Shown: piece after piece, positions 1 to 64,000 of the stretch | How the letters are laid out: each line of letters begins with the position of its first letter | How positions within the stretch are numbered: the first letter of the stretch is position 1 | NCBI GenBank assembly: GCA_050633245.1 | Contig: JBOEGD010000011.1 | Location: forward strand, 288,001 to 352,000 | Direction of reading: 5' to 3' | Length of the DNA stretch: 64,000 bases | Source: Calditrichia bacterium | GTDB lineage: Bacteria > Calditrichota > Calditrichia > RBG-13-44-9 > J075 | Translations under genes and position numbers: made by a program | Notes under the pieces: generated by a model | Databases searched by the model: none | The model's input: only the letters and a program-made list of their open reading frames with translations | What the model was told of the DNA's origin: nothing

Positions 1-4
1 CGGA

Positions 5-2629
5 TTGCTGGTGACGAACTTTATTAGCCTCGAAGCACTGGTAGATACCAGAGTAATTCGTCTGTTGGCCGGTCAACATCTTGCTGAAAGTCCTACGCTG
101 TATCGCATATTTGCTTTTTTACTCAGCCTTTTCCTTCCGGTATTATTTTACTGTATTTATCTGATTTTCGTAAATGATGTGCTTCGCAAGGTATCCCTTA
201 GCGATAAACAGACGGTTCTTACATTGTTGCGAAAGAGCGTTTCCGTAGCTGGTGTGCTGGCGATTATATTGCTGACGTTGATTATGGCAGTGCGCTATCT
301 CGGTTTACCAAACTGGCTTTACGAAACGGTTAATCAGGCTCAGGTTAGCTCATCATCCTTTCTGAAAAAAACCTATAATGAGGGCACCAATCAACCTGAA
401 TTCGATTTGAATGATTATGCACAGCTGCTCCCCGAAGTGGAGCTGTCGGACGAGACGGTTTTTTGTACCTATATAGACAACTTTCTGCCGACTGAAACGG
501 GTGAAAACGTTCCGCTGCCGCTGCATTTTCGCCGATTTGTGTTAAATAGATTCGAGCCGGCAAGTGAAAAGTTTGTCCTTGATCCATATCCGCCATCCGC
601 TATTCCAAACGATTTATTCTCGCCTTCGACGAAGGATGTGCCTATTGGTTTTTCAATTGAAGACCCAATAATCGAGAAAGAGACAAAAGCATACGATAAT
701 CGCAAAAACGTCGCCTCAACTGTTTATGTGCAGGCGCTGAATCCCGATGCTTATCTGGCACCAAATACCGGTTATTCCTATCAGCGGCTGCCCGTTCCAC
801 CGGAAGACAAAGAGACCTTTCATACCGTCTATCAATGTTCGTCTCTGGTGTCTATTTGGAATCTGCCTCCTTTTGTTTACAGCTCAACTCAGCCAGATCT
901 GGTTGATTATCGTGAACTGCGCGCAAAAGAGCTGAGAAAGAACCGTGGATATGAGAAGATTGATTCCACGTTTATGCAATACTATACACAGTACGACACC
1001 ACGGATTCGTTGATACGAATGTTGTCTAATAATCTTACTGAAGGAATTAGCAATCCATACGAAAAGGTCGATGCGATCGTCAATTATATGACCGGCGATG
1101 AAGAAGATGGCGAACCGAGATTTACTTACACGTTAAAGCCCGGTTCACCCGAAGATGTGAATCAATCTTTGATGCACTATTTCCTTTTTGACAACAAACA
1201 GGGTTACTGCACTTATTTTGCCGGTGCGACAACACTGCTTCTGAGAGCTGCAGGAATCCCATGTCGCATGGTTGTAGGCTATGCTATATTCGACCGTAGT
1301 AATAAAAATACCGGGTGGTACTGGGTCTATGCCGATCAGGGACATGCCTGGCTGGAAGTCTATTTCCCCGAGCATGGCTGGATTGATTTCGATACAACAC
1401 CCAGCGATGATACCGAGCCGAACCGTCCGCCCAAGCCCGATGCAACACCACCGGAATATGCTCGCGAACCGTTTCTGGCACTACTTGGCCAGGTTACCGG
1501 CTATACGGCAGACTCAACGGCACTGCTGGTAAAGCCATACACCATGCGTTACAAAAGTAAAGCATACGAAATAACCGAAGATGAAACTGAAGTAGTTTCA
1601 ATTCGCCCTAATGGCGGTGTGGTTACTGTCGACGGTGAAAAGCGCAAGATTGGTGATTTCAAGATTGGCGCCAAAACGGTGGTTTCTGCTTATTCGTTCG
1701 ATTATGATCTGGAAAAGGTCAGAAGATATCGTGGCAGACAATCATTTATGAGCTTCTATAAAAAGTATTTCCCAAAAGAAGTATCCGTTGACGAAGCGAT
1801 TATTGTCTACGAGGATGAAACGGATAATACCGGACAGGTATTTGCCGTGAACGGCTTCTTACAAAGCGTTGATGTCGACTCTGGCTATCTTACGGTGCTG
1901 CCACAAACGATTACCTATCGCGAAAAGAGCTATCCAATTGAACCGCGAAAAGCACGGCCAATTGTGCTAAAACCGGAAGAAGCGGTTATTTATAGCGATA
2001 ATAAAAAGGTCGCGCTTAACCAGATTGTCATAAGCGACTCAATGCGTATTACTGCCGAGTCGAGTTCGTCCCAACTGCACGAAATAAAGCCATTTTTAGC
2101 AACTGAGCCGTTTCGCGTGTGGTTCCGGAATTCTTTCCCGGAGATCATCCCGATAGATAAGGCGAGTCTTGAACTTCCAGCCGTTCCTATCGCACAACGA
2201 ATTGGTTGGGGACTTCTATTCACTGCTCTTGCTGTGGTAGTTGGTCTGCTGCTCTTGGCAACGCTGCTCTATCTATATCTTACCGCTCGTAGTCGTGCTG
2301 CGAATGCCAGCCAGAAGCCCTATTGGGTTTATCAGTACGCCATGATGGTGTTGAATCAGCTAGGATTTACGCGATCTCGACAAACACCAATGGAATATGC
2401 TGAAACGGCTGTTGATCCCGCTTTAAGCACCGAGTTCAGACAGTTTATGAGCTTATATCAAAAGTCGAAATATGCCCCTCAGGGCCTTGCTCCGGCAGAG
2501 GAAGAATTTCTTGCCGAGTTCAAGGAGCAGTTTTCAGGCAAACTGTTTAAGGCTATTCCGAAGAAGAAAGTTCTGCTCGATTTTCTGGATTTCCGTCGAG
2601 CACTACGCTATTTGTTTGCAAGAAATTAG
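5..2629 (+). CDS. Membrane transglutaminase-like (TgpA-type) protein, probably 5'-truncated by the window edge; tandem-duplicated domain and DUF4129-like C-terminus
   Basis: Cys-His-Asp motifs GYCTYFAGA...LRAAGIPCRMVVGY, HAWLEVYF and WIDFDTTP; hydrophobic helices near the N-terminus and at about aa 735-760. Confidence 0.88.
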   Translation: MLVTNFISLEALVDTRVIRLLAGQHLAESPTLYRIFAFLLSLFLPVLFYCIYLIFVNDVLRKVSLSDKQTVLTLLRKSVSVAGVLAIILLTLIMAVRYLGLPNWLYETVNQAQVSSSSFLKKTYNEGTNQPEFDLNDYAQLLPEVELSDETVFCTYIDNFLPTETGENVPLPLHFRRFVLNRFEPASEKFVLDPYPPSAIPNDLFSPSTKDVPIGFSIEDPIIEKETKAYDNRKNVASTVYVQALNPDAYLAPNTGYSYQRLPVPPEDKETFHTVYQCSSLVSIWNLPPFVYSSTQPDLVDYRELRAKELRKNRGYEKIDSTFMQYYTQYDTTDSLIRMLSNNLTEGISNPYEKVDAIVNYMTGDEEDGEPRFTYTLKPGSPEDVNQSLMHYFLFDNKQGYCTYFAGATTLLLRAAGIPCRMVVGYAIFDRSNKNTGWYWVYADQGHAWLEVYFPEHGWIDFDTTPSDDTEPNRPPKPDATPPEYAREPFLALLGQVTGYTADSTALLVKPYTMRYKSKAYEITEDETEVVSIRPNGGVVTVDGEKRKIGDFKIGAKTVVSAYSFDYDLEKVRRYRGRQSFMSFYKKYFPKEVSVDEAIIVYEDETDNTGQVFAVNGFLQSVDVDSGYLTVLPQTITYREKSYPIEPRKARPIVLKPEEAVIYSDNKKVALNQIVISDSMRITAESSSSQLHEIKPFLATEPFRVWFRNSFPEIIPIDKASLELPAVPIAQRIGWGLLFTALAVVVGLLLLATLLYLYLTARSRAANASQKPYWVYQYAMMVLNQLGFTRSRQTPMEYAETAVDPALSTEFRQFMSLYQKSKYAPQGLAPAEEEFLAEFKEQFSGKLFKAIPKKKVLLDFLDFRRALRYLFARN

Positions 2630-2671
2630 ATTACCATATATTGATTCTGATTAGCTAAGAAGGAACCTGTT

Positions 2672-3688
2672 ATGACTGAAGCTGAAAACACCGCGCCAGC
2701 AGAGCTGAGTAGCGAATTCACTGAGAAAATAAGTGCACTTTCCGCAAGTATCGGCAAAATTATTCGCGGAAAAGACAATGAAATAGCCAAAGTGATTACC
2801 TGTATGATCGCCGGCGGTCACATGCTGATGGAAGACCTGCCCGGCTTGGGAAAAACATCGATGGCCAAAGCCTTGGCTTATTCTATAGCCGGAGAGCATT
2901 CTGGTGATAAAGGCGACGATAAAAGCGTTGCTTTTAAGCGAATTCAGTTTACGCCAGATCTGCTGCCGATGGATTTGATCGGCACGTATATTTTTGATGA
3001 CAAGAATAAGGACTTCATTTTTAAGCAGGGTCCTATATTCGCAAATATCGTTTTGGCTGATGAAATAAATCGGGCCTCGCCGAAAGTTCAGTCTGCACTT
3101 CTCGAATGTATGGCTGAAAGTCAGGTCACGGTTGCAGAGCAAACGTATCCGTTGGATGATTTTTTCTTTGTTATCGGAACTCAGAATCCAATTGAATTCG
3201 AAGGCACCTATCCATTGCCGGCTGCTCAGCTTGACAGATTCTATATGAAGATCGATTTTGGCTATGCTTCGGAAGATAAGGAGCTGGAGATCTATCAAAA
3301 TTATCGCCAGATCAATAAAATTCGAGAAACACTCAGTCCGGTCGTGAGCTATAAAGATATTCTGTCGCTACGCGAACAGTCGGATATCGTTCATGTTCAT
3401 GATGAGATCATTCGCTCGGTAAATAACATTGTTCGTGCAACACGAGATGACGGCACTATTCGCCTCGGTGCCTCGACAAGAGGTGGCATTCTGTTTATTA
3501 AGTGCTTACGGGCTTTTGCTCTGGTGAAAGGACGAACGTACGTAATTGAGGATGATATTAAGGCGCTTGCAAAAGAAGTGTTGAACCATCGTATGCAATA
3601 CAAAAGTCCGGATGCAAAGGATACGGCTCTTGATGCTATCGTACATCGCGAACTTGAGCGACTTGCTGCACTGCGACTTTGGGACTAA
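2672..3688 (+). CDS. MoxR family AAA+ ATPase
   Basis: EDLPGLGKT Walker A, RIQFTPDLLPMD, LADEINRASPKVQSALLECM, TQNPIEFEGTYPLPAAQLDRF. Confidence 0.95.
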   Translation: MTEAENTAPAELSSEFTEKISALSASIGKIIRGKDNEIAKVITCMIAGGHMLMEDLPGLGKTSMAKALAYSIAGEHSGDKGDDKSVAFKRIQFTPDLLPMDLIGTYIFDDKNKDFIFKQGPIFANIVLADEINRASPKVQSALLECMAESQVTVAEQTYPLDDFFFVIGTQNPIEFEGTYPLPAAQLDRFYMKIDFGYASEDKELEIYQNYRQINKIRETLSPVVSYKDILSLREQSDIVHVHDEIIRSVNNIVRATRDDGTIRLGASTRGGILFIKCLRAFALVKGRTYVIEDDIKALAKEVLNHRMQYKSPDAKDTALDAIVHRELERLAALRLWD

Positions 3689-3701
3689 TTGGAGACTTTT
3701 T

Positions 3702-5723
3702 ATGCTGAAAACTCAGCTCAAAATAATTGCCCTGTTTGCAATAGTGCTTTTTTTGTTGCCCGATATGCTCCAGGCTCAGGGTAAAGCTGCTGCGCGTACG
3801 AAGATCGATTCCCTGCGATGGGGCTTCGATTACAAATCTGCGGAAGCCTATAAACGTGCTAACCAGGCAAAACAGCTCGATAGCACCTACTATGTCTCGC
3901 ACCTGATCGAAGGCCTGCACTACTACGACAAGGCCGAGGAGCATAGCGGATTACAGCGCGCTGTTGCGCCAATTCGCAAGGCTCTCAACTGCTTTGTTGC
4001 TGACTTTGGTCGCGTAATTCCCCGGCGGTTTTCGCAGGATCAAATTAGGCAAGGTGCCTGGAAAGATATTCTGAAGCAAATAGACTATTTGATGCTTGCC
4101 GGAACATTGGTCGAATGCTTTCAATCCCTCGAACAGCCCGACTCAACATATGCAGCCTTAATCGAGCTAAAAAGTCGCAATATGCCGTTCGATTTTAGGT
4201 CGCAGCAGGGGCTGGCCTGGCTGTATTTTCGTAGTCGGATTTATACCAGTGAAAAGTATCCTTTTTTGAAGGCTTCAATCGAAGACAATATCGCAACGGC
4301 ATTTCTGTACACGGACAGTCTTGAGGCGAAGTATAAAAAGAATCTCTGGTACCTGCGCAATCAGCTGCTAGGCACATTTCCCAGCGATAGTCCGTTTTAC
4401 GATTTTTTCAAAGGCGCTTATATTGATCAGCCCAAAAGTTATGTCTCTAATACGCGCGGTATTCTTTATGGCTATCAGCTCGATCAAAAGAAATCAGTTC
4501 GATTCTTCAAGCAAATGAAGGGCGAAGAGAATCTTGCGAAGATCGTTAACCTGGGCTATGCCTATCATTCCGATCTCGATCTAAGATCGTCTGAAGACTA
4601 TTTTGGCAATGTCCCGGATCTTGGAACGAAGGGACGCGGTGGACACTGGCAGGGATATTCTACAGTTTTCGTGTTCAAAAACAAACCTCTTGAGGGTGTT
4701 GCAAAGCTATTCGAAGAGCGTGGTGAAAGTGGATTTACAATCGGATACGGTTGGGACAATCTTTGTCTGGCGCGCATGCAAATCTACAGCGGCTTACTAG
4801 ACGAGGCAGAATTGTCTCTGAATAAGGCGGACAAATTTACCGAGGTGCACTTCAACACCTCTTTTCGAGAAGATCAGTATCGATTTATGCTGCGAACACT
4901 ACGGTTACTGCATCACGATTATAAGCTGAAGGCACATCGTTTTGAAGATCGCAACCGCTGGTTCTCGCTGGCGTGGTGGCGCGATGCTCCTCGCTTGGGT
5001 TATTTGAAATACAGTGGCGTGTATGAGTTGGCCAATGAGTTGGCTCTAAATCCGGAGCGGGAGAACGTCTATTATCATTTATTCCATTCTGAGTCAATTA
5101 TTAGTTTTGATGAGCTATGGACTATTATTCGTAACTACAACCATGGCTTTTTTCGTAAACTGTTTACTCGCGTCTCCCAGAATGACCCACGAGAGGGAAT
5201 CGATCGATATTATCAATATTTTCGCGGCCGTCTTTTGCAGGAAGAAGAGTTATATGAACGCGCATATAACAAGCTGACGGAAATTCTTTCCGATCCGAAG
5301 CTGGACAAAGAATATGAGCGCTTGTTAATTGGTCGCATCCAGGAAAATCTTTACAATATCGCTGCTGAAGAAGAGTGGGAGCCACAGCGGCTCTATCACT
5401 TGGTGCAACTTTATCAAGTTTATCCTCAGCTTATTCCTTTCTCCAACGTGATAATGGGATTCCGGATGACGCTTTCTGATGAACTACAAAACTCGAATGA
5501 TCCGCATCTTCTGCGAACTTTCGATCAGCTGAGAAGCTGTAATATCGATCTGGAAACGAATGCCGAAGAGTATCCTGAGCTAACACTGGAACTGGATGCA
5601 GAAGGACGATTGATGTTTCAGGTCGTTGTGTTGCAAGATCCTTTTGTACGCGGTAGTGTCGATATTAAAAATGAGGATGCCGGGAAGCGGCTTGCCTATC
5701 AGTTGTTTAAGATTCAACGCTAG
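3702..5723 (+). CDS. Exported helical (TPR-like) hypothetical protein
   Basis: ATG at 3702 with GGAG at 3691-3694; signal-peptide-like MLKTQLKIIALFAIVLFLLPDMLQAQ; amphipathic helical segments (NLGYAY, CLARMQIYSGLLDEAELSLNKA). Confidence 0.75.
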   Translation: MLKTQLKIIALFAIVLFLLPDMLQAQGKAAARTKIDSLRWGFDYKSAEAYKRANQAKQLDSTYYVSHLIEGLHYYDKAEEHSGLQRAVAPIRKALNCFVADFGRVIPRRFSQDQIRQGAWKDILKQIDYLMLAGTLVECFQSLEQPDSTYAALIELKSRNMPFDFRSQQGLAWLYFRSRIYTSEKYPFLKASIEDNIATAFLYTDSLEAKYKKNLWYLRNQLLGTFPSDSPFYDFFKGAYIDQPKSYVSNTRGILYGYQLDQKKSVRFFKQMKGEENLAKIVNLGYAYHSDLDLRSSEDYFGNVPDLGTKGRGGHWQGYSTVFVFKNKPLEGVAKLFEERGESGFTIGYGWDNLCLARMQIYSGLLDEAELSLNKADKFTEVHFNTSFREDQYRFMLRTLRLLHHDYKLKAHRFEDRNRWFSLAWWRDAPRLGYLKYSGVYELANELALNPERENVYYHLFHSESIISFDELWTIIRNYNHGFFRKLFTRVSQNDPREGIDRYYQYFRGRLLQEEELYERAYNKLTEILSDPKLDKEYERLLIGRIQENLYNIAAEEEWEPQRLYHLVQLYQVYPQLIPFSNVIMGFRMTLSDELQNSNDPHLLRTFDQLRSCNIDLETNAEEYPELTLELDAEGRLMFQVVVLQDPFVRGSVDIKNEDAGKRLAYQLFKIQR

Positions 5724-5807
5724 TTCTTCTTCTTTTTTTAATCCCGCTTGTTTTGAACATTCCGGAGTAGTATATCTTTTGTCAACCTATTCTGGAATGT
5801 ATCATCA

Positions 5808-7166
5808 ATGTCTAATTTAATCCAGCAAACTGGCCAGCATGGCACTTATGCCGATATGAAGGTTACCTTCAATATGAGCATGCCAATTATTATGGCTCAG
5901 CTTGCCCAAATTTCACTCGGTTTTATCGATACCGTTATGGCCGGCAACCTTAGCTCTCTCGATCTCGCCTCTGTTGCAATTGGGCGAACTGTCTATATCC
6001 CGGTCTTTATTTTTGTTCTGGGAATTTTGCTCGCTGTAACTCCGATTGTTGCTCAAAATCTTGGGGCTGGTAAGCGAGAAGGGCTCGAAAAGTCTTTCTG
6101 GCAGGGGATTTGGGTTGGATTAATGCTTGTTATTCCCAGTATTCTGTTAGTTCGAAATATGGACTGGCTACTTCATATAATGGATGTAAAGCCTGAAATT
6201 ATACCCATCAGCATGGCTTACTTAAAAGCTGTAGCCTGGTCTTTGCCGGCCGCCTTTTTTTACCTTGTGTATCGTTTCTTTAATGATGGAATAGGCATTT
6301 CTCGGCCACACATGTATCTGGCATTTGCCGCAATACCACTCAACATTATTCTCAATTACATATTTATGTATGATGGGTTCGGCATTGACGGAATGGGTGC
6401 CGAAGGAGCCGGTTGGGCAACGACATTGGTCTGGTATTTTATGCTGATCTCGATGGTTATTCTCTCACGAACCCTCAGTTCTTTGCGTGACCATTTTTCC
6501 TTTCGGGATATTTCTGCGCCAGACTGGCCGCAAATTCGTGAGATCTTTTATATTGGCGGTCCAAATGGTCTTGGTTTGGGGATGGAAATAAGTATGTTCG
6601 CCGCAGCTGCTCTGATGATTGGTTCTATGAGCGTTACTGCTCTTGCCGGTCACCAAATTGCTTTAAATGTTGCCTCAATTACGTTTATGGTGCCACTCGG
6701 CGTTTCTATTGCAACTACTGCCAGGGTTGGCTATGCAGTTGGAGAGAAGAATCCCGCGGGCGCGCGCAAGGCAGGGGAGAGTGGAATATATCTTTCGCTT
6801 CTCTTTATGTTGCTTACCGGAATAGTGATGATTGTGATGCCGGAGCCATTGATTCACCTCTATACGAAGGAACCCGAAACCATCGCGGTAGGCGCTTCCT
6901 TGCTGTTTTTCGCTGCGATCTTTCAATTGCCAGACGGACTGCAGGTGAGTGCTGCCGGAGCTCTGCGGGGTATGAAAGATACCCGCATTCCGATGCTTGT
7001 AAACTTTGTGTCGTACTGGATTGTTGGAATTCCTGCCGGTTATTGGCTTGGACTGAAAATGGGATTTGGTCCGCAAGGCCTTTGGGTTGGACTTATTCTC
7101 GGCCTGACCGTTGCGGCATTTGCGCATACGTCGCGCTTTCTGAATTTGGTTCGCAAAGTAAAGTAA
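5808..7166 (+). CDS. MATE family multidrug efflux transporter (NorM-like)
   Basis: GFIDTVMAGNL, PDGLQVSAAGALRGMKDT, about 12 TM segments. Confidence 0.92.
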   Translation: MSNLIQQTGQHGTYADMKVTFNMSMPIIMAQLAQISLGFIDTVMAGNLSSLDLASVAIGRTVYIPVFIFVLGILLAVTPIVAQNLGAGKREGLEKSFWQGIWVGLMLVIPSILLVRNMDWLLHIMDVKPEIIPISMAYLKAVAWSLPAAFFYLVYRFFNDGIGISRPHMYLAFAAIPLNIILNYIFMYDGFGIDGMGAEGAGWATTLVWYFMLISMVILSRTLSSLRDHFSFRDISAPDWPQIREIFYIGGPNGLGLGMEISMFAAAALMIGSMSVTALAGHQIALNVASITFMVPLGVSIATTARVGYAVGEKNPAGARKAGESGIYLSLLFMLLTGIVMIVMPEPLIHLYTKEPETIAVGASLLFFAAIFQLPDGLQVSAAGALRGMKDTRIPMLVNFVSYWIVGIPAGYWLGLKMGFGPQGLWVGLILGLTVAAFAHTSRFLNLVRKVK

Positions 7167-7230
7167 CGTTGTTAATCGTCCAATTACGGGGCTTACATGC
7201 CGTAACGATGTTTAAAATACCATAAGTCGA

Positions 7231-7259
7231 TTGACAACTACTCCCAGAAACAATATCTT
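7231..7259 (+). promoter_or_regulatory. Sigma70-type promoter upstream of the Ca/Na antiporter
   Basis: TTGACA (7231-7236), 17-nt spacer, TATCTT (7254-7259). Confidence 0.65.
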
Positions 7260-7301
7260 CAACCCTTAACCGCCCTGCAACACAACTAATCCGGGATATC
7301 T

Positions 7302-8243
7302 ATGGATCTTTTAACTCCACTTGCTGTTTTTGCCGTTAGCCTTGCGGTCTTAATTAAAGCGTCTGACTACTTTACCGCCGCGGCTGAAGAAATTGGAATA
7401 ATTTGTGGGATGTCCCCGTTTGCTGTTGGCGTTATTATTGTTTCAGTAGGAACATCGCTACCGGAGCTTATCTCTTCACTGGTCGCAGTTGCATCAAATT
7501 CCCCGGAGATTGTGGCCGGTAACGTTATTGGCTCCAATGTTGCCAATATCTTTCTCATCCTTGGTATAGGAGCGATAATTGGTAAAGAATTAACCATTAA
7601 ACATGATCTTATACGGGTAGACCTGCCGCTACTTCTCGCCTCGGCGTTTTTTCTGGCACTAACGTGCTGGGATGGAATGTTCTCTCGCGGCGAGGCCGTA
7701 ATGTTCCTGCTGGCACTCATTATCTTTCTGGCTTATCTGCTGAAAGACGGAAAGGGCGATATTCAGGGTGTTAATGAAAAGGCAGAGAAGGCAAGCTTTA
7801 CAATAAAGCCGTTTGCGATTATTGTTGTCAGCGCTCTTTTTGTTTTCCTTGGTGCCACTTATACCATTGAATCAGTGATAAAAATATCGGAACTGCTGAA
7901 TGTTGGAAAAGAAGTTGTTGCTGTCAGCGCTGTAGCTTTTGGTACTTCGCTGCCTGAGTTGATGGTAACGATTAGTGCGGTGAAAAAGAAGAATAGTGAA
8001 ATGATCGTAGGGAATGTGCTCGGTTCAAACATATTCAACACCTTTGCTGTTATGGGCTTTCCGGGATTATTCTCTGGGCTTGCTGTTCCAGATAATATGG
8101 TAAGCACCGGAATTACTACCATGCTGATTGCGTCTGTTCTGTTTTTTGGTGTAACCCAAGACAAGCACGTTACCCGTTGGGAAGGCTTTATGTTCGTTCT
8201 GATGTATTCTTATTTTATTGGAAAAATATTCAACCTGTTTTAG
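7302..8243 (+). CDS. Calcium/sodium antiporter (CaCA, YrbG-like)
   Basis: Two alpha repeats GTSLPEL...GNVIGSNVANI and GTSLPEL...GNVLGSNIFN. Confidence 0.93.
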   Translation: MDLLTPLAVFAVSLAVLIKASDYFTAAAEEIGIICGMSPFAVGVIIVSVGTSLPELISSLVAVASNSPEIVAGNVIGSNVANIFLILGIGAIIGKELTIKHDLIRVDLPLLLASAFFLALTCWDGMFSRGEAVMFLLALIIFLAYLLKDGKGDIQGVNEKAEKASFTIKPFAIIVVSALFVFLGATYTIESVIKISELLNVGKEVVAVSAVAFGTSLPELMVTISAVKKKNSEMIVGNVLGSNIFNTFAVMGFPGLFSGLAVPDNMVSTGITTMLIASVLFFGVTQDKHVTRWEGFMFVLMYSYFIGKIFNLF

Positions 8244-8255
8244 AGAAAGTAAATT

Positions 8256-8921
8256 ATGCCGACCATTGAATTTAAGTCTGGTTCACGACAAGATGTGGGC
8301 ACCGTGTATTGTATCGGACGCAATTATGCTGCACATGCTAAAGAGCTCAATAATCCGTTACCTTCCGAGCCGATGGTTTTTCTAAAGCCGGCCTCGTCTC
8401 TGGTTGAAGAGGGCGCTGAGCTTGAGTTGCCACCGCAAAGCAACGATGTGCACCATGAGGTAGAAATCGTTGTTGTGTTGAACAAAGGTGGACGTAATTT
8501 ATCACTTGCCGAAGCAAAAAATACAATCTCAGGCTATGCGGTGGGAATAGATGTAACGGCTCGGGACCTACAGCAAAAAGCAAAAGCTAAGGGGCATCCA
8601 TGGAGTGTTGCTAAAGGCTTTGCAACATTTGGCCCACTAAGTCGATTTGTTGAGGTAGCTGAGATTGAAGACCGGGATGCCATTGATGTTGAGCTTAAAA
8701 TAAATGATGAAATTCGCCAGAAGGGCAATAGCCGTGACATGGTTTTTACCATTCCAGCGTTGATTAAACATCTGTCGAGTATTTTTGATCTGCAGCCGGG
8801 GGACCTCGTTTTTACCGGAACGCCTGAAGGTGTCGGCCCAATTTTAAATGGTGATGTATTGAGTGCTTCTCTTGGGAATAATCTTGTTGAGCTGAAAATA
8901 AGCGCAAAAAAAATGAAGTGA
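8256..8921 (+). CDS. Fumarylacetoacetate hydrolase family protein (YcgM/FAHD1-like)
   Basis: CIGRNYAAHAKEL, VHHEVE, DVTARDLQ, PWSVAKGF, GDLVFTGTPEGVG. Confidence 0.93.
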   Translation: MPTIEFKSGSRQDVGTVYCIGRNYAAHAKELNNPLPSEPMVFLKPASSLVEEGAELELPPQSNDVHHEVEIVVVLNKGGRNLSLAEAKNTISGYAVGIDVTARDLQQKAKAKGHPWSVAKGFATFGPLSRFVEVAEIEDRDAIDVELKINDEIRQKGNSRDMVFTIPALIKHLSSIFDLQPGDLVFTGTPEGVGPILNGDVLSASLGNNLVELKISAKKMK

Positions 8922-8953
8922 TGCCATGGAATGGTATAGGATAGGGAGGTAGT

Positions 8954-9586
8954 ATGAAAATCGTTTGTTATCTGATAGTCTGTTTGTTGGGATTGTTTAG
9001 CATGGTAAATGCCCAGGAAAACGAAATGTATGAGCTGACTATTGGTGGAAATAAATTTGATGTGGAGCTAGGAAAAAGTTACACTTTTAATTTGCCCTCA
9101 GGCGAATCGATTCAGGTCTCTGTGCAGCAAAAGGCTGTCACGGCATACAGCGATGACTTTTTGTCTTTTCAGCATCCGCCGGAAAGCATCCCCTCACATA
9201 GTAACGTTCACAATGATTTGGCGCACGTCCAGTTGGTTACTCAGCTTGGCACCTACTACCTGATTCAAGAGCACAGCGCATTTAACGAACTCGATACCGA
9301 GCGGCTTATTCAAATTATTCTCAAAAAGATAAACGCCAAAGAAATTGGAAAAGGCTATACCATTCAACAGATTCCCTTTACAAGAGCCATTTCGGACAGC
9401 GTAACCTTTGAGGGCGTTTTTGCCACAGTTTCAACGCCGAACGACCCGGGATATGAGTGCGTGGTTGCAACCTATGGTTCCGGCACTGAAGGCATTGTCG
9501 TTGTGACCCGCATTCAAAAGGCGTTTTCGAAGACGGATCAGCCGATCTTGGATATGCTCTGGAACACACTAAGAGTAAAGAAATAG
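8954..9586 (+). CDS. Exported hypothetical protein
   Basis: GGAGG RBS; signal-peptide-like N-terminus ending VNA-QE; operonic spacing. Confidence 0.7.
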   Translation: MKIVCYLIVCLLGLFSMVNAQENEMYELTIGGNKFDVELGKSYTFNLPSGESIQVSVQQKAVTAYSDDFLSFQHPPESIPSHSNVHNDLAHVQLVTQLGTYYLIQEHSAFNELDTERLIQIILKKINAKEIGKGYTIQQIPFTRAISDSVTFEGVFATVSTPNDPGYECVVATYGSGTEGIVVVTRIQKAFSKTDQPILDMLWNTLRVKK

Positions 9587-9601
9587 GCGGAGCAGGACGA
9601 C

Positions 9602-10387
9602 ATGGATAGCCAACTCATTCGAGCTTGCCTGGCACATGATGAAATTCTTGTGCATACCTTTGACACACTAAACTCTACAAACACCTGTCTTTTGGAGATG
9701 GCTGCAGAAAACGCTGCAGAGTGGAGTGTGGTTACTGCCGATCAGCAGACGGCAGGGCGGGGACGATATCAGCGAAACTGGCACAGTGCCAGCGGTAAAG
9801 GCCTTTATTTTTCACTCTTGCTCAAGCCGGATATTCCGGTGCGATTCTTCAATTTAATAAATTTGTTCGTTGCCTTGCAGCTGGCAGACTTTTTGGAAGA
9901 TCAGTTCCGCGAGCGAGGAGTTCGGCAATCGTTGCAGTTGAAATGGCCAAATGATTTGTTTCTTAACGGTAAGAAGCTGTGCGGAATTCTTTTAGAAGGT
10001 AGTCTGTCCGGCGGTCAGAACAATACGCTGGTGGTAGGTGTTGGTATAAATGTAAACCATGAGGCCGCCGACTGGCCTGATGAAATAAATGATATTGCGA
10101 TCTCTCTGAGGCAGGCGTCTGAGGGTACCTGGAGCAGAGAATACCTTTTAGCAGGCTTTCTTAATTTATTTTATAAAAATTTTAATGCACAGTTTCCGCA
10201 CAAAATGGGCGAAATTGTTCATCTATATTGGCAGAAAGTAATGAACAGTCGAAAAATGGTGCGCCTCACAATCGCCGGCGAGCTGCAGGAAGGGCTATTT
10301 GCGGGCCTTACCCCGGAAGGCTTTATGCGTCTTGAAAAAGACGGTGTAGAGCAGATCATAGCTACCGGGGAGCTTCTTGCAGGTTAA
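9602..10387 (+). CDS. birA: Biotin--[acetyl-CoA-carboxylase] ligase (no N-terminal HTH)
   Basis: STN, QTAGRGR, LKWPNDL, KKLCGIL, GVGINVN. Confidence 0.93.
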   Translation: MDSQLIRACLAHDEILVHTFDTLNSTNTCLLEMAAENAAEWSVVTADQQTAGRGRYQRNWHSASGKGLYFSLLLKPDIPVRFFNLINLFVALQLADFLEDQFRERGVRQSLQLKWPNDLFLNGKKLCGILLEGSLSGGQNNTLVVGVGINVNHEAADWPDEINDIAISLRQASEGTWSREYLLAGFLNLFYKNFNAQFPHKMGEIVHLYWQKVMNSRKMVRLTIAGELQEGLFAGLTPEGFMRLEKDGVEQIIATGELLAG

Positions 10388-10456
10388 AACGTTGTTTTTG
10401 TTGAGAAAAATCAGGCTTTCCAAAGCTCTTACAGTTCAATCCGGAGTTCTAAGTAA

Positions 10457-11236
10457 ATGATCCTTGCTGTTGACGTGGGCAATACACATATCGAGATTGG
10501 TGTGTTTGAAGATGATACCTATCTCACAAGCTGGAGAATCGCTACTGCTGTTCATCGAACTGAAGATGAGCTGATGGCATTTATTCAGCAATTCTTACAG
10601 ACCATCGATCGCAATGTAAAAGATATAGCCGATGTTGCCATATCCTCCGTGGTGCCTACAATAACGCAAATATTCAGCAAGCTGACGGATAAATACTTCG
10701 ACATAGAGCCGCTTATAGTTGGACACGATCTTGATTTGGGGATAGAGGTGGATTACGAGCCAAAGTATTCTGTTGGGGCCGATCGTTTGTGCAATGCTGT
10801 CGCGGCAAGAGAAAAATATGGCTATCCGGCAATTGTTGTGGACTTTGGAACGGCTACTACGCTCGATGTGCTTGGCGTAAATGGTGAGTATCGTGGCGGT
10901 ATTATTACCCCTGGTTTGGAAATATCAGCTTGGGGTCTGTATGAAAGAGCAACCAAGTTGCCTAAGATTCCACTTGAATTTCCCGAGCATGCCATAGGGA
11001 GCAATACAGAGGCCAGCATCCAGTCTGGGATTATGTTCGGTACTGTGAAAATGATCGATGGCCTCATCGAAATGGCCATCTCTGAACTTGGCGGAAGACC
11101 AACGGTAATTGCGACCGGGGGAATAAGTGGATTGTTAGCCCCCAAAAGTATTCATATTCAGCATGTTGAGCCAAGCCTTGTTCTGGATGGTCTCATGCTG
11201 ATTTATAAGCGAAACAGAAGCAGCTCACAGAAGTAA
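10457..11236 (+). CDS. coaX: Type III pantothenate kinase
   Basis: DVGNT, VGADRL, VVDFGTATT, GGIITPG, IATGG. Confidence 0.95.
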   Translation: MILAVDVGNTHIEIGVFEDDTYLTSWRIATAVHRTEDELMAFIQQFLQTIDRNVKDIADVAISSVVPTITQIFSKLTDKYFDIEPLIVGHDLDLGIEVDYEPKYSVGADRLCNAVAAREKYGYPAIVVDFGTATTLDVLGVNGEYRGGIITPGLEISAWGLYERATKLPKIPLEFPEHAIGSNTEASIQSGIMFGTVKMIDGLIEMAISELGGRPTVIATGGISGLLAPKSIHIQHVEPSLVLDGLMLIYKRNRSSSQK

Positions 11237-11253
11237 AAGGTAATAGACTAATA

Positions 11254-14200
11254 GTGTTTCAACTTGTCATTCAAACAACCGATCAAAAGCTTACCCAGCT
11301 TTTAGAGCAGCAACTGATTCTGGATAATGTGGAAATCTTTAAGGTTTCGACATTGCTGGATGCAGAGCAGCTCTTTGCGCGGATCAAGGCCGATCTGTTT
11401 GTTCTAACCGTTGAAGCTGAAGTAAACAGTATGCGCGGTGCAATTCATACCGTCAACACTATTTGTGAAGGTGATAATTCCTCGGTTGTCTTGCTGCTTG
11501 GTGAACAGGTTGATGTTAATGAACTTCGTCTGTCGATCAAAAATGATCGCGTTAGCTATCAGGATGCAAATTCAGACATAGACTTGCTTTCGGCAAATAT
11601 TGCATCCATTATTTCCATCGAAAGACGATTAAAGCGCAGTCATCACCAAGAGCGATTTGAAGAGTTTCTCGAAACGTTTCAGCAGGCTATCCGCAATGAA
11701 GGGGATTCCTCAAAGCTGTTCAGCCTTTTTGTAAATGTGATACCCAAACTCCTCTCCGTAAAGTATGTGACGCTAGCGGCTCTGGATAGCAAGCTATCCA
11801 ATTTGCACTACCATGCTCAGTTTCAGCCGCCAATGCAACCTCTTTCTGCAGCCACGCAAAGCCACATCACGGCCATTTTGCAAAAGTGTATTAAGGTGGG
11901 GGAGGCGCAGCTGTTGACGCCGCGAAATCGTCCGGAGCTTTTTCAGCAGATACGTGGTGAAGGCTGGAAAGTAGATCGCCTTAAGTTTCTTCCCATGCTC
12001 CACAATGAAATCTCAATTGGCGGCTTGCTGATGGCTGCCAAAGATATTGATAATCGTTTAGCCGACTCAGAACAGTTGCTTAATCGTGCACTTTCTATGC
12101 TTTCCAAACGACTGACCACTGAACATCTAGAGATAACGAGAGATGATGATGATCGTTCATTTTCCGATAAACTCATCTCCAACCATTTAGATCAATCGTC
12201 TATTCTACAGCATGCGTCTAAGGAGCTTGCCCGGGTTACGCGTGCCTCCAGCGCGATATTCTGGCAGTACAACAAGGGATTCGGCTTTCTTTTTCCCAAG
12301 CACTCATACTTTTCAACTTCTCATTCCAAAGTAGAGGGGTTGGAAAAAAATCTGATCTTTCTGGCCAAAGAAAAGTATTTGGCGGAACTGATAAACAAAG
12401 GACTCTTCAAACGGATTGAGTCTATCGGTGAAGATGATCGGCTTGCTGAATCGACGCAAAGCACGTTCCAAAAAGTGAATTATAAGAATGCCCTGCTGAT
12501 GCCCGTTCGCCTGCAGAATGAAATCTCCGGTTTGTTCATCGTCAACAAAACCAGCGAGAGCGACCCAATAAGCCTGTGGGAAGTTTATAAGGCTGAAGAG
12601 GTGCTAAAGCGAACCCAAACAGTGCTGGAAGATTCAAATACTGTCAAAGAGGCGAACTTCAAGCTGAAGCAGCTTGCGCGCATTTTTGAGTTGGGCAGTG
12701 AGATAAAGCTGGATGTCTCGTTAAAAGAGATCCTCAGGCGTATTATTAACAGCGTGCGTAAAACTCTCGGCTGGAATGACATCGCCATTCTTCTGGAAGA
12801 TGAGCTGGGCGAAAATCTCTCGTTGGACATTTCACTGGGGTTTGATAATCCGGCAAAATACAACAATTTGCCGCTAAGCAAGCCTATGCCTGTGAAGTCG
12901 TTTATGGGCTTCCTGAAGCAGTGTGAACAAATCAGCAGTTCGTATTTCTACGATGCCCGCAGCAAGTTGACACAGCCGAATGACAAAACCGGGCCGCTGA
13001 ATCTTACCGAGTGGGATTCTTCTGATCTGCTTGTCATACCACTGGAAACGCGAAATGAAATATTGGGCTACCTCGCTGTTGGCGATCCGGTCGATCGCCT
13101 CAAGCCAACTCCCGAGAAGGTTGTTCCGCTGGAATACTATGCCAACCAGGCGTCCGTTGCAGTTGAAAACACGAATCTCTATGAGCGTCTGAAAGCCAGT
13201 CAGGAGCGCTATCGATCTCTGGCTGAAACAATGAGCATGGGGCTTCTTACTTGTAACAAGCATCAACAGATTGCTTACGTGAATCCTGCGTTTTGCAAAC
13301 TGCTCGGGCGGGATATGCAAGACTTGATAGGATTACAGCTAAAGGAATTCTTCTCTCTGACATCTCATGAAGGATTAGATGAGGTGATCGATAAGCTGCT
13401 TGATCAGGAAAGCGATGAGCTTACCAAAATAGAAAACCTTGAATTCGATCTGAAGAGTAAAAGCGGTGAGGTTGTACCGGTCTCATTGTTTGGGTTCCCG
13501 CTCTTTGAACAGCGCGTAAAAACCGGTTTTTTTCTAATCCTTAACGACTTGCGCGTCATTAAACGCCTGGAGCGAATGAAGTCGGACTTCAATTCCATGA
13601 TCGTGCACGATCTGCGCTCTCCCATGAACGTCATTCAGGGTTTTCTTGAGCTAATACGCAATAAAGTTGTAGGTGATGTGAATGAGGAGCAGGAAGAACT
13701 TCTGGATATCTCCAAAGAGAATGTCAAAAAAGTGCTTACTCTGGTAGACAACTTTCTTGTGGCTTCCAAGCTGGAGGTTGGCAAGTTTCGCATCGACAAA
13801 AAACTGGATGAAATTAATAATCTGGTTCGTCAGCAGGTTGAGAATCACAAAGTGCTGGTTAAGAATAAACAGATAGACATGCAGCTGAATCTTGATGAAA
13901 ACCTTCCGTTACTGCAGTTTGATAGTCTTCGCATCGAGCAGGTTGTAAATAACTTGTTGAGCAATGCCATGAAATTTACGCCGGAGCGTGGTAAGATCTT
14001 TGTCGCCTCGGCGCTTGAAAAATCTCAGGAAAATGGCAGCCTGAAGTACTTTGCCAAAATATCGGTTCAGGATACCGGTATTGGAATTCCTGTGGCAAAG
14101 ATCGCTCATATTTTTGAGAAATATGAACAGGTTGAGGAAGGGCAAAGCTTTAATGTCCGTGGTACCGGCTTGGGGCTCTCTATCTGTAAAGAAATCGTCG

Positions 14201-14310
14201 ATCTTCACAACGGCCGCATTTGGGTGGAGAGTCCAACTGATGCCGGAAGTACCTTCTCATTTCTCCTGCCAATTGATTCTCCTGCAGAAACTGACCTGTC
14301 ACTTTCATAA
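11254..14310 (+). CDS. Cytoplasmic multi-sensor histidine kinase (pseudo-receiver, GAF repeats, PAS, HisKA, HATPase)
   Basis: IVHDLRSPM H-box, NLLSNAMKFT, DTGIGIP, GTGLGLSIC; PAS entry ERYRSLAETM...YVNPAF; GTG start. Confidence 0.9.
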   Translation: MFQLVIQTTDQKLTQLLEQQLILDNVEIFKVSTLLDAEQLFARIKADLFVLTVEAEVNSMRGAIHTVNTICEGDNSSVVLLLGEQVDVNELRLSIKNDRVSYQDANSDIDLLSANIASIISIERRLKRSHHQERFEEFLETFQQAIRNEGDSSKLFSLFVNVIPKLLSVKYVTLAALDSKLSNLHYHAQFQPPMQPLSAATQSHITAILQKCIKVGEAQLLTPRNRPELFQQIRGEGWKVDRLKFLPMLHNEISIGGLLMAAKDIDNRLADSEQLLNRALSMLSKRLTTEHLEITRDDDDRSFSDKLISNHLDQSSILQHASKELARVTRASSAIFWQYNKGFGFLFPKHSYFSTSHSKVEGLEKNLIFLAKEKYLAELINKGLFKRIESIGEDDRLAESTQSTFQKVNYKNALLMPVRLQNEISGLFIVNKTSESDPISLWEVYKAEEVLKRTQTVLEDSNTVKEANFKLKQLARIFELGSEIKLDVSLKEILRRIINSVRKTLGWNDIAILLEDELGENLSLDISLGFDNPAKYNNLPLSKPMPVKSFMGFLKQCEQISSSYFYDARSKLTQPNDKTGPLNLTEWDSSDLLVIPLETRNEILGYLAVGDPVDRLKPTPEKVVPLEYYANQASVAVENTNLYERLKASQERYRSLAETMSMGLLTCNKHQQIAYVNPAFCKLLGRDMQDLIGLQLKEFFSLTSHEGLDEVIDKLLDQESDELTKIENLEFDLKSKSGEVVPVSLFGFPLFEQRVKTGFFLILNDLRVIKRLERMKSDFNSMIVHDLRSPMNVIQGFLELIRNKVVGDVNEEQEELLDISKENVKKVLTLVDNFLVASKLEVGKFRIDKKLDEINNLVRQQVENHKVLVKNKQIDMQLNLDENLPLLQFDSLRIEQVVNNLLSNAMKFTPERGKIFVASALEKSQENGSLKYFAKISVQDTGIGIPVAKIAHIFEKYEQVEEGQSFNVRGTGLGLSICKEIVDLHNGRIWVESPTDAGSTFSFLLPIDSPAETDLSLS

Positions 14311-14325
14311 ACTTTCTTTGGCGTT

Positions 14326-14353
14326 TTGACATTATCCTGCGTTTTGTTATGTT
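14326..14353 (+). promoter_or_regulatory. Sigma70-type promoter for mutS
   Basis: TTGACA (14326-14331), 16-nt spacer with TG extension, TATGTT (14348-14353). Confidence 0.55.
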
Positions 14354-14410
14354 TGTCTCGCCCATCACTCTAATCAGTGACTTTACTTGAACAAAAACAG
14401 GCTATAAGGC

Positions 14411-17041
14411 ATGTCTGCAAAATCTGGTGCTAAATCGTCTAAAACGACTCCGATGATGGAGCAGTATCTCGAGATAAAGTCTCGATATCAGGATATGCTG
14501 CTTCTTTATCGCATGGGGGATTTTTACGAAACGTTTTATGAAGACGCCAAAACGGTTTCGCGGGTTGTTGGCATTGCCCTCACCAAACGAGCTCACGGTA
14601 AATCTGCTGACGTGCCGCTGGCCGGTTTCCCTTATCATGCGCTGGATAACTATTTGCCGAAGTTGGTAGACGCCGGTTATCGGGTTGCTATTTGTGAGCA
14701 GGTGGAAGATCCGAAGAAGGCAAAAACTGTTGTAAAGCGCGACGTCGTTGAAGTCGTTACCCCCGGCACGGCACTCTCCGATAAAATACTGGATCGAAAT
14801 AGCAACAATTACCTGGCAGCAGTTACTGTAAGTGGCCAAGTTGCCGGAATTAGCTATGGAGATTTTTCAACCGGCGAGTTCTTTCTCTGCGAATTGGGCA
14901 TCGAGAATCTTGTCAACTATTTACTTGAAATAAACCCACGCGAACTGCTCGTTTCCAGGCGTCAATACGATGAAATCATCCCCTCGTTGGAACGCCGACT
15001 CCCGGCAATCGTTACTCGGATTGACGATTGGATTTTCTCGCATAAATTTGCCTATGAAACGCTTACACGCCATTTTGCGACATCGACCCTAAAGGGTTTT
15101 GGTGCAGAGGGTTACGAGTTAGGAACAACCTCTGCCGGTGCTATTCTGCATTATGCAGGAGAAAATGTTCAGGATCAGCTTCAGCATGTGCGTAAGCTGT
15201 CGGTTATCAGTCCGGATGAGTTCATGATCCTCGATCAATCTACCCGGCGGAATCTTGAAATAACAAGTGCTATTTCGGCGGAGACCAATGAAGGCACGCT
15301 GTTGGCCGTTATTGACCATACGATGACGCCGATGGGTGGTCGCCTTTTGCGGCAGCTGATAACACATCCACTGGTGCGCATGGCTGCAATTATTGAACGC
15401 CTCGAAAAAGTCGATGCGTTTTATCAGGATGCCGATTTATTACAATCTGCTCGCGAGCACCTGCGCAACATCGGAGATCTCGAGCGGCTTTATGGTCGAA
15501 TTACGACCGGGCGTGCCAGTCCGCGAGACTTGATTACGCTGCGCAATGCTCTCACGCATATAGAACCGCTTAAGAAAACGCTTGGCGACTCGACTGCTGA
15601 GGCGATTGCTGCCTATGTAGATGGATTGGCGGATACCGGACAGGTGATTGAAGAGATTTCCAGAGCTATGGTCGATGAGCCTCCACAGACTATAACAGAT
15701 GGCGGAATTATTCGCGAAGGATATAATGCCGAACTGGATGAGCTGCGCTCGATAAGCCGGGAGGGAAAATCCTGGATGGTCGATTTGCAAACGCGCGAAA
15801 AAGAAAGCAGTGGTATTCCATCGCTGAAAATCGGCTTTAACAAGGTTTTTGGGTATTACTTTGAAGTGACTCGGGCGCATCAGGATAAAGTGCCTGAACA
15901 TTTTATCAGAAAGCAGACTCTGGTGAATGCCGAGCGCTACATTACTCCGGATTTGAAGGAATTTGAAGAAAAGGTGCTTGGCGCAGAAGAGCGTATGTCT
16001 GAGCTGGAACACCGCTTGTTTCAGGAATTGCGCGAGCAGGTGGCGGGTTATGGAGAAACAATTCAACACAATGCACGTCTGATTGCAGAGATTGATGCAC
16101 TATCCGGAATGGCAAACGTCGCAAAAGAAAACAACTACGTAAAGCCCGAGGTAAACGACTCGGATGTGATTGACATCGTAGGTGGACGGCATCCGGTGGT
16201 AGAGCATCTACTTGGTCATGATAAGCCGTTTATTGATAACGACACTGCACTCCAGACGTCCGATACACAAATCATGTTGATTACCGGGCCGAACATGTCT
16301 GGAAAGTCTACGTATCTACGGCAGGTGGGGTTAATCACGCTTATGGCTCAGATTGGCTCGTTTGTCCCGGCAACAAAAGCTTCAATCGGCATCGTCGATC
16401 GCATTTTTACACGGGTAGGGGCCTCGGACAATCTTGCCTTCGGAGAAAGTACTTTCATGGTTGAGATGCTGGAATCGGCGAACATTCTCAATAACGCCAC
16501 CGCGCATAGTCTGATTCTACTCGACGAGATTGGGCGCGGAACCAGCACCTACGATGGACTGTCTATTGCATGGGCCTTAACCGAATATCTTCATCACAAC
16601 AAGAAGGTTGCTGCTCGAACTCTTTTCGCAACGCATTACCACGAGTTAACAGAGTTGGCGATGCTCTATCCACGCATAAAAAACTTCCGGGTTGCCGTTC
16701 AGGAGTATGAAGACCATGTTGTTTTTTTGCATAAGATAGAAGCGGGTGGCATGGATAACTCATACGGTATTTACGTCGCCCAAATGGCCGGACTGCCAAT
16801 CGACGTCGTTCGCAGGGCGCGAGAGGTCTTGCACAACCTTGAAAGCAGTGAACGCGAGAAGAATAAACCGTCTCGTATTAAAAACAGCGACAGCAGTGCA
16901 TTAGACAAGCAGCAGCTCAGTTTGTTTGCCCCCACGTCTTCTGTTGTCGAGAACGAGCTGCAGAAAATTGATTTGAACAATTTAACGCCAATTGATGCGT
17001 TGTTAAAGTTGCGAGAGCTGAAAGCACATCTGAAGAGCTAA
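14411..17041 (+). CDS. mutS: DNA mismatch repair protein MutS
   Basis: TPMMEQY, RMGDFYE, ITGPNMSGKSTYLRQ, STFMVEM, LDEIGRGTSTYDG, FATHYHEL. Confidence 0.98.
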   Translation: MSAKSGAKSSKTTPMMEQYLEIKSRYQDMLLLYRMGDFYETFYEDAKTVSRVVGIALTKRAHGKSADVPLAGFPYHALDNYLPKLVDAGYRVAICEQVEDPKKAKTVVKRDVVEVVTPGTALSDKILDRNSNNYLAAVTVSGQVAGISYGDFSTGEFFLCELGIENLVNYLLEINPRELLVSRRQYDEIIPSLERRLPAIVTRIDDWIFSHKFAYETLTRHFATSTLKGFGAEGYELGTTSAGAILHYAGENVQDQLQHVRKLSVISPDEFMILDQSTRRNLEITSAISAETNEGTLLAVIDHTMTPMGGRLLRQLITHPLVRMAAIIERLEKVDAFYQDADLLQSAREHLRNIGDLERLYGRITTGRASPRDLITLRNALTHIEPLKKTLGDSTAEAIAAYVDGLADTGQVIEEISRAMVDEPPQTITDGGIIREGYNAELDELRSISREGKSWMVDLQTREKESSGIPSLKIGFNKVFGYYFEVTRAHQDKVPEHFIRKQTLVNAERYITPDLKEFEEKVLGAEERMSELEHRLFQELREQVAGYGETIQHNARLIAEIDALSGMANVAKENNYVKPEVNDSDVIDIVGGRHPVVEHLLGHDKPFIDNDTALQTSDTQIMLITGPNMSGKSTYLRQVGLITLMAQIGSFVPATKASIGIVDRIFTRVGASDNLAFGESTFMVEMLESANILNNATAHSLILLDEIGRGTSTYDGLSIAWALTEYLHHNKKVAARTLFATHYHELTELAMLYPRIKNFRVAVQEYEDHVVFLHKIEAGGMDNSYGIYVAQMAGLPIDVVRRAREVLHNLESSEREKNKPSRIKNSDSSALDKQQLSLFAPTSSVVENELQKIDLNNLTPIDALLKLRELKAHLKS

Positions 17042-17096
17042 ATGCAACTTGTTTGTATGCAACTACTTAATTCTATAATATTTATAAAATTTAGCC

Positions 17097-17125
17097 TTGC
17101 AAAATTTAGCAGGTTCGGTTATCTT
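17097..17125 (+). promoter_or_regulatory. Sigma70-type promoter for the HU/IHF gene
   Basis: TTGCAA (17097-17102), 17-nt spacer, TATCTT (17120-17125). Confidence 0.55.
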
Positions 17126-17178
17126 CACTAAAATTTCAAACCTGCATACTCGTTACACTAGTCTTTGGAGGCGACTGT

Positions 17179-17502
17179 ATGAGAACCGTTACTAAGAAAG
17201 AAGTCGCAAAACGCGTCGCCAAAATGATGGGGCAGAAGATTTATATTACGGAAGATTTCGTAAATGCAGTCTTTCAGTCTCTCCGGGAGATCTTGAGTGA
17301 AGCAGATCCGGAAATCCGAATTGAGATTCGTGATTTTGGTGTGTTTGAAGTCAAGGAAACCAAGCCTAAGCCAAAAGCACGCAACCCGCGAACCGGACAG
17401 ATTATTTATGTTCCGGCCAGACGTAAAACCCATTTTAAACCGGGTAAACTATTGAAGGATATTTTAAAGGAACCGCTAGATCAAAATGATTCTTCAAAGT
17501 AG
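17179..17502 (+). CDS. HU/IHF family nucleoid DNA-binding protein
   Basis: TKKEV, IEIRDFGVFEV, ARNPRTG, HFKPGK; GGAGG RBS. Confidence 0.93.
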   Translation: MRTVTKKEVAKRVAKMMGQKIYITEDFVNAVFQSLREILSEADPEIRIEIRDFGVFEVKETKPKPKARNPRTGQIIYVPARRKTHFKPGKLLKDILKEPLDQNDSSK

Positions 17503-17543
17503 ACAATTTTTATTTAAAAATTTAATTCTTGCCAGTTTTATAT

Positions 17544-17575
17544 GCCGCTCTTCTGTTACCAAGGGGCGGCTTTTT
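17544..17575 (+). terminator. Intrinsic terminator after the HU/IHF gene
   Basis: GCCGCTCTT...AAGGGGCGGC stem (with GU pairs) followed by TTTTT. Confidence 0.7.
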
Positions 17576-17625
17576 CATATTAACCCACGTTTTAATTTTC
17601 TGGAATTGCAAGTCGGAGCCGCTTT

Positions 17626-18663
17626 ATGAGTCAGTCCTCTCGAAGCCCTTTGAAGGTTGCACTGGTCGGTTGTGGAGGCGTTGCACAGATTGTGCACCTG
17701 CCGATTTTAAACACGCTGAAGAATGTCGAGGTTGTTGCCCTTTGCGATATCGATACCCGAAAAGCATCAATACTGGCCAATCGCTTTAATATTGCACATA
17801 TTTATGATGACATTGTGCAGATGTTGGATACACATGAGCTGGACTTGGTGTTTATTCTCACTCCCAATAACATGCACTTACCCATGAGTCTGATTGCTCT
17901 GGAACATAAGGTGAATGTGTTTTTGGAAAGACCTGCTGCGCGCACCGCCGGTGAGGTTCAACGTATCGCGGATGCGGCCAAGCAGCATGGCTGCAGCGTG
18001 ATGGTGGGGATGCACAGTCGTTTTCGTCCAGACATCAAGGCAATCCGAAAGTTTGTATCGCAAAAGACTCTCGGAGATGTGTTCTTTATTCGTTCCCAGT
18101 GGATGCAGGCCGAATTTGAGGTGCTAAAACAGCCGTGGCTTTTGAGCAAGAGCATTGCTGGAGGTGGTGTGCTTATGGATCTTGGCGTCCAGCTGATCGA
18201 CACCACCTGGTGGATGTTGGGCAAACCAAAGCTGCGCAGTGTTATGGCGACCAGTCATCAAATAGACGCGAACCTGGAAGTAGAAGACTTCTGTAGCTTT
18301 CAGCTCAATTTTGAAGACAGCGCGACGCTGGCCTGTGATATCAGCTGGAATTTCCCGATCCCGCAGGACCGTTTTCACGCGGCTCTTTACTCTTCTATCG
18401 GATCGCTGACCCTTAATCCTTTCAATATTTCCAAGCTTTGGCAGGGAAAGCAAATTGATATGACGCCACCGGTACCGCGAAACGGAGCCATTCTCTTTCG
18501 TCAGGCCTATCAGAGTCAACTACAGCATATTGTCAATTTCCTGCAGGGTCGAGAAGAGAGTCTTGAATCGGATATTCAGGATGCGGTCGAAGTGCACAAA
18601 ATATTGGATACGCTTTACGCTTCACTTGCTGCCGGCGGATCATCCACTAATTTTTCGGGATAG
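17626..18663 (+). CDS. Gfo/Idh/MocA family oxidoreductase
   Basis: VALVGCGGVA Rossmann motif, LTPNNMH, FLERP, GGGVLMDLGVQLID. Confidence 0.9.
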   Translation: MSQSSRSPLKVALVGCGGVAQIVHLPILNTLKNVEVVALCDIDTRKASILANRFNIAHIYDDIVQMLDTHELDLVFILTPNNMHLPMSLIALEHKVNVFLERPAARTAGEVQRIADAAKQHGCSVMVGMHSRFRPDIKAIRKFVSQKTLGDVFFIRSQWMQAEFEVLKQPWLLSKSIAGGGVLMDLGVQLIDTTWWMLGKPKLRSVMATSHQIDANLEVEDFCSFQLNFEDSATLACDISWNFPIPQDRFHAALYSSIGSLTLNPFNISKLWQGKQIDMTPPVPRNGAILFRQAYQSQLQHIVNFLQGREESLESDIQDAVEVHKILDTLYASLAAGGSSTNFSG

Positions 18664-18669
18664 AGTGCA

Positions 18670-19320
18670 ATGAATGAGGATTTACCAACCCATGCCTTCA
18701 GCTTGTTGTTGCTGATTTTTGCAACACTGGTTGCGTCAATTCTCAGTAGTCCGCTTCAGGCGCAGTATGCCGGCAAGTCGAATGATGTCCTTGTGTCTGA
18801 GCTCTTGACAGAACGAATTCTACCTGTCATCGAGGAAAAGCTGGTCAATCCTTCACCGCTTCGTTTTACTACTCCCAAACCCAGCCCGTTAGCGACCTGG
18901 ATTGAGGCGAAATTAACTGAGGCTTGCCTTCAAAAAGAATATGTTGTTTATTCCAGCGCGGATAGCGTAAAGACAATCTCGCTGGTTCGCTTTTCGAACC
19001 CGCAGGTGAAGATCGTATATCAAGCCGCTGCTCGTAGTTGGAACCTGCGTACGTCTGAGTATTCGCGCGATGTGATGCTGACAATGCAGCTGGAAGTTGT
19101 TGATGCAAACGGTGTCGTTCAAGCGAGTATCCCGATAGAAGAAATCTATGCAGATCGCATATCTCGCAGCGACTTTGCAAGTCTGCAAAAGAGTCCTTTT
19201 AGCTTCCTTCGTGGAACAAAAAAAGATTCAGGGCTTATAAAACGCTGGTTAGAGCCTGTTGCGATGACAGCAGCTACGATGACGGTTATTTATCTTTTTT
19301 ATTCACTCAGGAGCAATTAA
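18670..19320 (+). CDS. Hypothetical envelope protein with N-terminal signal and C-terminal hydrophobic anchor
   Basis: Hydrophobic N-terminus; C-terminal WLEPVAMTAATMTVIYLFYSLRS; tight spacing before bamD. Confidence 0.7.
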   Translation: MNEDLPTHAFSLLLLIFATLVASILSSPLQAQYAGKSNDVLVSELLTERILPVIEEKLVNPSPLRFTTPKPSPLATWIEAKLTEACLQKEYVVYSSADSVKTISLVRFSNPQVKIVYQAAARSWNLRTSEYSRDVMLTMQLEVVDANGVVQASIPIEEIYADRISRSDFASLQKSPFSFLRGTKKDSGLIKRWLEPVAMTAATMTVIYLFYSLRSN

Positions 19321-19322
19321 CA

Positions 19323-20105
19323 ATGACGTTTAATTTGAAAAACTCTCTTTTACTTATAATAGCTGTTGCCTTTTTGGCAGCTTGTGGCGGCAACGTTCGC
19401 AAGCAGGATTTGGGTCCGGACGCGTATTTTGAATTTGCTAAGAACAAGTTCGATAATGGCGACTATGTAGAATCAATTACCGACTTTACCGTAATCGTGT
19501 TGAAGTTTAGCGGGAATCCGGTAGTTGATGATGCACAGTATTATCTCGCGGAAAGCCATTTTAAAGAGGGTGATTATATTATTGCCGTTGCAGAATACAA
19601 CAAACTTCTCAGCGATTACCCACAAAGCGAATACCGGGTGCTTGCTCAGTTTAAACGTGGAATGGCTTTTTATGAATTGTCTCCTCGGCCCGAACTCGAT
19701 CAGGAATACACGCGCCGTGCTATTCGTAGCTTTCAGGAGTTTGTTGAAGAAAATGCGGGTCATGAACTGACCCCCAAAGCCGAAGGCTATATCGCTGAAT
19801 TGCGTGGCAAGCTTGCCTTTAAGAAAATGACCGGTGGTGAGACCTACCGCAAAAAAGGTGAGTATGATGCGGCCATTATCTATTACGATTTGGTCATCAA
19901 AGAATATTTTGATTCTGCTCCCGCTGGTGATGCCATGTATTGGAAAGGGCACTGTCAACTTAAGACAAAGCAGTATGAAGAAGCTCAGACAACGCTAAGC
20001 CTTTTTCTTGAAAAATATCCGGAGCACAAAAATATCGGCAAGGCGAAGAAGATGATTGAGGAAGCACACGACAATCTGCAAAAGACTGCTAAAGGTGATT
20101 CCTGA
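19323..20105 (+). CDS. bamD: Outer membrane protein assembly factor BamD (lipoprotein)
   Basis: Lipobox FLAA-C; TPR motifs DAQYYLAESHF, DYPQSEY, ELDQEYTRRAI..FQEF, YDAAIIYY. Confidence 0.88.
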   Translation: MTFNLKNSLLLIIAVAFLAACGGNVRKQDLGPDAYFEFAKNKFDNGDYVESITDFTVIVLKFSGNPVVDDAQYYLAESHFKEGDYIIAVAEYNKLLSDYPQSEYRVLAQFKRGMAFYELSPRPELDQEYTRRAIRSFQEFVEENAGHELTPKAEGYIAELRGKLAFKKMTGGETYRKKGEYDAAIIYYDLVIKEYFDSAPAGDAMYWKGHCQLKTKQYEEAQTTLSLFLEKYPEHKNIGKAKKMIEEAHDNLQKTAKGDS

Positions 20106-20704
20106 GCGGGTCGCCACGCCGGATTGGTCTGTTTGGAGGAACATTTGATCCGGTTCATCTCGGGCATCTCTTAATTGCCGAATTAATCAGAGACGAACTG
20201 GATCTTGAAAAAGTGCTCTTCATTCCTGTCGGACAGCATGCAATCAAGAATAATGAGAACATCACCTCTGCCAACCATCGATTGGCGATGCTGCAAATTG
20301 CTCTAAGTACAAACGATTATTTCGAATTGAGTGATATCGAAATAAGCAAGCCTGCCATATCCTATACCATCGATACAATCCGAGATCTAAAAAGTCAGTA
20401 CTGTTCTGATGACGCGGAGTTCTATTTTCTGACGGGGATTGATAACATCAATAGCTTTCATCGCTGGAAGAACCCGGAAGAACTGGTAAAGGAATGCCGT
20501 TTTATCGCCTTTGGGCGCCCTGGTTATAAACCTTTCTCGGAAGAGACGCCCTATCGACAACAATTTACCGAAGTAGAAATTCCGCTTCTGGAAATTTCGT
20601 CCTCACAAGTTCGACGTCGAATTAGCGCAGGGAAAACGATTCGCTATTTGGTTCAACGTGGGGTTGAACGCTATATTCGTAAGAATAACCTCTATACACC
20701 ATAA
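20102..20704 (+). CDS. nadD: Nicotinate-nucleotide adenylyltransferase (non-canonical start, probably CTG at 20102)
   Basis: In-frame [17 protein letters not shown] upstream of the track's GTG at 20213; SYTIDT, GIDN..F.RWK, ISSSQVR; in-frame TGA at 20096-20098 bounds the ORF. Confidence 0.92.
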
Positions 20705-20740
20705 ACGTCGATTTTAGACGTCGAGCCTACCAATTAGAAC

Positions 20741-20769
20741 TTGCAAAGATTGATAATAAGGCGTATATT
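20741..20769 (+). promoter_or_regulatory. Sigma70-type promoter for accB-accC-gcvH
   Basis: TTGCAA (20741-20746), 17-nt spacer, TATATT (20764-20769). Confidence 0.6.
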
Positions 20770-20808
20770 TTTCGGTCTATTTTATGCGTAACAGCCTTTG
20801 GAGGGTTA

Positions 20809-21282
20809 ATGGATATCCAGGAAATCAGGCAGTTGATCAAGCTTGTCGAAAAAAGTAAAATCGATGAACTTGAGATTGAGGAGGAAGGGAAAAAAATCCG
20901 CATCAGCAAGAATTCTATTTCTGCCGAGGCATTTAGTCAGCAGAGCCAGGTTTATATGGCTCCACCAGCAATGCAGGCCGCTGCTCCGGCAGCTAACGCA
21001 CCAGTTGCTGCTGCTGAGTCGGTTGAGAAACCGGCTTCATCGGATTACCTTGAGGTACGGTCTCCAATGGTCGGAACTTTCTACCGCTCACCGGCACCGG
21101 ATCAAGACCACTATGTAAGTGAGGGCGACAAAGTAAATGAAGGTTCGCCACTTTGTATAATTGAAGCTATGAAGCTAATGAACGAGGTTGTCTCTGACTA
21201 CAGCGGGCGTATTGCCAAAATTATGGTAGAAAACGCTCAGCCGGTTGAATACAATCAAGTCCTTTTTCTCATCGAAAAATAG
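20809..21282 (+). CDS. accB: Acetyl-CoA carboxylase biotin carboxyl carrier protein
   Basis: Ala/Pro-rich linker, [20 protein letters not shown] biotinylation motif. Confidence 0.96.
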
Positions 21283-21321
21283 CCAATCTTTTTACGGAAT
21301 CGCCTAAACCAGGAAACCGTT

Positions 21322-22707
21322 TTGTTCTCGAAGATCCTTATTGCAAATCGCGGAGAAATTGCGCTCCGCATTATCCGCGCCTGTAAAGAACTCGGCGTCA
21401 AAACCGTCGCTGTCTATTCAACTCAGGATGAAACCGCCGCTCATACTATTTTTGCCGACGAGAGTGTTTGCATTGGTCCGCCAGCCGCTGGTCAGAGTTA
21501 TTTAAATACGACGCGTATTCTTACAGCTGCCGAAATTACCGATGCCGATGCCATTCATCCCGGCTATGGCTTTCTTTCAGAAAATGCAGATTTTGCCGAA
21601 ATGTGTAGTGCAGTTGGTCTCACATTTATTGGCCCTCCCGCCGAAGTAATTGATAAGATGGGAGATAAGGCCAAGGCCAAACACTACATGCGTCTGGCCG
21701 GTGTTCCGGTGGTACCAGGAAGCGATGGCGTTATCGGTTCTATTGAAGAATTGCACAAAGTAGCTGAGGAAACCGGTTACCCCGTCATCTTGAAAGCGGT
21801 TTCGGGTGGTGGTGGTAAGGGAATGCGGATTGTGCATGATTCAAAATCTCTTGAAAATGCCTTTATGATGGCCAGTGCAGAGGCAGAAGCCGGTTTTGGA
21901 AATGCCGAAATTTATGTCGAGAAGTATATCGATAAGCCAAGGCACATCGAAATTCAGCTGCTGGCAGATAGCCATGGGAATGTAATTCACCTCGGTGAAC
22001 GCGAATGCTCTATTCAACGTCGCCATCAAAAATTGATTGAGGAAGCACCCTCACCGGTTGTTGATGCGGAAATGCGTGAAAAAATGGGTGCGGTCGCAGT
22101 TAAGGGGGCTGAATTCGTCGGCTATGAAAGCGCGGGAACAATTGAGTTTCTGGTTGATTCGCAGAAAAATTTCTATTTTATGGAGATGAATACCCGTATT
22201 CAGGTTGAGCATACCGTTACCGAGATGGTCTACAACGTCGATTTGATTAAGGAAATGATTCGCGTCGCTGCCGGCGAAAAGCTAAAGCTTAAGCAGAGCG
22301 ATATTTATCCTCGCGGGCATGCTATAGAATGTCGAATTAATGCGGAAGATCCACAGGTGAATTTTATGCCTTCCCCCGGTGAAATAACCAATCTTCACCT
22401 GGCGGGTGGCCCGGGAATTCGCGTAGATACACATATTTACAATTCTTATAAGGTGCCGCCTTTCTATGATTCTCTGCTTGCAAAGCTGATCGTTATTGCC
22501 AGAAACAGGGAAGAGGCGATCCGCCGATTGAATCGGGCACTCGATGAGTTTATTGTTGAAGGAGTAAAAACCACAATACCGTTTCATAAATATGTCATTA
22601 ATACACCGGAGTTTCAATCCGGCGATTTTGATACGCACTATCTTGAAAAAATTTACGAAAAAGCTAAAAAAGCCATGGCAGAAGATTCACAAGGGAGAGA
22701 CGAATGA
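21322..22707 (+). CDS. accC: Acetyl-CoA carboxylase biotin carboxylase subunit
   Basis: [49 protein letters not shown]; TTG start. Confidence 0.97.
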
Positions 22708-23075
22708 TTCCATCCGATTTGAAGTATACAGCAGAACATGAGTGGGCAAAAATTGAAGGCGATACAATGACAGTCGGTATTACAGAGTATGCCCAGGGTG
22801 AACTGGGTGACATCGTTTTTGTGGAATTTCCTGCGGTTGGTGATGAAATCACGAAGGATGAATCCTTTGGGACCATTGAAGCTGTTAAAGCTGTATCAGA
22901 TCTATATGCCCCCATTACCGGCACCGTGGTAGCCATTAATGAAGCCTTAGCCGACGCACCGGATGCGATCAATAGTGACCCCTATGGTGATGGTTGGATG
23001 ATAAAAATAAAAATCGCTGACGCCGCCGAACTCGATTCGCTGTTAAGCAGTGATCAATATGGCGAGTTAGTTTAG
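22704..23075 (+). CDS. gcvH: Glycine cleavage system H protein
   Basis: [34 protein letters not shown] lipoyl-Lys, [10 protein letters not shown]; ATGA overlap with accC. Confidence 0.97.
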
Positions 23076-23151
23076 TCTCTCACCCTGGAACAGAGCGTAG
23101 TAATTTCTTTTTTCGCTATTCTCTGGCCCTATTAGCTTCGATAACAGATAT

Positions 23152-24183
23152 ATGGCAAAAATACTGATTGTCGACGATAATTTGGATATGCTTGATACTC
23201 TGGAACATTTATTTATGTTCTACGATTTCGAAGTTATCCGTGCCGGCAATGGTGCAGAGGCCATTAAAGTTGCAAACTCGGAAAAACCATCTGTTATTGT
23301 GCTCGATGGTCTTATGCCGGTAATGACCGGCTTCGAAGCTTGTGAAGTGCTTAAGAAAGATCCCGCAACCCGAGAAATTCCCATTGTTTTTTTATCGGCA
23401 AACTACACGGATGACGAACATCGTGAGCTGGGTTTCGAGCTGGGGGCAGATGAATACATGCTTAAGCCTTTTAATGCCAAAGAACTGATTGCAAAAGTTC
23501 AGCAACTTCTTCATCATCGCTCTTTAATTGAGCGGCTCAGAACAGACAATCAATTACTTATTCGCTCCCAGTCTACTCTTCCCGGTAAGCAGTTAAAAAG
23601 AGAAACGACTGAAATTGACCAGAATCAAGTTTTAGATCAGCTAACAGGTTTATATAATAACACGAACTTTCTGGAAAAATTGCACGCTGTGTTCCGATCG
23701 TCTAATGCTGGTGAAAGCGAGCTAAGCCTTTTGGTGATAGATGTCGATCATTTTAAGCAGATCAATGCAGCGTTTGGTGAGTATGCCGGTGACTATGTCT
23801 TAATGCAGGTCGCAAACGTAATTTTAACCTCCTGCAGCCTATCTTCCTCAGTATTCAGACTGGGGAGAAATCGCTTCAGCGTTCTTTTCGATGGGATGAG
23901 TGCCAGTGACTGTTTTTATGAAGCAGAACGTATTCGCGCTGCAATTGGACAAACAGCTTTTTTCGAAGGCGATTTTTTTGAACAACGCTTTCGACATACG
24001 CGCAGAAGAAGTGTCGATAAACGATTGACCGCAAGTATTGGCTTGGCTGTATCGAGATTGGATGAAACGCCAACCCGCTTTTTGCGTCGAGCCGAACAGG
24101 CGCTTTTAAAAGCGAAGGCCAAAGGTCGAAACATGACACTCAGGCACAGCGAGATTATACCGGAAAGTTCTCCGGAAAGTTAA
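23152..24183 (+). CDS. Response regulator with degenerate GGDEF domain
   Basis: REC domain (ILIVDD, VLDGLMP, KPF); DQLTGLYN, IDVDHFKQIN; signature is RLGRNRF rather than R-x-GGDEF. Confidence 0.88.
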   Translation: MAKILIVDDNLDMLDTLEHLFMFYDFEVIRAGNGAEAIKVANSEKPSVIVLDGLMPVMTGFEACEVLKKDPATREIPIVFLSANYTDDEHRELGFELGADEYMLKPFNAKELIAKVQQLLHHRSLIERLRTDNQLLIRSQSTLPGKQLKRETTEIDQNQVLDQLTGLYNNTNFLEKLHAVFRSSNAGESELSLLVIDVDHFKQINAAFGEYAGDYVLMQVANVILTSCSLSSSVFRLGRNRFSVLFDGMSASDCFYEAERIRAAIGQTAFFEGDFFEQRFRHTRRRSVDKRLTASIGLAVSRLDETPTRFLRRAEQALLKAKAKGRNMTLRHSEIIPESSPES

Positions 24184-24206
24184 ATAGCTATAACCACAGG
24201 ATTCTC

Positions 24207-24935
24207 ATGTCGAAAAAGATCTTAATCGTTGATGATAACGAACATGTCCTAAAACTGCTTCGTATTAGTCTTGAAAAGGCAGGATATGATATCGCACAGG
24301 CAATGAATGGCGATGAAGGGCTAGACGTGGCGAAGGAGGTTTTGCCAGATCTTATCATCTCTGATGTAATGATGCCGCTTACCGACGGAATTGAATTCTG
24401 CTGGATGATCCGCGATAACTCACCAATCCCGATGGTTCCCTTTATTTTCCTGACAAGCCTGGAAGACCAGGAAATGGAAATCCGCGGATTTCGTGCCGGA
24501 GCAGATGAGTATCTCATCAAACCTGTTGACCGCTCTGTCTTACTCGAAAAAGTAGAAACCCTTCTGGAAAGAGCGACACGCGTTCGTTCGTTCGACAGCA
24601 ATCCAACCGAAGGTATAAAGGGATTTGAAGGTAATCTGGCCGATTTATCATTAGCTGAGGTTATCCAGCTATTGAATCTGAATCAACGTAGCGGAACGCT
24701 ACATGTTGAGGCCGGTGATCGGGGTGAAATCTTTTTTAGCAGCGGACATATGCAGTTTGCAACATTTGGAGATCTGCAGGGTGAAAATGCCATTCACAAA
24801 GTTGTTCCGCAAAAAGAGGGTAAATTTAGCTTTGAGCCCGGAGAAAAAGAAGTGGAGCGCAACATCACTGGTGCTACAATGAATATTCTTCTCGAGGCAT
24901 GCCGTCTGGCAGACGAACAGAATCTATCCGCATAA
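24207..24935 (+). CDS. Response regulator with DUF4388/PatA_N-like C-terminal domain
   Basis: REC domain (ISDVMMP); GNLADLSLAEVIQLL...SGTL...G.IFF..G...A...G.F.F...LLEACRLADE. Confidence 0.88.
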   Translation: MSKKILIVDDNEHVLKLLRISLEKAGYDIAQAMNGDEGLDVAKEVLPDLIISDVMMPLTDGIEFCWMIRDNSPIPMVPFIFLTSLEDQEMEIRGFRAGADEYLIKPVDRSVLLEKVETLLERATRVRSFDSNPTEGIKGFEGNLADLSLAEVIQLLNLNQRSGTLHVEAGDRGEIFFSSGHMQFATFGDLQGENAIHKVVPQKEGKFSFEPGEKEVERNITGATMNILLEACRLADEQNLSA

Positions 24936-24954
24936 CATAAAACAGCGCAAAGAA

Positions 24955-25869
24955 ATGCAGAATTTCACTACCACATTGATGTGTTTGTCAAGACGCTTTT
25001 GGCTGGTGATCTTCCTCATTGTTTTTAGCTGTGACCAACTTCCTGCCCAACTCGCTGAAGGCGAGAAAATTCACATTATTTACACCGGTAATCTTAACGC
25101 TGCATTAGACGACTGTCGCTGTGAAGGACGGCTTGTCGGCGGAATGACGCGCATATTGCCGCTGATTGAACAACTCCGGGATTCTTTATCTGCACCAGCT
25201 CTGGTTGATGCCGGAGATTTTCTGAGCAGTTATTCTTTTCCAGACGTTAATCGGGCAATGCTTCGCCTGCTAAAACGAGCAGACTACGATGCACTGAACC
25301 TGGGAGATCAGGAGTTTGTGGAAGGGGTGAAGTTTCTGGAAAAATGGCAGAAGTCTTCTCGCAATCGTTTGCCTCTGGTTTCCGCAAATGCACAGGCCGA
25401 GCTAAATGGTGAAGGTGCCCTGGCACCGTATAGCATTGTAAAAAAAGGCAAGCACGTTATAGCAGTTATTGGCCTGGTTGAAGAAGAGAGTTTTGAGTTT
25501 GTCTCTTCTGATGGCATTGAAATTATTCCAACGCGAGACCGGCTGCATACACTTCGCTTTCTGGCTAGTGAAACCGATATTCAAATTTTGCTTTATCATG
25601 GCAATAGCTTAAAACTTGATGGCCTTATTCGCGAACACCCGTGGCTGGAAGCTGTTGTTGTTGGCAATAATCAAAAAATTCATGAGTCACTGATCGGTTC
25701 AACCCTTGTAGTCGAGTCAGGAACAGACGGTGAACACGTCGGATTGCTTCGTGCTACCTTCTCTCGCGGTAAGTGGCAATTGAGTAACTCATTCTTCGAA
25801 ATCACCAAAGATCGTAAATTAGATTCAAAAGCTGTTCGAATCAGCGCGCCTTTTTATGGGGCTCAGTAG
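24955..25869 (+). CDS. Exported UshA/5'-nucleotidase-like metallophosphoesterase-fold protein (degenerate, CxC motif)
   Basis: IIYTGNLN, DCRC..GGM.R, LVDAGDF, YDALNLGDQE, LVSAN; N-terminal hydrophobic segment. Confidence 0.75.
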   Translation: MQNFTTTLMCLSRRFWLVIFLIVFSCDQLPAQLAEGEKIHIIYTGNLNAALDDCRCEGRLVGGMTRILPLIEQLRDSLSAPALVDAGDFLSSYSFPDVNRAMLRLLKRADYDALNLGDQEFVEGVKFLEKWQKSSRNRLPLVSANAQAELNGEGALAPYSIVKKGKHVIAVIGLVEEESFEFVSSDGIEIIPTRDRLHTLRFLASETDIQILLYHGNSLKLDGLIREHPWLEAVVVGNNQKIHESLIGSTLVVESGTDGEHVGLLRATFSRGKWQLSNSFFEITKDRKLDSKAVRISAPFYGAQ

Positions 25870-26047
25870 ATCCTGATTCGCAAAACATGTTGCTTCTGAA
25901 ATCTCTCTGACTATATTAGCCCTGTTCAATAGTCAAATGATACAGGATGATACCCTGCAAACGCATCGGATGAGACAACTTCTTACCTTTTGGTTAAACC
26001 GTATTGCATTTGCGGTCTACCTACCGCTAAAAGCTCTGTTATTCACC

Positions 26048-27079
26048 ATGAAAAAATATCTTCTTGCTACCTTTCTTATTCTACTTGTCGCACTTGCTGC
26101 CAGTGCAGCATATGTCTATCCAAAGACACTCGGCAAACTTCCTAATGCAGAAACGGTGAAACTTGTTGTGCCGAAGGGAGCCTCTTACCACCAGGTTGCC
26201 GATTCTCTGGTTGCCGCTGAAGTGCTCGGCGAAAAACGCTGGTTTTTATTGCTCGGTCGCTTGACAGGTGCTGATAAAAAAATGCGTGCCGGGAGATTTG
26301 ATATACCACCGGGTCTTTCAACAAAAGACCTGGTACAGCACTTGAATGATGCTCCGTTGTCGCAAATCAAGGTGACGCTTCCTGAGGGGATTCTCGCAAG
26401 CCGTATGGCTGCTGCCTTTGAGCGTAAGCTGGGTGCGGACTCAAGCCTGTTTATGAAATTTGTTCACGACACAGCATTTGCACAAACGCTGGTGCCGGGT
26501 GCGAAGTCGTTGGAAGGTTATCTGTTACCGGAAACGTATTTATTTCAATGGAAGACACCGGAAAAAGAGCTGGTAAAATTTTTGGTCAATCAAACGCTGG
26601 CTATTTTTGCGCCCGACAGCATCAGCAAGCGACTAACCGAAATGGATATGACTCAGCTGGAAATTCTTACGCTGGCATCCATCGTGGAAGGGGAAGCGTT
26701 GGTAGATGCCGAACGCCCAATAATCTCTTCTTTGTATCACAATCGCTTACGTTTGAAGTGGCCTCTTCAGGCAGATCCCACAATTCAATTTATTTTACCC
26801 GGCCCGCCGCGTCGTCTGCTCAATAAGCATTTGAAAATCGACTCACCGTACAATACCTATAAATACGGTGGACTGCCGCCTGGTCCGGTGAATAACCCGG
26901 GTAAGAATTCAATTCTTGCTACCCTCTATCCGGATAGCACGCCTTATTTGTATATGGTCGCATCCGGAGATGGTGGCCACAAGTTTAGCAAGACGCTTCG
27001 CGAGCATAACTATTGGCACGCAAAGTTTAATGAAGTGCGTCGACGCTACCGTCGTGAACAGCGACGACAACAAAATTAG
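26048..27079 (+). CDS. mltG: Endolytic peptidoglycan transglycosylase MltG
   Basis: VTLPEG, LEGYLLPETY, LASIVEGE, LQADPT, SPYNTY..GLPPGPV.NPG; start MKKYLL at 26048 preferred over 25937. Confidence 0.94.
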   Translation: MKKYLLATFLILLVALAASAAYVYPKTLGKLPNAETVKLVVPKGASYHQVADSLVAAEVLGEKRWFLLLGRLTGADKKMRAGRFDIPPGLSTKDLVQHLNDAPLSQIKVTLPEGILASRMAAAFERKLGADSSLFMKFVHDTAFAQTLVPGAKSLEGYLLPETYLFQWKTPEKELVKFLVNQTLAIFAPDSISKRLTEMDMTQLEILTLASIVEGEALVDAERPIISSLYHNRLRLKWPLQADPTIQFILPGPPRRLLNKHLKIDSPYNTYKYGGLPPGPVNNPGKNSILATLYPDSTPYLYMVASGDGGHKFSKTLREHNYWHAKFNEVRRRYRREQRRQQN

Positions 27080-27169
27080 CACATCGTCATACCGTAAAAA
27101 GACTTTCCTTAAACGCTATTTCTGGCTATATTTATCGCCGTTACCAAACTGGAAGAGAGCCGTCTTTTT

Positions 27170-29368
27170 ATGTCCGATATCCTTGCCACTCTGAACCCCT
27201 CGCAAAAAGATGCTGTTGAACATCTGGAAGGTCCGATTTTGGTGCTGGCCGGCGCTGGTAGCGGTAAAACGCGCGTGCTTACCTATCGAATCGCGAACCT
27301 TTTGCAAAAGGGCGTGGCTCGCCCTCATGAAATTCTTGCAGTAACGTTTACCAATAAAGCTGCACGTGAGATGCAGAAGCGAATTGAGAGTCTTATCTCA
27401 TCCTCTGCACGGGGGATGTGGATTGGAACCTTTCACTCTATCTGCGCTCGCATTCTGCGGATGGAGGCTCACGAGCTGGGCTACGATAGCAATTTTACTA
27501 TTTACGATGTAGACGATCAGCTTCGTCTTCTTCAGAACGTGATGGCTGGCTTAAATATCAGCACCCAAACGCTGAAGCCTCGACAGGTGCAGTATCGTAT
27601 TAGTGACAGTAAAAATAAAATGATTACGCCAGAGCGTTTCGATAAGATGGCAATGGATTATAATGACAAGCGCATCGCTCAGGTCTATCATGCTTACGAA
27701 AAAGCTAAGCGTCGTAATAATGCTTTCGACTTTGATGACCTGCTAATCAAGCCGCTCGATGTTTTTACCAAACATGAGCACGTGTTGCACAAGTATCAAT
27801 CTCGCTTTCGCCAGATACTGGTCGATGAGTATCAAGATACCAATAAAGCGCAATACTATTTTATTAAGCATCTTTCATCCATGCATCGCAATATTTGTGT
27901 CGTTGGCGATGAGGATCAGAGTATTTATCGCTGGCGTGGTGCAGATATCGAAAATATTTTGAACTTCGGTAAAGATTACCCGGAAGCAAAGACGGTCAGA
28001 CTCGAACAAAATTATCGTTCAACAACTACTATCCTGGAAGCAGCTAATGCGGTAGTCTCAAATAATGAGCGGCGTTTGGGAAAGGAACTTTGGTCCAAGC
28101 GCGAAGCTGGCAGCTTAATCGCAATTAACCGCTGCGCCGATGAAGCTTCAGAGGCTGCTCAAATTGTGGAGATTATCCGCAGTGAAGCACGTAGCCACGA
28201 CTACAACTATAATGACTTTGCTGTTCTCTATCGCACCAATGCACAAAGCCGTGCAATGGAAGATCGGCTGAGGCGTGCCAATATTCCTTACACCATAGTT
28301 GGTGGCACAAAGTTCTATGACCGAAAAGAAGTAAAAGACATTCTCGCCTATTTACGTGTTTTGGTGAATCCACTTGATGGCGTGGCCATGCGCAGAATAG
28401 TAAATTTTCCACCACGTGGAATAGGCGATAAAACTCAACAGCATATTGAACAATACGCTACGGAGAAGGCGCAGTCGCTTTTTCAGGCCGTTGTCGATGG
28501 AGCAAACATTAGTACGTTATCGGCCAGAGTCCGGACAAAAATTCAAGCGTTTGGTATGTCTCTGCAGCAGCTGCGCGAAAAGCTGGAAACCGAAAACGCT
28601 TATCTGCTTGCCCAGGAGGTTGCTCAGGTATTTGGCTTGAAGCGACACTACGAAAAGTCTACTTTGGTGGAAGATGAAACGCGACTCGAGAACATAAATG
28701 AACTTCTGAACAGTATTGCCGCTTTTGTTGAAACGGAAGGGGAAGATGCAACGCTTTCTAAATATCTTGAAGATGTTGCGTTACTGACAGATGTAGATCG
28801 CTGGGATCCGGATCATCAGGCAATTACACTGATGACGTTGCATAGCGCAAAGGGACTGGAGTTTCCGGTTGTTGTGCTTAGCGGCATGGAAGACGGCCTT
28901 TTTCCGCTTTTTCGCAGTCTGAATAATCCGGAGGACTTGGAGGAGGAACGACGTCTGTTTTATGTGGGAATGACGCGTGCAATGAACAGCCTCTATTTGC
29001 TCTGGACGAATCAACGTCGACGTTTTACCGGGGAAAAAGCCGGTATGATGCACCGCAATACACCGTCTCGCTTTCTGTTGGAAATACCAGCGTCGTTTAA
29101 AAATGAACCAACCGTTGGACGAGCAACGTTTAGTCAAACCCGTAAAAACACGCGTCCACGCGCGGCCATGGACTTTGCCGAACAAATGCTCAGTGCCGAT
29201 TCCAAATACAAAATTGGTGATTGGGTTCAGCATGAATCATTTGGGAAAGGGCAGGTCTTGGGAGTCGAAGGCAGCGGAAGTGGTACCAAGCTAACCGTAC
29301 TATTTCAAAAGAAGCAGCTAAAGAAACTCATTGCCGAATATGCGAACTTAACTGTTTTGAATACATAA
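27170..29368 (+). CDS. pcrA: ATP-dependent DNA helicase UvrD/PcrA
   Basis: LAGAGSGKTRV, TFTNKAA, VDEYQDTN, GDEDQSIY, LEQNYRS, TLHSAKGLEF, EERRLFYVGMTRA; C-terminal Tudor-like VQHESFGKG. Confidence 0.95.
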   Translation: MSDILATLNPSQKDAVEHLEGPILVLAGAGSGKTRVLTYRIANLLQKGVARPHEILAVTFTNKAAREMQKRIESLISSSARGMWIGTFHSICARILRMEAHELGYDSNFTIYDVDDQLRLLQNVMAGLNISTQTLKPRQVQYRISDSKNKMITPERFDKMAMDYNDKRIAQVYHAYEKAKRRNNAFDFDDLLIKPLDVFTKHEHVLHKYQSRFRQILVDEYQDTNKAQYYFIKHLSSMHRNICVVGDEDQSIYRWRGADIENILNFGKDYPEAKTVRLEQNYRSTTTILEAANAVVSNNERRLGKELWSKREAGSLIAINRCADEASEAAQIVEIIRSEARSHDYNYNDFAVLYRTNAQSRAMEDRLRRANIPYTIVGGTKFYDRKEVKDILAYLRVLVNPLDGVAMRRIVNFPPRGIGDKTQQHIEQYATEKAQSLFQAVVDGANISTLSARVRTKIQAFGMSLQQLREKLETENAYLLAQEVAQVFGLKRHYEKSTLVEDETRLENINELLNSIAAFVETEGEDATLSKYLEDVALLTDVDRWDPDHQAITLMTLHSAKGLEFPVVVLSGMEDGLFPLFRSLNNPEDLEEERRLFYVGMTRAMNSLYLLWTNQRRRFTGEKAGMMHRNTPSRFLLEIPASFKNEPTVGRATFSQTRKNTRPRAAMDFAEQMLSADSKYKIGDWVQHESFGKGQVLGVEGSGSGTKLTVLFQKKQLKKLIAEYANLTVLNT

Positions 29369-29410
29369 AATACTTTGGTAATAAGACGATATGTCATTCG
29401 AGGTTTATAC

Positions 29411-32400
29411 ATGAAACACCGTTCTATGTTTTACGCATTATGTTTTTTCCTTCTGAGTATTGCTCCGCTTTCTGCGCAACAATACAGCGAAAGTAACGAC
29501 TTTTCCTACGCGCTGAAGCTTTACAATGAAGGATTCTACGATATTGCTGCTCAACAGTTTTCAACGTTTATTAATCGCTATCCTGCCAGTGATAATATGG
29601 GCGACGCGCGTTACTACTACGCCGACTCTTATTATAAATTGGGCGAAATTGACAATGCGCGCATTGAGTTTCAGGGGCTTGCAGTGGGTTTCCCAGATCA
29701 TCCGCGTGCTGCTGAAGGTTGGTTGAGAGTAGGGGAGTGCTATGAAGAATTAGGCAAACCTATGGAGGCTGCAAAAGCCTTTGAAACGATCAAGATTTTA
29801 TATTCTTCAAGTCCATTGGCACCACGCGGCTTGCTTCATGCCGGTCGGTTGTACCTTGAAAGTGGCGAGCCATTACGTGCTGAACAAACGCTAAAGGAGT
29901 TTTTGGATCGGTATGTGGAATCCTCTGAATACCCTCAGGGCCGTGCTCAATTTGGCACAGTGCTTCTTGCAAAAGGAGAGCTTGAACACGCAATTAAGGA
30001 GTTCGAACGCGTACCGGCATTAACTCAGGACAAAGAAATTCTTTCGACTGCCCTCCTTGGCAAAGGACAAGCAATGTATCGACTTGGCCTAATCAGCCGG
30101 GCAACAGAATCATTTAATGGGATACTTTCAAATTACATCCGTAGCAGTTCAGCGGCTGAGGCATTGACACAGCTGGTGCGGATTCATCAGAATAAACGTG
30201 AGTATACCGAGGCACTGTCTCTTATACGTAAACACGCCTCCTCATTTTCCGGCGGCAAGCAGGCCACTGCAATAAGCATGCTCGAGTCGCAGTGCCTTAT
30301 TCTCCAAAAGAATCCCTCTCAAGCTGTCAGGATGCTTGAACCAATAGTCGGGTCAGCATCGCTAACGGTAAAAGAAAAGACACTCTCTACATATTATCTG
30401 GCATGTGCTTATTTGGAAGATGGAAGTTATGATAAGGCTCAGCCGCTCTATGAGGCTCTGCTCAATGACGCAGATGCTAAGACAAAAGAGCTTCGGGTAC
30501 CAATATTGATTAATTTGTCTTCGCTACATCTTGACAACAATCGGATTGCCTTAGCGCGTCCGCTGGTGCACCAACTTCAGGAAGAGCATCCGGGCTCACC
30601 AGACAATGAGAGCATTCACCGTGAATTGATCAAGAAGGCCTTTAAGCAACAGCAGATTTCTGTTGGCGTTGATGAACTGCAGCGCTATCGCGGTGCATAT
30701 CCGGCCTCTGCTTCGCGAGACGATCTGACTCATTTGGCCGGCAAGGCTTATTTCGAAAATGAACAATATCAGCGTAGCCTGTTGTTTTTTGAACAGGTGC
30801 TTGCCGAATATCCTGGCTCGGCGGTTTGGGATTCCAGCCGTGCGTATATTCGCTATATCAAAACCTACGAAGAAACTGGTGAGCAGGCTGGAGTTAAAGA
30901 GCTTGCTAAACTAATGGGAAGAATGATTACCGGGGAAAAGAAGGAGCAGCTCATCTTTGATCTGGGTGAGGTTTATATCAGCAGATTGAAAGACTTTGAA
31001 GCAGCGGCGAATATCTTTTCTCAACCGCAAACGGCTAAGGAAGATTCTGCCACAACGGCAAAGCGGCTATATTATCTTAGCGAAAGCAAGTTACTGCTTG
31101 CCGAGAAAGAACTCTTCCTAAGTTCACCCTCAGAAAAAAGTTATGCCGAGGCAGCTAGCGAACTTAAGAAAGCAATGGTCTACATAAATCAGTCTCCACA
31201 GCCGGATACGCTGATGTTTCGCTATCTAAAAACAACTTTGGCTGCGGATACGCCAATAGATAAATTTCTTCAGTTTTGGACGGTGTTTGAACAGAATTAT
31301 CCGCAGAGTAACTTACTCGCTGAGGCCTACTTGCATATCGCTCGAAAGGCGAACATTTCCGCTAAGGCGTCAATCGCAAATACCTATTTTGACAAGGCAA
31401 TTGCAAAAGGTGGATATTTTGGCGGTACAGCAGCTCTCTTTCGTGGAAAAGAACTACTCCAAAATGGCGATCGTGCCAATGGTGAATCTGTTTTAAAGAC
31501 TTTCTTGCTGGAAAATAAACGTCACCCGGGACACCCGGAAGCGTATTGGCTTCTTAGTCAGTCTAGTCTTACCGCAGGCGAGAAAAAGACCTCTGCAGCA
31601 TTTTTGGAGCGCCTTGCCGAAGAATTCAATTATACAGAGTATGGTGCTCAAGCGCCGGTTGGCGTTATTGCAAGCCACATTGCAGACGGCAATTATGAAA
31701 AAGCTGCACAGAAAATTCAGTATGAGCTACGAGGGGTATCGGTAGACGATCCTGTTGCTGCAAGCTACTTGTCCCAACCGGAACCAGCCTACTATTTTTA
31801 CGCCGGAAAATCTGCCTGGCGCCAAAAAAACTTTGGCCGTTCTCGCAGAGAATTGCTCGCCTATCTAAATCGAGCTCAAAAGCAGGAGTTTCAGAATGAA
31901 TCTCTTTATTTGCTTGGCATGATGGCGATTGAAGAGCAGGACATTGAGTCAGCTCTCCTTCACTTCGAACTTGTGAATAAAGATGGTGATGCGACATATT
32001 ACCAGCAGGCAACTCTTGAAGCCGCAAAGCTACTCTATGATAATAGACGTTTCGAAGAAAGCCTTGGTCGCTATCAGAGCCTGACTGCCTTTTCTCAACC
32101 AGCGCTGCGAATGGATGCTGAAGCGATGATGGTTCGCAACTTGATCCAACTGGGGCGAAGTAAGGAAGCATCTGCTGCAATTAAGAAATACAATTCCAGC
32201 TATAAAAAACAAGCGGGATTAAACAATTATCTCGCTTCGTTCGAATATGAAAAAGGACGAAAAGCCTTTACAGAAAAAAGTTATGATCGCGCCTTAAATA
32301 GTCAGAAAAATGTTTTGAAAAAGTATAAAAAGTCCGACTATGCCGATGACGCCAACTACTTTATTGCACGTATTCAAACCACTATGAATCGCACTAAAGA

Positions 32401-33061
32401 TGCTCTGAAGACCCTCGATCAATTCCAGAAAAACTATCCCAACAGTGAGCTGCAGGGTAACGCCTATCTAACCCGTGCAGAAATCCATTTCCGTGATGAG
32501 CAGGAAGATCTGGGATTAGCAGCTGTAAAAAAAGCTGTTGAACTGGCATCGACGCCGGCAGTAAAACGCAGCTCACTCTCTTTGCTTGTTAATACCTATC
32601 ACAATATGGGGTTGTGGGATGGAGCGCTACAGAAAACGCGGGAGTATATTGCCCTTTATCCCAAAGCGTCTGATATCATGAGTAAGAAAATTTCCATAGG
32701 GATTTTTCTCTCCCGTGCGAACCGATACAGTGAAGCACTGGATTATTTGCAGAAAATAAAATACGAGGTTGGCAGTCAGGAAGAGCCGGAAGTGCAATTT
32801 TATATTGGTGAAGCGCTATACAATGCAGGGCAGTATGATCGCGCAATAAATGAGTTTTTGAAAATCCCGCTGCTTTCGCAAAAGACCAAATTGCAGTGGG
32901 AAGCCAGTGCACTGTATTTTGCCGGGCAATCGTACGAGAAGTTGAATCGACCGCAGGATGCGATTCGGATGTATGAAGAAATTACATCGCGACCGGGGAT
33001 TCAGGTTGAACTTAAGCGCGAAGCACGGAACTTGATTAGCAAACTCAGAAAGTTAAACTGA
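29411..33061 (+). CDS. Large exported tetratricopeptide-repeat protein (CpoB/YfiO-type repeats)
   Basis: Signal peptide ending LSA-QQ; many 'F...YP.S....A.Y' TPR units; ATG at 29411. Confidence 0.85.
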   Translation: MKHRSMFYALCFFLLSIAPLSAQQYSESNDFSYALKLYNEGFYDIAAQQFSTFINRYPASDNMGDARYYYADSYYKLGEIDNARIEFQGLAVGFPDHPRAAEGWLRVGECYEELGKPMEAAKAFETIKILYSSSPLAPRGLLHAGRLYLESGEPLRAEQTLKEFLDRYVESSEYPQGRAQFGTVLLAKGELEHAIKEFERVPALTQDKEILSTALLGKGQAMYRLGLISRATESFNGILSNYIRSSSAAEALTQLVRIHQNKREYTEALSLIRKHASSFSGGKQATAISMLESQCLILQKNPSQAVRMLEPIVGSASLTVKEKTLSTYYLACAYLEDGSYDKAQPLYEALLNDADAKTKELRVPILINLSSLHLDNNRIALARPLVHQLQEEHPGSPDNESIHRELIKKAFKQQQISVGVDELQRYRGAYPASASRDDLTHLAGKAYFENEQYQRSLLFFEQVLAEYPGSAVWDSSRAYIRYIKTYEETGEQAGVKELAKLMGRMITGEKKEQLIFDLGEVYISRLKDFEAAANIFSQPQTAKEDSATTAKRLYYLSESKLLLAEKELFLSSPSEKSYAEAASELKKAMVYINQSPQPDTLMFRYLKTTLAADTPIDKFLQFWTVFEQNYPQSNLLAEAYLHIARKANISAKASIANTYFDKAIAKGGYFGGTAALFRGKELLQNGDRANGESVLKTFLLENKRHPGHPEAYWLLSQSSLTAGEKKTSAAFLERLAEEFNYTEYGAQAPVGVIASHIADGNYEKAAQKIQYELRGVSVDDPVAASYLSQPEPAYYFYAGKSAWRQKNFGRSRRELLAYLNRAQKQEFQNESLYLLGMMAIEEQDIESALLHFELVNKDGDATYYQQATLEAAKLLYDNRRFEESLGRYQSLTAFSQPALRMDAEAMMVRNLIQLGRSKEASAAIKKYNSSYKKQAGLNNYLASFEYEKGRKAFTEKSYDRALNSQKNVLKKYKKSDYADDANYFIARIQTTMNRTKDALKTLDQFQKNYPNSELQGNAYLTRAEIHFRDEQEDLGLAAVKKAVELASTPAVKRSSLSLLVNTYHNMGLWDGALQKTREYIALYPKASDIMSKKISIGIFLSRANRYSEALDYLQKIKYEVGSQEEPEVQFYIGEALYNAGQYDRAINEFLKIPLLSQKTKLQWEASALYFAGQSYEKLNRPQDAIRMYEEITSRPGIQVELKREARNLISKLRKLN

Positions 33062-33104
33062 GATTGAATTTAATTCCGCATGTTAAGTGATTTATCCGAC
33101 ATGA

Positions 33105-33138
33105 TTTGCTGAATAAAACTGCTATTTTTGCTGAATAA
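33105..33138. repeat. 12-bp perfect direct repeat TTTGCTGAATAA with 22-bp period
   Basis: Copies at 33105-33116 and 33127-33138 in the intergenic region. Confidence 0.8.
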
Positions 33139-33295
33139 TAATTGTAATCTGTCGAAATTATATACCAGAGCCGTATGTTTATGTAGTTCATGGGTTTACC
33201 CGCGGCCCGAAAATATTTCTAAAATCGATTTTGCAGGTGTTGTTTGCCTGTTTTGCTTTTAACCGGCTATTGGCCGAATTATTACGGAGGGACAT

Positions 33296-34621
33296 ATGCG
33301 TTTCGTCTCGCTGAGAAATTTAAGCACCAAAATAGGTCTTCTTTTAATTTTAGCGCTTCTTCCTGCTCTTCTTTCGTCTTGTGGGGGCAGTAAAAAAGTG
33401 AGTCAGTCTGAGTACTCTTCCATGTCGCCAAGTGACAAGATTACTTACCTCACTGCGCAGGTTGAAAAAGATCCTGAGAACATCGTTCTTAAAAAGCAGC
33501 TGTATAAGGAATACCTGAATCTGGACATGGCACCACAGGCATTGAATGTTATGGAAGAGGTTCTGATTATCGACCCTACCCAGGTAGACATTCAGTTTGA
33601 GTATGGAGAGCTGCAGTATAAGCAGGGGAATACAACATCTGCGAATAGAGCATTTCTAAACGTGTTGAATTCAGTTAGCGGCGATTTTTATACCAGCCGT
33701 ATTGCAAATTATGTATCCGGCAACTTTTTGGTACAGGCAGTAACGGCTGGTGCACTGGATGAAGGTTTTCCTTCTTTCTCGCCTGACGGTAAAAAAATGG
33801 CCTTTCAGAAGTTCAATGGCAACGATTGGGACATCGTCGAGTTCGATCTGGAAACACGCCAGGAAATACCGCTGGCTGCGACCAGTGCAAATGAGGAAGC
33901 TCCCGTATATTCTCCGGATGGAAAACAGCTCGTATATACGAGTACTGCCAGTGATAGGCGTCCTATCGAAAACAAAGTTAAAGTTCGCGAAATCCGCGTA
34001 ATGGAGCGCAGCGATCGTTTTTCACAAAACCTTACTCAGTCAGTTGCGGATGATTGGTTACCTCGCTACAGCAATAATGCTGAAATGCTGTTGTTTGTCT
34101 CCGAACGATCCGATCTCCGACGCGTCTCTTATGTTGATAAGCAAAGCGATATCTTTATAATGGAGCGTGATGGAGATTTCCAGCATCGCCTTACCGATTC
34201 ACCTGCAAATGAAGGCGGAGCCAGCTTCTCTGCTGATGATAAGCGGATTTTCTTCCATTCGAACAAAAATGGCGTTTATGACCTTTTTAGCATGAAGACA
34301 TCTGGTAAGCAGGTTTTAACCATTGTCGATTCACCGGGCAATGATGTAAATCCTTCGGCTTCACCAAAGGGAGATCATGTTGTCTTTATGTCTGATCGTG
34401 ATGGTAATTTCGAGATTTACCGTGTGACCACAGAAGGATCACAGCCTGAGCGCTTAACCTACAATTCCGGTGTGGATGCAAATCCGGTTTTTTCTCCTGA
34501 TGGAAAGTCTGTTGCATTTCATTCCGATCGCAATGGCAATTTTGATATCTTTGTAATCAATCTCGATTATGAATCCGGAGCGATGACGAAGGCTGAACTT
34601 ATTCAAAAGCTGGGCGGTTAA
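33296..34621 (+). CDS. Lipoprotein with TPR plus TolB-like PD40 beta-propeller
   Basis: Lipobox LLSS-C; repeats PSFSPDGKK, PVYSPDGKQ, PSASPKGDH, PVFSPDGKS..F.SDRNGNFDI; GGAGG RBS. Confidence 0.88.
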   Translation: MRFVSLRNLSTKIGLLLILALLPALLSSCGGSKKVSQSEYSSMSPSDKITYLTAQVEKDPENIVLKKQLYKEYLNLDMAPQALNVMEEVLIIDPTQVDIQFEYGELQYKQGNTTSANRAFLNVLNSVSGDFYTSRIANYVSGNFLVQAVTAGALDEGFPSFSPDGKKMAFQKFNGNDWDIVEFDLETRQEIPLAATSANEEAPVYSPDGKQLVYTSTASDRRPIENKVKVREIRVMERSDRFSQNLTQSVADDWLPRYSNNAEMLLFVSERSDLRRVSYVDKQSDIFIMERDGDFQHRLTDSPANEGGASFSADDKRIFFHSNKNGVYDLFSMKTSGKQVLTIVDSPGNDVNPSASPKGDHVVFMSDRDGNFEIYRVTTEGSQPERLTYNSGVDANPVFSPDGKSVAFHSDRNGNFDIFVINLDYESGAMTKAELIQKLGG

Positions 34622-34654
34622 TCCGCTATACCTTCGTTTTTTTACCCTCTTTTC

Positions 34655-34691
34655 AGTGCCTGCTTCATCTGAAGCGGGCACTCGTGTTTTT
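34655..34691 (+). terminator. Stem-loop / probable terminator
   Basis: AGTGCCTGCTTC-ATCT-GAAGCGGGCACT followed by CGTGTTTTT. Confidence 0.6.
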
Positions 34692-34702
34692 GGGGAATTC
34701 CT

Positions 34703-34731
34703 TTGATTTTCCAGCCCACCTTCGCTATTAT
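34703..34731 (+). promoter_or_regulatory. Sigma70-type promoter for the nucleosidase-like / SPL-like operon
   Basis: TTGATT (34703-34708), 17-nt spacer, TATTAT (34726-34731). Confidence 0.55.
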
Positions 34732-34763
34732 AAGCTCTTGATATAACTAAGAAAATAAAGTTT

Positions 34764-35825
34764 ATGAGCGATCCAAAATCACCAGCCAGGCTATTGGTCT
34801 TTGCCCATCGAGGTGAAGCGCGCAGCTTTCTTGAAGCGAATAAATGGTCTGCAGCTGAAAGTGGAATTCCGGGACATTATGTTTTTGAAAACCAACAGCT
34901 TTTAATCACTGGTGAAGGGACTTATGAGGTCTTAAAAAAACTCTCCGCTGTTTGCTCATTCAAACTGCCGGAGATTGTAGTAAATCTCGGGACCTGTGGT
35001 GCATTACGTAATGAATTGAAGACTGGTGAGGTTGTTGCTGTTCGGACGGCATATGGCTCTGAAGGTCCGCAACCGCTATTTAAATCCTATACATCTTCAG
35101 ATTCCCAGGCTACAATTGATTGCATTTCGTGTAGCCGGCGAGTAGAGAGCCGCGAGCTTGCCGATCAGCTCGCGAACTTCGCCTCACTTGTCGACCGGGA
35201 AGCATGGGCTGTTGGCAGCGTAGCGGAAATGTTCAAGCTGTCGTTTTATTCTTATAAGCTCATCACGGACTTTGCTGATGGCGCCGTCCTGGTGTCCGAT
35301 ACTGCTGAGATCAGTGAGCAACTACTTGCGCACTATAGACATATGATAGCAAATAATCCGGCGCAGCCAATTGTTCAAGCCGCTCCAGTTGACACACCTT
35401 CGGAGTTTTATTTTACCACGTCGCAACGTCGTTTACTCAAATCTCTTTTACAGCAGCTGTCAATTAGAGAAAAAGTGAACCCCGACGATATTTTGATGGA
35501 AATGGGCGTTTCTCTTGAATTTGGCAAGAAGATGCGCCCGAAAGATAAGACTGCGATGTTACTTCAGGCATTGAGTGACCGCCTTTCGCCATTCAAGGCT
35601 GAATTGCGACGGGAATTAGACGAGCAAATCCGTGCTGTGAAAGAAGTGGGCTGGAACGTTAAGTTTGAGCCGCAGTTTGAAGATGAACGTATCGAAATTA
35701 AAGCCACTGTACGAAACGAATCTCAACTTGCTCGTCTCGCAAAGTCACTTCAACAGCTACCGTATAGGCAGATTGTCGCATTATTACGTGGGGAAACGCC
35801 TGGAGAAAAAAGAGATGCGCTTTGA
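34764..35825 (+). CDS. Nucleoside phosphorylase/MTA-SAH nucleosidase-fold protein with extra C-terminal domain
   Basis: LVFAHRGEA, LITGEG, VVNLGTCGAL, LVDREA, YKLITD match the PNP_UDP_1 motif order; about 150-aa C-terminal extension after a Pro/Ala linker. Confidence 0.7.
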   Translation: MSDPKSPARLLVFAHRGEARSFLEANKWSAAESGIPGHYVFENQQLLITGEGTYEVLKKLSAVCSFKLPEIVVNLGTCGALRNELKTGEVVAVRTAYGSEGPQPLFKSYTSSDSQATIDCISCSRRVESRELADQLANFASLVDREAWAVGSVAEMFKLSFYSYKLITDFADGAVLVSDTAEISEQLLAHYRHMIANNPAQPIVQAAPVDTPSEFYFTTSQRRLLKSLLQQLSIREKVNPDDILMEMGVSLEFGKKMRPKDKTAMLLQALSDRLSPFKAELRRELDEQIRAVKEVGWNVKFEPQFEDERIEIKATVRNESQLARLAKSLQQLPYRQIVALLRGETPGEKRDAL

Positions 35826-36834
35826 AACTATTTTTGTAGAAGAGCAAGTGCGCTACAATCCGTATTCGCAAAAAATTCTGCAGGCCTTTCCCAATGTGCC
35901 GGTGCGCTATATTCGTAAAGTGGAGGATGTCTTTGGTCGTGTTAAGAAACCCTATCTTCATAAACGCACCGGGCTAAACATCTTTGTTGGTAGAAAAGAA
36001 GGCCATCTGGTAAAAGAGGCGCCTGATGCATACGGTTTGGCAAACGAACCGCATTACTATTTTATTCATGCCTACAACTGCATTTACGAATGCGAATACT
36101 GTTATCTACAGGGGTATTTTAATTCCCCTGACCTGGTGTTCTTTGTAAATCATGATGAAATTGTTTCGGAAATGCATCAGACATGTGCTGAACATCCCGA
36201 AGCAAAACGAATTTGGTTTCACGCGGGCGAATTTAGTGATTCATTAGCATTGAGTCATGTAACTGCCGAGTGGGATGTATACTGGGAATTTTTGCGCAGT
36301 CAGCCTCGGGCTAAAATTGAGTTAAGAACAAAATCTGTAAATATTAAGGCGCTGCTCGATTTGCCAGCTTTAGACAATGTTACGATTTCATTCTCATTGT
36401 CTCCTGATGATGCGACACGAAAGTATGACCGTAAAACACCCTCTTTTTCGGCCCGGCTAAAAGCACTTCACCGCATTGCCAAGCATGGTTACCGGATAGG
36501 CATACATTTCGATCCCATCGTTGATTCACCGAATTTAGCGGCGGAATATCAAGACCTTCTGAGCAATCTGCTCATAACTGTAAAACCAGATCAAATCGAA
36601 TATATCTCGCTAGGTGTTGTTCGCTTCACTAAAGATGTTTATAGTCAGTTTAAGCGAAATTACCCAAACTCAGATATGCAGGCGGCGGAGTTTGTCAGCA
36701 GCTTCGACAACAAGGTGCGCTATAGCAGGCCTCATCGTTTGTCGCTGCTGAACAGAATAAAGCAAATGTGTATCGAGGCCGGTTTGCATGATGAACAAGT
36801 TTATCTTTGCATGGAGAATGAAACCCTTTCATGA
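35815..36834 (+). CDS. Spore photoproduct lyase (SplB)-like radical SAM protein
   Basis: CIYECEYCYLQ (CxxxCxxC plus YL, 36079-36102), GEFSDSL, ELRTKS, SFSLSP, HFDPI, YLCME; ATG at 35815 with GGAG upstream, overlapping the previous gene. Confidence 0.85.
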   Translation: MRFETIFVEEQVRYNPYSQKILQAFPNVPVRYIRKVEDVFGRVKKPYLHKRTGLNIFVGRKEGHLVKEAPDAYGLANEPHYYFIHAYNCIYECEYCYLQGYFNSPDLVFFVNHDEIVSEMHQTCAEHPEAKRIWFHAGEFSDSLALSHVTAEWDVYWEFLRSQPRAKIELRTKSVNIKALLDLPALDNVTISFSLSPDDATRKYDRKTPSFSARLKALHRIAKHGYRIGIHFDPIVDSPNLAAEYQDLLSNLLITVKPDQIEYISLGVVRFTKDVYSQFKRNYPNSDMQAAEFVSSFDNKVRYSRPHRLSLLNRIKQMCIEAGLHDEQVYLCMENETLS

Positions 36835-38435
36835 CTGCCAATCCGAAACATGCATTTGACTCTTCTATTAAGACTCGTCTTGCCACAAAAATTGTGGTTT
36901 TGTTGAGTGTTATTATTGGAATTGCAATTCTTACCGTTGGTGGTTGGCTCTACGAAAAAGATAAGCAACGGGTGCTCGAAAACCTTCAAATACAGCTTCA
37001 ACTGGCTGCAAATACAATTTCCCTTTCTATCGATGGAGATCGTTACTCTGAGCTTCGCGGCAAAGAATCGATCGGGTCTGAAGCGTTTGATGAGGTTATG
37101 TCTACCCTCGAACGTTTTATGGTCAACAGTTATCTTGGCTTCGAGCGTAATAATATTTACACCTTCCGTAGAATAAATAAAGACACCTTACAATTTACGG
37201 CAATGCTCCAGAAACAGTATGTTGGAAACTTATATGCCGTCCGTGATGAAATGCGTTTAACGCTCGATCAGGGAAAGCCTTCGTACACCGGGGTTTATGA
37301 GGATGAGAATGGGGCCTGGGTCTCTGCATATGCACCGATACTTAATAGCGCCGGGGTTGTTGTCGGACTGGTTGAAGTTGATTTTCAGAATAACGTTTAC
37401 CTGCTCAGCCTTGAAGAGGAACAGAAGGAAATCCTGATGTTTGTTGCCTGTGGTTTGCTTGCAGCACTGGTTTTGGCTCTGTTCTTTGGGCGCTATTTAT
37501 CTAAGCCGATAACGGCTGTTTCAAAAGGCGCACTCCAGATATCTCAAGGCAACTTCGATGTGCAGATACCTGTGCAAACTGCGGATGAAATCGGGCGATT
37601 GGCACGCGCCTTCAATTACATGGTGCAAGAGATTCAGGAAAAGGAATACATTCGCAAAAAAAACGATGAAATCTCCGCAGCGAATAAACAGCTGGATAAA
37701 TTGAATAAATCTCTTCATGAAGCCAATCGTTTGAAATCTGAGTTCCTCGCCATTGCTGTACACGATTTGAAAAACCCCCTTCAGGTTATACATGGCTACC
37801 TCGAAATCATTCAGGATAATACAGAGCCTGGCGAGCGCACCTGGCAATACTGTGAAAGTATCTCCGCGGCCACTCAACGCATGTTGAAGCTCATTAAACA
37901 GTTGCTGGATACCACTGCTATTGAAAGCGGCAAGCTACAGCTTAAGAAACAAAATGTTGAGCTGGCAAAATTAACAGAGAGTGTCGTAAAAGATCAGCGG
38001 GGCTTGGCTCAGAAAAAGGATCAAACAATACATTTTAATGCCTTGTCTGATTCTGTTGTTTATGCCGATGAATCGCGGATGCACGAAATACTGGAAAATT
38101 TAATTAGCAATGCCGTCAAGTTTTCTCCCCATGAACGAGACATATTCGTCTCAATATTTGAAAGCCCCAAGGCCAGCGATAAAGTTTGCATTAGTGTGAG
38201 AGATCAAGGCCCCGGATTGAACGCTAGCGATATGCAGAAGCTATTCGGACGCTTTATGCGCTTGTCTGCGCTGCCCACGGGTGGTGAAGTCTCAACCGGT
38301 TTGGGTCTTTCGGTGGTTCGCCAGCTGACAGAGCTTCATGGTGGTCGGGTATGGGCGGAAAGCGGGGGGAAGGACAAAGGCGCGACGTTTTATGTTGAGT
38401 TCCTAGCAAATTCAAAAGTGGCCGGATCAAATTAG
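36831..38435 (+). CDS. Membrane sensor histidine kinase (Cache-like periplasmic domain, HAMP, HisKA, HATPase)
   Basis: Two TMs, WVSAYAPI, HAMP DEIGRLARAFN, AVHDLKNPL, NLISNAVKF, DQGPG, GLGLS; ATGA overlap. Confidence 0.93.
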   Translation: MTANPKHAFDSSIKTRLATKIVVLLSVIIGIAILTVGGWLYEKDKQRVLENLQIQLQLAANTISLSIDGDRYSELRGKESIGSEAFDEVMSTLERFMVNSYLGFERNNIYTFRRINKDTLQFTAMLQKQYVGNLYAVRDEMRLTLDQGKPSYTGVYEDENGAWVSAYAPILNSAGVVVGLVEVDFQNNVYLLSLEEEQKEILMFVACGLLAALVLALFFGRYLSKPITAVSKGALQISQGNFDVQIPVQTADEIGRLARAFNYMVQEIQEKEYIRKKNDEISAANKQLDKLNKSLHEANRLKSEFLAIAVHDLKNPLQVIHGYLEIIQDNTEPGERTWQYCESISAATQRMLKLIKQLLDTTAIESGKLQLKKQNVELAKLTESVVKDQRGLAQKKDQTIHFNALSDSVVYADESRMHEILENLISNAVKFSPHERDIFVSIFESPKASDKVCISVRDQGPGLNASDMQKLFGRFMRLSALPTGGEVSTGLGLSVVRQLTELHGGRVWAESGGKDKGATFYVEFLANSKVAGSN

Positions 38436-38543
38436 CGGCTCTTGCGCTTATTTTTATTTTCAATTGGCATTTCTGTTTGCATTCTATTAATCTTTTAGCC
38501 TTAATTTCTTACGTATTACCTTACCAAAAGATAAACTCCCATC

Positions 38544-39257
38544 ATGAATGAGATTGACGATGTATTGGCATCACGGTTTGACTCTCTGTATCACTGGTTG
38601 AACAGTAAGTATGGACTGAGTGAGATTGAATATGAAATGGATGGTCGGAAATTTCGCGTTTTCAAAGTGAAAGATATCGAACTTGCTTTGGAAGAGTCGC
38701 TCCGCGATCCAGGTAATCCAAATAATCGCAGTCCTTACTGGACTGAGTTTTGGCCATCTGCCAAGGCACTTTCTACAACCTTGTTGCGCGGCAATGTTTC
38801 GTTCACGAACAAACGAGCACTTGAGCTGGGCTGTGGGTTGGGATTTACCGGTGTTAGCCTTGGCCAGGAAGGCGGCATCGTTACTCTCTCAGACCGCGAG
38901 CCAGATGCACTGAAGTTGGCAGAATTGAACTGGATTGTCAATAATGGCGCAGTTCAACCATCAATTCGCCTGTTAGACTGGAATCACCTAATCGGTTGGC
39001 CGGCAAAAGCTGATGAGCAATATGACATAATTCTTGCTGCCGATGTAGCTTACGAGATCGAAATATTTCCGGCATTGGTCAATGCACTGGATGTTCTTTT
39101 AATAAAAGATGGAGAAATTTGGCTTAGCGAACCAAATCGGCCGATTGCAAATGGGTTCTTCCTACAGCTTGAAGCAAAGGGCTTTTTGATTCAAAAACAG
39201 GACGTGCTAAGCGAATTTCCAAAGGTCTCGGTTTATCGGATTGTCAAAAATCTTTAG
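38544..39257 (+). CDS. Class I SAM-dependent methyltransferase (Methyltransf_16 / protein N-lysine MTase-like)
   Basis: PYWTEFWPSAKAL, LELGCGLG, LSD, LDW, IILAADVAY. Confidence 0.85.
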   Translation: MNEIDDVLASRFDSLYHWLNSKYGLSEIEYEMDGRKFRVFKVKDIELALEESLRDPGNPNNRSPYWTEFWPSAKALSTTLLRGNVSFTNKRALELGCGLGFTGVSLGQEGGIVTLSDREPDALKLAELNWIVNNGAVQPSIRLLDWNHLIGWPAKADEQYDIILAADVAYEIEIFPALVNALDVLLIKDGEIWLSEPNRPIANGFFLQLEAKGFLIQKQDVLSEFPKVSVYRIVKNL

Positions 39258-40176
39258 ACAGGTCGAAAAATTGCTGCAGAGATGCTACAAGAGCTTCCGG
39301 GCATTCCCTGGCTGGAATGTGGCCCGCCGAGGGGAGTAAGATAAAGCGTGACGATATCGCAGCCTTGCGCGCATTTTCCGGGAAGAAAAGTCGATCTTTG
39401 TCTGTCTGAATAACAGCAAGTTTTTTGCTTAGTTTTTGCAGCTCACCAGTCAAGTTTAAATTACAATAATTGAATCGGATTTCGTCCTGAACGAAGCGTT
39501 TCCAAATGAGATGATGGCCTACGAGCCTAACGGATTCTCGGGCATCTTCCACCATTTGTCTGGATATACAGGAACGCTTTTCCACTAACTCTCCCAGAGC
39601 CAGTTTCATAACGAGCGATGAGCGGACCAATATTGCGCGCAGTAGCTTGTTTATAAAGGGCACTTTTGATGTCAAATATGCTAATTTTTGCCGCTTGATC
39701 TCGTCTGCTATTCCATACGAATTGATAACCGCAACTTTATGAAAAGCTTTTGGATCTGTTAAGGCAGCAAGTATGGCAATTGCCCCACCCATTGAAAAAC
39801 CAGCAACGTGAACGCCCTCTAATTGATGCTGCTCGATAAACGCACATAAAAAACTGACCTGCGTGAGTAGTGTCGAATTCTCGTTTGTAAAACGCGAGTT
39901 CGACTGGATTAGTGATGATATGCGTTGAAGCCGCTCGGGGTTGCCTGCGTTTACATCTTCAATCGCTGGCCACTGACTGTATCCATATCCCGGAAAGTCC
40001 GGCGCATAAATACGATGGTCTTTACCAAGTTCTTTCAGTACATCTCGCCAGGAAAATTCTGAATAGTCGCTGCCGCCACCGTGCAATAAGAGCAAGGGGC
40101 TGCCGGAATTCCCCGCAGTTAAATATGAACATGTGCTACCAAAAATTTGGCACTCTTTTCTATGGAATACCGACAT
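39244..40176 (-). CDS. Alpha/beta fold hydrolase
   Basis: LLLHGGG, APDFPGYGYS, nucleophile elbow GFSMGG, D.LF, AGHIP. Confidence 0.9.
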   Translation of the reverse strand: MSVFHRKECQIFGSTCSYLTAGNSGSPLLLLHGGGSDYSEFSWRDVLKELGKDHRIYAPDFPGYGYSQWPAIEDVNAGNPERLQRISSLIQSNSRFTNENSTLLTQVSFLCAFIEQHQLEGVHVAGFSMGGAIAILAALTDPKAFHKVAVINSYGIADEIKRQKLAYLTSKVPFINKLLRAILVRSSLVMKLALGELVEKRSCISRQMVEDARESVRLVGHHLIWKRFVQDEIRFNYCNLNLTGELQKLSKKLAVIQTDKDRLFFPENARKAAISSRFILLPSAGHIPARECPEALVASLQQFFDLSKDF

Positions 40177-40178
40177 GC

Positions 40179-40622
40179 TTATCCGTTTTGATGGTTTGTT
40201 GTTTGAAGTAGTTCTGAATATGCATGGTGATATTTTTGAATCCGGGTTAAATCCTTATCCTTTATTCTGTTCAGGCGAAAGAGATTCATATTGTCTTGCA
40301 AATCTCCCATTTTCACTTCGACCGCGGTTGGTGATGTTTTTATGCGTTCAATATAGCTGGTGTATTCGGAACCGTCATCATGCGTCAATAGACTTACGGC
40401 TTCGATGACTGCTTCATCAAAGCCTTCATTTTTAAGCTGCTCGATTGTCCAGTCTGTATCTTCAACAACGTCGTGAAGAACTGCTGCTATTTGTGTGGTT
40501 TTTGACTTCATGTTGAGCATAATGCGCAGTGGATGCAGGATATACGCCTTGCCTGCTCTATCTGTTTGCCCGGCATGCGCCCCGGCAGCAATTTCAATTG
40601 CTCTATCTAGCGTAGACATCAT
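40179..40622 (-). CDS. Stand-alone HD-domain protein (small alarmone hydrolase / Mesh1-like)
   Basis: AHAGQTDRAGKAYILHP, AVLHDVVED, VKMGDLQDN; AAGGAG RBS. Confidence 0.88.
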   Translation of the reverse strand: MMSTLDRAIEIAAGAHAGQTDRAGKAYILHPLRIMLNMKSKTTQIAAVLHDVVEDTDWTIEQLKNEGFDEAVIEAVSLLTHDDGSEYTSYIERIKTSPTAVEVKMGDLQDNMNLFRLNRIKDKDLTRIQKYHHAYSELLQTTNHQNG

Positions 40623-40720
40623 TTTTCTCCTTTGTTATTTGGCAAAATATAGACAACAAATACTATCTAATCCTTTAGAATTTTCATCCCCCACTATTTT
40701 TTAATTATAGCAAATTTATC

Positions 40721-40749
40721 TTGAATCGTACATGAAGTGACTATATCTT
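40721..40749 (+). promoter_or_regulatory. Sigma70-type promoter for the CADD gene
   Basis: TTGAAT (40721-40726), 17-nt spacer, TATCTT (40744-40749). Confidence 0.55.
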
Positions 40750-40803
40750 CCGGCCTCGGTCAAATAAAATGCCCCGAATATTTAGTAATCTCAAGGAGAG
40801 AAC

Positions 40804-41508
40804 ATGAATAAGAACAACAACGAATTTATTGCCAGGCTCGATGCAACCATTGCAACGTATAGCTTGCTGAAACATCCCTTTTATCAATTGTGGAATATGG
40901 GTGAGCTGGACAAGCCAACTCTTGTTGAATACGCCAAGCAATATTATGCCCACGTTGAAGCATTTCCGGTTTATTTAAGTGCCGTTCATTCTCGCTGTGA
41001 AGATACATCTGCACGTCAACTGATTCTTGAGAATTTGATTGAAGAGGAATTTGGAGAAGAAAACCACCCGGAGTTGTGGCTGCGTTTTGCAGAAGGTGTC
41101 GGTGGAACACGTGAAGCTGTAAAAAGTGCAACTGTGCTGCCCGAAACCATACAGTCCGTCAATACCCTGAAGCGTCTTACATGCAGCGACAACTTTGCAG
41201 AAGGTATTGCAGCGCTTTATGCGTACGAATCTCAGGTGCCGGAAGTTGCTCGCAAAAAGCGTGAAGGCCTGAAAGAATTTTATGGTATCGAAGACGATCG
41301 CACAGTTTCATACTTTAGTGTGCATGAGGAAGCAGATATTGAACATAGCGATGCAGAACGTGAAATTTTGTTGCGTTATGCTACCGATTCATCAACTGAA
41401 GAACGTCTCTTGAATGCAGCAGAGGAATCTGCTAAAGCCATGTGGATGTTGTTAGATGGGATTTATGATAATCATGTTTCAGAATCTGCCAAGGCTTGCC
41501 TGAACTAA
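40804..41508 (+). CDS. CADD/CT610 family heme-oxygenase-like dimetal oxidase (putative pABA synthase)
   Basis: LLKHPFY, YAKQYY, ENLIEEE...NHPELW, LYAYESQ, KREGL, YFSVHEEADIEH. Confidence 0.9.
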   Translation: MNKNNNEFIARLDATIATYSLLKHPFYQLWNMGELDKPTLVEYAKQYYAHVEAFPVYLSAVHSRCEDTSARQLILENLIEEEFGEENHPELWLRFAEGVGGTREAVKSATVLPETIQSVNTLKRLTCSDNFAEGIAALYAYESQVPEVARKKREGLKEFYGIEDDRTVSYFSVHEEADIEHSDAEREILLRYATDSSTEERLLNAAEESAKAMWMLLDGIYDNHVSESAKACLN

Positions 41509-41535
41509 TTTTGATTTTCACACCTTATTTTGCCC

Positions 41536-41567
41536 GTCGGGAGAATTCTGTTCTCCCGGCTTAATTT
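41536..41567 (+). terminator. Intrinsic terminator after the CADD gene
   Basis: GTCGGGAGAA-TTCTG-TTCTCCCGGC followed by TTAATTT. Confidence 0.6.
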
Positions 41568-41586
41568 CTCCGGAGTTGAGAATCAT

Positions 41587-42393
41587 ATGCCCTTTACCTT
41601 TGCGCATCCGGCAGTTATTTTTCCGTTTTATAAACGATGGCGTATATTTAACTCTCTTTCCGCACTTACCATTGGAAGTATGGCTCCGGATATGAGCTAC
41701 TTCTTACCCTTTCACATTAGTCGCCATGCCACGCATTCTCCCGGCGCCTTACTGTGGTTTTGTCTGCCAGTCGGTCTAGCTGTCTATATAGTGTTTCATG
41801 TCTTCCTAAAACGCCCCATCTGGTTTTTGTTGCCGTCGAGTTTGCGGATACCTTTGCAGGACGTTGCGCTGCGAAATCGCACCTGGCACCTCAAGGAAAT
41901 TCTGCACATATCTATAGCTATTTTAGTTGGTGCGATTACTCATATTGGCTGGGATCTTTTTACCCATCGCTCCATCGTCACCGGAACGTATTTGCCCCTT
42001 CTGAATGAACCGGTTTTTAGCATGTTTGGGCGCCCATTTAGAGTTCACAATATATTGCAGCATGTAAGCACGGTATTTGGCTTTTTCGTTATTGGTTTCG
42101 TCGCAAAACAGTATTTGTCTTCCCGGATTTCGACCGGTAATGAACCCCTGAAATGGGCAAACTCCTTAAGACGTCGTCTCAGACAAGGACTACTTTTTGT
42201 TTCGGGCGGAACGGGGGTGTTCTTTGGTTTAGGGGCACTCGCTCATCCTTCTGCGTTTCGCAGCTTTACTTATTTTGTCCGCTATTTCGTTATCTCCGGC
42301 ATAAATGCCGCCATAGTTTGCCTGCTGTTAATGGGAATCACTTGGCTTCTGCTACAGCGCTTCGCAGGCAATGATAAATGGCATACTTCTTAG
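41587..42393 (+). CDS. DUF4184 family membrane protein
   Basis: MPFTFAHPA, GSMAPD, THS, THIGWDLFTH, LQHVST. Confidence 0.88.
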   Translation: MPFTFAHPAVIFPFYKRWRIFNSLSALTIGSMAPDMSYFLPFHISRHATHSPGALLWFCLPVGLAVYIVFHVFLKRPIWFLLPSSLRIPLQDVALRNRTWHLKEILHISIAILVGAITHIGWDLFTHRSIVTGTYLPLLNEPVFSMFGRPFRVHNILQHVSTVFGFFVIGFVAKQYLSSRISTGNEPLKWANSLRRRLRQGLLFVSGGTGVFFGLGALAHPSAFRSFTYFVRYFVISGINAAIVCLLLMGITWLLLQRFAGNDKWHTS

Positions 42394-42498
42394 CTCGAAT
42401 ATTGTGCATTCAAAAATCTATTCATTTCACGCTGGAAAATGTCTTATATTTTAGTGTCCCTCATGGAATGAGGTGCATAAACCTATTGGAGATTCTAT

Positions 42499-42912
42499 AT
42501 GTTCTTTCGTCTGCTGACTATTTTCGCTGTAATCCCGCTGATTGAGCTGTATTTGCTCATTGAGGTTGGTGGGCGAATTGGTGCGCTCAATACGATAGCC
42601 ATAATATTTATAACCGCTACTGCCGGAGCCTATCTAGCAAGAAAAGAGGGTTTTCAGGCTATTCAGGATATTAAACAGGCATTTAATAGCGGTAGGGTGC
42701 CAGCACAGGAACTGTTGCATGGCTTGTTCATAATGATTGGCGCATTTACACTTTTGACGCCTGGGTTTCTGACAGATTTGATGGGGTTAAGTATGCTGCT
42801 GCGTCCGATCAGGCAGGCATACGTTGCGCTTGCTCAAAAATACTTTGGTAATGTTATCCAATCTGGCGGGACACAAACCACGTCGTACCAGGACATAACT
42901 GAAAGGCCTTAA
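42499..42912 (+). CDS. fxsA: FxsA family membrane protein
   Basis: PLIELYLLIEVG, GAYLARKEG, LLTPGFLTDLMG. Confidence 0.9.
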   Translation: MFFRLLTIFAVIPLIELYLLIEVGGRIGALNTIAIIFITATAGAYLARKEGFQAIQDIKQAFNSGRVPAQELLHGLFIMIGAFTLLTPGFLTDLMGLSMLLRPIRQAYVALAQKYFGNVIQSGGTQTTSYQDITERP

Positions 42913-42914
42913 TT

Positions 42915-43742
42915 ATGGCAGTAGCGGAACAGGCCGGATTAGGCAGTTGGCGCGCTAAACTACATGAAATTATCTTTGAAGCGGATACTCCTGCTGGAAA
43001 AGCATTTGACATTACTCTTATCATCTCTATTCTCAGCAGTGTCGCTATCGTTATGTTGGAAAGCGTTGCCTCTATTCGCGCGGAACACGGGGAGTTAATC
43101 CGCGCGCTTGAATGGATGTTTACAATCCTTTTTACAATTGAATACGTCCTTCGATTGCTTTGCGTGCGTTCACCGCTTTCATACGCAAAAAGCTTCTATG
43201 GTCTGGTTGACGTTATTTCTATTATTCCTACCTATCTCAGCCTGTTTGTACCTGGTACGCAGTATCTCCTGGTTATTCGCACGTTGCGTATCTTACGCGT
43301 CTTTCGAGTTCTAAAGCTGGTCCAGTATATAAACGAGGCCGATACGCTTTCACGTGCATTAAAAGCCAGCAGGCGTAAGATATTTGTCTTCATTTATACC
43401 GTATGTATCCTGGCAATCATTGCAGGCTCTCTAATGTATATCATTGAGGGCGAAGAGAATGGATTTACGAGTATACCAGTTGGAATTTACTGGGCGATTG
43501 TAACGGTAACGACGGTTGGATTTGGTGATATTACACCAAGCACCAATCTCGGTCAGATGTTGTCGGTCATTTTAATGATTCTTGGCTACGGTATTATTGC
43601 GGTTCCAACCGGGATTGTAACCAGCGAGTTGTCACGTGGTGAACAGGATGGAAAGCCCAATACCCGCTGCTGCAGAACCTGTACATTAGAGGGGCATGAT
43701 AATGATGCTGTTCATTGTAAGAGGTGTGGCGGATTGCTCTAA
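42915..43742 (+). CDS. Voltage-gated-type potassium channel (ion transporter) with C-terminal Cys cluster
   Basis: S4 RTLRILRVFRVLKL; pore YWAIVTVTTVGFGD; C-terminal CRTC...HCKRC. Confidence 0.92.
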   Translation: MAVAEQAGLGSWRAKLHEIIFEADTPAGKAFDITLIISILSSVAIVMLESVASIRAEHGELIRALEWMFTILFTIEYVLRLLCVRSPLSYAKSFYGLVDVISIIPTYLSLFVPGTQYLLVIRTLRILRVFRVLKLVQYINEADTLSRALKASRRKIFVFIYTVCILAIIAGSLMYIIEGEENGFTSIPVGIYWAIVTVTTVGFGDITPSTNLGQMLSVILMILGYGIIAVPTGIVTSELSRGEQDGKPNTRCCRTCTLEGHDNDAVHCKRCGGLL

Positions 43743-43951
43743 GTCGCGGAGGCAGGGGAGGATCCTTTTTTTTTGTTTGGCTCTATTGTATAACCAAGCC
43801 TGGTATGTATTTTATACTTGTCGGCAGAAATAAATTCCAGGCATCCCGGGCAGGAAAAAACTCTTTTGCGCCGCTGCATGCTATCCAGCGAAACTTCGAT
43901 ACCACATTCCGGACAAATAACCTCTCCAGGTAAATACGATCGAGAATCCAT
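43739..43951 (-). CDS. Small zinc-ribbon protein (about 70 aa)
   Basis: ATG at 43951 with GGAG 8 nt upstream; CPEC-x17-CPGC; fills an otherwise empty gap and overlaps the channel stop by 4 nt. Confidence 0.6.
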   Translation of the reverse strand: MDSRSYLPGEVICPECGIEVSLDSMQRRKRVFSCPGCLEFISADKYKIHTRLGYTIEPNKKKGSSPASAT

Positions 43952-44064
43952 ACTTCTTCTCCCAAAAAGTGGGGCACAAGATATCACTATTCAACACTAA
44001 AATGACATTGAATGCCTATGATTTAGAGGCAGCCACGCAAAACTATCTACAAGGGGGAGCGGTA

Positions 44065-44093
44065 TAAAAGTGGTCGCTATTGAACCACTTTTA
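44065..44093 (-). terminator. Inverted repeat, probable terminator of the beta-barrel gene
   Basis: TAAAAGTGGT-N9-ACCACTTTTA perfect 10-bp inverted repeat. Confidence 0.55.
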
Positions 44094-44161
44094 GTCATTA
44101 GAAACTTGCATCTGGAATCTACCCGGGTTATTAAGCTGTATCACATCGTTTCACATTGCCT

Positions 44162-46000
44162 TTATAATTTTATTGAAAAAGAAAGTCTGAGACTACGATA
44201 AAAATTGGCGTCAATAATCTCGTCTGAATCGTTATTGCCAAGAAAACCCAGGAGATCAACTTGAAGATTGTCGGTGGGTTGATAACCAAGACCATAGAAA
44301 AATCGGGTCGTGGTGCGAATAGTTTCCAGACGTCTTCTGTTGGAATCGAATTCATTGTCAAAGACCTGGGTTACGATGTTGCCGTCAGCAAACTGAGTGA
44401 CAGTCGTTCGCGGGTCAGCCAACTCTATACGAAAAGACTCGATGTTCTCGGACTTTATATATTCAAATAAGCTTCCAAAGCGCAGTTTCCACTTTTCATT
44501 TTTAGTAAACGCATATTCTATCCCAACCGGCAATTGAACTTTTGTAGTACGTTCCTCAACTGTGCGAGCAGCTTCAGTCTCTTGCATCGTAACACTGCTG
44601 AAGTCATTGGCCAGCGAATTATCCTGAAGCGTAAAATCCCTTGTGTTGTTCTGTAACTCCATCAGCTCACTATTCTGATCTAAATCACCAATATCGAGCA
44701 CGACTCCTGTTCCAAAATAAACTTTGTTACCGAGTGGCGCATTTACTCGCAGACCGATACGAAAATGGTTGTAAACGGCTTCGCCTTCGTCAGAACTTGT
44801 GAAGTGTGTTAGTGCATTGTTTGAAAAATCCAGCCCGAGTGTGTCTAGCCCATCAAACTGTATGTCTTGAAATGCGAGTGTATTCTCAGAAGTTGCGGAG
44901 TAATCTAAAAGGAGACGCTGCCAATCGATAAAAATACGAAAAAAGCCGTCATTACGGCGTTCTCGCGCGCGATCGAAGACTTTGTGTAGACTTGCCCCTA
45001 AGGAGCCTCCTGAGCCGTCATAGGCAATTTTGGACTTTACGGTACTAATTTCAGAAAAGACGTCTTCAAAATCAGGGATAGCGTTGTTAAAAAGATCCAG
45101 TGTTCCTTTATAGCTATCGCTGCGTGACTGCGTAAAACGTTCATTTAGCAATCCACCGTCGAGTCTTAGTTCAACGCGTTTCAGTCCACGCATATTAAAG
45201 GGGGTCATAAAAGATAGATTGAACTGATTCGACGATTCTTCTCCCGTATTTAGGAAATCACCATCTTCCTGCTGCTTTTGAATAACATTGTTTGTCAACA
45301 GGTCAGTTATCGTAAGATCCAGATTAAATGTCGGATCGCCGGGAAAAGTACCGACCAATGCAGAGTTCCCGGTGCCGTAAAACCCGCCGGCTCCGCCAAA
45401 TCCGGATTCTTGTTTTAAGCGAGAATAGCGGAAGCCAAGCGTAGCGCCGCTTTTAAATCCGATTGCGTTGTTAATGAGCAGTGCATTGCCATTGTTGGCT
45501 GTTTCGCTGATTTTACGCTGATCAATAAGTCGCTGAATATCGAAAAGGCCATCGCCATTCGTATCCAGAAAGGCATTATAGGTATTGCGAAACTCACCGG
45601 ATCCGCCAATGTCGGGTATACCGTTAAGATCCTGGTCAATAAACAATGCGTTTCCGCTCTTGCTGTTGCGATAGCGAAAGAGCACTGATGTCCACCAGTC
45701 GAAAACTGTCCAGTTTTGCCAGGAGGCGCCAATCAAGAGCTCGTTATCGCTGAAGTCGTTAAAGACCTCTTCCTCTGAAGAGGTTAAATTGCTCAGATTT
45801 GTATAGAGTCTGATTTTGTCGACAAAGCGAAGGTCTATGGGGTCATAAACGAGATCAAGATCGTCATTAACTGCGCCGGCTAAGGCCTGACTGCGGAATG
45901 AAGCAGGATTTGAAGTGGAAATGCTTTCAAAGCTTTGGGCAATGAGTGAACTGGACAGAAAGGCAAAGAGCATCAGTCGAATAAACATAATTCCTCGCAA
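44162..46000 (-). CDS. Putative outer-membrane beta-barrel protein (FadL/PorV-like plug) with Ca-binding-type loops
   Basis: Signal peptide ending LIA-QS; SFRSQALAG...DD...YDP; alternating strands (LPVGIEY, LRFGS, FYGLGYQ, LSFSIKL); DQDLNG and DTNGDG loops. Confidence 0.7.
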   Translation of the reverse strand: MRGIMFIRLMLFAFLSSSLIAQSFESISTSNPASFRSQALAGAVNDDLDLVYDPIDLRFVDKIRLYTNLSNLTSSEEEVFNDFSDNELLIGASWQNWTVFDWWTSVLFRYRNSKSGNALFIDQDLNGIPDIGGSGEFRNTYNAFLDTNGDGLFDIQRLIDQRKISETANNGNALLINNAIGFKSGATLGFRYSRLKQESGFGGAGGFYGTGNSALVGTFPGDPTFNLDLTITDLLTNNVIQKQQEDGDFLNTGEESSNQFNLSFMTPFNMRGLKRVELRLDGGLLNERFTQSRSDSYKGTLDLFNNAIPDFEDVFSEISTVKSKIAYDGSGGSLGASLHKVFDRARERRNDGFFRIFIDWQRLLLDYSATSENTLAFQDIQFDGLDTLGLDFSNNALTHFTSSDEGEAVYNHFRIGLRVNAPLGNKVYFGTGVVLDIGDLDQNSELMELQNNTRDFTLQDNSLANDFSSVTMQETEAARTVEERTTKVQLPVGIEYAFTKNEKWKLRFGSLFEYIKSENIESFRIELADPRTTVTQFADGNIVTQVFDNEFDSNRRRLETIRTTTRFFYGLGYQPTDNLQVDLLGFLGNNDSDEIIDANFYRSLRLSFSIKL

Positions 46001-46104
46001 TGAGACAACGATTGTAGTGTGGTTAATTCAGCGGGAGTAATCCCACTGAATGCGGTTGCTAAAAGATATAAAAAAATGAGGTGAAGTAGAAGAGAAATCC
46101 TGCT

Positions 46105-47379
46105 TTATCCGAGCGCGTTCCAGGCTCTTCTTGCTATGTCTCGACGATATTGCATGCCGTCGAAGTGAATGCGGGAAATGGCAGCATAGATGCGGTTTGT
46201 TGCTTCAATCAGAATGCGCGATGTAGACACAACTGCCATTACCCGACCACCATTGGTCATATAGATGTCGTCCACTTTCTTAGTGCCGGCGTGAAAGACA
46301 GTGAGTTGAGCTGGCAATTCATTTAACCCGCTAATGGCCTTGCCTTTTTCGTAATATTCCGGGTACCCTCCCGAAGCGAGAACAACTGCAACGGCATATT
46401 CATCTGAAATGGTGACTTCTATATCGCCAAGATTTCCGTCAACTACGGCTTTGATGATGCGTACGAGGTCTGACTGCAGCAGGGTGAGCACAACCTGCGT
46501 TTCCGGATCTCCGAAACGACAATTGAATTCGACAACTTTTGGTCCGGCTTCAGTCAGCATCAATCCAACATAAAGCACACCTTTGTAAGAGATACCGTCT
46601 TCGCGAAGCGCGCCAAGCATCGGCTCGATAATTGTATCAACTACCTGTTTGTGAAGGTCATCTGTCAAAAATGGCGTCGGGGCATAACTTCCCATTCCAC
46701 CGGTGTTTTTGCCCTTGTCATTTTCGTCGGCTCTCTTAAAATCCTGGGCAGGGGAGAGGGTGATATAATCATTCCCATCGGTAATAACAAAAATACTTAC
46801 TTCTTCACCGGTCATCATTTCTTCAATGACAACGCGGCTTCCAGCCTGCTTGAATATCTTTTGCGTCATTAGGCCATCAACAGCCTGGTTTGCAGTCTCT
46901 ATATTTGGGCAGACAATGACTCCTTTGCCAGCTGCTAATCCGTCCGCCTTTACTACAACCGGACGCTCTGAAAGATCGTTGAGATAATCGTGGGCGTCGG
47001 AAGACTGATCGAACGCTCTAAATTCAGCCGTCGGGATATTGTGTTTAGCCATAAATTCTTTTGCGAATGTCTTACTGCCTTCCAGCTGGGCACCTTGCTT
47101 TGAGGGGCCAAATATTGCAAGCCCTTCGGCTTCGAAATAGTCGACAATGCCTTCCACCAGCGGTTGCTCTGGACCAACGATAGTCATGTCAATCTCGTTT
47201 TTCCGCACAAAGTCTGTCAGGCCGGCAAAATCAGTCAGCGGCAGTGAATGACACTCCGCCATATCGGCGATTCCGCCATTACCCGGTATACAGTAAATTT
47301 TCTCGGCATGCTTGCTTTGCGACATTTTCCAGACCAAAGCATGCTCTCTGCCACCACTTCCGAGAACAAGTAAATTCAT
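46105..47379 (-). CDS. purD: Phosphoribosylamine--glycine ligase
   Basis: LGSGGREHAL, VGPEQPL, LEGSK, KADGLAAGKGV, NTGGMG, EFNCRFGDPETQ, TNGGRV. Confidence 0.98.
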   Translation of the reverse strand: MNLLVLGSGGREHALVWKMSQSKHAEKIYCIPGNGGIADMAECHSLPLTDFAGLTDFVRKNEIDMTIVGPEQPLVEGIVDYFEAEGLAIFGPSKQGAQLEGSKTFAKEFMAKHNIPTAEFRAFDQSSDAHDYLNDLSERPVVVKADGLAAGKGVIVCPNIETANQAVDGLMTQKIFKQAGSRVVIEEMMTGEEVSIFVITDGNDYITLSPAQDFKRADENDKGKNTGGMGSYAPTPFLTDDLHKQVVDTIIEPMLGALREDGISYKGVLYVGLMLTEAGPKVVEFNCRFGDPETQVVLTLLQSDLVRIIKAVVDGNLGDIEVTISDEYAVAVVLASGGYPEYYEKGKAISGLNELPAQLTVFHAGTKKVDDIYMTNGGRVMAVVSTSRILIEATNRIYAAISRIHFDGMQYRRDIARRAWNALG

Positions 47380-47387
47380 CTTTTTTC

Positions 47388-48971
47388 CTATGCCTTTTTA
47401 GTGCGTTTTTCTTTTTTCTTTAGCAGAAAGCGTTCTCTTGAAATAATTATTCGAGTATATTCTTCTTCCAGCTTATGAGCATTGTCGAGCATCTTTTTGG
47501 CCAACTCAAATTCATTTAATTGTCGGAGACAGCGATTGTAATTAATGTAAATCCAGGATCGGCGAAACTCATCCTTCATTTTACCAATATTCTTACGCAT
47601 AGCCCCATAAACAGTCTCGGCCTTGCTGTAGCGACGTCCATAGTAATGATTCTGCGCAATTAGATCCTGTACTAACAGCTCGAAATCCGGATTGTTAGAA
47701 CGTTCACCTGCTGCAATTCGTGCGGCCAGTTCATCAGCGAGCTCTGCGCTTTTCTTGAACTCGCGGCTAAACAGATTGTTGCGCGCCTCGTGCCAGGTCT
47801 TCGTCAGATCATCCATTGGATGTCTTTGCGGCATTTGCGATACATAATACCAATATTTAGCCTGCTTTTCTTTGCGAATTTTTCGATAGAAAGACAGTGC
47901 TGTCGTTCGCTCCATTCTCAGGTCCGCCAAATGACCCTTGTAATAATTAATTGCCGCCTCATAATACAACGACTTTCGTGTTTCCAACGATAGAAGCACA
48001 TCAAGAAGAGAGTCTGCAGATTGAAACTTGTTTAAATCATAACTAGCAATGGCCATGTTGTAATATTTTGCATTGGTTAATAAGGGGAGTGTCTCTACAT
48101 AATCTTTGTCAAAGCTTTCACAGTACTCAATACAGCGCTGCATAAAGCCGGTTCGCCTGTAGTGATAGGCAAGCATAATTGCAAAGCCGTGGTTATCGGC
48201 ATAGCGCTTATAAAGACTCTTAAAGCCACGAACTGAGGCGGCTTTGTCTCCTTCCAGAAAATACCGAATGCTGTAATAAACAAACTCCGCTTCAAACTTA
48301 AAGTGCTTCCCATTGTCTCGAGTGCGCTCGATCTCCCTGATGCCTCGTGTTTTATCTCCTTGAAAACCAAGTACACCGGCAAGGAACTTTACAACTCCAG
48401 GCAGCAGATCGGCATAGTAATGAAAGATTCCAAGACCAACATAGGCATCATTATACTCTGCATCATGCTTTATTGTGTCGTTTAGGTTGTTTTTTGCCTT
48501 GCGTCCATACCAGTATGCGCGAACATAATTGTACTGCGCGACATGATAGATTCCTCGAAGTCCATTGGCAATACCGAGATAAAAATGACCATCAGCTTTA
48601 TTCTCGGAACGCTTGATATAGCTTTCTGCAATTTTAACAGCATAATCGACCTGAGTATTGAGGGCTGTCGCAAGAGAGTCGGTCTGCTTATCCATAGCAA
48701 AGCGAATTGTCGTCATAAATGCTTCATAGATAAAGCCGTGAGGATATTCTGGATATTCAGATTGAATCTTATCGAAAGAAATGGCTGCAGCGTCCATGCG
48801 CAAATTATAAAAGTGATTTTTTCCATCTAGCAACATCGAATCCAGCTTGGCGGGCAGCACGGCTTGACCGAAGACTACAGAGAGGGGAGAGAATAATAAA
48901 ATGAATAACGCGACGGCAAGCCTTATGCGGTTGCGTACGAGAGTGATAAAGTAAAAGTTAGCGTCCTGCAT
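47388..48971 (-). CDS. Exported TPR-like helical protein
   Basis: N-terminal hydrophobic segment; ADGHFYLG, DAYVGLGIFHYY, GFQGDK..GI; start codon uncertain. Confidence 0.75.
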   Translation of the reverse strand: MQDANFYFITLVRNRIRLAVALFILLFSPLSVVFGQAVLPAKLDSMLLDGKNHFYNLRMDAAAISFDKIQSEYPEYPHGFIYEAFMTTIRFAMDKQTDSLATALNTQVDYAVKIAESYIKRSENKADGHFYLGIANGLRGIYHVAQYNYVRAYWYGRKAKNNLNDTIKHDAEYNDAYVGLGIFHYYADLLPGVVKFLAGVLGFQGDKTRGIREIERTRDNGKHFKFEAEFVYYSIRYFLEGDKAASVRGFKSLYKRYADNHGFAIMLAYHYRRTGFMQRCIEYCESFDKDYVETLPLLTNAKYYNMAIASYDLNKFQSADSLLDVLLSLETRKSLYYEAAINYYKGHLADLRMERTTALSFYRKIRKEKQAKYWYYVSQMPQRHPMDDLTKTWHEARNNLFSREFKKSAELADELAARIAAGERSNNPDFELLVQDLIAQNHYYGRRYSKAETVYGAMRKNIGKMKDEFRRSWIYINYNRCLRQLNEFELAKKMLDNAHKLEEEYTRIIISRERFLLKKKEKRTKKA

Positions 48972-50963
48972 TTAGTCTAATTGTCCTTTGAGGCGAAGTA
49001 TCTTGTCGCGAAGCTTAGCGGCCTTTTCAAAATCAAGTTCCATAGCCGCAGCCTTCATTTGTTCTTCAAGTCGTTCTACCAAATTCAGCCGGGAAAGTTC
49101 ATCCGTATAATCAAGCGCTTCAGTTTCTTCTTCAGGTTCCTTGTAACGACTTCGCATATCCGCAACGGATGTCGATTTCATGATCTCGTCTACGGTCTTA
49201 TAAACAGTCTTCGGAGAAATATTGTTTTCCTTGTTATGTTCTTCCTGAACCTTACGGCGGCGCTTCGTCGTTTCGATTGTTACGCCCATTGCTTTGGAAA
49301 TTCTGTCAGCATAAAATATCACCTTGCCGTTAGCATTGCGTGCTGCTCGTCCGGCAATTTGAAGGAGCGCAACTTCCGAGCGCAAAAAACCTTCTTTGTC
49401 TGCATCGAGAATGGCAACCAGTGATACTTCTGGCAAGTCGAGACCTTCACGAAGAAGATTAATTCCGACCAGCACATCATGTTCAGCCAAGCGTAAGTCA
49501 CGCAGAATATCGACTCGCTCAAGTGAATCAATCTCTGAGTGAATATAAGCGACCTTTACGCCAACGCCCTTAAGATAATCGGTTAAATCTTCCGACATAC
49601 GCTTGGTTAGCGTAAGCGCAAGAACACGCTCGCCTTTTTCCACGCGGGATCTGATCTCCTCCAGTAAATCGTCGATTTGCCCTTTGGTCGGGCGAACCTC
49701 AATAAGTGGATCGAGCAGGCCGGTAGGACGAATAACCTGTTCTACAACGACCCCTTTAGATAATTCAATTTCCTTTGGAGCCGGTGTAGCGGACACAAAA
49801 ATCGTCTGCTTGATACGTTCCATGAATTCCTCGGATTTCAGAGGACGATTGTCAAGCGCGCTTGGCAAACGAAAGCCGTGATCCACAAGCGTTGTTTTTC
49901 TGGCATGATCTCCGGCAAACATACCGCGAATTTGCGGCAGGGTTTGGTGCGACTCATCTACGAAGAGCAGAAAATCATCACCGAAAAAGTCCAGCAGCGT
50001 AAACGGCGGTTCTCCCTCGGCACGTCCGCCAATATGACGTGAGTAATTTTCAATGCCGCTGCAGAAGCCAATCTCCTGCATCATTTCGATATCATAATTG
50101 GTGCGCTGCTCCAGTCGTTGGGCTTCAAGTAACTTGCCCTGACCACGAAAACGCTCTAATTGACCTTCCAACTCTAACTTAATGCGTTCAATCGCGGCTT
50201 TAAGTTTGTCTTCGCTGGTAACGTGATGACTGGCGGGGAAAATTAGCACCTGCTCAACTTCCTCAAGAATTTCACCGGTTACAGAATCAATATATTGAAT
50301 CGTCTCGATTTCATCTCCGAACGTGTCCAGACGCACGGCATACTTTTCGTATGCGGGATATATCTCAATCACGTCGCCCATTACGCGGAAGGTACCGCGC
50401 TCTCGACTGATGTCGTTTCGTGAATATTGTATGTCTACCAGACTTCCAAAAATTTCGTAGCGTTCTATCGTCTGCCCTTTTTTGAGCAGAACCATCATTT
50501 TGCTGAAGTCGTCGGGTGATCCGATTCCATAAATACAGCTTACGCTGGCAACAATAATAACGTCTCTTCGAGACATTATTGAGGCAGTCGCCTTTAGACG
50601 TAATCTATCTATCTCTTCATTGACCGAGCTGTCCTTTGCCATATATGTATCAGTGGTAGGCAAATAGGCTTCCGGTTGGTAGTAATCGTAGTAACTGATA
50701 AAAAACTCAACGGCATTCTCAGGAAAGTACTGCTTGAATTCTCCGTAAAGCTGAGCCGCCAGCGTCTTGTTGTGCGAGAATATCAAAGTAGGGCGGTTTA
50801 GCTCGGCGATAATATTCGCCATCGTAAAGGTTTTGCCGCTTCCGGTAACACCAAGCAGCGTTTGAAATTGCTCACCGCGTCTCAGTGCTTCAGTTAGCTC
50901 TGAAATTGCTGCAGGTTGATCACCCATGGGTTTATATTTCGAAACAAGCTTGAACGTGTCCAT
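48972..50963 (-). CDS. uvrB: Excinuclease ABC subunit B
   Basis: GDQPAAI, LGVTGSGKTFT, SYYDYYQPEAY, DESH, GFRLPSALDNRPL, GINLLREGLD, C-terminal LDFEKAAKLRD. Confidence 0.98.
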   Translation of the reverse strand: MDTFKLVSKYKPMGDQPAAISELTEALRRGEQFQTLLGVTGSGKTFTMANIIAELNRPTLIFSHNKTLAAQLYGEFKQYFPENAVEFFISYYDYYQPEAYLPTTDTYMAKDSSVNEEIDRLRLKATASIMSRRDVIIVASVSCIYGIGSPDDFSKMMVLLKKGQTIERYEIFGSLVDIQYSRNDISRERGTFRVMGDVIEIYPAYEKYAVRLDTFGDEIETIQYIDSVTGEILEEVEQVLIFPASHHVTSEDKLKAAIERIKLELEGQLERFRGQGKLLEAQRLEQRTNYDIEMMQEIGFCSGIENYSRHIGGRAEGEPPFTLLDFFGDDFLLFVDESHQTLPQIRGMFAGDHARKTTLVDHGFRLPSALDNRPLKSEEFMERIKQTIFVSATPAPKEIELSKGVVVEQVIRPTGLLDPLIEVRPTKGQIDDLLEEIRSRVEKGERVLALTLTKRMSEDLTDYLKGVGVKVAYIHSEIDSLERVDILRDLRLAEHDVLVGINLLREGLDLPEVSLVAILDADKEGFLRSEVALLQIAGRAARNANGKVIFYADRISKAMGVTIETTKRRRKVQEEHNKENNISPKTVYKTVDEIMKSTSVADMRSRYKEPEEETEALDYTDELSRLNLVERLEEQMKAAAMELDFEKAAKLRDKILRLKGQLD

Positions 50964-51160
50964 TTCTCTCCAAAATTATAAGCTGGCTAAATTTATATCG
51001 GACAGCCTGCTAAAGCAATTACTGATTGCCGCTATTTGGATTGAATCAGGATTTTTATTTTTGATTATCATATTATAATGACGATCACGTTACAAGGCTG
51101 AAAATTAGGCTAACATCGTTGCATCTACTCTTCCGACTATAGAATTACGGGGATTTTACT

Positions 51161-53344
51161 ATGACTACTGAAAAGAAGCGATCTGAATCTGTTTCAACAT
51201 TAACAAATTTTCTAAGGCGCGATAAGGACGAAAGTTCCAGCACCGGGAAGTTTGGCATGATGGGCGGCGTCTTTTCGCCGACGCTGCTGACAATTCTCGG
51301 CGTTATTATGTATCTGCGTCTCGGCTGGGTTGTTGGAAATGCCGGATTGATTGGTGCGATAGCTATCATTATTCTCGCCAATTTAATTACTCTATGTACC
51401 GCTTTGTCTATGGCATCAATTACTACCAATATTAAAATTGGTGCCGGTGGAGCGTATTCAATTATCAGCAAATCGCTCGGGCTGGAAACCGGTGGGAGTG
51501 TTGGGATACCCTTTTATGTGTCCCAAACGCTATCTGCTGCGTTATACATTGTTGGTTTTACCGAAGGTTGGAAATATCTTTTTCCGGATCACCCGGCGTT
51601 AGTAGTAGGGTTAATAACCTGGGCTATATTAATGACCATTTCGTACGTAAGTACTGAGTTCGCAATCAAGATTCAGTATGTGATTATGGCGATTATTGTG
51701 TTCTCGCTCATCTCCTTTGGAATGACGCCGAACGAACCTGTTACCATGCGTGAAATGGTTGGAGATTTTAGTTCAGGAGGCTTCTGGTATGTGTTTGCCG
51801 TCTTCTTTCCCGCGGTAACCGGGATTATGGCCGGAGCCAATATGTCGGGTGATTTGAAAGATCCGCGCCGTGCTATTCCCGTTGGTACACTTGCTGCCAT
51901 CGCAGTAACGTCGGTTATCTATATCGTACTGGCCTGGGCACTTGCGACCTATATTCCGCGTGAGGAGCTGTTGAACAATCAGATGGCAATGGTAGACAGC
52001 GCCGCGTTTGGCAATGCCATTATTGCCGGAATTCTGGCAGCGACTTTTTCTTCTGCCTTGGGAAGTATGTTAGGTTCACCGCGTATTCTTCAGGCGCTTG
52101 CCGAACAAAAGACGGTGCCGTTTCCAACGTTCTTTGCACAACGGACCGAAAAGAATGAGCCACGTAATGCTATTGTCTTTACAGGTATCATTATTGTTGT
52201 TGCTCTGATTCCGGGCGATCTGGACTTTTTAGCTACAATTATCACAATGTTTTTTATGATCACCTATGGCATGCTAAACCTGGTAGTCTTTATTCAGCAA
52301 AGCATGAAGATTCTTAGTTTTCGGCCGACCTTCCGTATTCCGAGGTTTGTTTCCTTTTTCGGAGCCTGTAGCTGTATCTTTATGATGTTTCTGATTAACC
52401 CGGCCTTCAGTATTTTTGCAATTGTTGTGATTATCAGCTTGTATGTTTGGCTTACCCGAAAGGAGCTTCAGGCAGACTGGGGTGATGTACGCGGTGGCAT
52501 GTTCCTGATTATGGCCGAGCGCGCTTCGCGAATCGCAGCAAAATTTCCACGTCACTTTGTTAGTTGGAAACCAGACTTACTGCTTCCGATTGACGATCCC
52601 AATGTATGGGCCGGTCCACTGCTGTTTATTCGCAGTCTTACTCACCCCTCTGGAAGCGTTTTTGCCTTTTCGATTGAAGACGAGAAGCGCGCTGAAGTGC
52701 AAACTCAATTGGATAAACTATTAACGCCGCTGCGAACAGGTGGAATTACCGTTAATTCAACAGTTGTTGAAGACGTCAACTTTACCCATGGTGCGAAGCT
52801 GGTTATACAAACGCTAAAGGGCGGAACCTTCAGACCCAACACATTGTTTTTGACACTGTCGAAAGACAAAAAGAATGACCAGAGCGTTGAGGAAATGGTC
52901 GGGCAGGCAGCTGGTGACGAGATGGGCGTGCTTATTCTTCATCAGCATGACAGGGTTTCCTTTGGAATGCAAAAGGATGTTAACCTTTGGCTGCGTGAAA
53001 AAAGCCCGAATTGGCATTTAGCAGTTTTGATGGGGCTGCAGCTACAGCTAAACTGGGGTGGTAAGCTCAACCTGATAGCATCTGCCGAAACCGAGGAAGA
53101 TAGTCAGCGTATTCACGAATTCCTTGAGCGGCTTAGTGACACGGCACGATTGCCTTCCATGACAAATTTTCATGTTGTGATAGGAAATTTTCAAGAAACA
53201 ATTGAGGCGGCGCCAAAAGCTGACGTTAATATATTTGGGCTAGGCGAAAAACCGTCATTCGACTTTATGCGGGGCGTGGTGAACAAAACAAATTCATCCT
53301 GCCTTTTTGTAAAAGATTCAGGTCATGAGAGTGCATTGGTCTAA
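51161..53344 (+). CDS. Prokaryotic cation-chloride cotransporter (SLC12-like amino-acid-permease fold)
   Basis: GVFSPTLLTILGVIMYLRLGWVVG, FAVFFPAVTGIMAGANMSGDLKDP, SPRILQALA; cytoplasmic C-terminal domain. Confidence 0.9.
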   Translation: MTTEKKRSESVSTLTNFLRRDKDESSSTGKFGMMGGVFSPTLLTILGVIMYLRLGWVVGNAGLIGAIAIIILANLITLCTALSMASITTNIKIGAGGAYSIISKSLGLETGGSVGIPFYVSQTLSAALYIVGFTEGWKYLFPDHPALVVGLITWAILMTISYVSTEFAIKIQYVIMAIIVFSLISFGMTPNEPVTMREMVGDFSSGGFWYVFAVFFPAVTGIMAGANMSGDLKDPRRAIPVGTLAAIAVTSVIYIVLAWALATYIPREELLNNQMAMVDSAAFGNAIIAGILAATFSSALGSMLGSPRILQALAEQKTVPFPTFFAQRTEKNEPRNAIVFTGIIIVVALIPGDLDFLATIITMFFMITYGMLNLVVFIQQSMKILSFRPTFRIPRFVSFFGACSCIFMMFLINPAFSIFAIVVIISLYVWLTRKELQADWGDVRGGMFLIMAERASRIAAKFPRHFVSWKPDLLLPIDDPNVWAGPLLFIRSLTHPSGSVFAFSIEDEKRAEVQTQLDKLLTPLRTGGITVNSTVVEDVNFTHGAKLVIQTLKGGTFRPNTLFLTLSKDKKNDQSVEEMVGQAAGDEMGVLILHQHDRVSFGMQKDVNLWLREKSPNWHLAVLMGLQLQLNWGGKLNLIASAETEEDSQRIHEFLERLSDTARLPSMTNFHVVIGNFQETIEAAPKADVNIFGLGEKPSFDFMRGVVNKTNSSCLFVKDSGHESALV

Positions 53345-53512
53345 GATTGGATTTTCGCTTTTCCTGTTGGAAAGATTCATTCTAATTGACTATATTTGGG
53401 ACTTGAAAACAACCTAATCTTATACTAAAAACAGCCTTGTCGAAGACTTGTCACCAGGTGGACGATGCCTTTTTGGCACGCCGCAGCTGTTAAAATTTCG
53501 GAGGTATCTAAT

Positions 53513-54565
53513 ATGAGCAAGACAGCCGAACTGCTCGGAAAAGAAGCAGAATCACTACTGGGACACGAGTGTAAAACAATTGACAAAAAACATCTTCATC
53601 TTCCGGGTTCAGATTTTGTAGACCGTGTATTTGCGGACAGCGATCGCTCTATAAACGTTATGCGCAACCTACAGACGATCTACAATCACGGACGTTTAGC
53701 CAATACCGGCTATATTTCCATTCTGCCGGTTGATCAGGGAATTGAGCACTCCGCCGGTGCATCGTTTGCGCCGAATCCGATCTACTTCGATCCGGAGAAT
53801 ATTGTAAGGCTGGCAATTGAGGGCGGCTGTAATGCAGTTGCCTCAACATATGGCGTTCTGTCAATGGTTGCACGAAAATATGCCCACAAAATTCCATTTA
53901 TTATGAAGATCAATCATAATGAGCTTCTGAGCTATCCGAATACGCATGATCAGATTATGTTTGCGAGTATCGATCAGGCCTATGAAATGGGCGCACTGGC
54001 TGTTGGGGCAACCATTTACTTTGGTTCTGAAGACAGTGATCGTCAGATTCAAGAAGTTTCAGAAGCATTTGAATATGCGCACAGTCTTGGTTTGGTAACT
54101 ATCCTTTGGGCGTATACTCGTAACTCAGCATTTAAATCTGATAAAGACTATCACGTTTCTGCTGATCTGACCGGTCAGGCAAATCATCTTGCTGCGACAA
54201 TTGGTGCAGATATTGTAAAGCAGAAGCAGCCGGAGAACAACGGTGGCTACAATTCGCTCGACAATTTTGGCAAGACGCACCCGAAGGTGTACAGCGAACT
54301 GTCATCCGATCACCCGATTGACCTAACGCGCTATCAGGTTGCGAACTGCTATATGGGACGTGCCGGTTTAATCAATTCCGGTGGTGCTTCCGGTGGCGAT
54401 AGCGATATGGCTCAGGCCGTGCGTACTGCTGTTATCAATAAGCGTGCCGGTGGCATGGGACTGATTTCCGGTCGTAAGGCCTTCCAGCGTCCGATGAAGG
54501 ATGGTGTTGAGATTCTCAATGCAATTCAGGACGTGTTCTCCGACGATTCTATTACGATTGCTTAA
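53513..54565 (+). CDS. fbaB: Class I fructose-bisphosphate aldolase (DhnA type)
   Basis: [48 protein letters not shown]; GGAGG RBS before the ATG at 53513. Confidence 0.96.
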
Positions 54566-54606
54566 CACATTAAAACTGCTCCAATCTTTCTTTCAAAGAC
54601 TGCAAA

Positions 54607-54644
54607 CAAAGAACCCGCTACAGAATTCTGCAGCGGGTTCTTTG
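54607..54644. terminator. Bidirectional intrinsic terminator between convergent fbaB and amylase genes
   Basis: CAAAGAACCCGCT-A-CAG-AATT-CTG-C-AGCGGGTTCTTTG. Confidence 0.8.
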
Positions 54645-54670
54645 CGAGGCACATGGATTTACTCAGGGTT

Positions 54671-57010
54671 CTATTTCATTAACATCATTTTTTGTGTATA
54701 CACAACGCCCTGCCATTGAACGCTGAGGAAATAAACGCCGCTTGGCTGCTCGCGGGCATCCCACTGCATCGAGTGGCTACCAGCCTGTGCATCTTCATCG
54801 ACCAAGCGTATAACATGCTGGCCGAGTGCGTTAAACACATCAACCTTCACTCGACCTTCAGACGGCAACTGATAACGAATCGTTGTTTGCGGATTAAAAG
54901 GATTCGGATAGTTGCTTAGTAATGAGAATTCCGCCGGAACTGCCGTTACAACACCTCCGTTATCTGCGATGCTACCCACTTTACTATAAGCGAGGTAATC
55001 GGACTGTTTAACATATACTGCATATCCACGTGCCGGTGCAGAGACATAAACGCGGCCATCGCCATACACCTGTGTCGTCTGTGTATTGTCAAAGGCATTT
55101 ACCAGAGTGGTATTGGCCCAGTTACCCCAACCGGAAGGAGAACTGTCCACCCAAAGACCTTTAGTCTGGCTATCGTGGTTGTTGATAACCACAATCGCTC
55201 CATCACGTGTGCCATTGCCTGCGCGACGTGCAGCATAGACATGATACGTGTCGCCGGAGGGCCAGGGATTGCCAACGTCGCTCAAAACGGTGAGTCCACC
55301 ACCCAGGTAGTTCTTGCGAACGTGAATGAGTTTTTTGAGATCATCCTTCAAGCTACTTGGCGGAGTGACCGTATAGCTGCTGTTGTGTGCATCTACCTGT
55401 GTTACACCATAAAAGTGCGAATAAAAGATACAGGGGCGCCCTTCATGCGTTACTGTGTAGGCATAGGCCATGTCCCAATCCTTTGTAACCCATTTATCGT
55501 GTTCTTTTCCAGTGTCGTGATTATCCACGAAAGTAACAATTGATGTCCCCGGCAGGCCGTTGCCCTGATTGTTGCGAACCATTCCTGCATTATTTAGGTT
55601 CTTCATATCAAACGAGCTTTGATTGCCGTTCGTCATCCCGGTCAGCGTAAACTTTAATGGGAAATCGAAGCCGTCGACATCAGCATTGTTTGTTGCCACA
55701 GCATTCACCCAATCGCGGATTCGATAGTCAGCTCCCCAATATTCACCGACAATAAAGCGCTGGCTGCCATTTAGTTTCGGAAGATTGTTTACCCAATCCG
55801 CTACGTAGCTTTCCTGAAAACCACGGACAAAGTCCAAACGAAATCCGTCGAATCCGATTTCATCAGCCATCCAATAGCCCCAGTCGTTCAGGCGATTCTG
55901 CACTGTGGTACTAAAGGTATTTATATCATTACCAAAAAATTTGGTGTTGGTGATTATCTCATCGCTGCCCGGATAACCCAGCCAGTCGCTATTGTCTACA
56001 GGGTGAAAATCAGAATACGTCCAGGAGTGGTTGGCCTCGCCGGTCCCGGTATGCGTTACGTAGTTAATGCCGGTGTTGGTTTGCGCCTCAAGCGTAGAGT
56101 TGGCCAGGTTCGATCCATTGTGCCAAACAGCTGCTGGATAGTAGCCATTGTTCTGGCTCGCCCAGGCCCATTCCCAGGATCCGCTACTGGTGTCTTCAAA
56201 GCGGGCGGTAAGGCGAATTTCAATGTCGTTTGATGAGGACAGAGTGATTTTGTATTCGTCGACTGCAGAAGCGTTCTCAATGTGCGCGCGAACTGTCTGG
56301 CCAGAGCCCGGGAAGTTGTTGAATTGTCCACCGCCGTTGTTGGGTTCAGATTCCCAGGAAGGTGTGCCATTGCTACCGGCACCCGTCCAGTCGATCTGCA
56401 AGTCGTAGCCGCGCACCGTGTTTGCAGCTACCCAGTCCAGCAGATAACCCTTAATTTGAATATAGTAGTCGCCTGTTCCGGCGTTCGGAATAGTCCAGAC
56501 GATTTCATTGGTAGGATACGATTGATATTGTGTGCCGTTGCGATAGGCATGGTCATAAACATATTGCTTTACCGCAGGATTCGCTTCACGCTCATCTTCA
56601 CTGGTATAAAGGTGGTTTAAAACAATGTCGGCATACACTTCTATTTTCGGGCTCTGATGCATGGTTGAAATCATGCTTTCCAGCTCCGCCCGACTACCGA
56701 ACCGCGTTTCCGTTGTGCCTTTTTGATTATAGTTGCCAAGATCATAATGATCCCAGATGCCATAACCCATATCGTAAATGCCAAAATTTCCTTTGGAAGG
56801 GGAAGGCACCCAAATACCGGTGATACCTGCATTTTTTAATTCTGATGATTTTGAAGAGAGATTATCCCACCATGTGCCATTGTTCGTCGTGGCATCTACC
56901 GGAACGTCCCAGTAAAACGCCTGCATCATGGCATCATCCTGCGAAAGTGCCGGAAACGAAAAACACGCAGTAATGAGTGTCGCCAGAATTATCGTGCTTA
57001 TACGCTGCAT
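54671..57010 (-). CDS. Secreted GH13 alpha-amylase with inserted beta-domain and C-terminal sorting (T9SS type A-like) domain
   Basis: MMQAFYWD, MGY..WD.YDLG, ETRFGS, DIVLNH, GFRLDFV (D), VGEYW (E), FVDNHDT (D); C-terminal NYPNPFNP...SGVYF...KMMLMK; AGGAGG RBS before the ATG at 57010. Confidence 0.93.
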   Translation of the reverse strand: MQRISTIILATLITACFSFPALSQDDAMMQAFYWDVPVDATTNNGTWWDNLSSKSSELKNAGITGIWVPSPSKGNFGIYDMGYGIWDHYDLGNYNQKGTTETRFGSRAELESMISTMHQSPKIEVYADIVLNHLYTSEDEREANPAVKQYVYDHAYRNGTQYQSYPTNEIVWTIPNAGTGDYYIQIKGYLLDWVAANTVRGYDLQIDWTGAGSNGTPSWESEPNNGGGQFNNFPGSGQTVRAHIENASAVDEYKITLSSSNDIEIRLTARFEDTSSGSWEWAWASQNNGYYPAAVWHNGSNLANSTLEAQTNTGINYVTHTGTGEANHSWTYSDFHPVDNSDWLGYPGSDEIITNTKFFGNDINTFSTTVQNRLNDWGYWMADEIGFDGFRLDFVRGFQESYVADWVNNLPKLNGSQRFIVGEYWGADYRIRDWVNAVATNNADVDGFDFPLKFTLTGMTNGNQSSFDMKNLNNAGMVRNNQGNGLPGTSIVTFVDNHDTGKEHDKWVTKDWDMAYAYTVTHEGRPCIFYSHFYGVTQVDAHNSSYTVTPPSSLKDDLKKLIHVRKNYLGGGLTVLSDVGNPWPSGDTYHVYAARRAGNGTRDGAIVVINNHDSQTKGLWVDSSPSGWGNWANTTLVNAFDNTQTTQVYGDGRVYVSAPARGYAVYVKQSDYLAYSKVGSIADNGGVVTAVPAEFSLLSNYPNPFNPQTTIRYQLPSEGRVKVDVFNALGQHVIRLVDEDAQAGSHSMQWDAREQPSGVYFLSVQWQGVVYTQKMMLMK

Positions 57011-57123
57011 ATGAATTCCTCCTGTAGGGGTTAATACTATACGAGTATAGCCAGATATCTTTATTAGAGGCAACTCCCCAAATGCAGGGTTTTTGGCAGA
57101 GTATGTGATTTTACTGAGAAAAA

Positions 57124-57141
57124 CCTACCCAAATGGGTAGG
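57124..57141. promoter_or_regulatory. Palindrome CCTACCCA-AA-TGGGTAGG upstream of the amylase (candidate operator)
   Basis: Perfect 8-2-8 inverted repeat; related copy CTCCCCAAATG at 57074-57084. Confidence 0.5.
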
Positions 57142-57152
57142 AGGGGTGGATT

Positions 57153-57791
57153 TTATACCATTCCAGTGCGAAGGGCTTTGGCAACGGCTTCAGACTTGGA
57201 ATGCACGTGTAGCTTGCGATATATATTGCGAAAGTGAAAACGCACTGTTTCGATGCTAACACCCATGGATGTTGCTGTAGCTTTTGAACTTTCGCCATCT
57301 ACCAGTCGACGAAGAACCTCGAATTCACGTGGCGTAAGCGGTTCATCATCTGTCTTTTTTGCAGGAGAATTGGATTTCTGAAAAAAGTCTACAACTTTGC
57401 GGGCAATATGCGAGCTCATCGGCGCACCGCCGTTTGCGGCATCACGAATAGCTTCAAGAAGCTGAGCCGGTGGCGTTTTCTTTACCAAATAACCCACTGC
57501 TCCGGCACAGAGTGCTCGAAACACCATGTCATTTTCTTCATATACCGTCAACATCAAAATAGCGCAGTCCAGCTCCTTCTCCCGAAGTAGACGGATTCCA
57601 TCAATTCCGGACATTCCGGGCAAATCGACATCCATTAACATGACGTCGGGCTTTAGGCCTTCAACTTCAAGGAGCATGTCTTCGCAGCATTCATACACTG
57701 CGCTACAGACATATCCATCCGTACCATCGATCAGCATTTGCAGGCCTTCTCGTATCATTTCCCGATCTTCTACAATGGCTACATGAATCAT
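57153..57791 (-). CDS. NarL/FixJ (LuxR-HTH) response regulator
   Basis: IVED, LMDVDLPGMSG, GAVGYLVK, LTPREFEVL...SIETVRFHFRNIYRKLHV. Confidence 0.95.
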   Translation of the reverse strand: MIHVAIVEDREMIREGLQMLIDGTDGYVCSAVYECCEDMLLEVEGLKPDVMLMDVDLPGMSGIDGIRLLREKELDCAILMLTVYEENDMVFRALCAGAVGYLVKKTPPAQLLEAIRDAANGGAPMSSHIARKVVDFFQKSNSPAKKTDDEPLTPREFEVLRRLVDGESSKATATSMGVSIETVRFHFRNIYRKLHVHSKSEAVAKALRTGMV

Positions 57792-57800
57792 ATTTATTCC

Positions 57801-60800
57801 CTAACGTTTAGAGATTAGACCGCTAAAACTTATGGTTGTTCCGCCTCCGCCCGAAGATTCAATTGCAACCTCACCTCCGATCAAGTCAGCCCGTTGTTTC
57901 ATATTAGATAATCCGTTACCAGTGGCACCGGAGTTGGGATTGAAACCGACCCCATTGTCGCTCAGGCTCATTTTGAGTTCTCCTTTACGCACAGAGGCCT
58001 TCAGGTGAATTAAGCTACAGCGGCTGTATTTTATGGCGTTATTCAAGGCTTCTTTAAAGATCAGAAACAGATGTTGGCGGTGTTCCATTGGCAGGCTTAC
58101 TGTCTGAAGATCGGGTAGGTTTTCTGCCCTAAAGGCGATGTCCAATTGGCCCAGCAGCTCGGAATTGGTATCTTGCAGCCGTAAGATAAGATCGTGCAGC
58201 GAATCGCGGCGAGGATTTACCAGCCAGACAATATCGCTCATGCTGTCTATCAGGTTACGGCTGGTATCGCTAATTCTCTGTAGACTGCTACTTGTTTTAG
58301 CGTCCAGACCGGGACGCCTCGCGATTACTTCGCTGAGAATTGCAACCTCGGTAAGGTTAGCTCCGATGTCATCATGCAGATCTGCGGCTAACTTAGTTCG
58401 TAATCGCTCTACTTTTAATAATTGCTTTACATGATAAGACACAACAAGTGCAATTAAGCCACCGATAAACAAAACGGACATTGTCATGAACCACCAGCTT
58501 TTCCAAAATGGAGGCGCTATGTTTATCTGTAGAATAGTCTCATTTTTTACCCAAAGGCCGTCGCTGTTTTTTCCCTTCACTCTCAGGCGATAACTTCCGG
58601 GATCTATGTTCGTGTACGTTACGAAGGGGCGATTTCGGTTGAAAATCCAGTCGCTGTCAAAACCCTCTAATTGATAAGCATACTGATTTTTCGCAGGAAG
58701 ACGATAATCCGGTAAAGCAAATTCCACCGAAAACGAGTTTTGATTAGGACCTAAGGTAAGAGCAGAGGAGCTATGCATAGCATCCGAGACGCTCTCTATC
58801 ATTTTTTGATTTAGAGAATCAGATGCATTCAATATCGAAAAATTGCTGATGACCACCTCTGGAGGAGCATCAAACTGATTGCTCTTTGAGCTCTCAAACT
58901 CGACAACTCCGTTTGTCGTTCCAAAGAAGAGACGGTCTTTGTTGGCATTTTGGTGTCCGGCTCCCCAAAAAAAACGAGTTTCCGGCAAGCCGTCTCGCTC
59001 ATCGTAATTACGTGCTGTTTCTGTTCTTGGGTCGAACTCACAAAGTCCGTCATTCGTGCTAATCCATAGCCGCTGATTGGCACTCCCACAAATTGCATAA
59101 ACCACATTGTCTGGTAAGCCGTCCTGAAGCGTGAAGTGTGTTATTTGAGATGTACCATCTTCAGCAATTATGATACGATTTAAGCCGCCGCCATGCGTGC
59201 CAATCCATATGACATAATCTGAGTTACTTTGATCTTCATACAGCGCCGTAATGCGATTGTCGCCAATTGTGTTTGGATTATCGTAGTTCGCGAGGTAGCG
59301 CTTAAAATTCAGCGTTGTCGGAGCTTCAGACAACCTTGTTGTAGAACGGTTCAGTCCATGCCATGTTCCCACCCAAAGATAGCCATGCTTATCTCGTAAG
59401 ATCGAATTTGATTGAACGCGGTTGTCACTGAGTGAGCTGCTGTCTTTCTCGCTGTATGAGGCAGTTAGAATAATATCTCCCGCCAGGTTCATACATTCAA
59501 GCCCCTGATCTGTCCCCAGCCACATTACACGCGTACTATTCACTGAATCGGGCAGTATATCCAGGACAACTTTCGAACGCAGTTGATCTTTATACTGTAT
59601 CGATTCCCAGTTTCGTCTATCGGTATTTACTTTCAGATTTGGATAGCGGATTCGGAAAACTCCTCCACCCCAGGTTGCTACCCAAAACTCACTTTTGTTG
59701 TATGCCGTAATGCCGGTAATTGCAGGTTGATCCTGATTGGAAAAGACGTTTTGCAGTGGACTAACAGTTTTTCCCGTATCTCGGTCTAAGCCGATCAAAC
59801 CATTCAGCATAGTGCCAATCCAGAGAAAGTTGCCAGTCATCGCTTTATGCGCATAAAGCGATCGAACAGCATCTGCCTCAGAAGATGCGGCATGGAGTTG
59901 GCCAGACTGGTAAAAGGCGAAGCGCTTCCGAGGTCGTGTTAGCTTCGCTAACCCCTCTTGTTGTAGTCCTGCCCAAATATTTCCGGAACGATCGATGGCA
60001 AGTGCCTGAAGCCTTTGTTGAGATAAATATCGAACGATGCTTCCGGCGTCATTCTTCGCTAATTGGTAAAGACCCGTTAGAGTGGCAATCCAAAGATTCT
60101 CGGACTGCTCTTGACCATGATTTTTATGAGAAGTGATGCCGGTGATAATTTCCTTGGGAAGCAGGGGAGAGGCAATACTGCTCTCCGCTTGCCCGGGAGT
60201 ATAGCGAAACAAGCCTTCGGTTGTGCCAATCCAAACCAACCCATTCGTATCTTCATGCAGGCTCGTGGGTGTCGGCAAAGGAAGGTTTAAAATGTGTTGT
60301 TCAGTGGAATTGTTCAGGTTAGATGGCTTAAGACAAAGCACACCTTTCTTTTGTACTGCAATCCAAAGGTCATTATTGCTTGCAAGGAGCACTGAACGTA
60401 TATGGCCCTCTGTGACAAGGGGATGTGGTTGAAAATTGCCTGCCCGGTCTTTCTGAAAAATTCCTGCTCCGCTTGTTCCGGCAAGCAGGCCATTTTGTGG
60501 GTCATAATGCAAAGCTGTAATTGCGAGCGTGTCCAGCTGAGAAGTCGAAGTAGCTGCGACGTGAACGCGCTGAAACTGATCCTGAGGTGGTGACAAACAG
60601 CTGATTGTCCCTCGTGATGAGCCAATCCATATTCTGCCTGTGGCGTCTTCTGCAATAGAAAACACAAGATTGTCGGCGATGGAAGATGAATTGCGTCTGT
60701 CGTGAATGTAGTTCGTAAAACCGGTACCGTTGTAACGATAGAGCCCGTTATCCGTACCTATCCAGAGGATTCCCCTTGAATCCTGCAGAATGCAAAAGAT

Positions 60801-60953
60801 TGAATTCGGTGAGCGCCGATCCTGCATCGGCAAGATGGTTGTTTTCCAATCGCTGGAATACAGTGACGATGCGAGAGCTGAATGTAATATGAGTAGTAAG
60901 AGGAAACGCTTGATTGAGTAAGAGAGCTTGCTTGTAGCAATATCACGATGCAC
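57801..60953 (-). CDS. Sensor histidine kinase with periplasmic two-component beta-propeller, Y_Y_Y domain, TM and HisKA_3
   Basis: Repeats QDSRGILWIGTDNGL, EDTNGLVWIGT, WVGTWHGL; YAYQLEGFDSDW...YTNIDPGSYRLRVK; PPFWKSWWF; LAADLHDDIG; DNGVGF, GNGL. The start is uncertain; GTG at 60953 is preferred because a TTGACA at 61054-61049 lies inside the longer ORF. Confidence 0.92.
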   Translation of the reverse strand: MHRDIATSKLSYSIKRFLLLLILHSALASSLYSSDWKTTILPMQDRRSPNSIFCILQDSRGILWIGTDNGLYRYNGTGFTNYIHDRRNSSSIADNLVFSIAEDATGRIWIGSSRGTISCLSPPQDQFQRVHVAATSTSQLDTLAITALHYDPQNGLLAGTSGAGIFQKDRAGNFQPHPLVTEGHIRSVLLASNNDLWIAVQKKGVLCLKPSNLNNSTEQHILNLPLPTPTSLHEDTNGLVWIGTTEGLFRYTPGQAESSIASPLLPKEIITGITSHKNHGQEQSENLWIATLTGLYQLAKNDAGSIVRYLSQQRLQALAIDRSGNIWAGLQQEGLAKLTRPRKRFAFYQSGQLHAASSEADAVRSLYAHKAMTGNFLWIGTMLNGLIGLDRDTGKTVSPLQNVFSNQDQPAITGITAYNKSEFWVATWGGGVFRIRYPNLKVNTDRRNWESIQYKDQLRSKVVLDILPDSVNSTRVMWLGTDQGLECMNLAGDIILTASYSEKDSSSLSDNRVQSNSILRDKHGYLWVGTWHGLNRSTTRLSEAPTTLNFKRYLANYDNPNTIGDNRITALYEDQSNSDYVIWIGTHGGGLNRIIIAEDGTSQITHFTLQDGLPDNVVYAICGSANQRLWISTNDGLCEFDPRTETARNYDERDGLPETRFFWGAGHQNANKDRLFFGTTNGVVEFESSKSNQFDAPPEVVISNFSILNASDSLNQKMIESVSDAMHSSSALTLGPNQNSFSVEFALPDYRLPAKNQYAYQLEGFDSDWIFNRNRPFVTYTNIDPGSYRLRVKGKNSDGLWVKNETILQINIAPPFWKSWWFMTMSVLFIGGLIALVVSYHVKQLLKVERLRTKLAADLHDDIGANLTEVAILSEVIARRPGLDAKTSSSLQRISDTSRNLIDSMSDIVWLVNPRRDSLHDLILRLQDTNSELLGQLDIAFRAENLPDLQTVSLPMEHRQHLFLIFKEALNNAIKYSRCSLIHLKASVRKGELKMSLSDNGVGFNPNSGATGNGLSNMKQRADLIGGEVAIESSGGGGTTISFSGLISKR

Positions 60954-61234
60954 GGGAACCTGCTTGTTAAAAATTGCGGTTATTCGGCACGACAAAAGCG
61001 GAATTGAATGAAGTATAATGTAAAAATATGTATTTTCCAGAAGTAATATGTCAAGGAAAAAGCGATAAATTGAAGAGGCTCGGGTATTTTTGCCATTAAA
61101 AAAATGTATTGTGAATCCGTCCCATTGATCAAATAGCAACACCTCAGAAGAATTATCTTTCTCCGTGCCTTGTCAGAGGTACAGATTAACCTATGCTGCC
61201 AATCTGAAATTGCAATGAAGCGCATTGAGGCTCT

Positions 61235-62029
61235 TTGATGATATTATTTTCTATTACCTCAGGATCACCTTATAAAACATCCTGGTTAGGCCGATTTATT
61301 TTCCTTTGTATTATTCTCGCGGGCATCGCCGCATTTGTCTTCTATAAGTATGATGAACCCGTTCCGTCTGGCAAAAGTGGTCTCGCAGCAGATCTTCTTG
61401 CACGAAAGATTATGATGTCTGTCTATCATGATAATTGGGAACGTACCGGGGCTATTAGCTGGAACTTTGACAATCAGAGATTTCACATCTGGGATAGAAA
61501 CCGTAATTATGCCAAGGTCAGCTGGGATGAATATGAAGTCCTGATTAATCTGTCTGACAAACGAGGTATCGCAATGGAATCCGGTAAAAGAATGGGTTTC
61601 AATGATACCAAAAAAAAGCTCGAAGAAGCATGGGCGTTCTGGATTAATGATTCTTTCTGGTTGAATCCTGTCTCAAAGATGTTTGATGCCGGCACGTCGC
61701 GAAGAGTTGTACCTGTTGTAGGCGCTGAAGGCCTACTGGTTACCTATCGCTCCGGAGGTCTTTCACCCGGAGATTCCTATTTGTGGCTTACCGATTCAGA
61801 TGGACTTCCGAAAGCCTGGAAAATGTGGACTGAAAAGATTCCGTTAGGTGGTGTTGAGGCAACGTGGGACAATTGGGTCACGCTTTCAACAGGTGTTCGT
61901 ATCGCGACGCAACACGAAACATCTCTTTTTACAATTCATTTGAAAGATGTGGAAGGAGCGACCTCAATTGAAGAGTTGATTCCGGGTGAAGATCCGTTCG
62001 CTTCCTTAGTCAGTACAACCGGAAACTGA
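61235..62029 (+). CDS. Membrane-anchored hypothetical protein
   Basis: One TM, then Trp-rich beta region (HIWDR, WINDSFWL, PGDSYLW, PKAWKMW); start uncertain. Confidence 0.72.
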   Translation: MMILFSITSGSPYKTSWLGRFIFLCIILAGIAAFVFYKYDEPVPSGKSGLAADLLARKIMMSVYHDNWERTGAISWNFDNQRFHIWDRNRNYAKVSWDEYEVLINLSDKRGIAMESGKRMGFNDTKKKLEEAWAFWINDSFWLNPVSKMFDAGTSRRVVPVVGAEGLLVTYRSGGLSPGDSYLWLTDSDGLPKAWKMWTEKIPLGGVEATWDNWVTLSTGVRIATQHETSLFTIHLKDVEGATSIEELIPGEDPFASLVSTTGN

Positions 62030-62332
62030 GGTTTCTTCTAAGAAAGTTTCCGTTTGGGTTGTTGTGACTATACGCAACATAAACCATTAGTTTTTGTGCA
62101 TTTTTAAGCTGTTCGTCATTGGGATGTGAGGCCCGCTGCCTTCTCTTTCGAATCTCTCGAAAACTTTGCGTGCTTCCTCATTAGAAACCAGATCACTTTA
62201 CTTTTATCGGGATGATTTCTTCCCGAGCCTTTGCATTAAATATTCGGTAATTTTCGCAGGTCAGGGAAAAGGACTGAGGACCTGCTGTATTTATTATTTT
62301 ACTCAAGAAAGAATCTATAAGGAGAAGCACAA

Positions 62333-63208
62333 ATGAGGTTATTATTTACGGCATCCAAAGCCACCTTTTCACTTTTGGCACTTCTGGTATTTGCAAGTAG
62401 CTGCGCCAGTATTGGTGGCTCGGGAGTGCGTAAACAACTCAACGATATAAATACCCGCCTCGAGAAGTTGGATAAGCAGGTCGCGAATGCGAACAAGAAG
62501 ATCGCGTCCATGGAATCAGATTTTGGTTCTACATCCAAAAAGGTTAAGACTCTCGAGTCGACGTTAAATGCAAATAATGAAGATGCCTATTTGAAGGTCG
62601 TTGTGCCGATTCTGAATATTCGCACGAATCCCACGACTGTTAACAGTAATATTATTGCGAAAGCCAAGCAGGGTGCCTACCTGCGTCTGATTAGCGAAGT
62701 TGTTGGAGATTCCAAATGGATACAGGTGGAATTCCTGATCGACAACTACCCGTATCTCGGGTATGTTATAAACAATCCGGAATTCGTTCAGGAAGAAGTT
62801 CATGACCCGCTAACATTTAATCGCCTGTATAATCGCAAGCTGATCCGCCACATGTGGGAAACTGAGATTGCATTGGAATTGCGTTCCAAGAAGGTTAAAA
62901 CAGTTGGCGTTTATGTAAAAGCGGTTGAGTCTCATCGTGCGGATCGTTTTCTTGGCCATCTGGCTCAGAAATTTCGCGATCATAAAATCTACATCAAGCC
63001 GATTACCAGCTTTGACATAAACAAGGTGTCGGATATTTGCAAGAAAAACAAAGTGCAGAGCATGATGTCTGTCGAGTTTGAAGAGACTAATGAGGATGCC
63101 TTGCCGCAACTCGATATCAAGCTATTCGACAATAACAGTTTAATTCTTTATTCGGCGCTGGTACCTCTCCAGCCAATGGAATTACCTGCCAACCTGGGTA
63201 GAAAATAA
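62333..63208 (+). CDS. Lipoprotein with coiled coil and bacterial SH3 (SH3b) domain
   Basis: Lipobox ASS-C; heptad segment LNDINTRLEKLDKQVANANKKIASMES; LNIRTNP...IIAKAKQG...WIQV...GYV; AAGGAG RBS. Confidence 0.75.
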   Translation: MRLLFTASKATFSLLALLVFASSCASIGGSGVRKQLNDINTRLEKLDKQVANANKKIASMESDFGSTSKKVKTLESTLNANNEDAYLKVVVPILNIRTNPTTVNSNIIAKAKQGAYLRLISEVVGDSKWIQVEFLIDNYPYLGYVINNPEFVQEEVHDPLTFNRLYNRKLIRHMWETEIALELRSKKVKTVGVYVKAVESHRADRFLGHLAQKFRDHKIYIKPITSFDINKVSDICKKNKVQSMMSVEFEETNEDALPQLDIKLFDNNSLILYSALVPLQPMELPANLGRK

Positions 63209-63232
63209 GTCTTTTTTACTTCCTCTTTTCTT

Positions 63233-63269
63233 AAAGGGTCGCATCGAATATCGGTGCGACCCTTTTTTT
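63233..63269 (+). terminator. Intrinsic terminator
   Basis: AAAGGGTCGCATCGA-ATA-TCGGTGCGACCCTTTTTTT. Confidence 0.85.
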
Positions 63270-63500
63270 GTTTGCTCCTTACAGTTCTTCGTGCTTATGT
63301 TGTCAGCTGATTTCACGCCCTGAACAAATCATCTCGCCCAATGCAAATCGTTTGGTTTCCATTTATTCAAGACCAATGTGTATTGCAATTTGTATTGTGA
63401 CATTGGCCAGTCTTGCTGGTCTATATCGGTAATAGTGATATAAAATCGCCCAAACCAATAATAGCAGTGCTTATTAATTATTTAATGTAGAGGAGTTTTT

Positions 63501-64000
63501 ATGGAACAGTATTTGGTAATGGCGCAGGAATTGGTTACCAATTTTGGCGTTAAGTTCGTTACTGCCGTTGCAGTTTTTATTATCGGTCGATGGGTTGCCA
63601 GAGTGATGAGTAAAGGCATTACCCGCTTGATGGAGAAAAACAACATTGACACCACGCTTGTACGTTTCGTGTCAAATTTGGTATATTTTGCGCTGTTAAC
63701 AATAGTCGTTCTCGCTGCACTTGGTCAGTTGGGGATTCAAACGACATCATTTGTTGCCATTATTGGTGCCGCCGGTTTGGCTATTGGCCTTGCACTTCAG
63801 GGATCCTTATCCAATTTTGCTTCAGGCGTTCTGCTCATCTTGTTTCGTCCTTTTAAGGTGGACGACCTGGTTGAAGCGGGTGGCGCACTTGGTGTAATCA
63901 AAGAAATCTCGATCTTTACAACTACTCTGCTTACGGTGGATAATAAGACTGTTATTGTGCCAAACTCGAAGATGACGGCAGACAATATTACCAATTATAC
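63501..64000 (+). CDS. mscS: Small-conductance mechanosensitive channel, 3'-truncated (absent from the ORF track)
   Basis: Manual translation from the ATG at 63501 (AGGAG RBS) gives LGIQTTSFVAIIGAAGLAIGLALQGSLSNFASGVLLILFRPFKVDD...TVDNKTVIVPNS. Confidence 0.93.
   Translation, partial: MEQYLVMAQELVTNFGVKFVTAVAVFIIGRWVARVMSKGITRLMEKNNIDTTLVRFVSNLVYFALLTIVVLAALGQLGIQTTSFVAIIGAAGLAIGLALQGSLSNFASGVLLILFRPFKVDDLVEAGGALGVIKEISIFTTTLLTVDNKTVIVPNSKMTADNITNY

Follow-up and report, generated by a model that had tools for sequence, protein, structure and literature searches.

What reaction might a radical SAM enzyme of the spore photoproduct lyase (SPL) family carry out when its gene overlaps that of a nucleosidase, as in the 64,000-nucleotide stretch of Calditrichia DNA analysed here (the window)? 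Three overlapping genes, coding for the nucleosidase (nuc), the radical SAM enzyme and a histidine kinase, occupy positions 34764-38435 of the window (Table 1); nuc overlaps the radical SAM gene by 11 nt, and the latter overlaps the kinase gene in an ATGA. Coordinates and translations bear out this layout as given in a preliminary description of the locus, and the motifs quoted there, namely LVDREAW, CIYECEYCYLQG and WFHAGEFSD, are all found in the translations. The same description placed a promoter before the genes; a consensus match is indeed present and well placed, but it is to be graded as only that, because promoter-like sites are no commoner in this region than in shuffled sequences (6 versus 6.7 +/- 2.3). 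A TolB-like gene lies 5' of the terminator-like hairpin, which would mark the upstream limit of the transcription unit.

Table 1. Features of the nuc-radical SAM locus, in coordinates of the window
Feature	Position	Strand	Details
Terminator-like hairpin	34655..34682	+	12-bp stem, 7 GC pairs, then T-run; pattern match only
Promoter-like site TTGATT-17-TATTAT	34703..34731	+	9/12 consensus matches; ATG 33 nt further on
nuc, whole gene	34764-35825	+	353 aa
nuc N-terminal domain, residues 1-204	34764..35375	+	MTAN/PNP fold match, invariant catalytic residues
nuc C-terminal domain, residues 205-353	35376..35825	+	Helices and hairpin; predicted adaptor, complex model
SPL-fold radical SAM gene	35815-36834	+	339 aa counted from ATG at 35815; PF20903 and fold match
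HAMP-HisKA-HATPase sensor kinase	36831-38435	+	534 aa; Pfam domains

The radical SAM protein belongs to the SPL family in the broad sense (PF20903, 88.3 bits; gathering cut-off 27 bits), yet it falls outside both the SP lyase equivalog (TIGR04070, 108.6 bits versus a cut-off of 400) and the SPL family protein of non-sporeformers (TIGR03886, 66.8 bits versus 437.55). Comparison of its predicted model (pLDDT 86.2) with crystal structures recovers the architecture of SPL, with its N-terminal domain and hairpin both matched (Z 30.6, rmsd 2.8, 317-318 aligned residues; Foldseek TM 0.79), the next-best fold being at Z 15.9. The reference here is SplB (EC 4.1.99.14), with 4FHC-4FHG as the structures of the G. 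thermodenitrificans SPL. Like SplB, the enzyme has the cluster motif with both flanking tyrosines (CxxxCxYCYLQG; C89, C93, Y95, C96 and Y97 show no variation across 70 sequences) and the SAM-binding Lys, Ser and Arg (K173, S194 and R270), and it ends in an invariant YLCME. R270 sits at the position of SPL R273, which binds both SAM and the lesion phosphate. The rest of the active site differs. In a profile alignment to the G. thermodenitrificans enzyme, E139 falls on the donor Cys140; residues 1-88 hold no cysteine, so that the clostridial donor position before the cluster motif is also empty, and C332 is the only invariant cysteine outside that motif. The SP-binding R193 and E268 are replaced by S192 and G267, these being two of the three lesion-binding side chains, as Y339 lies beyond the alignment. 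Further, the enzyme has invariant H231 and D233 where SPL has Val and Ala, comes with an obligatory nucleosidase partner, and is found in non-sporulating Calditrichia and Bacteriovoracia and also in Lachnospiraceae. On the basis of the glutamate at the donor position, the loss of R193 and E268, and the score of 108.6 against 400 bits, its sequence identifies it as an SPL-like enzyme with a rebuilt active site and not an SP lyase. The earlier proposal of an SPL-like protein without the H-donor cysteine is hence upheld. The structural comparison suggested as a check shows the shared architecture, and in sequence neither known donor position (Cys140/141 or the clostridial one) has a cysteine.

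The N-terminal domain of nuc is predicted to be a short nucleosidase of the MTAN/PNP fold that releases adenine. PF01048 matches at 32.3 bits (cut-off 25.1), covering residues 68-107 only; in the structure model (pLDDT 91.3), residues 6-198 adopt the fold of MTAN (Pfs/MtnN; TIGR01704) at Z 22-23 (Z 23.4, rmsd 2.3 and 193 aligned residues against 6aym_A, as a comparison made on the model), and an extra domain follows at residues ~205-353. Four residues, E18, E146, K165 and D169, are invariant across 70-71 homologs. A profile alignment with solved MTANs places E146 and D169 on their 'ME' and 'SD' motifs, and E18 and K165 are equated with Glu12 and Arg193 from motif position only; with that reservation for E18, the domain has equivalents of the catalytic residues of MTAN, Glu12/Glu174/Asp197 in E. 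coli numbering. It differs from MTAN in lacking ~35 residues from the stretch between MTAN residues 90 and 156, in having Arg where 'ME' has Met, and in the additional 150-aa adaptor domain. TIGR01704 (cut-off 73.8 bits) is absent from the NCBIfam matches of nuc at E <= 0.01; the best matches of the nuc family, all far below cut-off, are to PRK05634 (a short nucleosidase), HpnG and futalosine hydrolase.

Together, nuc and the radical SAM gene specify a single enzyme system. Among relatives, the former immediately precedes the latter in 8/8 ortholog loci; the same order holds in 76 of 80 genome loci, that is in 76/76 testable ones, the other four having less than 300 nt of upstream DNA, and in 17/18 dereplicated metagenome groups (17/17 testable) a nuc-like ORF precedes the enzyme. 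In 60/70 loci, the inferred start of the radical SAM gene gives an overlap of 4-14 nt with the end of nuc, and the adjacency spans three phyla. Of 101 sampled Bdellovibrionota genomes, 20 have the radical SAM ortholog (E <= 1e-150); all of these also have full-length nuc (E <= 1e-88), adjacent to it in 20/20, as against 0/81 of the others. Additionally, the two are joined in single polypeptides: of 120 relatives listed for P0121, 116 have lengths of 631-692 aa and cover at least 98% of it, and the named ones among those listed are Lachnospiraceae in 5/5 cases. By hhalign, nuc residues 8-277 correspond to fusion residues 1-285 (probability 99.2, E 2.3e-19) and radical SAM residues 2-337 to fusion residues 302-633 (E 7.8e-60). 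The nucleosidase is thus the dedicated and strictly conserved partner that it had been supposed to be, and the literature searched yielded no description of the pair, in line with its having been put forward as an undescribed system.

Sister Calditrichia genera have a stand-alone N-domain nucleosidase at the syntenic locus and no radical SAM gene. A group-3 SPL-like protein is also present in these genera.

The two proteins probably bind each other. Modelled as a complex, they give ipSAE values of 0.77/0.77/0.78 against 0.00 for the best control, with a partner pLDDT of 81 and at least 86% of contacts common to the runs; a value of 0.77 is reached by 116/157 solved complexes and 2/215 mismatched pairs, a calibration that is rough here as the alignments were our own. 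In the model, the C-terminal domain of nuc, which no Pfam family matches, docks on the hairpin region of the radical SAM enzyme, and the interface contains the most conserved residues of the domain, the invariant P276 and the near-invariant E306 and G343. It is predicted to be a docking adaptor, because the same domain (HMM E 6e-9 to 8e-7) is fused to ParB_N heads in genes directly upstream of paralogous SPL-like genes, with a 4-nt overlap. These partners have a ParB/Srx-like head whereas nuc has a nucleosidase head; their radical SAM enzyme is only ~30% identical, and that system is itself uncharacterised.

As to the reaction, the reading which we prefer, tentatively and by analogy, is that the radical SAM enzyme attaches the 5'-deoxyadenosyl group of SAM to a substrate, from which the nucleosidase then removes adenine. 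The former would cleave SAM reductively, and the 5'-deoxyadenosyl radical would add to an unsaturated carbon of the acceptor; SAM would therefore be consumed and not regenerated. The docked nuc would next hydrolyse the N-glycosidic bond of the adenosylated product, giving adenine and a C5-linked ribosyl group; where a carbonyl reductase (SDR or aldo/keto reductase) is encoded alongside, as in some lineages, it might reduce this group to a polyol. Both the steps and their putative order follow HpnH/HpnG of the hopanoid side chain and MqnE with MqnB or MTAN of the futalosine pathway, each a radical SAM enzyme with a PNP/MTAN-fold nucleosidase; adenosyl transfer is the chemistry of both pairs characterised so far in which a dedicated PNP-fold nucleosidase accompanies a radical SAM enzyme. 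The presence of E139, S192 and G267, together with the retention of the SAM-binding K173, S194 and R270, argues that SAM would not be recycled and that the substrate would not be SP. Candidate reductase genes are an SDR gene directly 3' of the radical SAM enzyme in 10/18 Firmicutes-type metagenome groups and an aldo/keto reductase gene divergently upstream of the pair in 54 Bacteriovoracia loci; against adenosyl transfer, the pair loci of Calditrichia, L012 excepted, have no reductase nearby.

The likeness to HpnH/HpnG (adenosylhopane synthase and nucleosidase) would lie in this logic of radical SAM enzyme, short PNP-fold nucleosidase and reduced polyol. The GT2 enzyme HpnI acts after these two, and a GT2 gene is found near the pair in Bacteriovoracia loci; HpnG is also among the best, though weak, matches of the nuc family (21-36 bits versus a cut-off of 187; nuc itself 21.1 bits). 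However, the enzyme falls outside the HpnH family, whose best match in genome G000 (39 bits versus 225) lies elsewhere, and we know of no adaptor domain or complex for HpnH/HpnG. A search of G000, which is 97% complete, gave no match for hopene cyclase, and the hopanoid system itself was rejected, the best HpnH match in this genome and the HpnG score of nuc both being below cut-off. MqnE with MqnB/MTAN (aminofutalosine synthase/hydrolase) likewise combines radical SAM adenosylation with a PNP/MTAN-fold nucleosidase; the fused and Firmicutes-type nucleosidases have futalosine hydrolase as their top NCBIfam match, and by sequence nuc finds the H. pylori aminofutalosine nucleosidases among its best matches in the PDB. 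The scores, however, are 25-35 bits against a cut-off of 125 (124.7), and the MqnE structure resembles the enzyme model only as radical SAM proteins do in general (Z 13.4). Membership of the futalosine pathway was also rejected: a search of G000 gave no MqnE match, and its best fut_nucase match, at another locus, has 25 bits versus 124.7.

Several further points weigh against adenosyl transfer. From sequence alone it is indistinguishable from H-abstraction; the NCBIfam preference for HpnG or MqnB over MTAN comes from weak scores (21-36 bits versus cut-offs of 125-187), and a PDB profile search with nuc ranks classical MTANs first. The stand-alone nucleosidase of sister Calditrichia fits a general role, unless the group-3 SPL-like protein is its partner, and adjacency conserved inside one order may be mere synteny. 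Moreover, SPL and gp53 of phage M6, the only characterised enzymes of the fold, both use H-abstraction on DNA (PMC3467042; PMC8989533).

Its main rival, a real if doubtful possibility, is that the SPL-fold enzyme abstracts hydrogen and, without a cysteine relay, frees one 5'-deoxyadenosine at each turnover, an inhibitor which the docked nuc would hydrolyse, with the neighbouring reductases disposing of 5-deoxyribose. The conserved MTAN residues of nuc, the missing donor cysteine and the passing binding model are all consistent with this. MTAN relieves 5'-dAdo inhibition of radical SAM enzymes, and nuc could be an MTAN substitute: no canonical MTAN was found in G000 (TIGR01704, no match at E <= 0.001), and one is above cut-off in only 1/41 relatives and 1/20 pair-bearing Bdellovibrionota, while the N-domain nucleosidase is retained alone in genera that lost the radical SAM gene and the nuc profile finds some nucleosidase-like gene in 40/41 Calditrichia genomes. 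A scavenger should be dispensable, however, yet the subfamily is always accompanied by nuc (76/76 loci, 20/20 genomes, 17/17 metagenome groups), and the adaptor of the paralogous subfamily bears a ParB-like head unable to clear 5'-dAdo. Further, 80/101 Bdellovibrionota genomes have neither MTAN above cut-off nor nuc, which suggests that nuc tracks this enzyme and not radical SAM enzymes generally. We know of no dedicated 5'-dAdo nucleosidase tied to a single radical SAM enzyme.

It is unlikely that the enzyme, with nuc as helper, carries out a radical lyase or isomerase reaction on a non-SP DNA lesion or modified base. The hairpin/alpha-6 region, the proposed DNA contact of SPL, is predicted to be hidden under the partner in the complex model; R193 and E268, the residues of SPL in contact with the SP base, are not retained, and the family has a median pI of 7.0 (range 5.8-9.2). 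No conserved repair genes occur in the pair neighbourhoods examined, to which reductase and glycosyltransferase genes, ill-suited to repair, contribute instead. The full-length SPL architecture (Z 30.6) and the arginine kept at the R273 position do favour DNA, as do the fusion of ParB_N to an SPL-like enzyme in P0122, its presence in the partners of the paralogous subfamily, and the weak structural resemblance that the Atlas gives between the C-domain and the HTH and C-terminal domains of ParB (TM 0.33-0.46); against this, ParB/Srx-fold proteins include small-molecule kinases. Both characterised SPL-fold enzymes also work on DNA (PMC3467042; PMC8989533). Gp53, with its SPL-like predicted fold, offers a non-repair parallel, since it isomerises glycinyl-thymidine in DNA by radical SAM chemistry (PMC8989533), although its partner is a PLP enzyme and not a nucleosidase, and the two are likened by reported fold, not by sequence. 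The DNA-lesion substrate of the preliminary description accordingly loses ground to the neutral pI, the predicted occupation of the hairpin region by the partner and the reductase genes in two lineages.

Decidedly unlikely is the reversed order, in which MTA, SAH, 5'-dAdo or another purine nucleoside would first be split by nuc to yield a ribosyl compound; a lyase reaction of the radical enzyme on that sugar or base would follow, and the reductase would come last, on the model of queuosine hydrolase and the radical queuine lyase QueL. The gene order nuc, radical SAM, SDR would fit, as would the survival of the nucleosidase in genera lacking the radical SAM gene; however, an MTAN-type Asp protonating N7 is ill-suited to 7-deazapurines, and an Rfam scan of the window at gathering thresholds returned no riboswitch and no RNA family of any kind. 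Queuosine salvage does pair a nucleoside hydrolase with a radical lyase (PMC11130926, PMC11570991), but the first of these papers places QueK in another hydrolase family (IPR023186), and no paper in the literature searched joins queuine and photoproduct lyase. That a housekeeping nucleosidase merely sits by chance beside an SPL paralog, as the near-universal nucleosidase-like genes of Calditrichia (40/41 genomes) might suggest, is hardly credible given the three-phylum adjacency, the single-polypeptide fusion, the 20/20 versus 0/81 distribution and the passing binding model.

The sensor kinase lies outside the module and reflects lineage synteny only, as had been suspected when its link was called incidental: it directly follows the pair in 4/80 loci, all in Calditrichia, and its ortholog (51-53% identity) adjoins the stand-alone, truncated nucleosidase in sister genera without the radical SAM gene.

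The three overlapping plus-strand genes recognized in the preliminary description are borne out at 34764-38435 of the window (see table), as are all the sequence motifs that it cited, and a scan of the window at Rfam gathering thresholds had no matches, be it to a riboswitch upstream of them or to any other RNA family. The second gene encodes a radical SAM enzyme which is of spore photoproduct lyase (SPL) architecture, yet is no spore photoproduct (SP) lyase, since the SPL fold has been kept while the donor cysteine and the base contacts have been lost. It scores 88.3 bits against the Pfam SPL family, 108.6 bits against the SP-lyase equivalog (cut-off 400) and 66.8 bits against TIGR03886 (cut-off 437.55). 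Its predicted model (pLDDT 86.2; Foldseek TM 0.79), when aligned with the SPL of G. thermodenitrificans, superposes (Z 30.6, rmsd 2.8) over 317-318 of its 339 residues, the runner-up fold being PFL activase (Z 15.9).

Features of the window and of selected loci of relatives (L-numbers), with coordinates in nucleotides
Feature	Location	Strand	Remarks
TPR protein with BamD/YfiO-like N-terminus	window 29375-33061		1228 aa; upstream of the pair
TolB-like PD40 beta-propeller protein	window 33296-34621		upstream; N-terminus resembles a lipoprotein signal (by eye)
Terminator-like hairpin, 12-bp	window 34655-34682		closes the TolB-like gene 5' of nuc
Promoter-like site	window 34703-34731		after the terminator-like hairpin; such sites in the region are not above shuffles
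nuc (nucleosidase)	window 34764-35825	+	353 aa
Radical SAM gene	window 35815-36834	+	339 aa; 11-nt overlap with nuc
HAMP-HisKA-HATPase kinase	window 36831-38435	+	ATGA overlap; Pfam domains
Methyltransf_16 (lysine methyltransferase-like)	window 38544-39257		3' of the kinase; kept in relatives
TenA/PqqC-like 'iron-containing redox enzyme' (PF14518)	window 40804-41508		adjoins HD_4 domain and alpha/beta hydrolase genes
ParB_N + nuc-C-like protein, Calditrichia sister family	L100:4619-5695	-
ParB_N + nuc-C-like protein, Calditrichia sister family	L101:4729-5688	+
ParB_N + nuc-C-like protein, Calditrichia sister family	L102:4349-5338	+
Small 2OG-Fe(II) oxygenase, Bacteriovoracia	L030:7803-8285
Nucleoside 2-deoxyribosyltransferase-like protein	L091:7327-7938		overlaps the end of the SPL paralog

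Residues were mapped by profile alignment to the SPL crystal sequence, read alongside the structure paper (PMC3467042). This alignment shows conservation of the cluster cysteines and both flanking tyrosines, as well as of the SAM ligands, with K173, S194 and R270 corresponding to K174, S195 and R273 of SPL. The donor Cys140 of SPL is replaced by E139, in agreement with the initial suspicion of an SPL-like enzyme devoid of this cysteine, and R193 and E268 of SPL are replaced by S192 and G267. Further, H231 and D233, at whose positions SPL has valine and alanine, are invariant, and C332 within a C-terminal YLCME motif is invariant across 70 sequences. Whereas SPL regenerates SAM by means of a relay, the present enzyme lacks that relay, and on this reading of the sequence SAM would probably be consumed.

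The product of nuc displays in its model (pLDDT 91.3) an MTAN fold at residues 6-198 (6aym_A: Z 23.4, rmsd 2.3, 193 aligned), followed at 205-353 by a helical domain with a hairpin (the C-domain), for which no Pfam family was matched. Four residues do not vary among 70-71 homologs: E18, E146, K165 and D169. In the alignment, E146 falls on the 'ME' motif and D169 on the 'SD' motif of MTANs of known structure, and E18 is assigned to MTAN Glu12 by motif position only. Compared to MTAN, the catalytic domain is shorter by ~35 residues, a deficit that falls between MTAN residues 90 and 156.

Conservation of the pair, by which the preliminary description had proposed to judge its idea of a dedicated nucleosidase, is pronounced. 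All 8 loci of relatives that contain the ortholog have nuc directly 5' of the radical SAM gene. So do 76 of 80 genome loci, drawn from Calditrichia and Bacteriovoracia; the remaining four have less than 300 nt of upstream DNA. The radical SAM gene is inferred to start before the nuc stop, with an overlap of 4-14 nt, in 60 of 70 loci. In a set of 101 Bdellovibrionota genomes, 20 have both the ortholog and full-length nuc, adjoining in every one; the 81 others have neither. Among 41 Calditrichia relatives, full-length nuc is found in exactly the 9 genomes with the ortholog. A further 80 loci come from metagenomes and form 18 groups at 85% identity; a nuc-like ORF is located 5' of the enzyme in 17 of these groups, and the 18th lacks upstream DNA. 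For the SPL paralogs of sister orders (28-31% identical), tblastn and HMM searches with the two nuc domains found no nuc neighbor in any of 9 loci. Hosts of the module encountered here range from marine and sediment dwellers to predatory bacteria and Lachnospiraceae of the gut. Its existing annotation is only 'hypothetical' or 'spore photoproduct lyase', and no account of the pair turned up in the openly accessible article texts searched.

A search for longer relatives recovered a natural fusion of the two proteins, P0121 (642 aa). Of the relatives listed for it, 116 of 120 are 631-692 aa long and cover at least 98% of its length, and all five of those listed with a name are from Lachnospiraceae; the metagenome set held only one fused ORF. 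By hhalign, nuc 8-277 corresponds to fusion residues 1-285 (probability 99.2, E 2.3e-19) and radical SAM residues 2-337 to 302-633 (E 7.8e-60). The fusion retains the nucleosidase motifs and is missing the second half of the C-domain. Such fusions offer a ready single polypeptide for biochemistry.

Modelling supports binding of the C-domain to the radical SAM enzyme: complexes of the latter with nuc 205-353 gave ipSAE values of 0.77, 0.77 and 0.78 as against 0.00 in three controls, with at least 86% of contacts common to the runs and a partner pLDDT of 81. Of 157 solved complexes, 116 attain the ipSAE mark, as do 2 of 215 mismatched pairs; these counts are rough, as our own alignments were used. 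The modelled interface comprises residues 237, 285-297 and 303-313 (the hairpin/alpha-6 region) of the enzyme and 231-235, 274-281, 304-306 and 340-344 of nuc, including the invariant P276 and the near-invariant E306 and G343. Independent support for the C-domain as an adaptor comes from a paralogous SPL-like subfamily of Bdellovibrionota. Here, the gene directly 5' ends in a C-domain in 5 of 7 fetched loci (HMM E 6e-9 to 8e-7), with an overlap of 11 nt in L196 and of 4 nt in L194, L195, L198 and L200; in L194 and L195 it begins with a ParB_N domain (42 bits). Calditrichia sister families likewise encode ~330-aa proteins composed of ParB_N and the C-domain. The enzyme appears to possess a docking site for exchangeable partners, with a nucleosidase or a ParB-like head depending on the subfamily.

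The C-domain profile retrieves 838 representatives at E <= 1e-3 (clusters at 50% identity), which by itself points to a large module family; 146 of the 150 best of these also contain the nucleosidase domain. In the Atlas, the C-domain is represented only by unnamed clusters and weak ParB-like matches. The ParB_N genes of L100-L102 adjoin AI-2E transporter and asparaginase genes rather than the SPL paralog of those genomes, and a separate protein, P0122 (653 aa), combines a ParB_N domain (67.7 bits) with an SPL-like radical SAM domain. Homology of the C-domain to the N-terminal extension of group-3 SPL-like proteins was rejected, hhalign picking out the region with a non-significant E of 0.2.

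In terms of chemistry, our tentative preference is for adenosyl transfer followed by adenine removal: the radical SAM enzyme would transfer the adenosyl group of SAM to an acceptor, nuc would then strip adenine from the adenosylated product, and, in some lineages, reductases would reduce the released ribosyl aldehyde. This is preferred because the two cases known to us in which a radical SAM enzyme has its own PNP-fold nucleosidase (HpnH/HpnG and MqnE/MqnB) run in this way, because the nuc partner is never lost, because fusion is typical of consecutive steps, because the neighboring reductases suit reduction of such an aldehyde, and because the best, albeit weak, NCBIfam matches of the nuc family are HpnG, futalosine hydrolase and a short nucleosidase. 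If true, it would be the third independent instance, following the hopanoid and futalosine pathways, in which the adenosyl group of SAM serves as a carbon building block, and it would be performed by a fold so far only known from DNA repair and DNA modification.

As for the reductases, in 10 of 18 Firmicutes-type groups the gene directly 3' of the radical SAM gene encodes an SDR, and an aldo/keto reductase gene is found divergently upstream in 54 Bacteriovoracia loci, with a GT2 gene beyond it in 36, an arrangement that may be order-level synteny. A parallel to this GT2 gene is HpnI of the HpnH/HpnG system, also a GT2 enzyme. Within Calditrichia, a reductase was found near the pair in a single locus (L012), and its product is merely 30% identical to the Bacteriovoracia aldo/keto reductase. 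A small 2OG-Fe(II) oxygenase gene is located ~1.8 kb 3' of the pair in 41 Bacteriovoracia loci; this and the GT2 neighbors could reflect synteny or additional pathway steps. A nucleoside deoxyribosyltransferase-like gene was rejected as a partner, as it follows the paralog in only 1 of 9 paralog loci; the copy in L091 has a 60% identical counterpart on another contig of the genome harboring the window.

Alternatively, nuc might be dedicated to the removal of free 5'-dAdo, which we regard as the main rival and as somewhat less likely. A housekeeping role for nuc was also weighed: no canonical MTAN (TIGR01704) was detected in the Calditrichia genome harboring the window (97% complete), one scores above cut-off in 1 of 41 Calditrichia relatives, and in 40 out of the 41 Calditrichia genomes a nucleosidase-like gene of some kind is matched by the nuc profile. 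Three other PF01048 genes are present in the genome harboring the window, which by eye resemble two PNPs and an AMP-nucleosidase-like protein. In favor of a dedicated role, 80 of the 101 Bdellovibrionota genomes lack both nuc and an MTAN above cut-off, and in that phylum the distribution of nuc matches that of the enzyme exactly.

The substrate may be DNA, as would suit the SPL fold, the presence of ParB-like partners and the precedents acting on DNA (PMC3467042, PMC8989533). Against DNA, the family has a median pI of 7.0, the SPL base contacts are lost, and the hairpin region would be covered by the partner in the complex model. It is improbable, though conceivable, that the adenosyl group is added to a DNA base, adenine is trimmed by the docked nuc, and reductases and glycosyltransferases finish a sugar or polyol hypermodification; in the sister subfamily, the partners with a ParB-like head would serve the same chemistry on DNA. 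Membership in the futalosine or hopanoid pathways was rejected, as neither MqnE, HpnH nor a hopene cyclase was found in the genome.

The sensor kinase, whose link to the pair had been flagged early on as possibly incidental, is rejected as part of the module: it lies directly 3' in only 4 of 80 loci, all from Calditrichia, and its ortholog persists where the radical SAM gene is absent. It represents lineage synteny, since in sister genera (L103, L104 and L107) the kinase ortholog (51-53% identity) adjoins a stand-alone ~200-aa nucleosidase in loci that have neither a C-domain nor a radical SAM gene. This joint absence was not counted as separate evidence of co-loss because the DNA is contiguous and a single deletion could remove both. 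The TolB-like gene, syntenic in relatives, and the Methyltransf_16 gene (45-47% identity) are also kept in L103 and L104.

A third SPL-like family of ~430 aa was found in L097-L099 and L108-L113 (genomes G001, G002, G009, G010, G013, G014, G037, G039 and G040). It features a ~150-aa N-terminal extension, CxxxCSYC and GTGQxSDSL motifs, and a YLCME ending as in the window enzyme. The sister-genus genomes of L103, L104 and L107 have an SPL-like protein of this size in place of the ortholog. Its distribution in Calditrichia is complementary to that of the ortholog (9 genomes versus 9), and it may be an isofunctional replacement; the genomes carrying it also possess a stand-alone nucleosidase.
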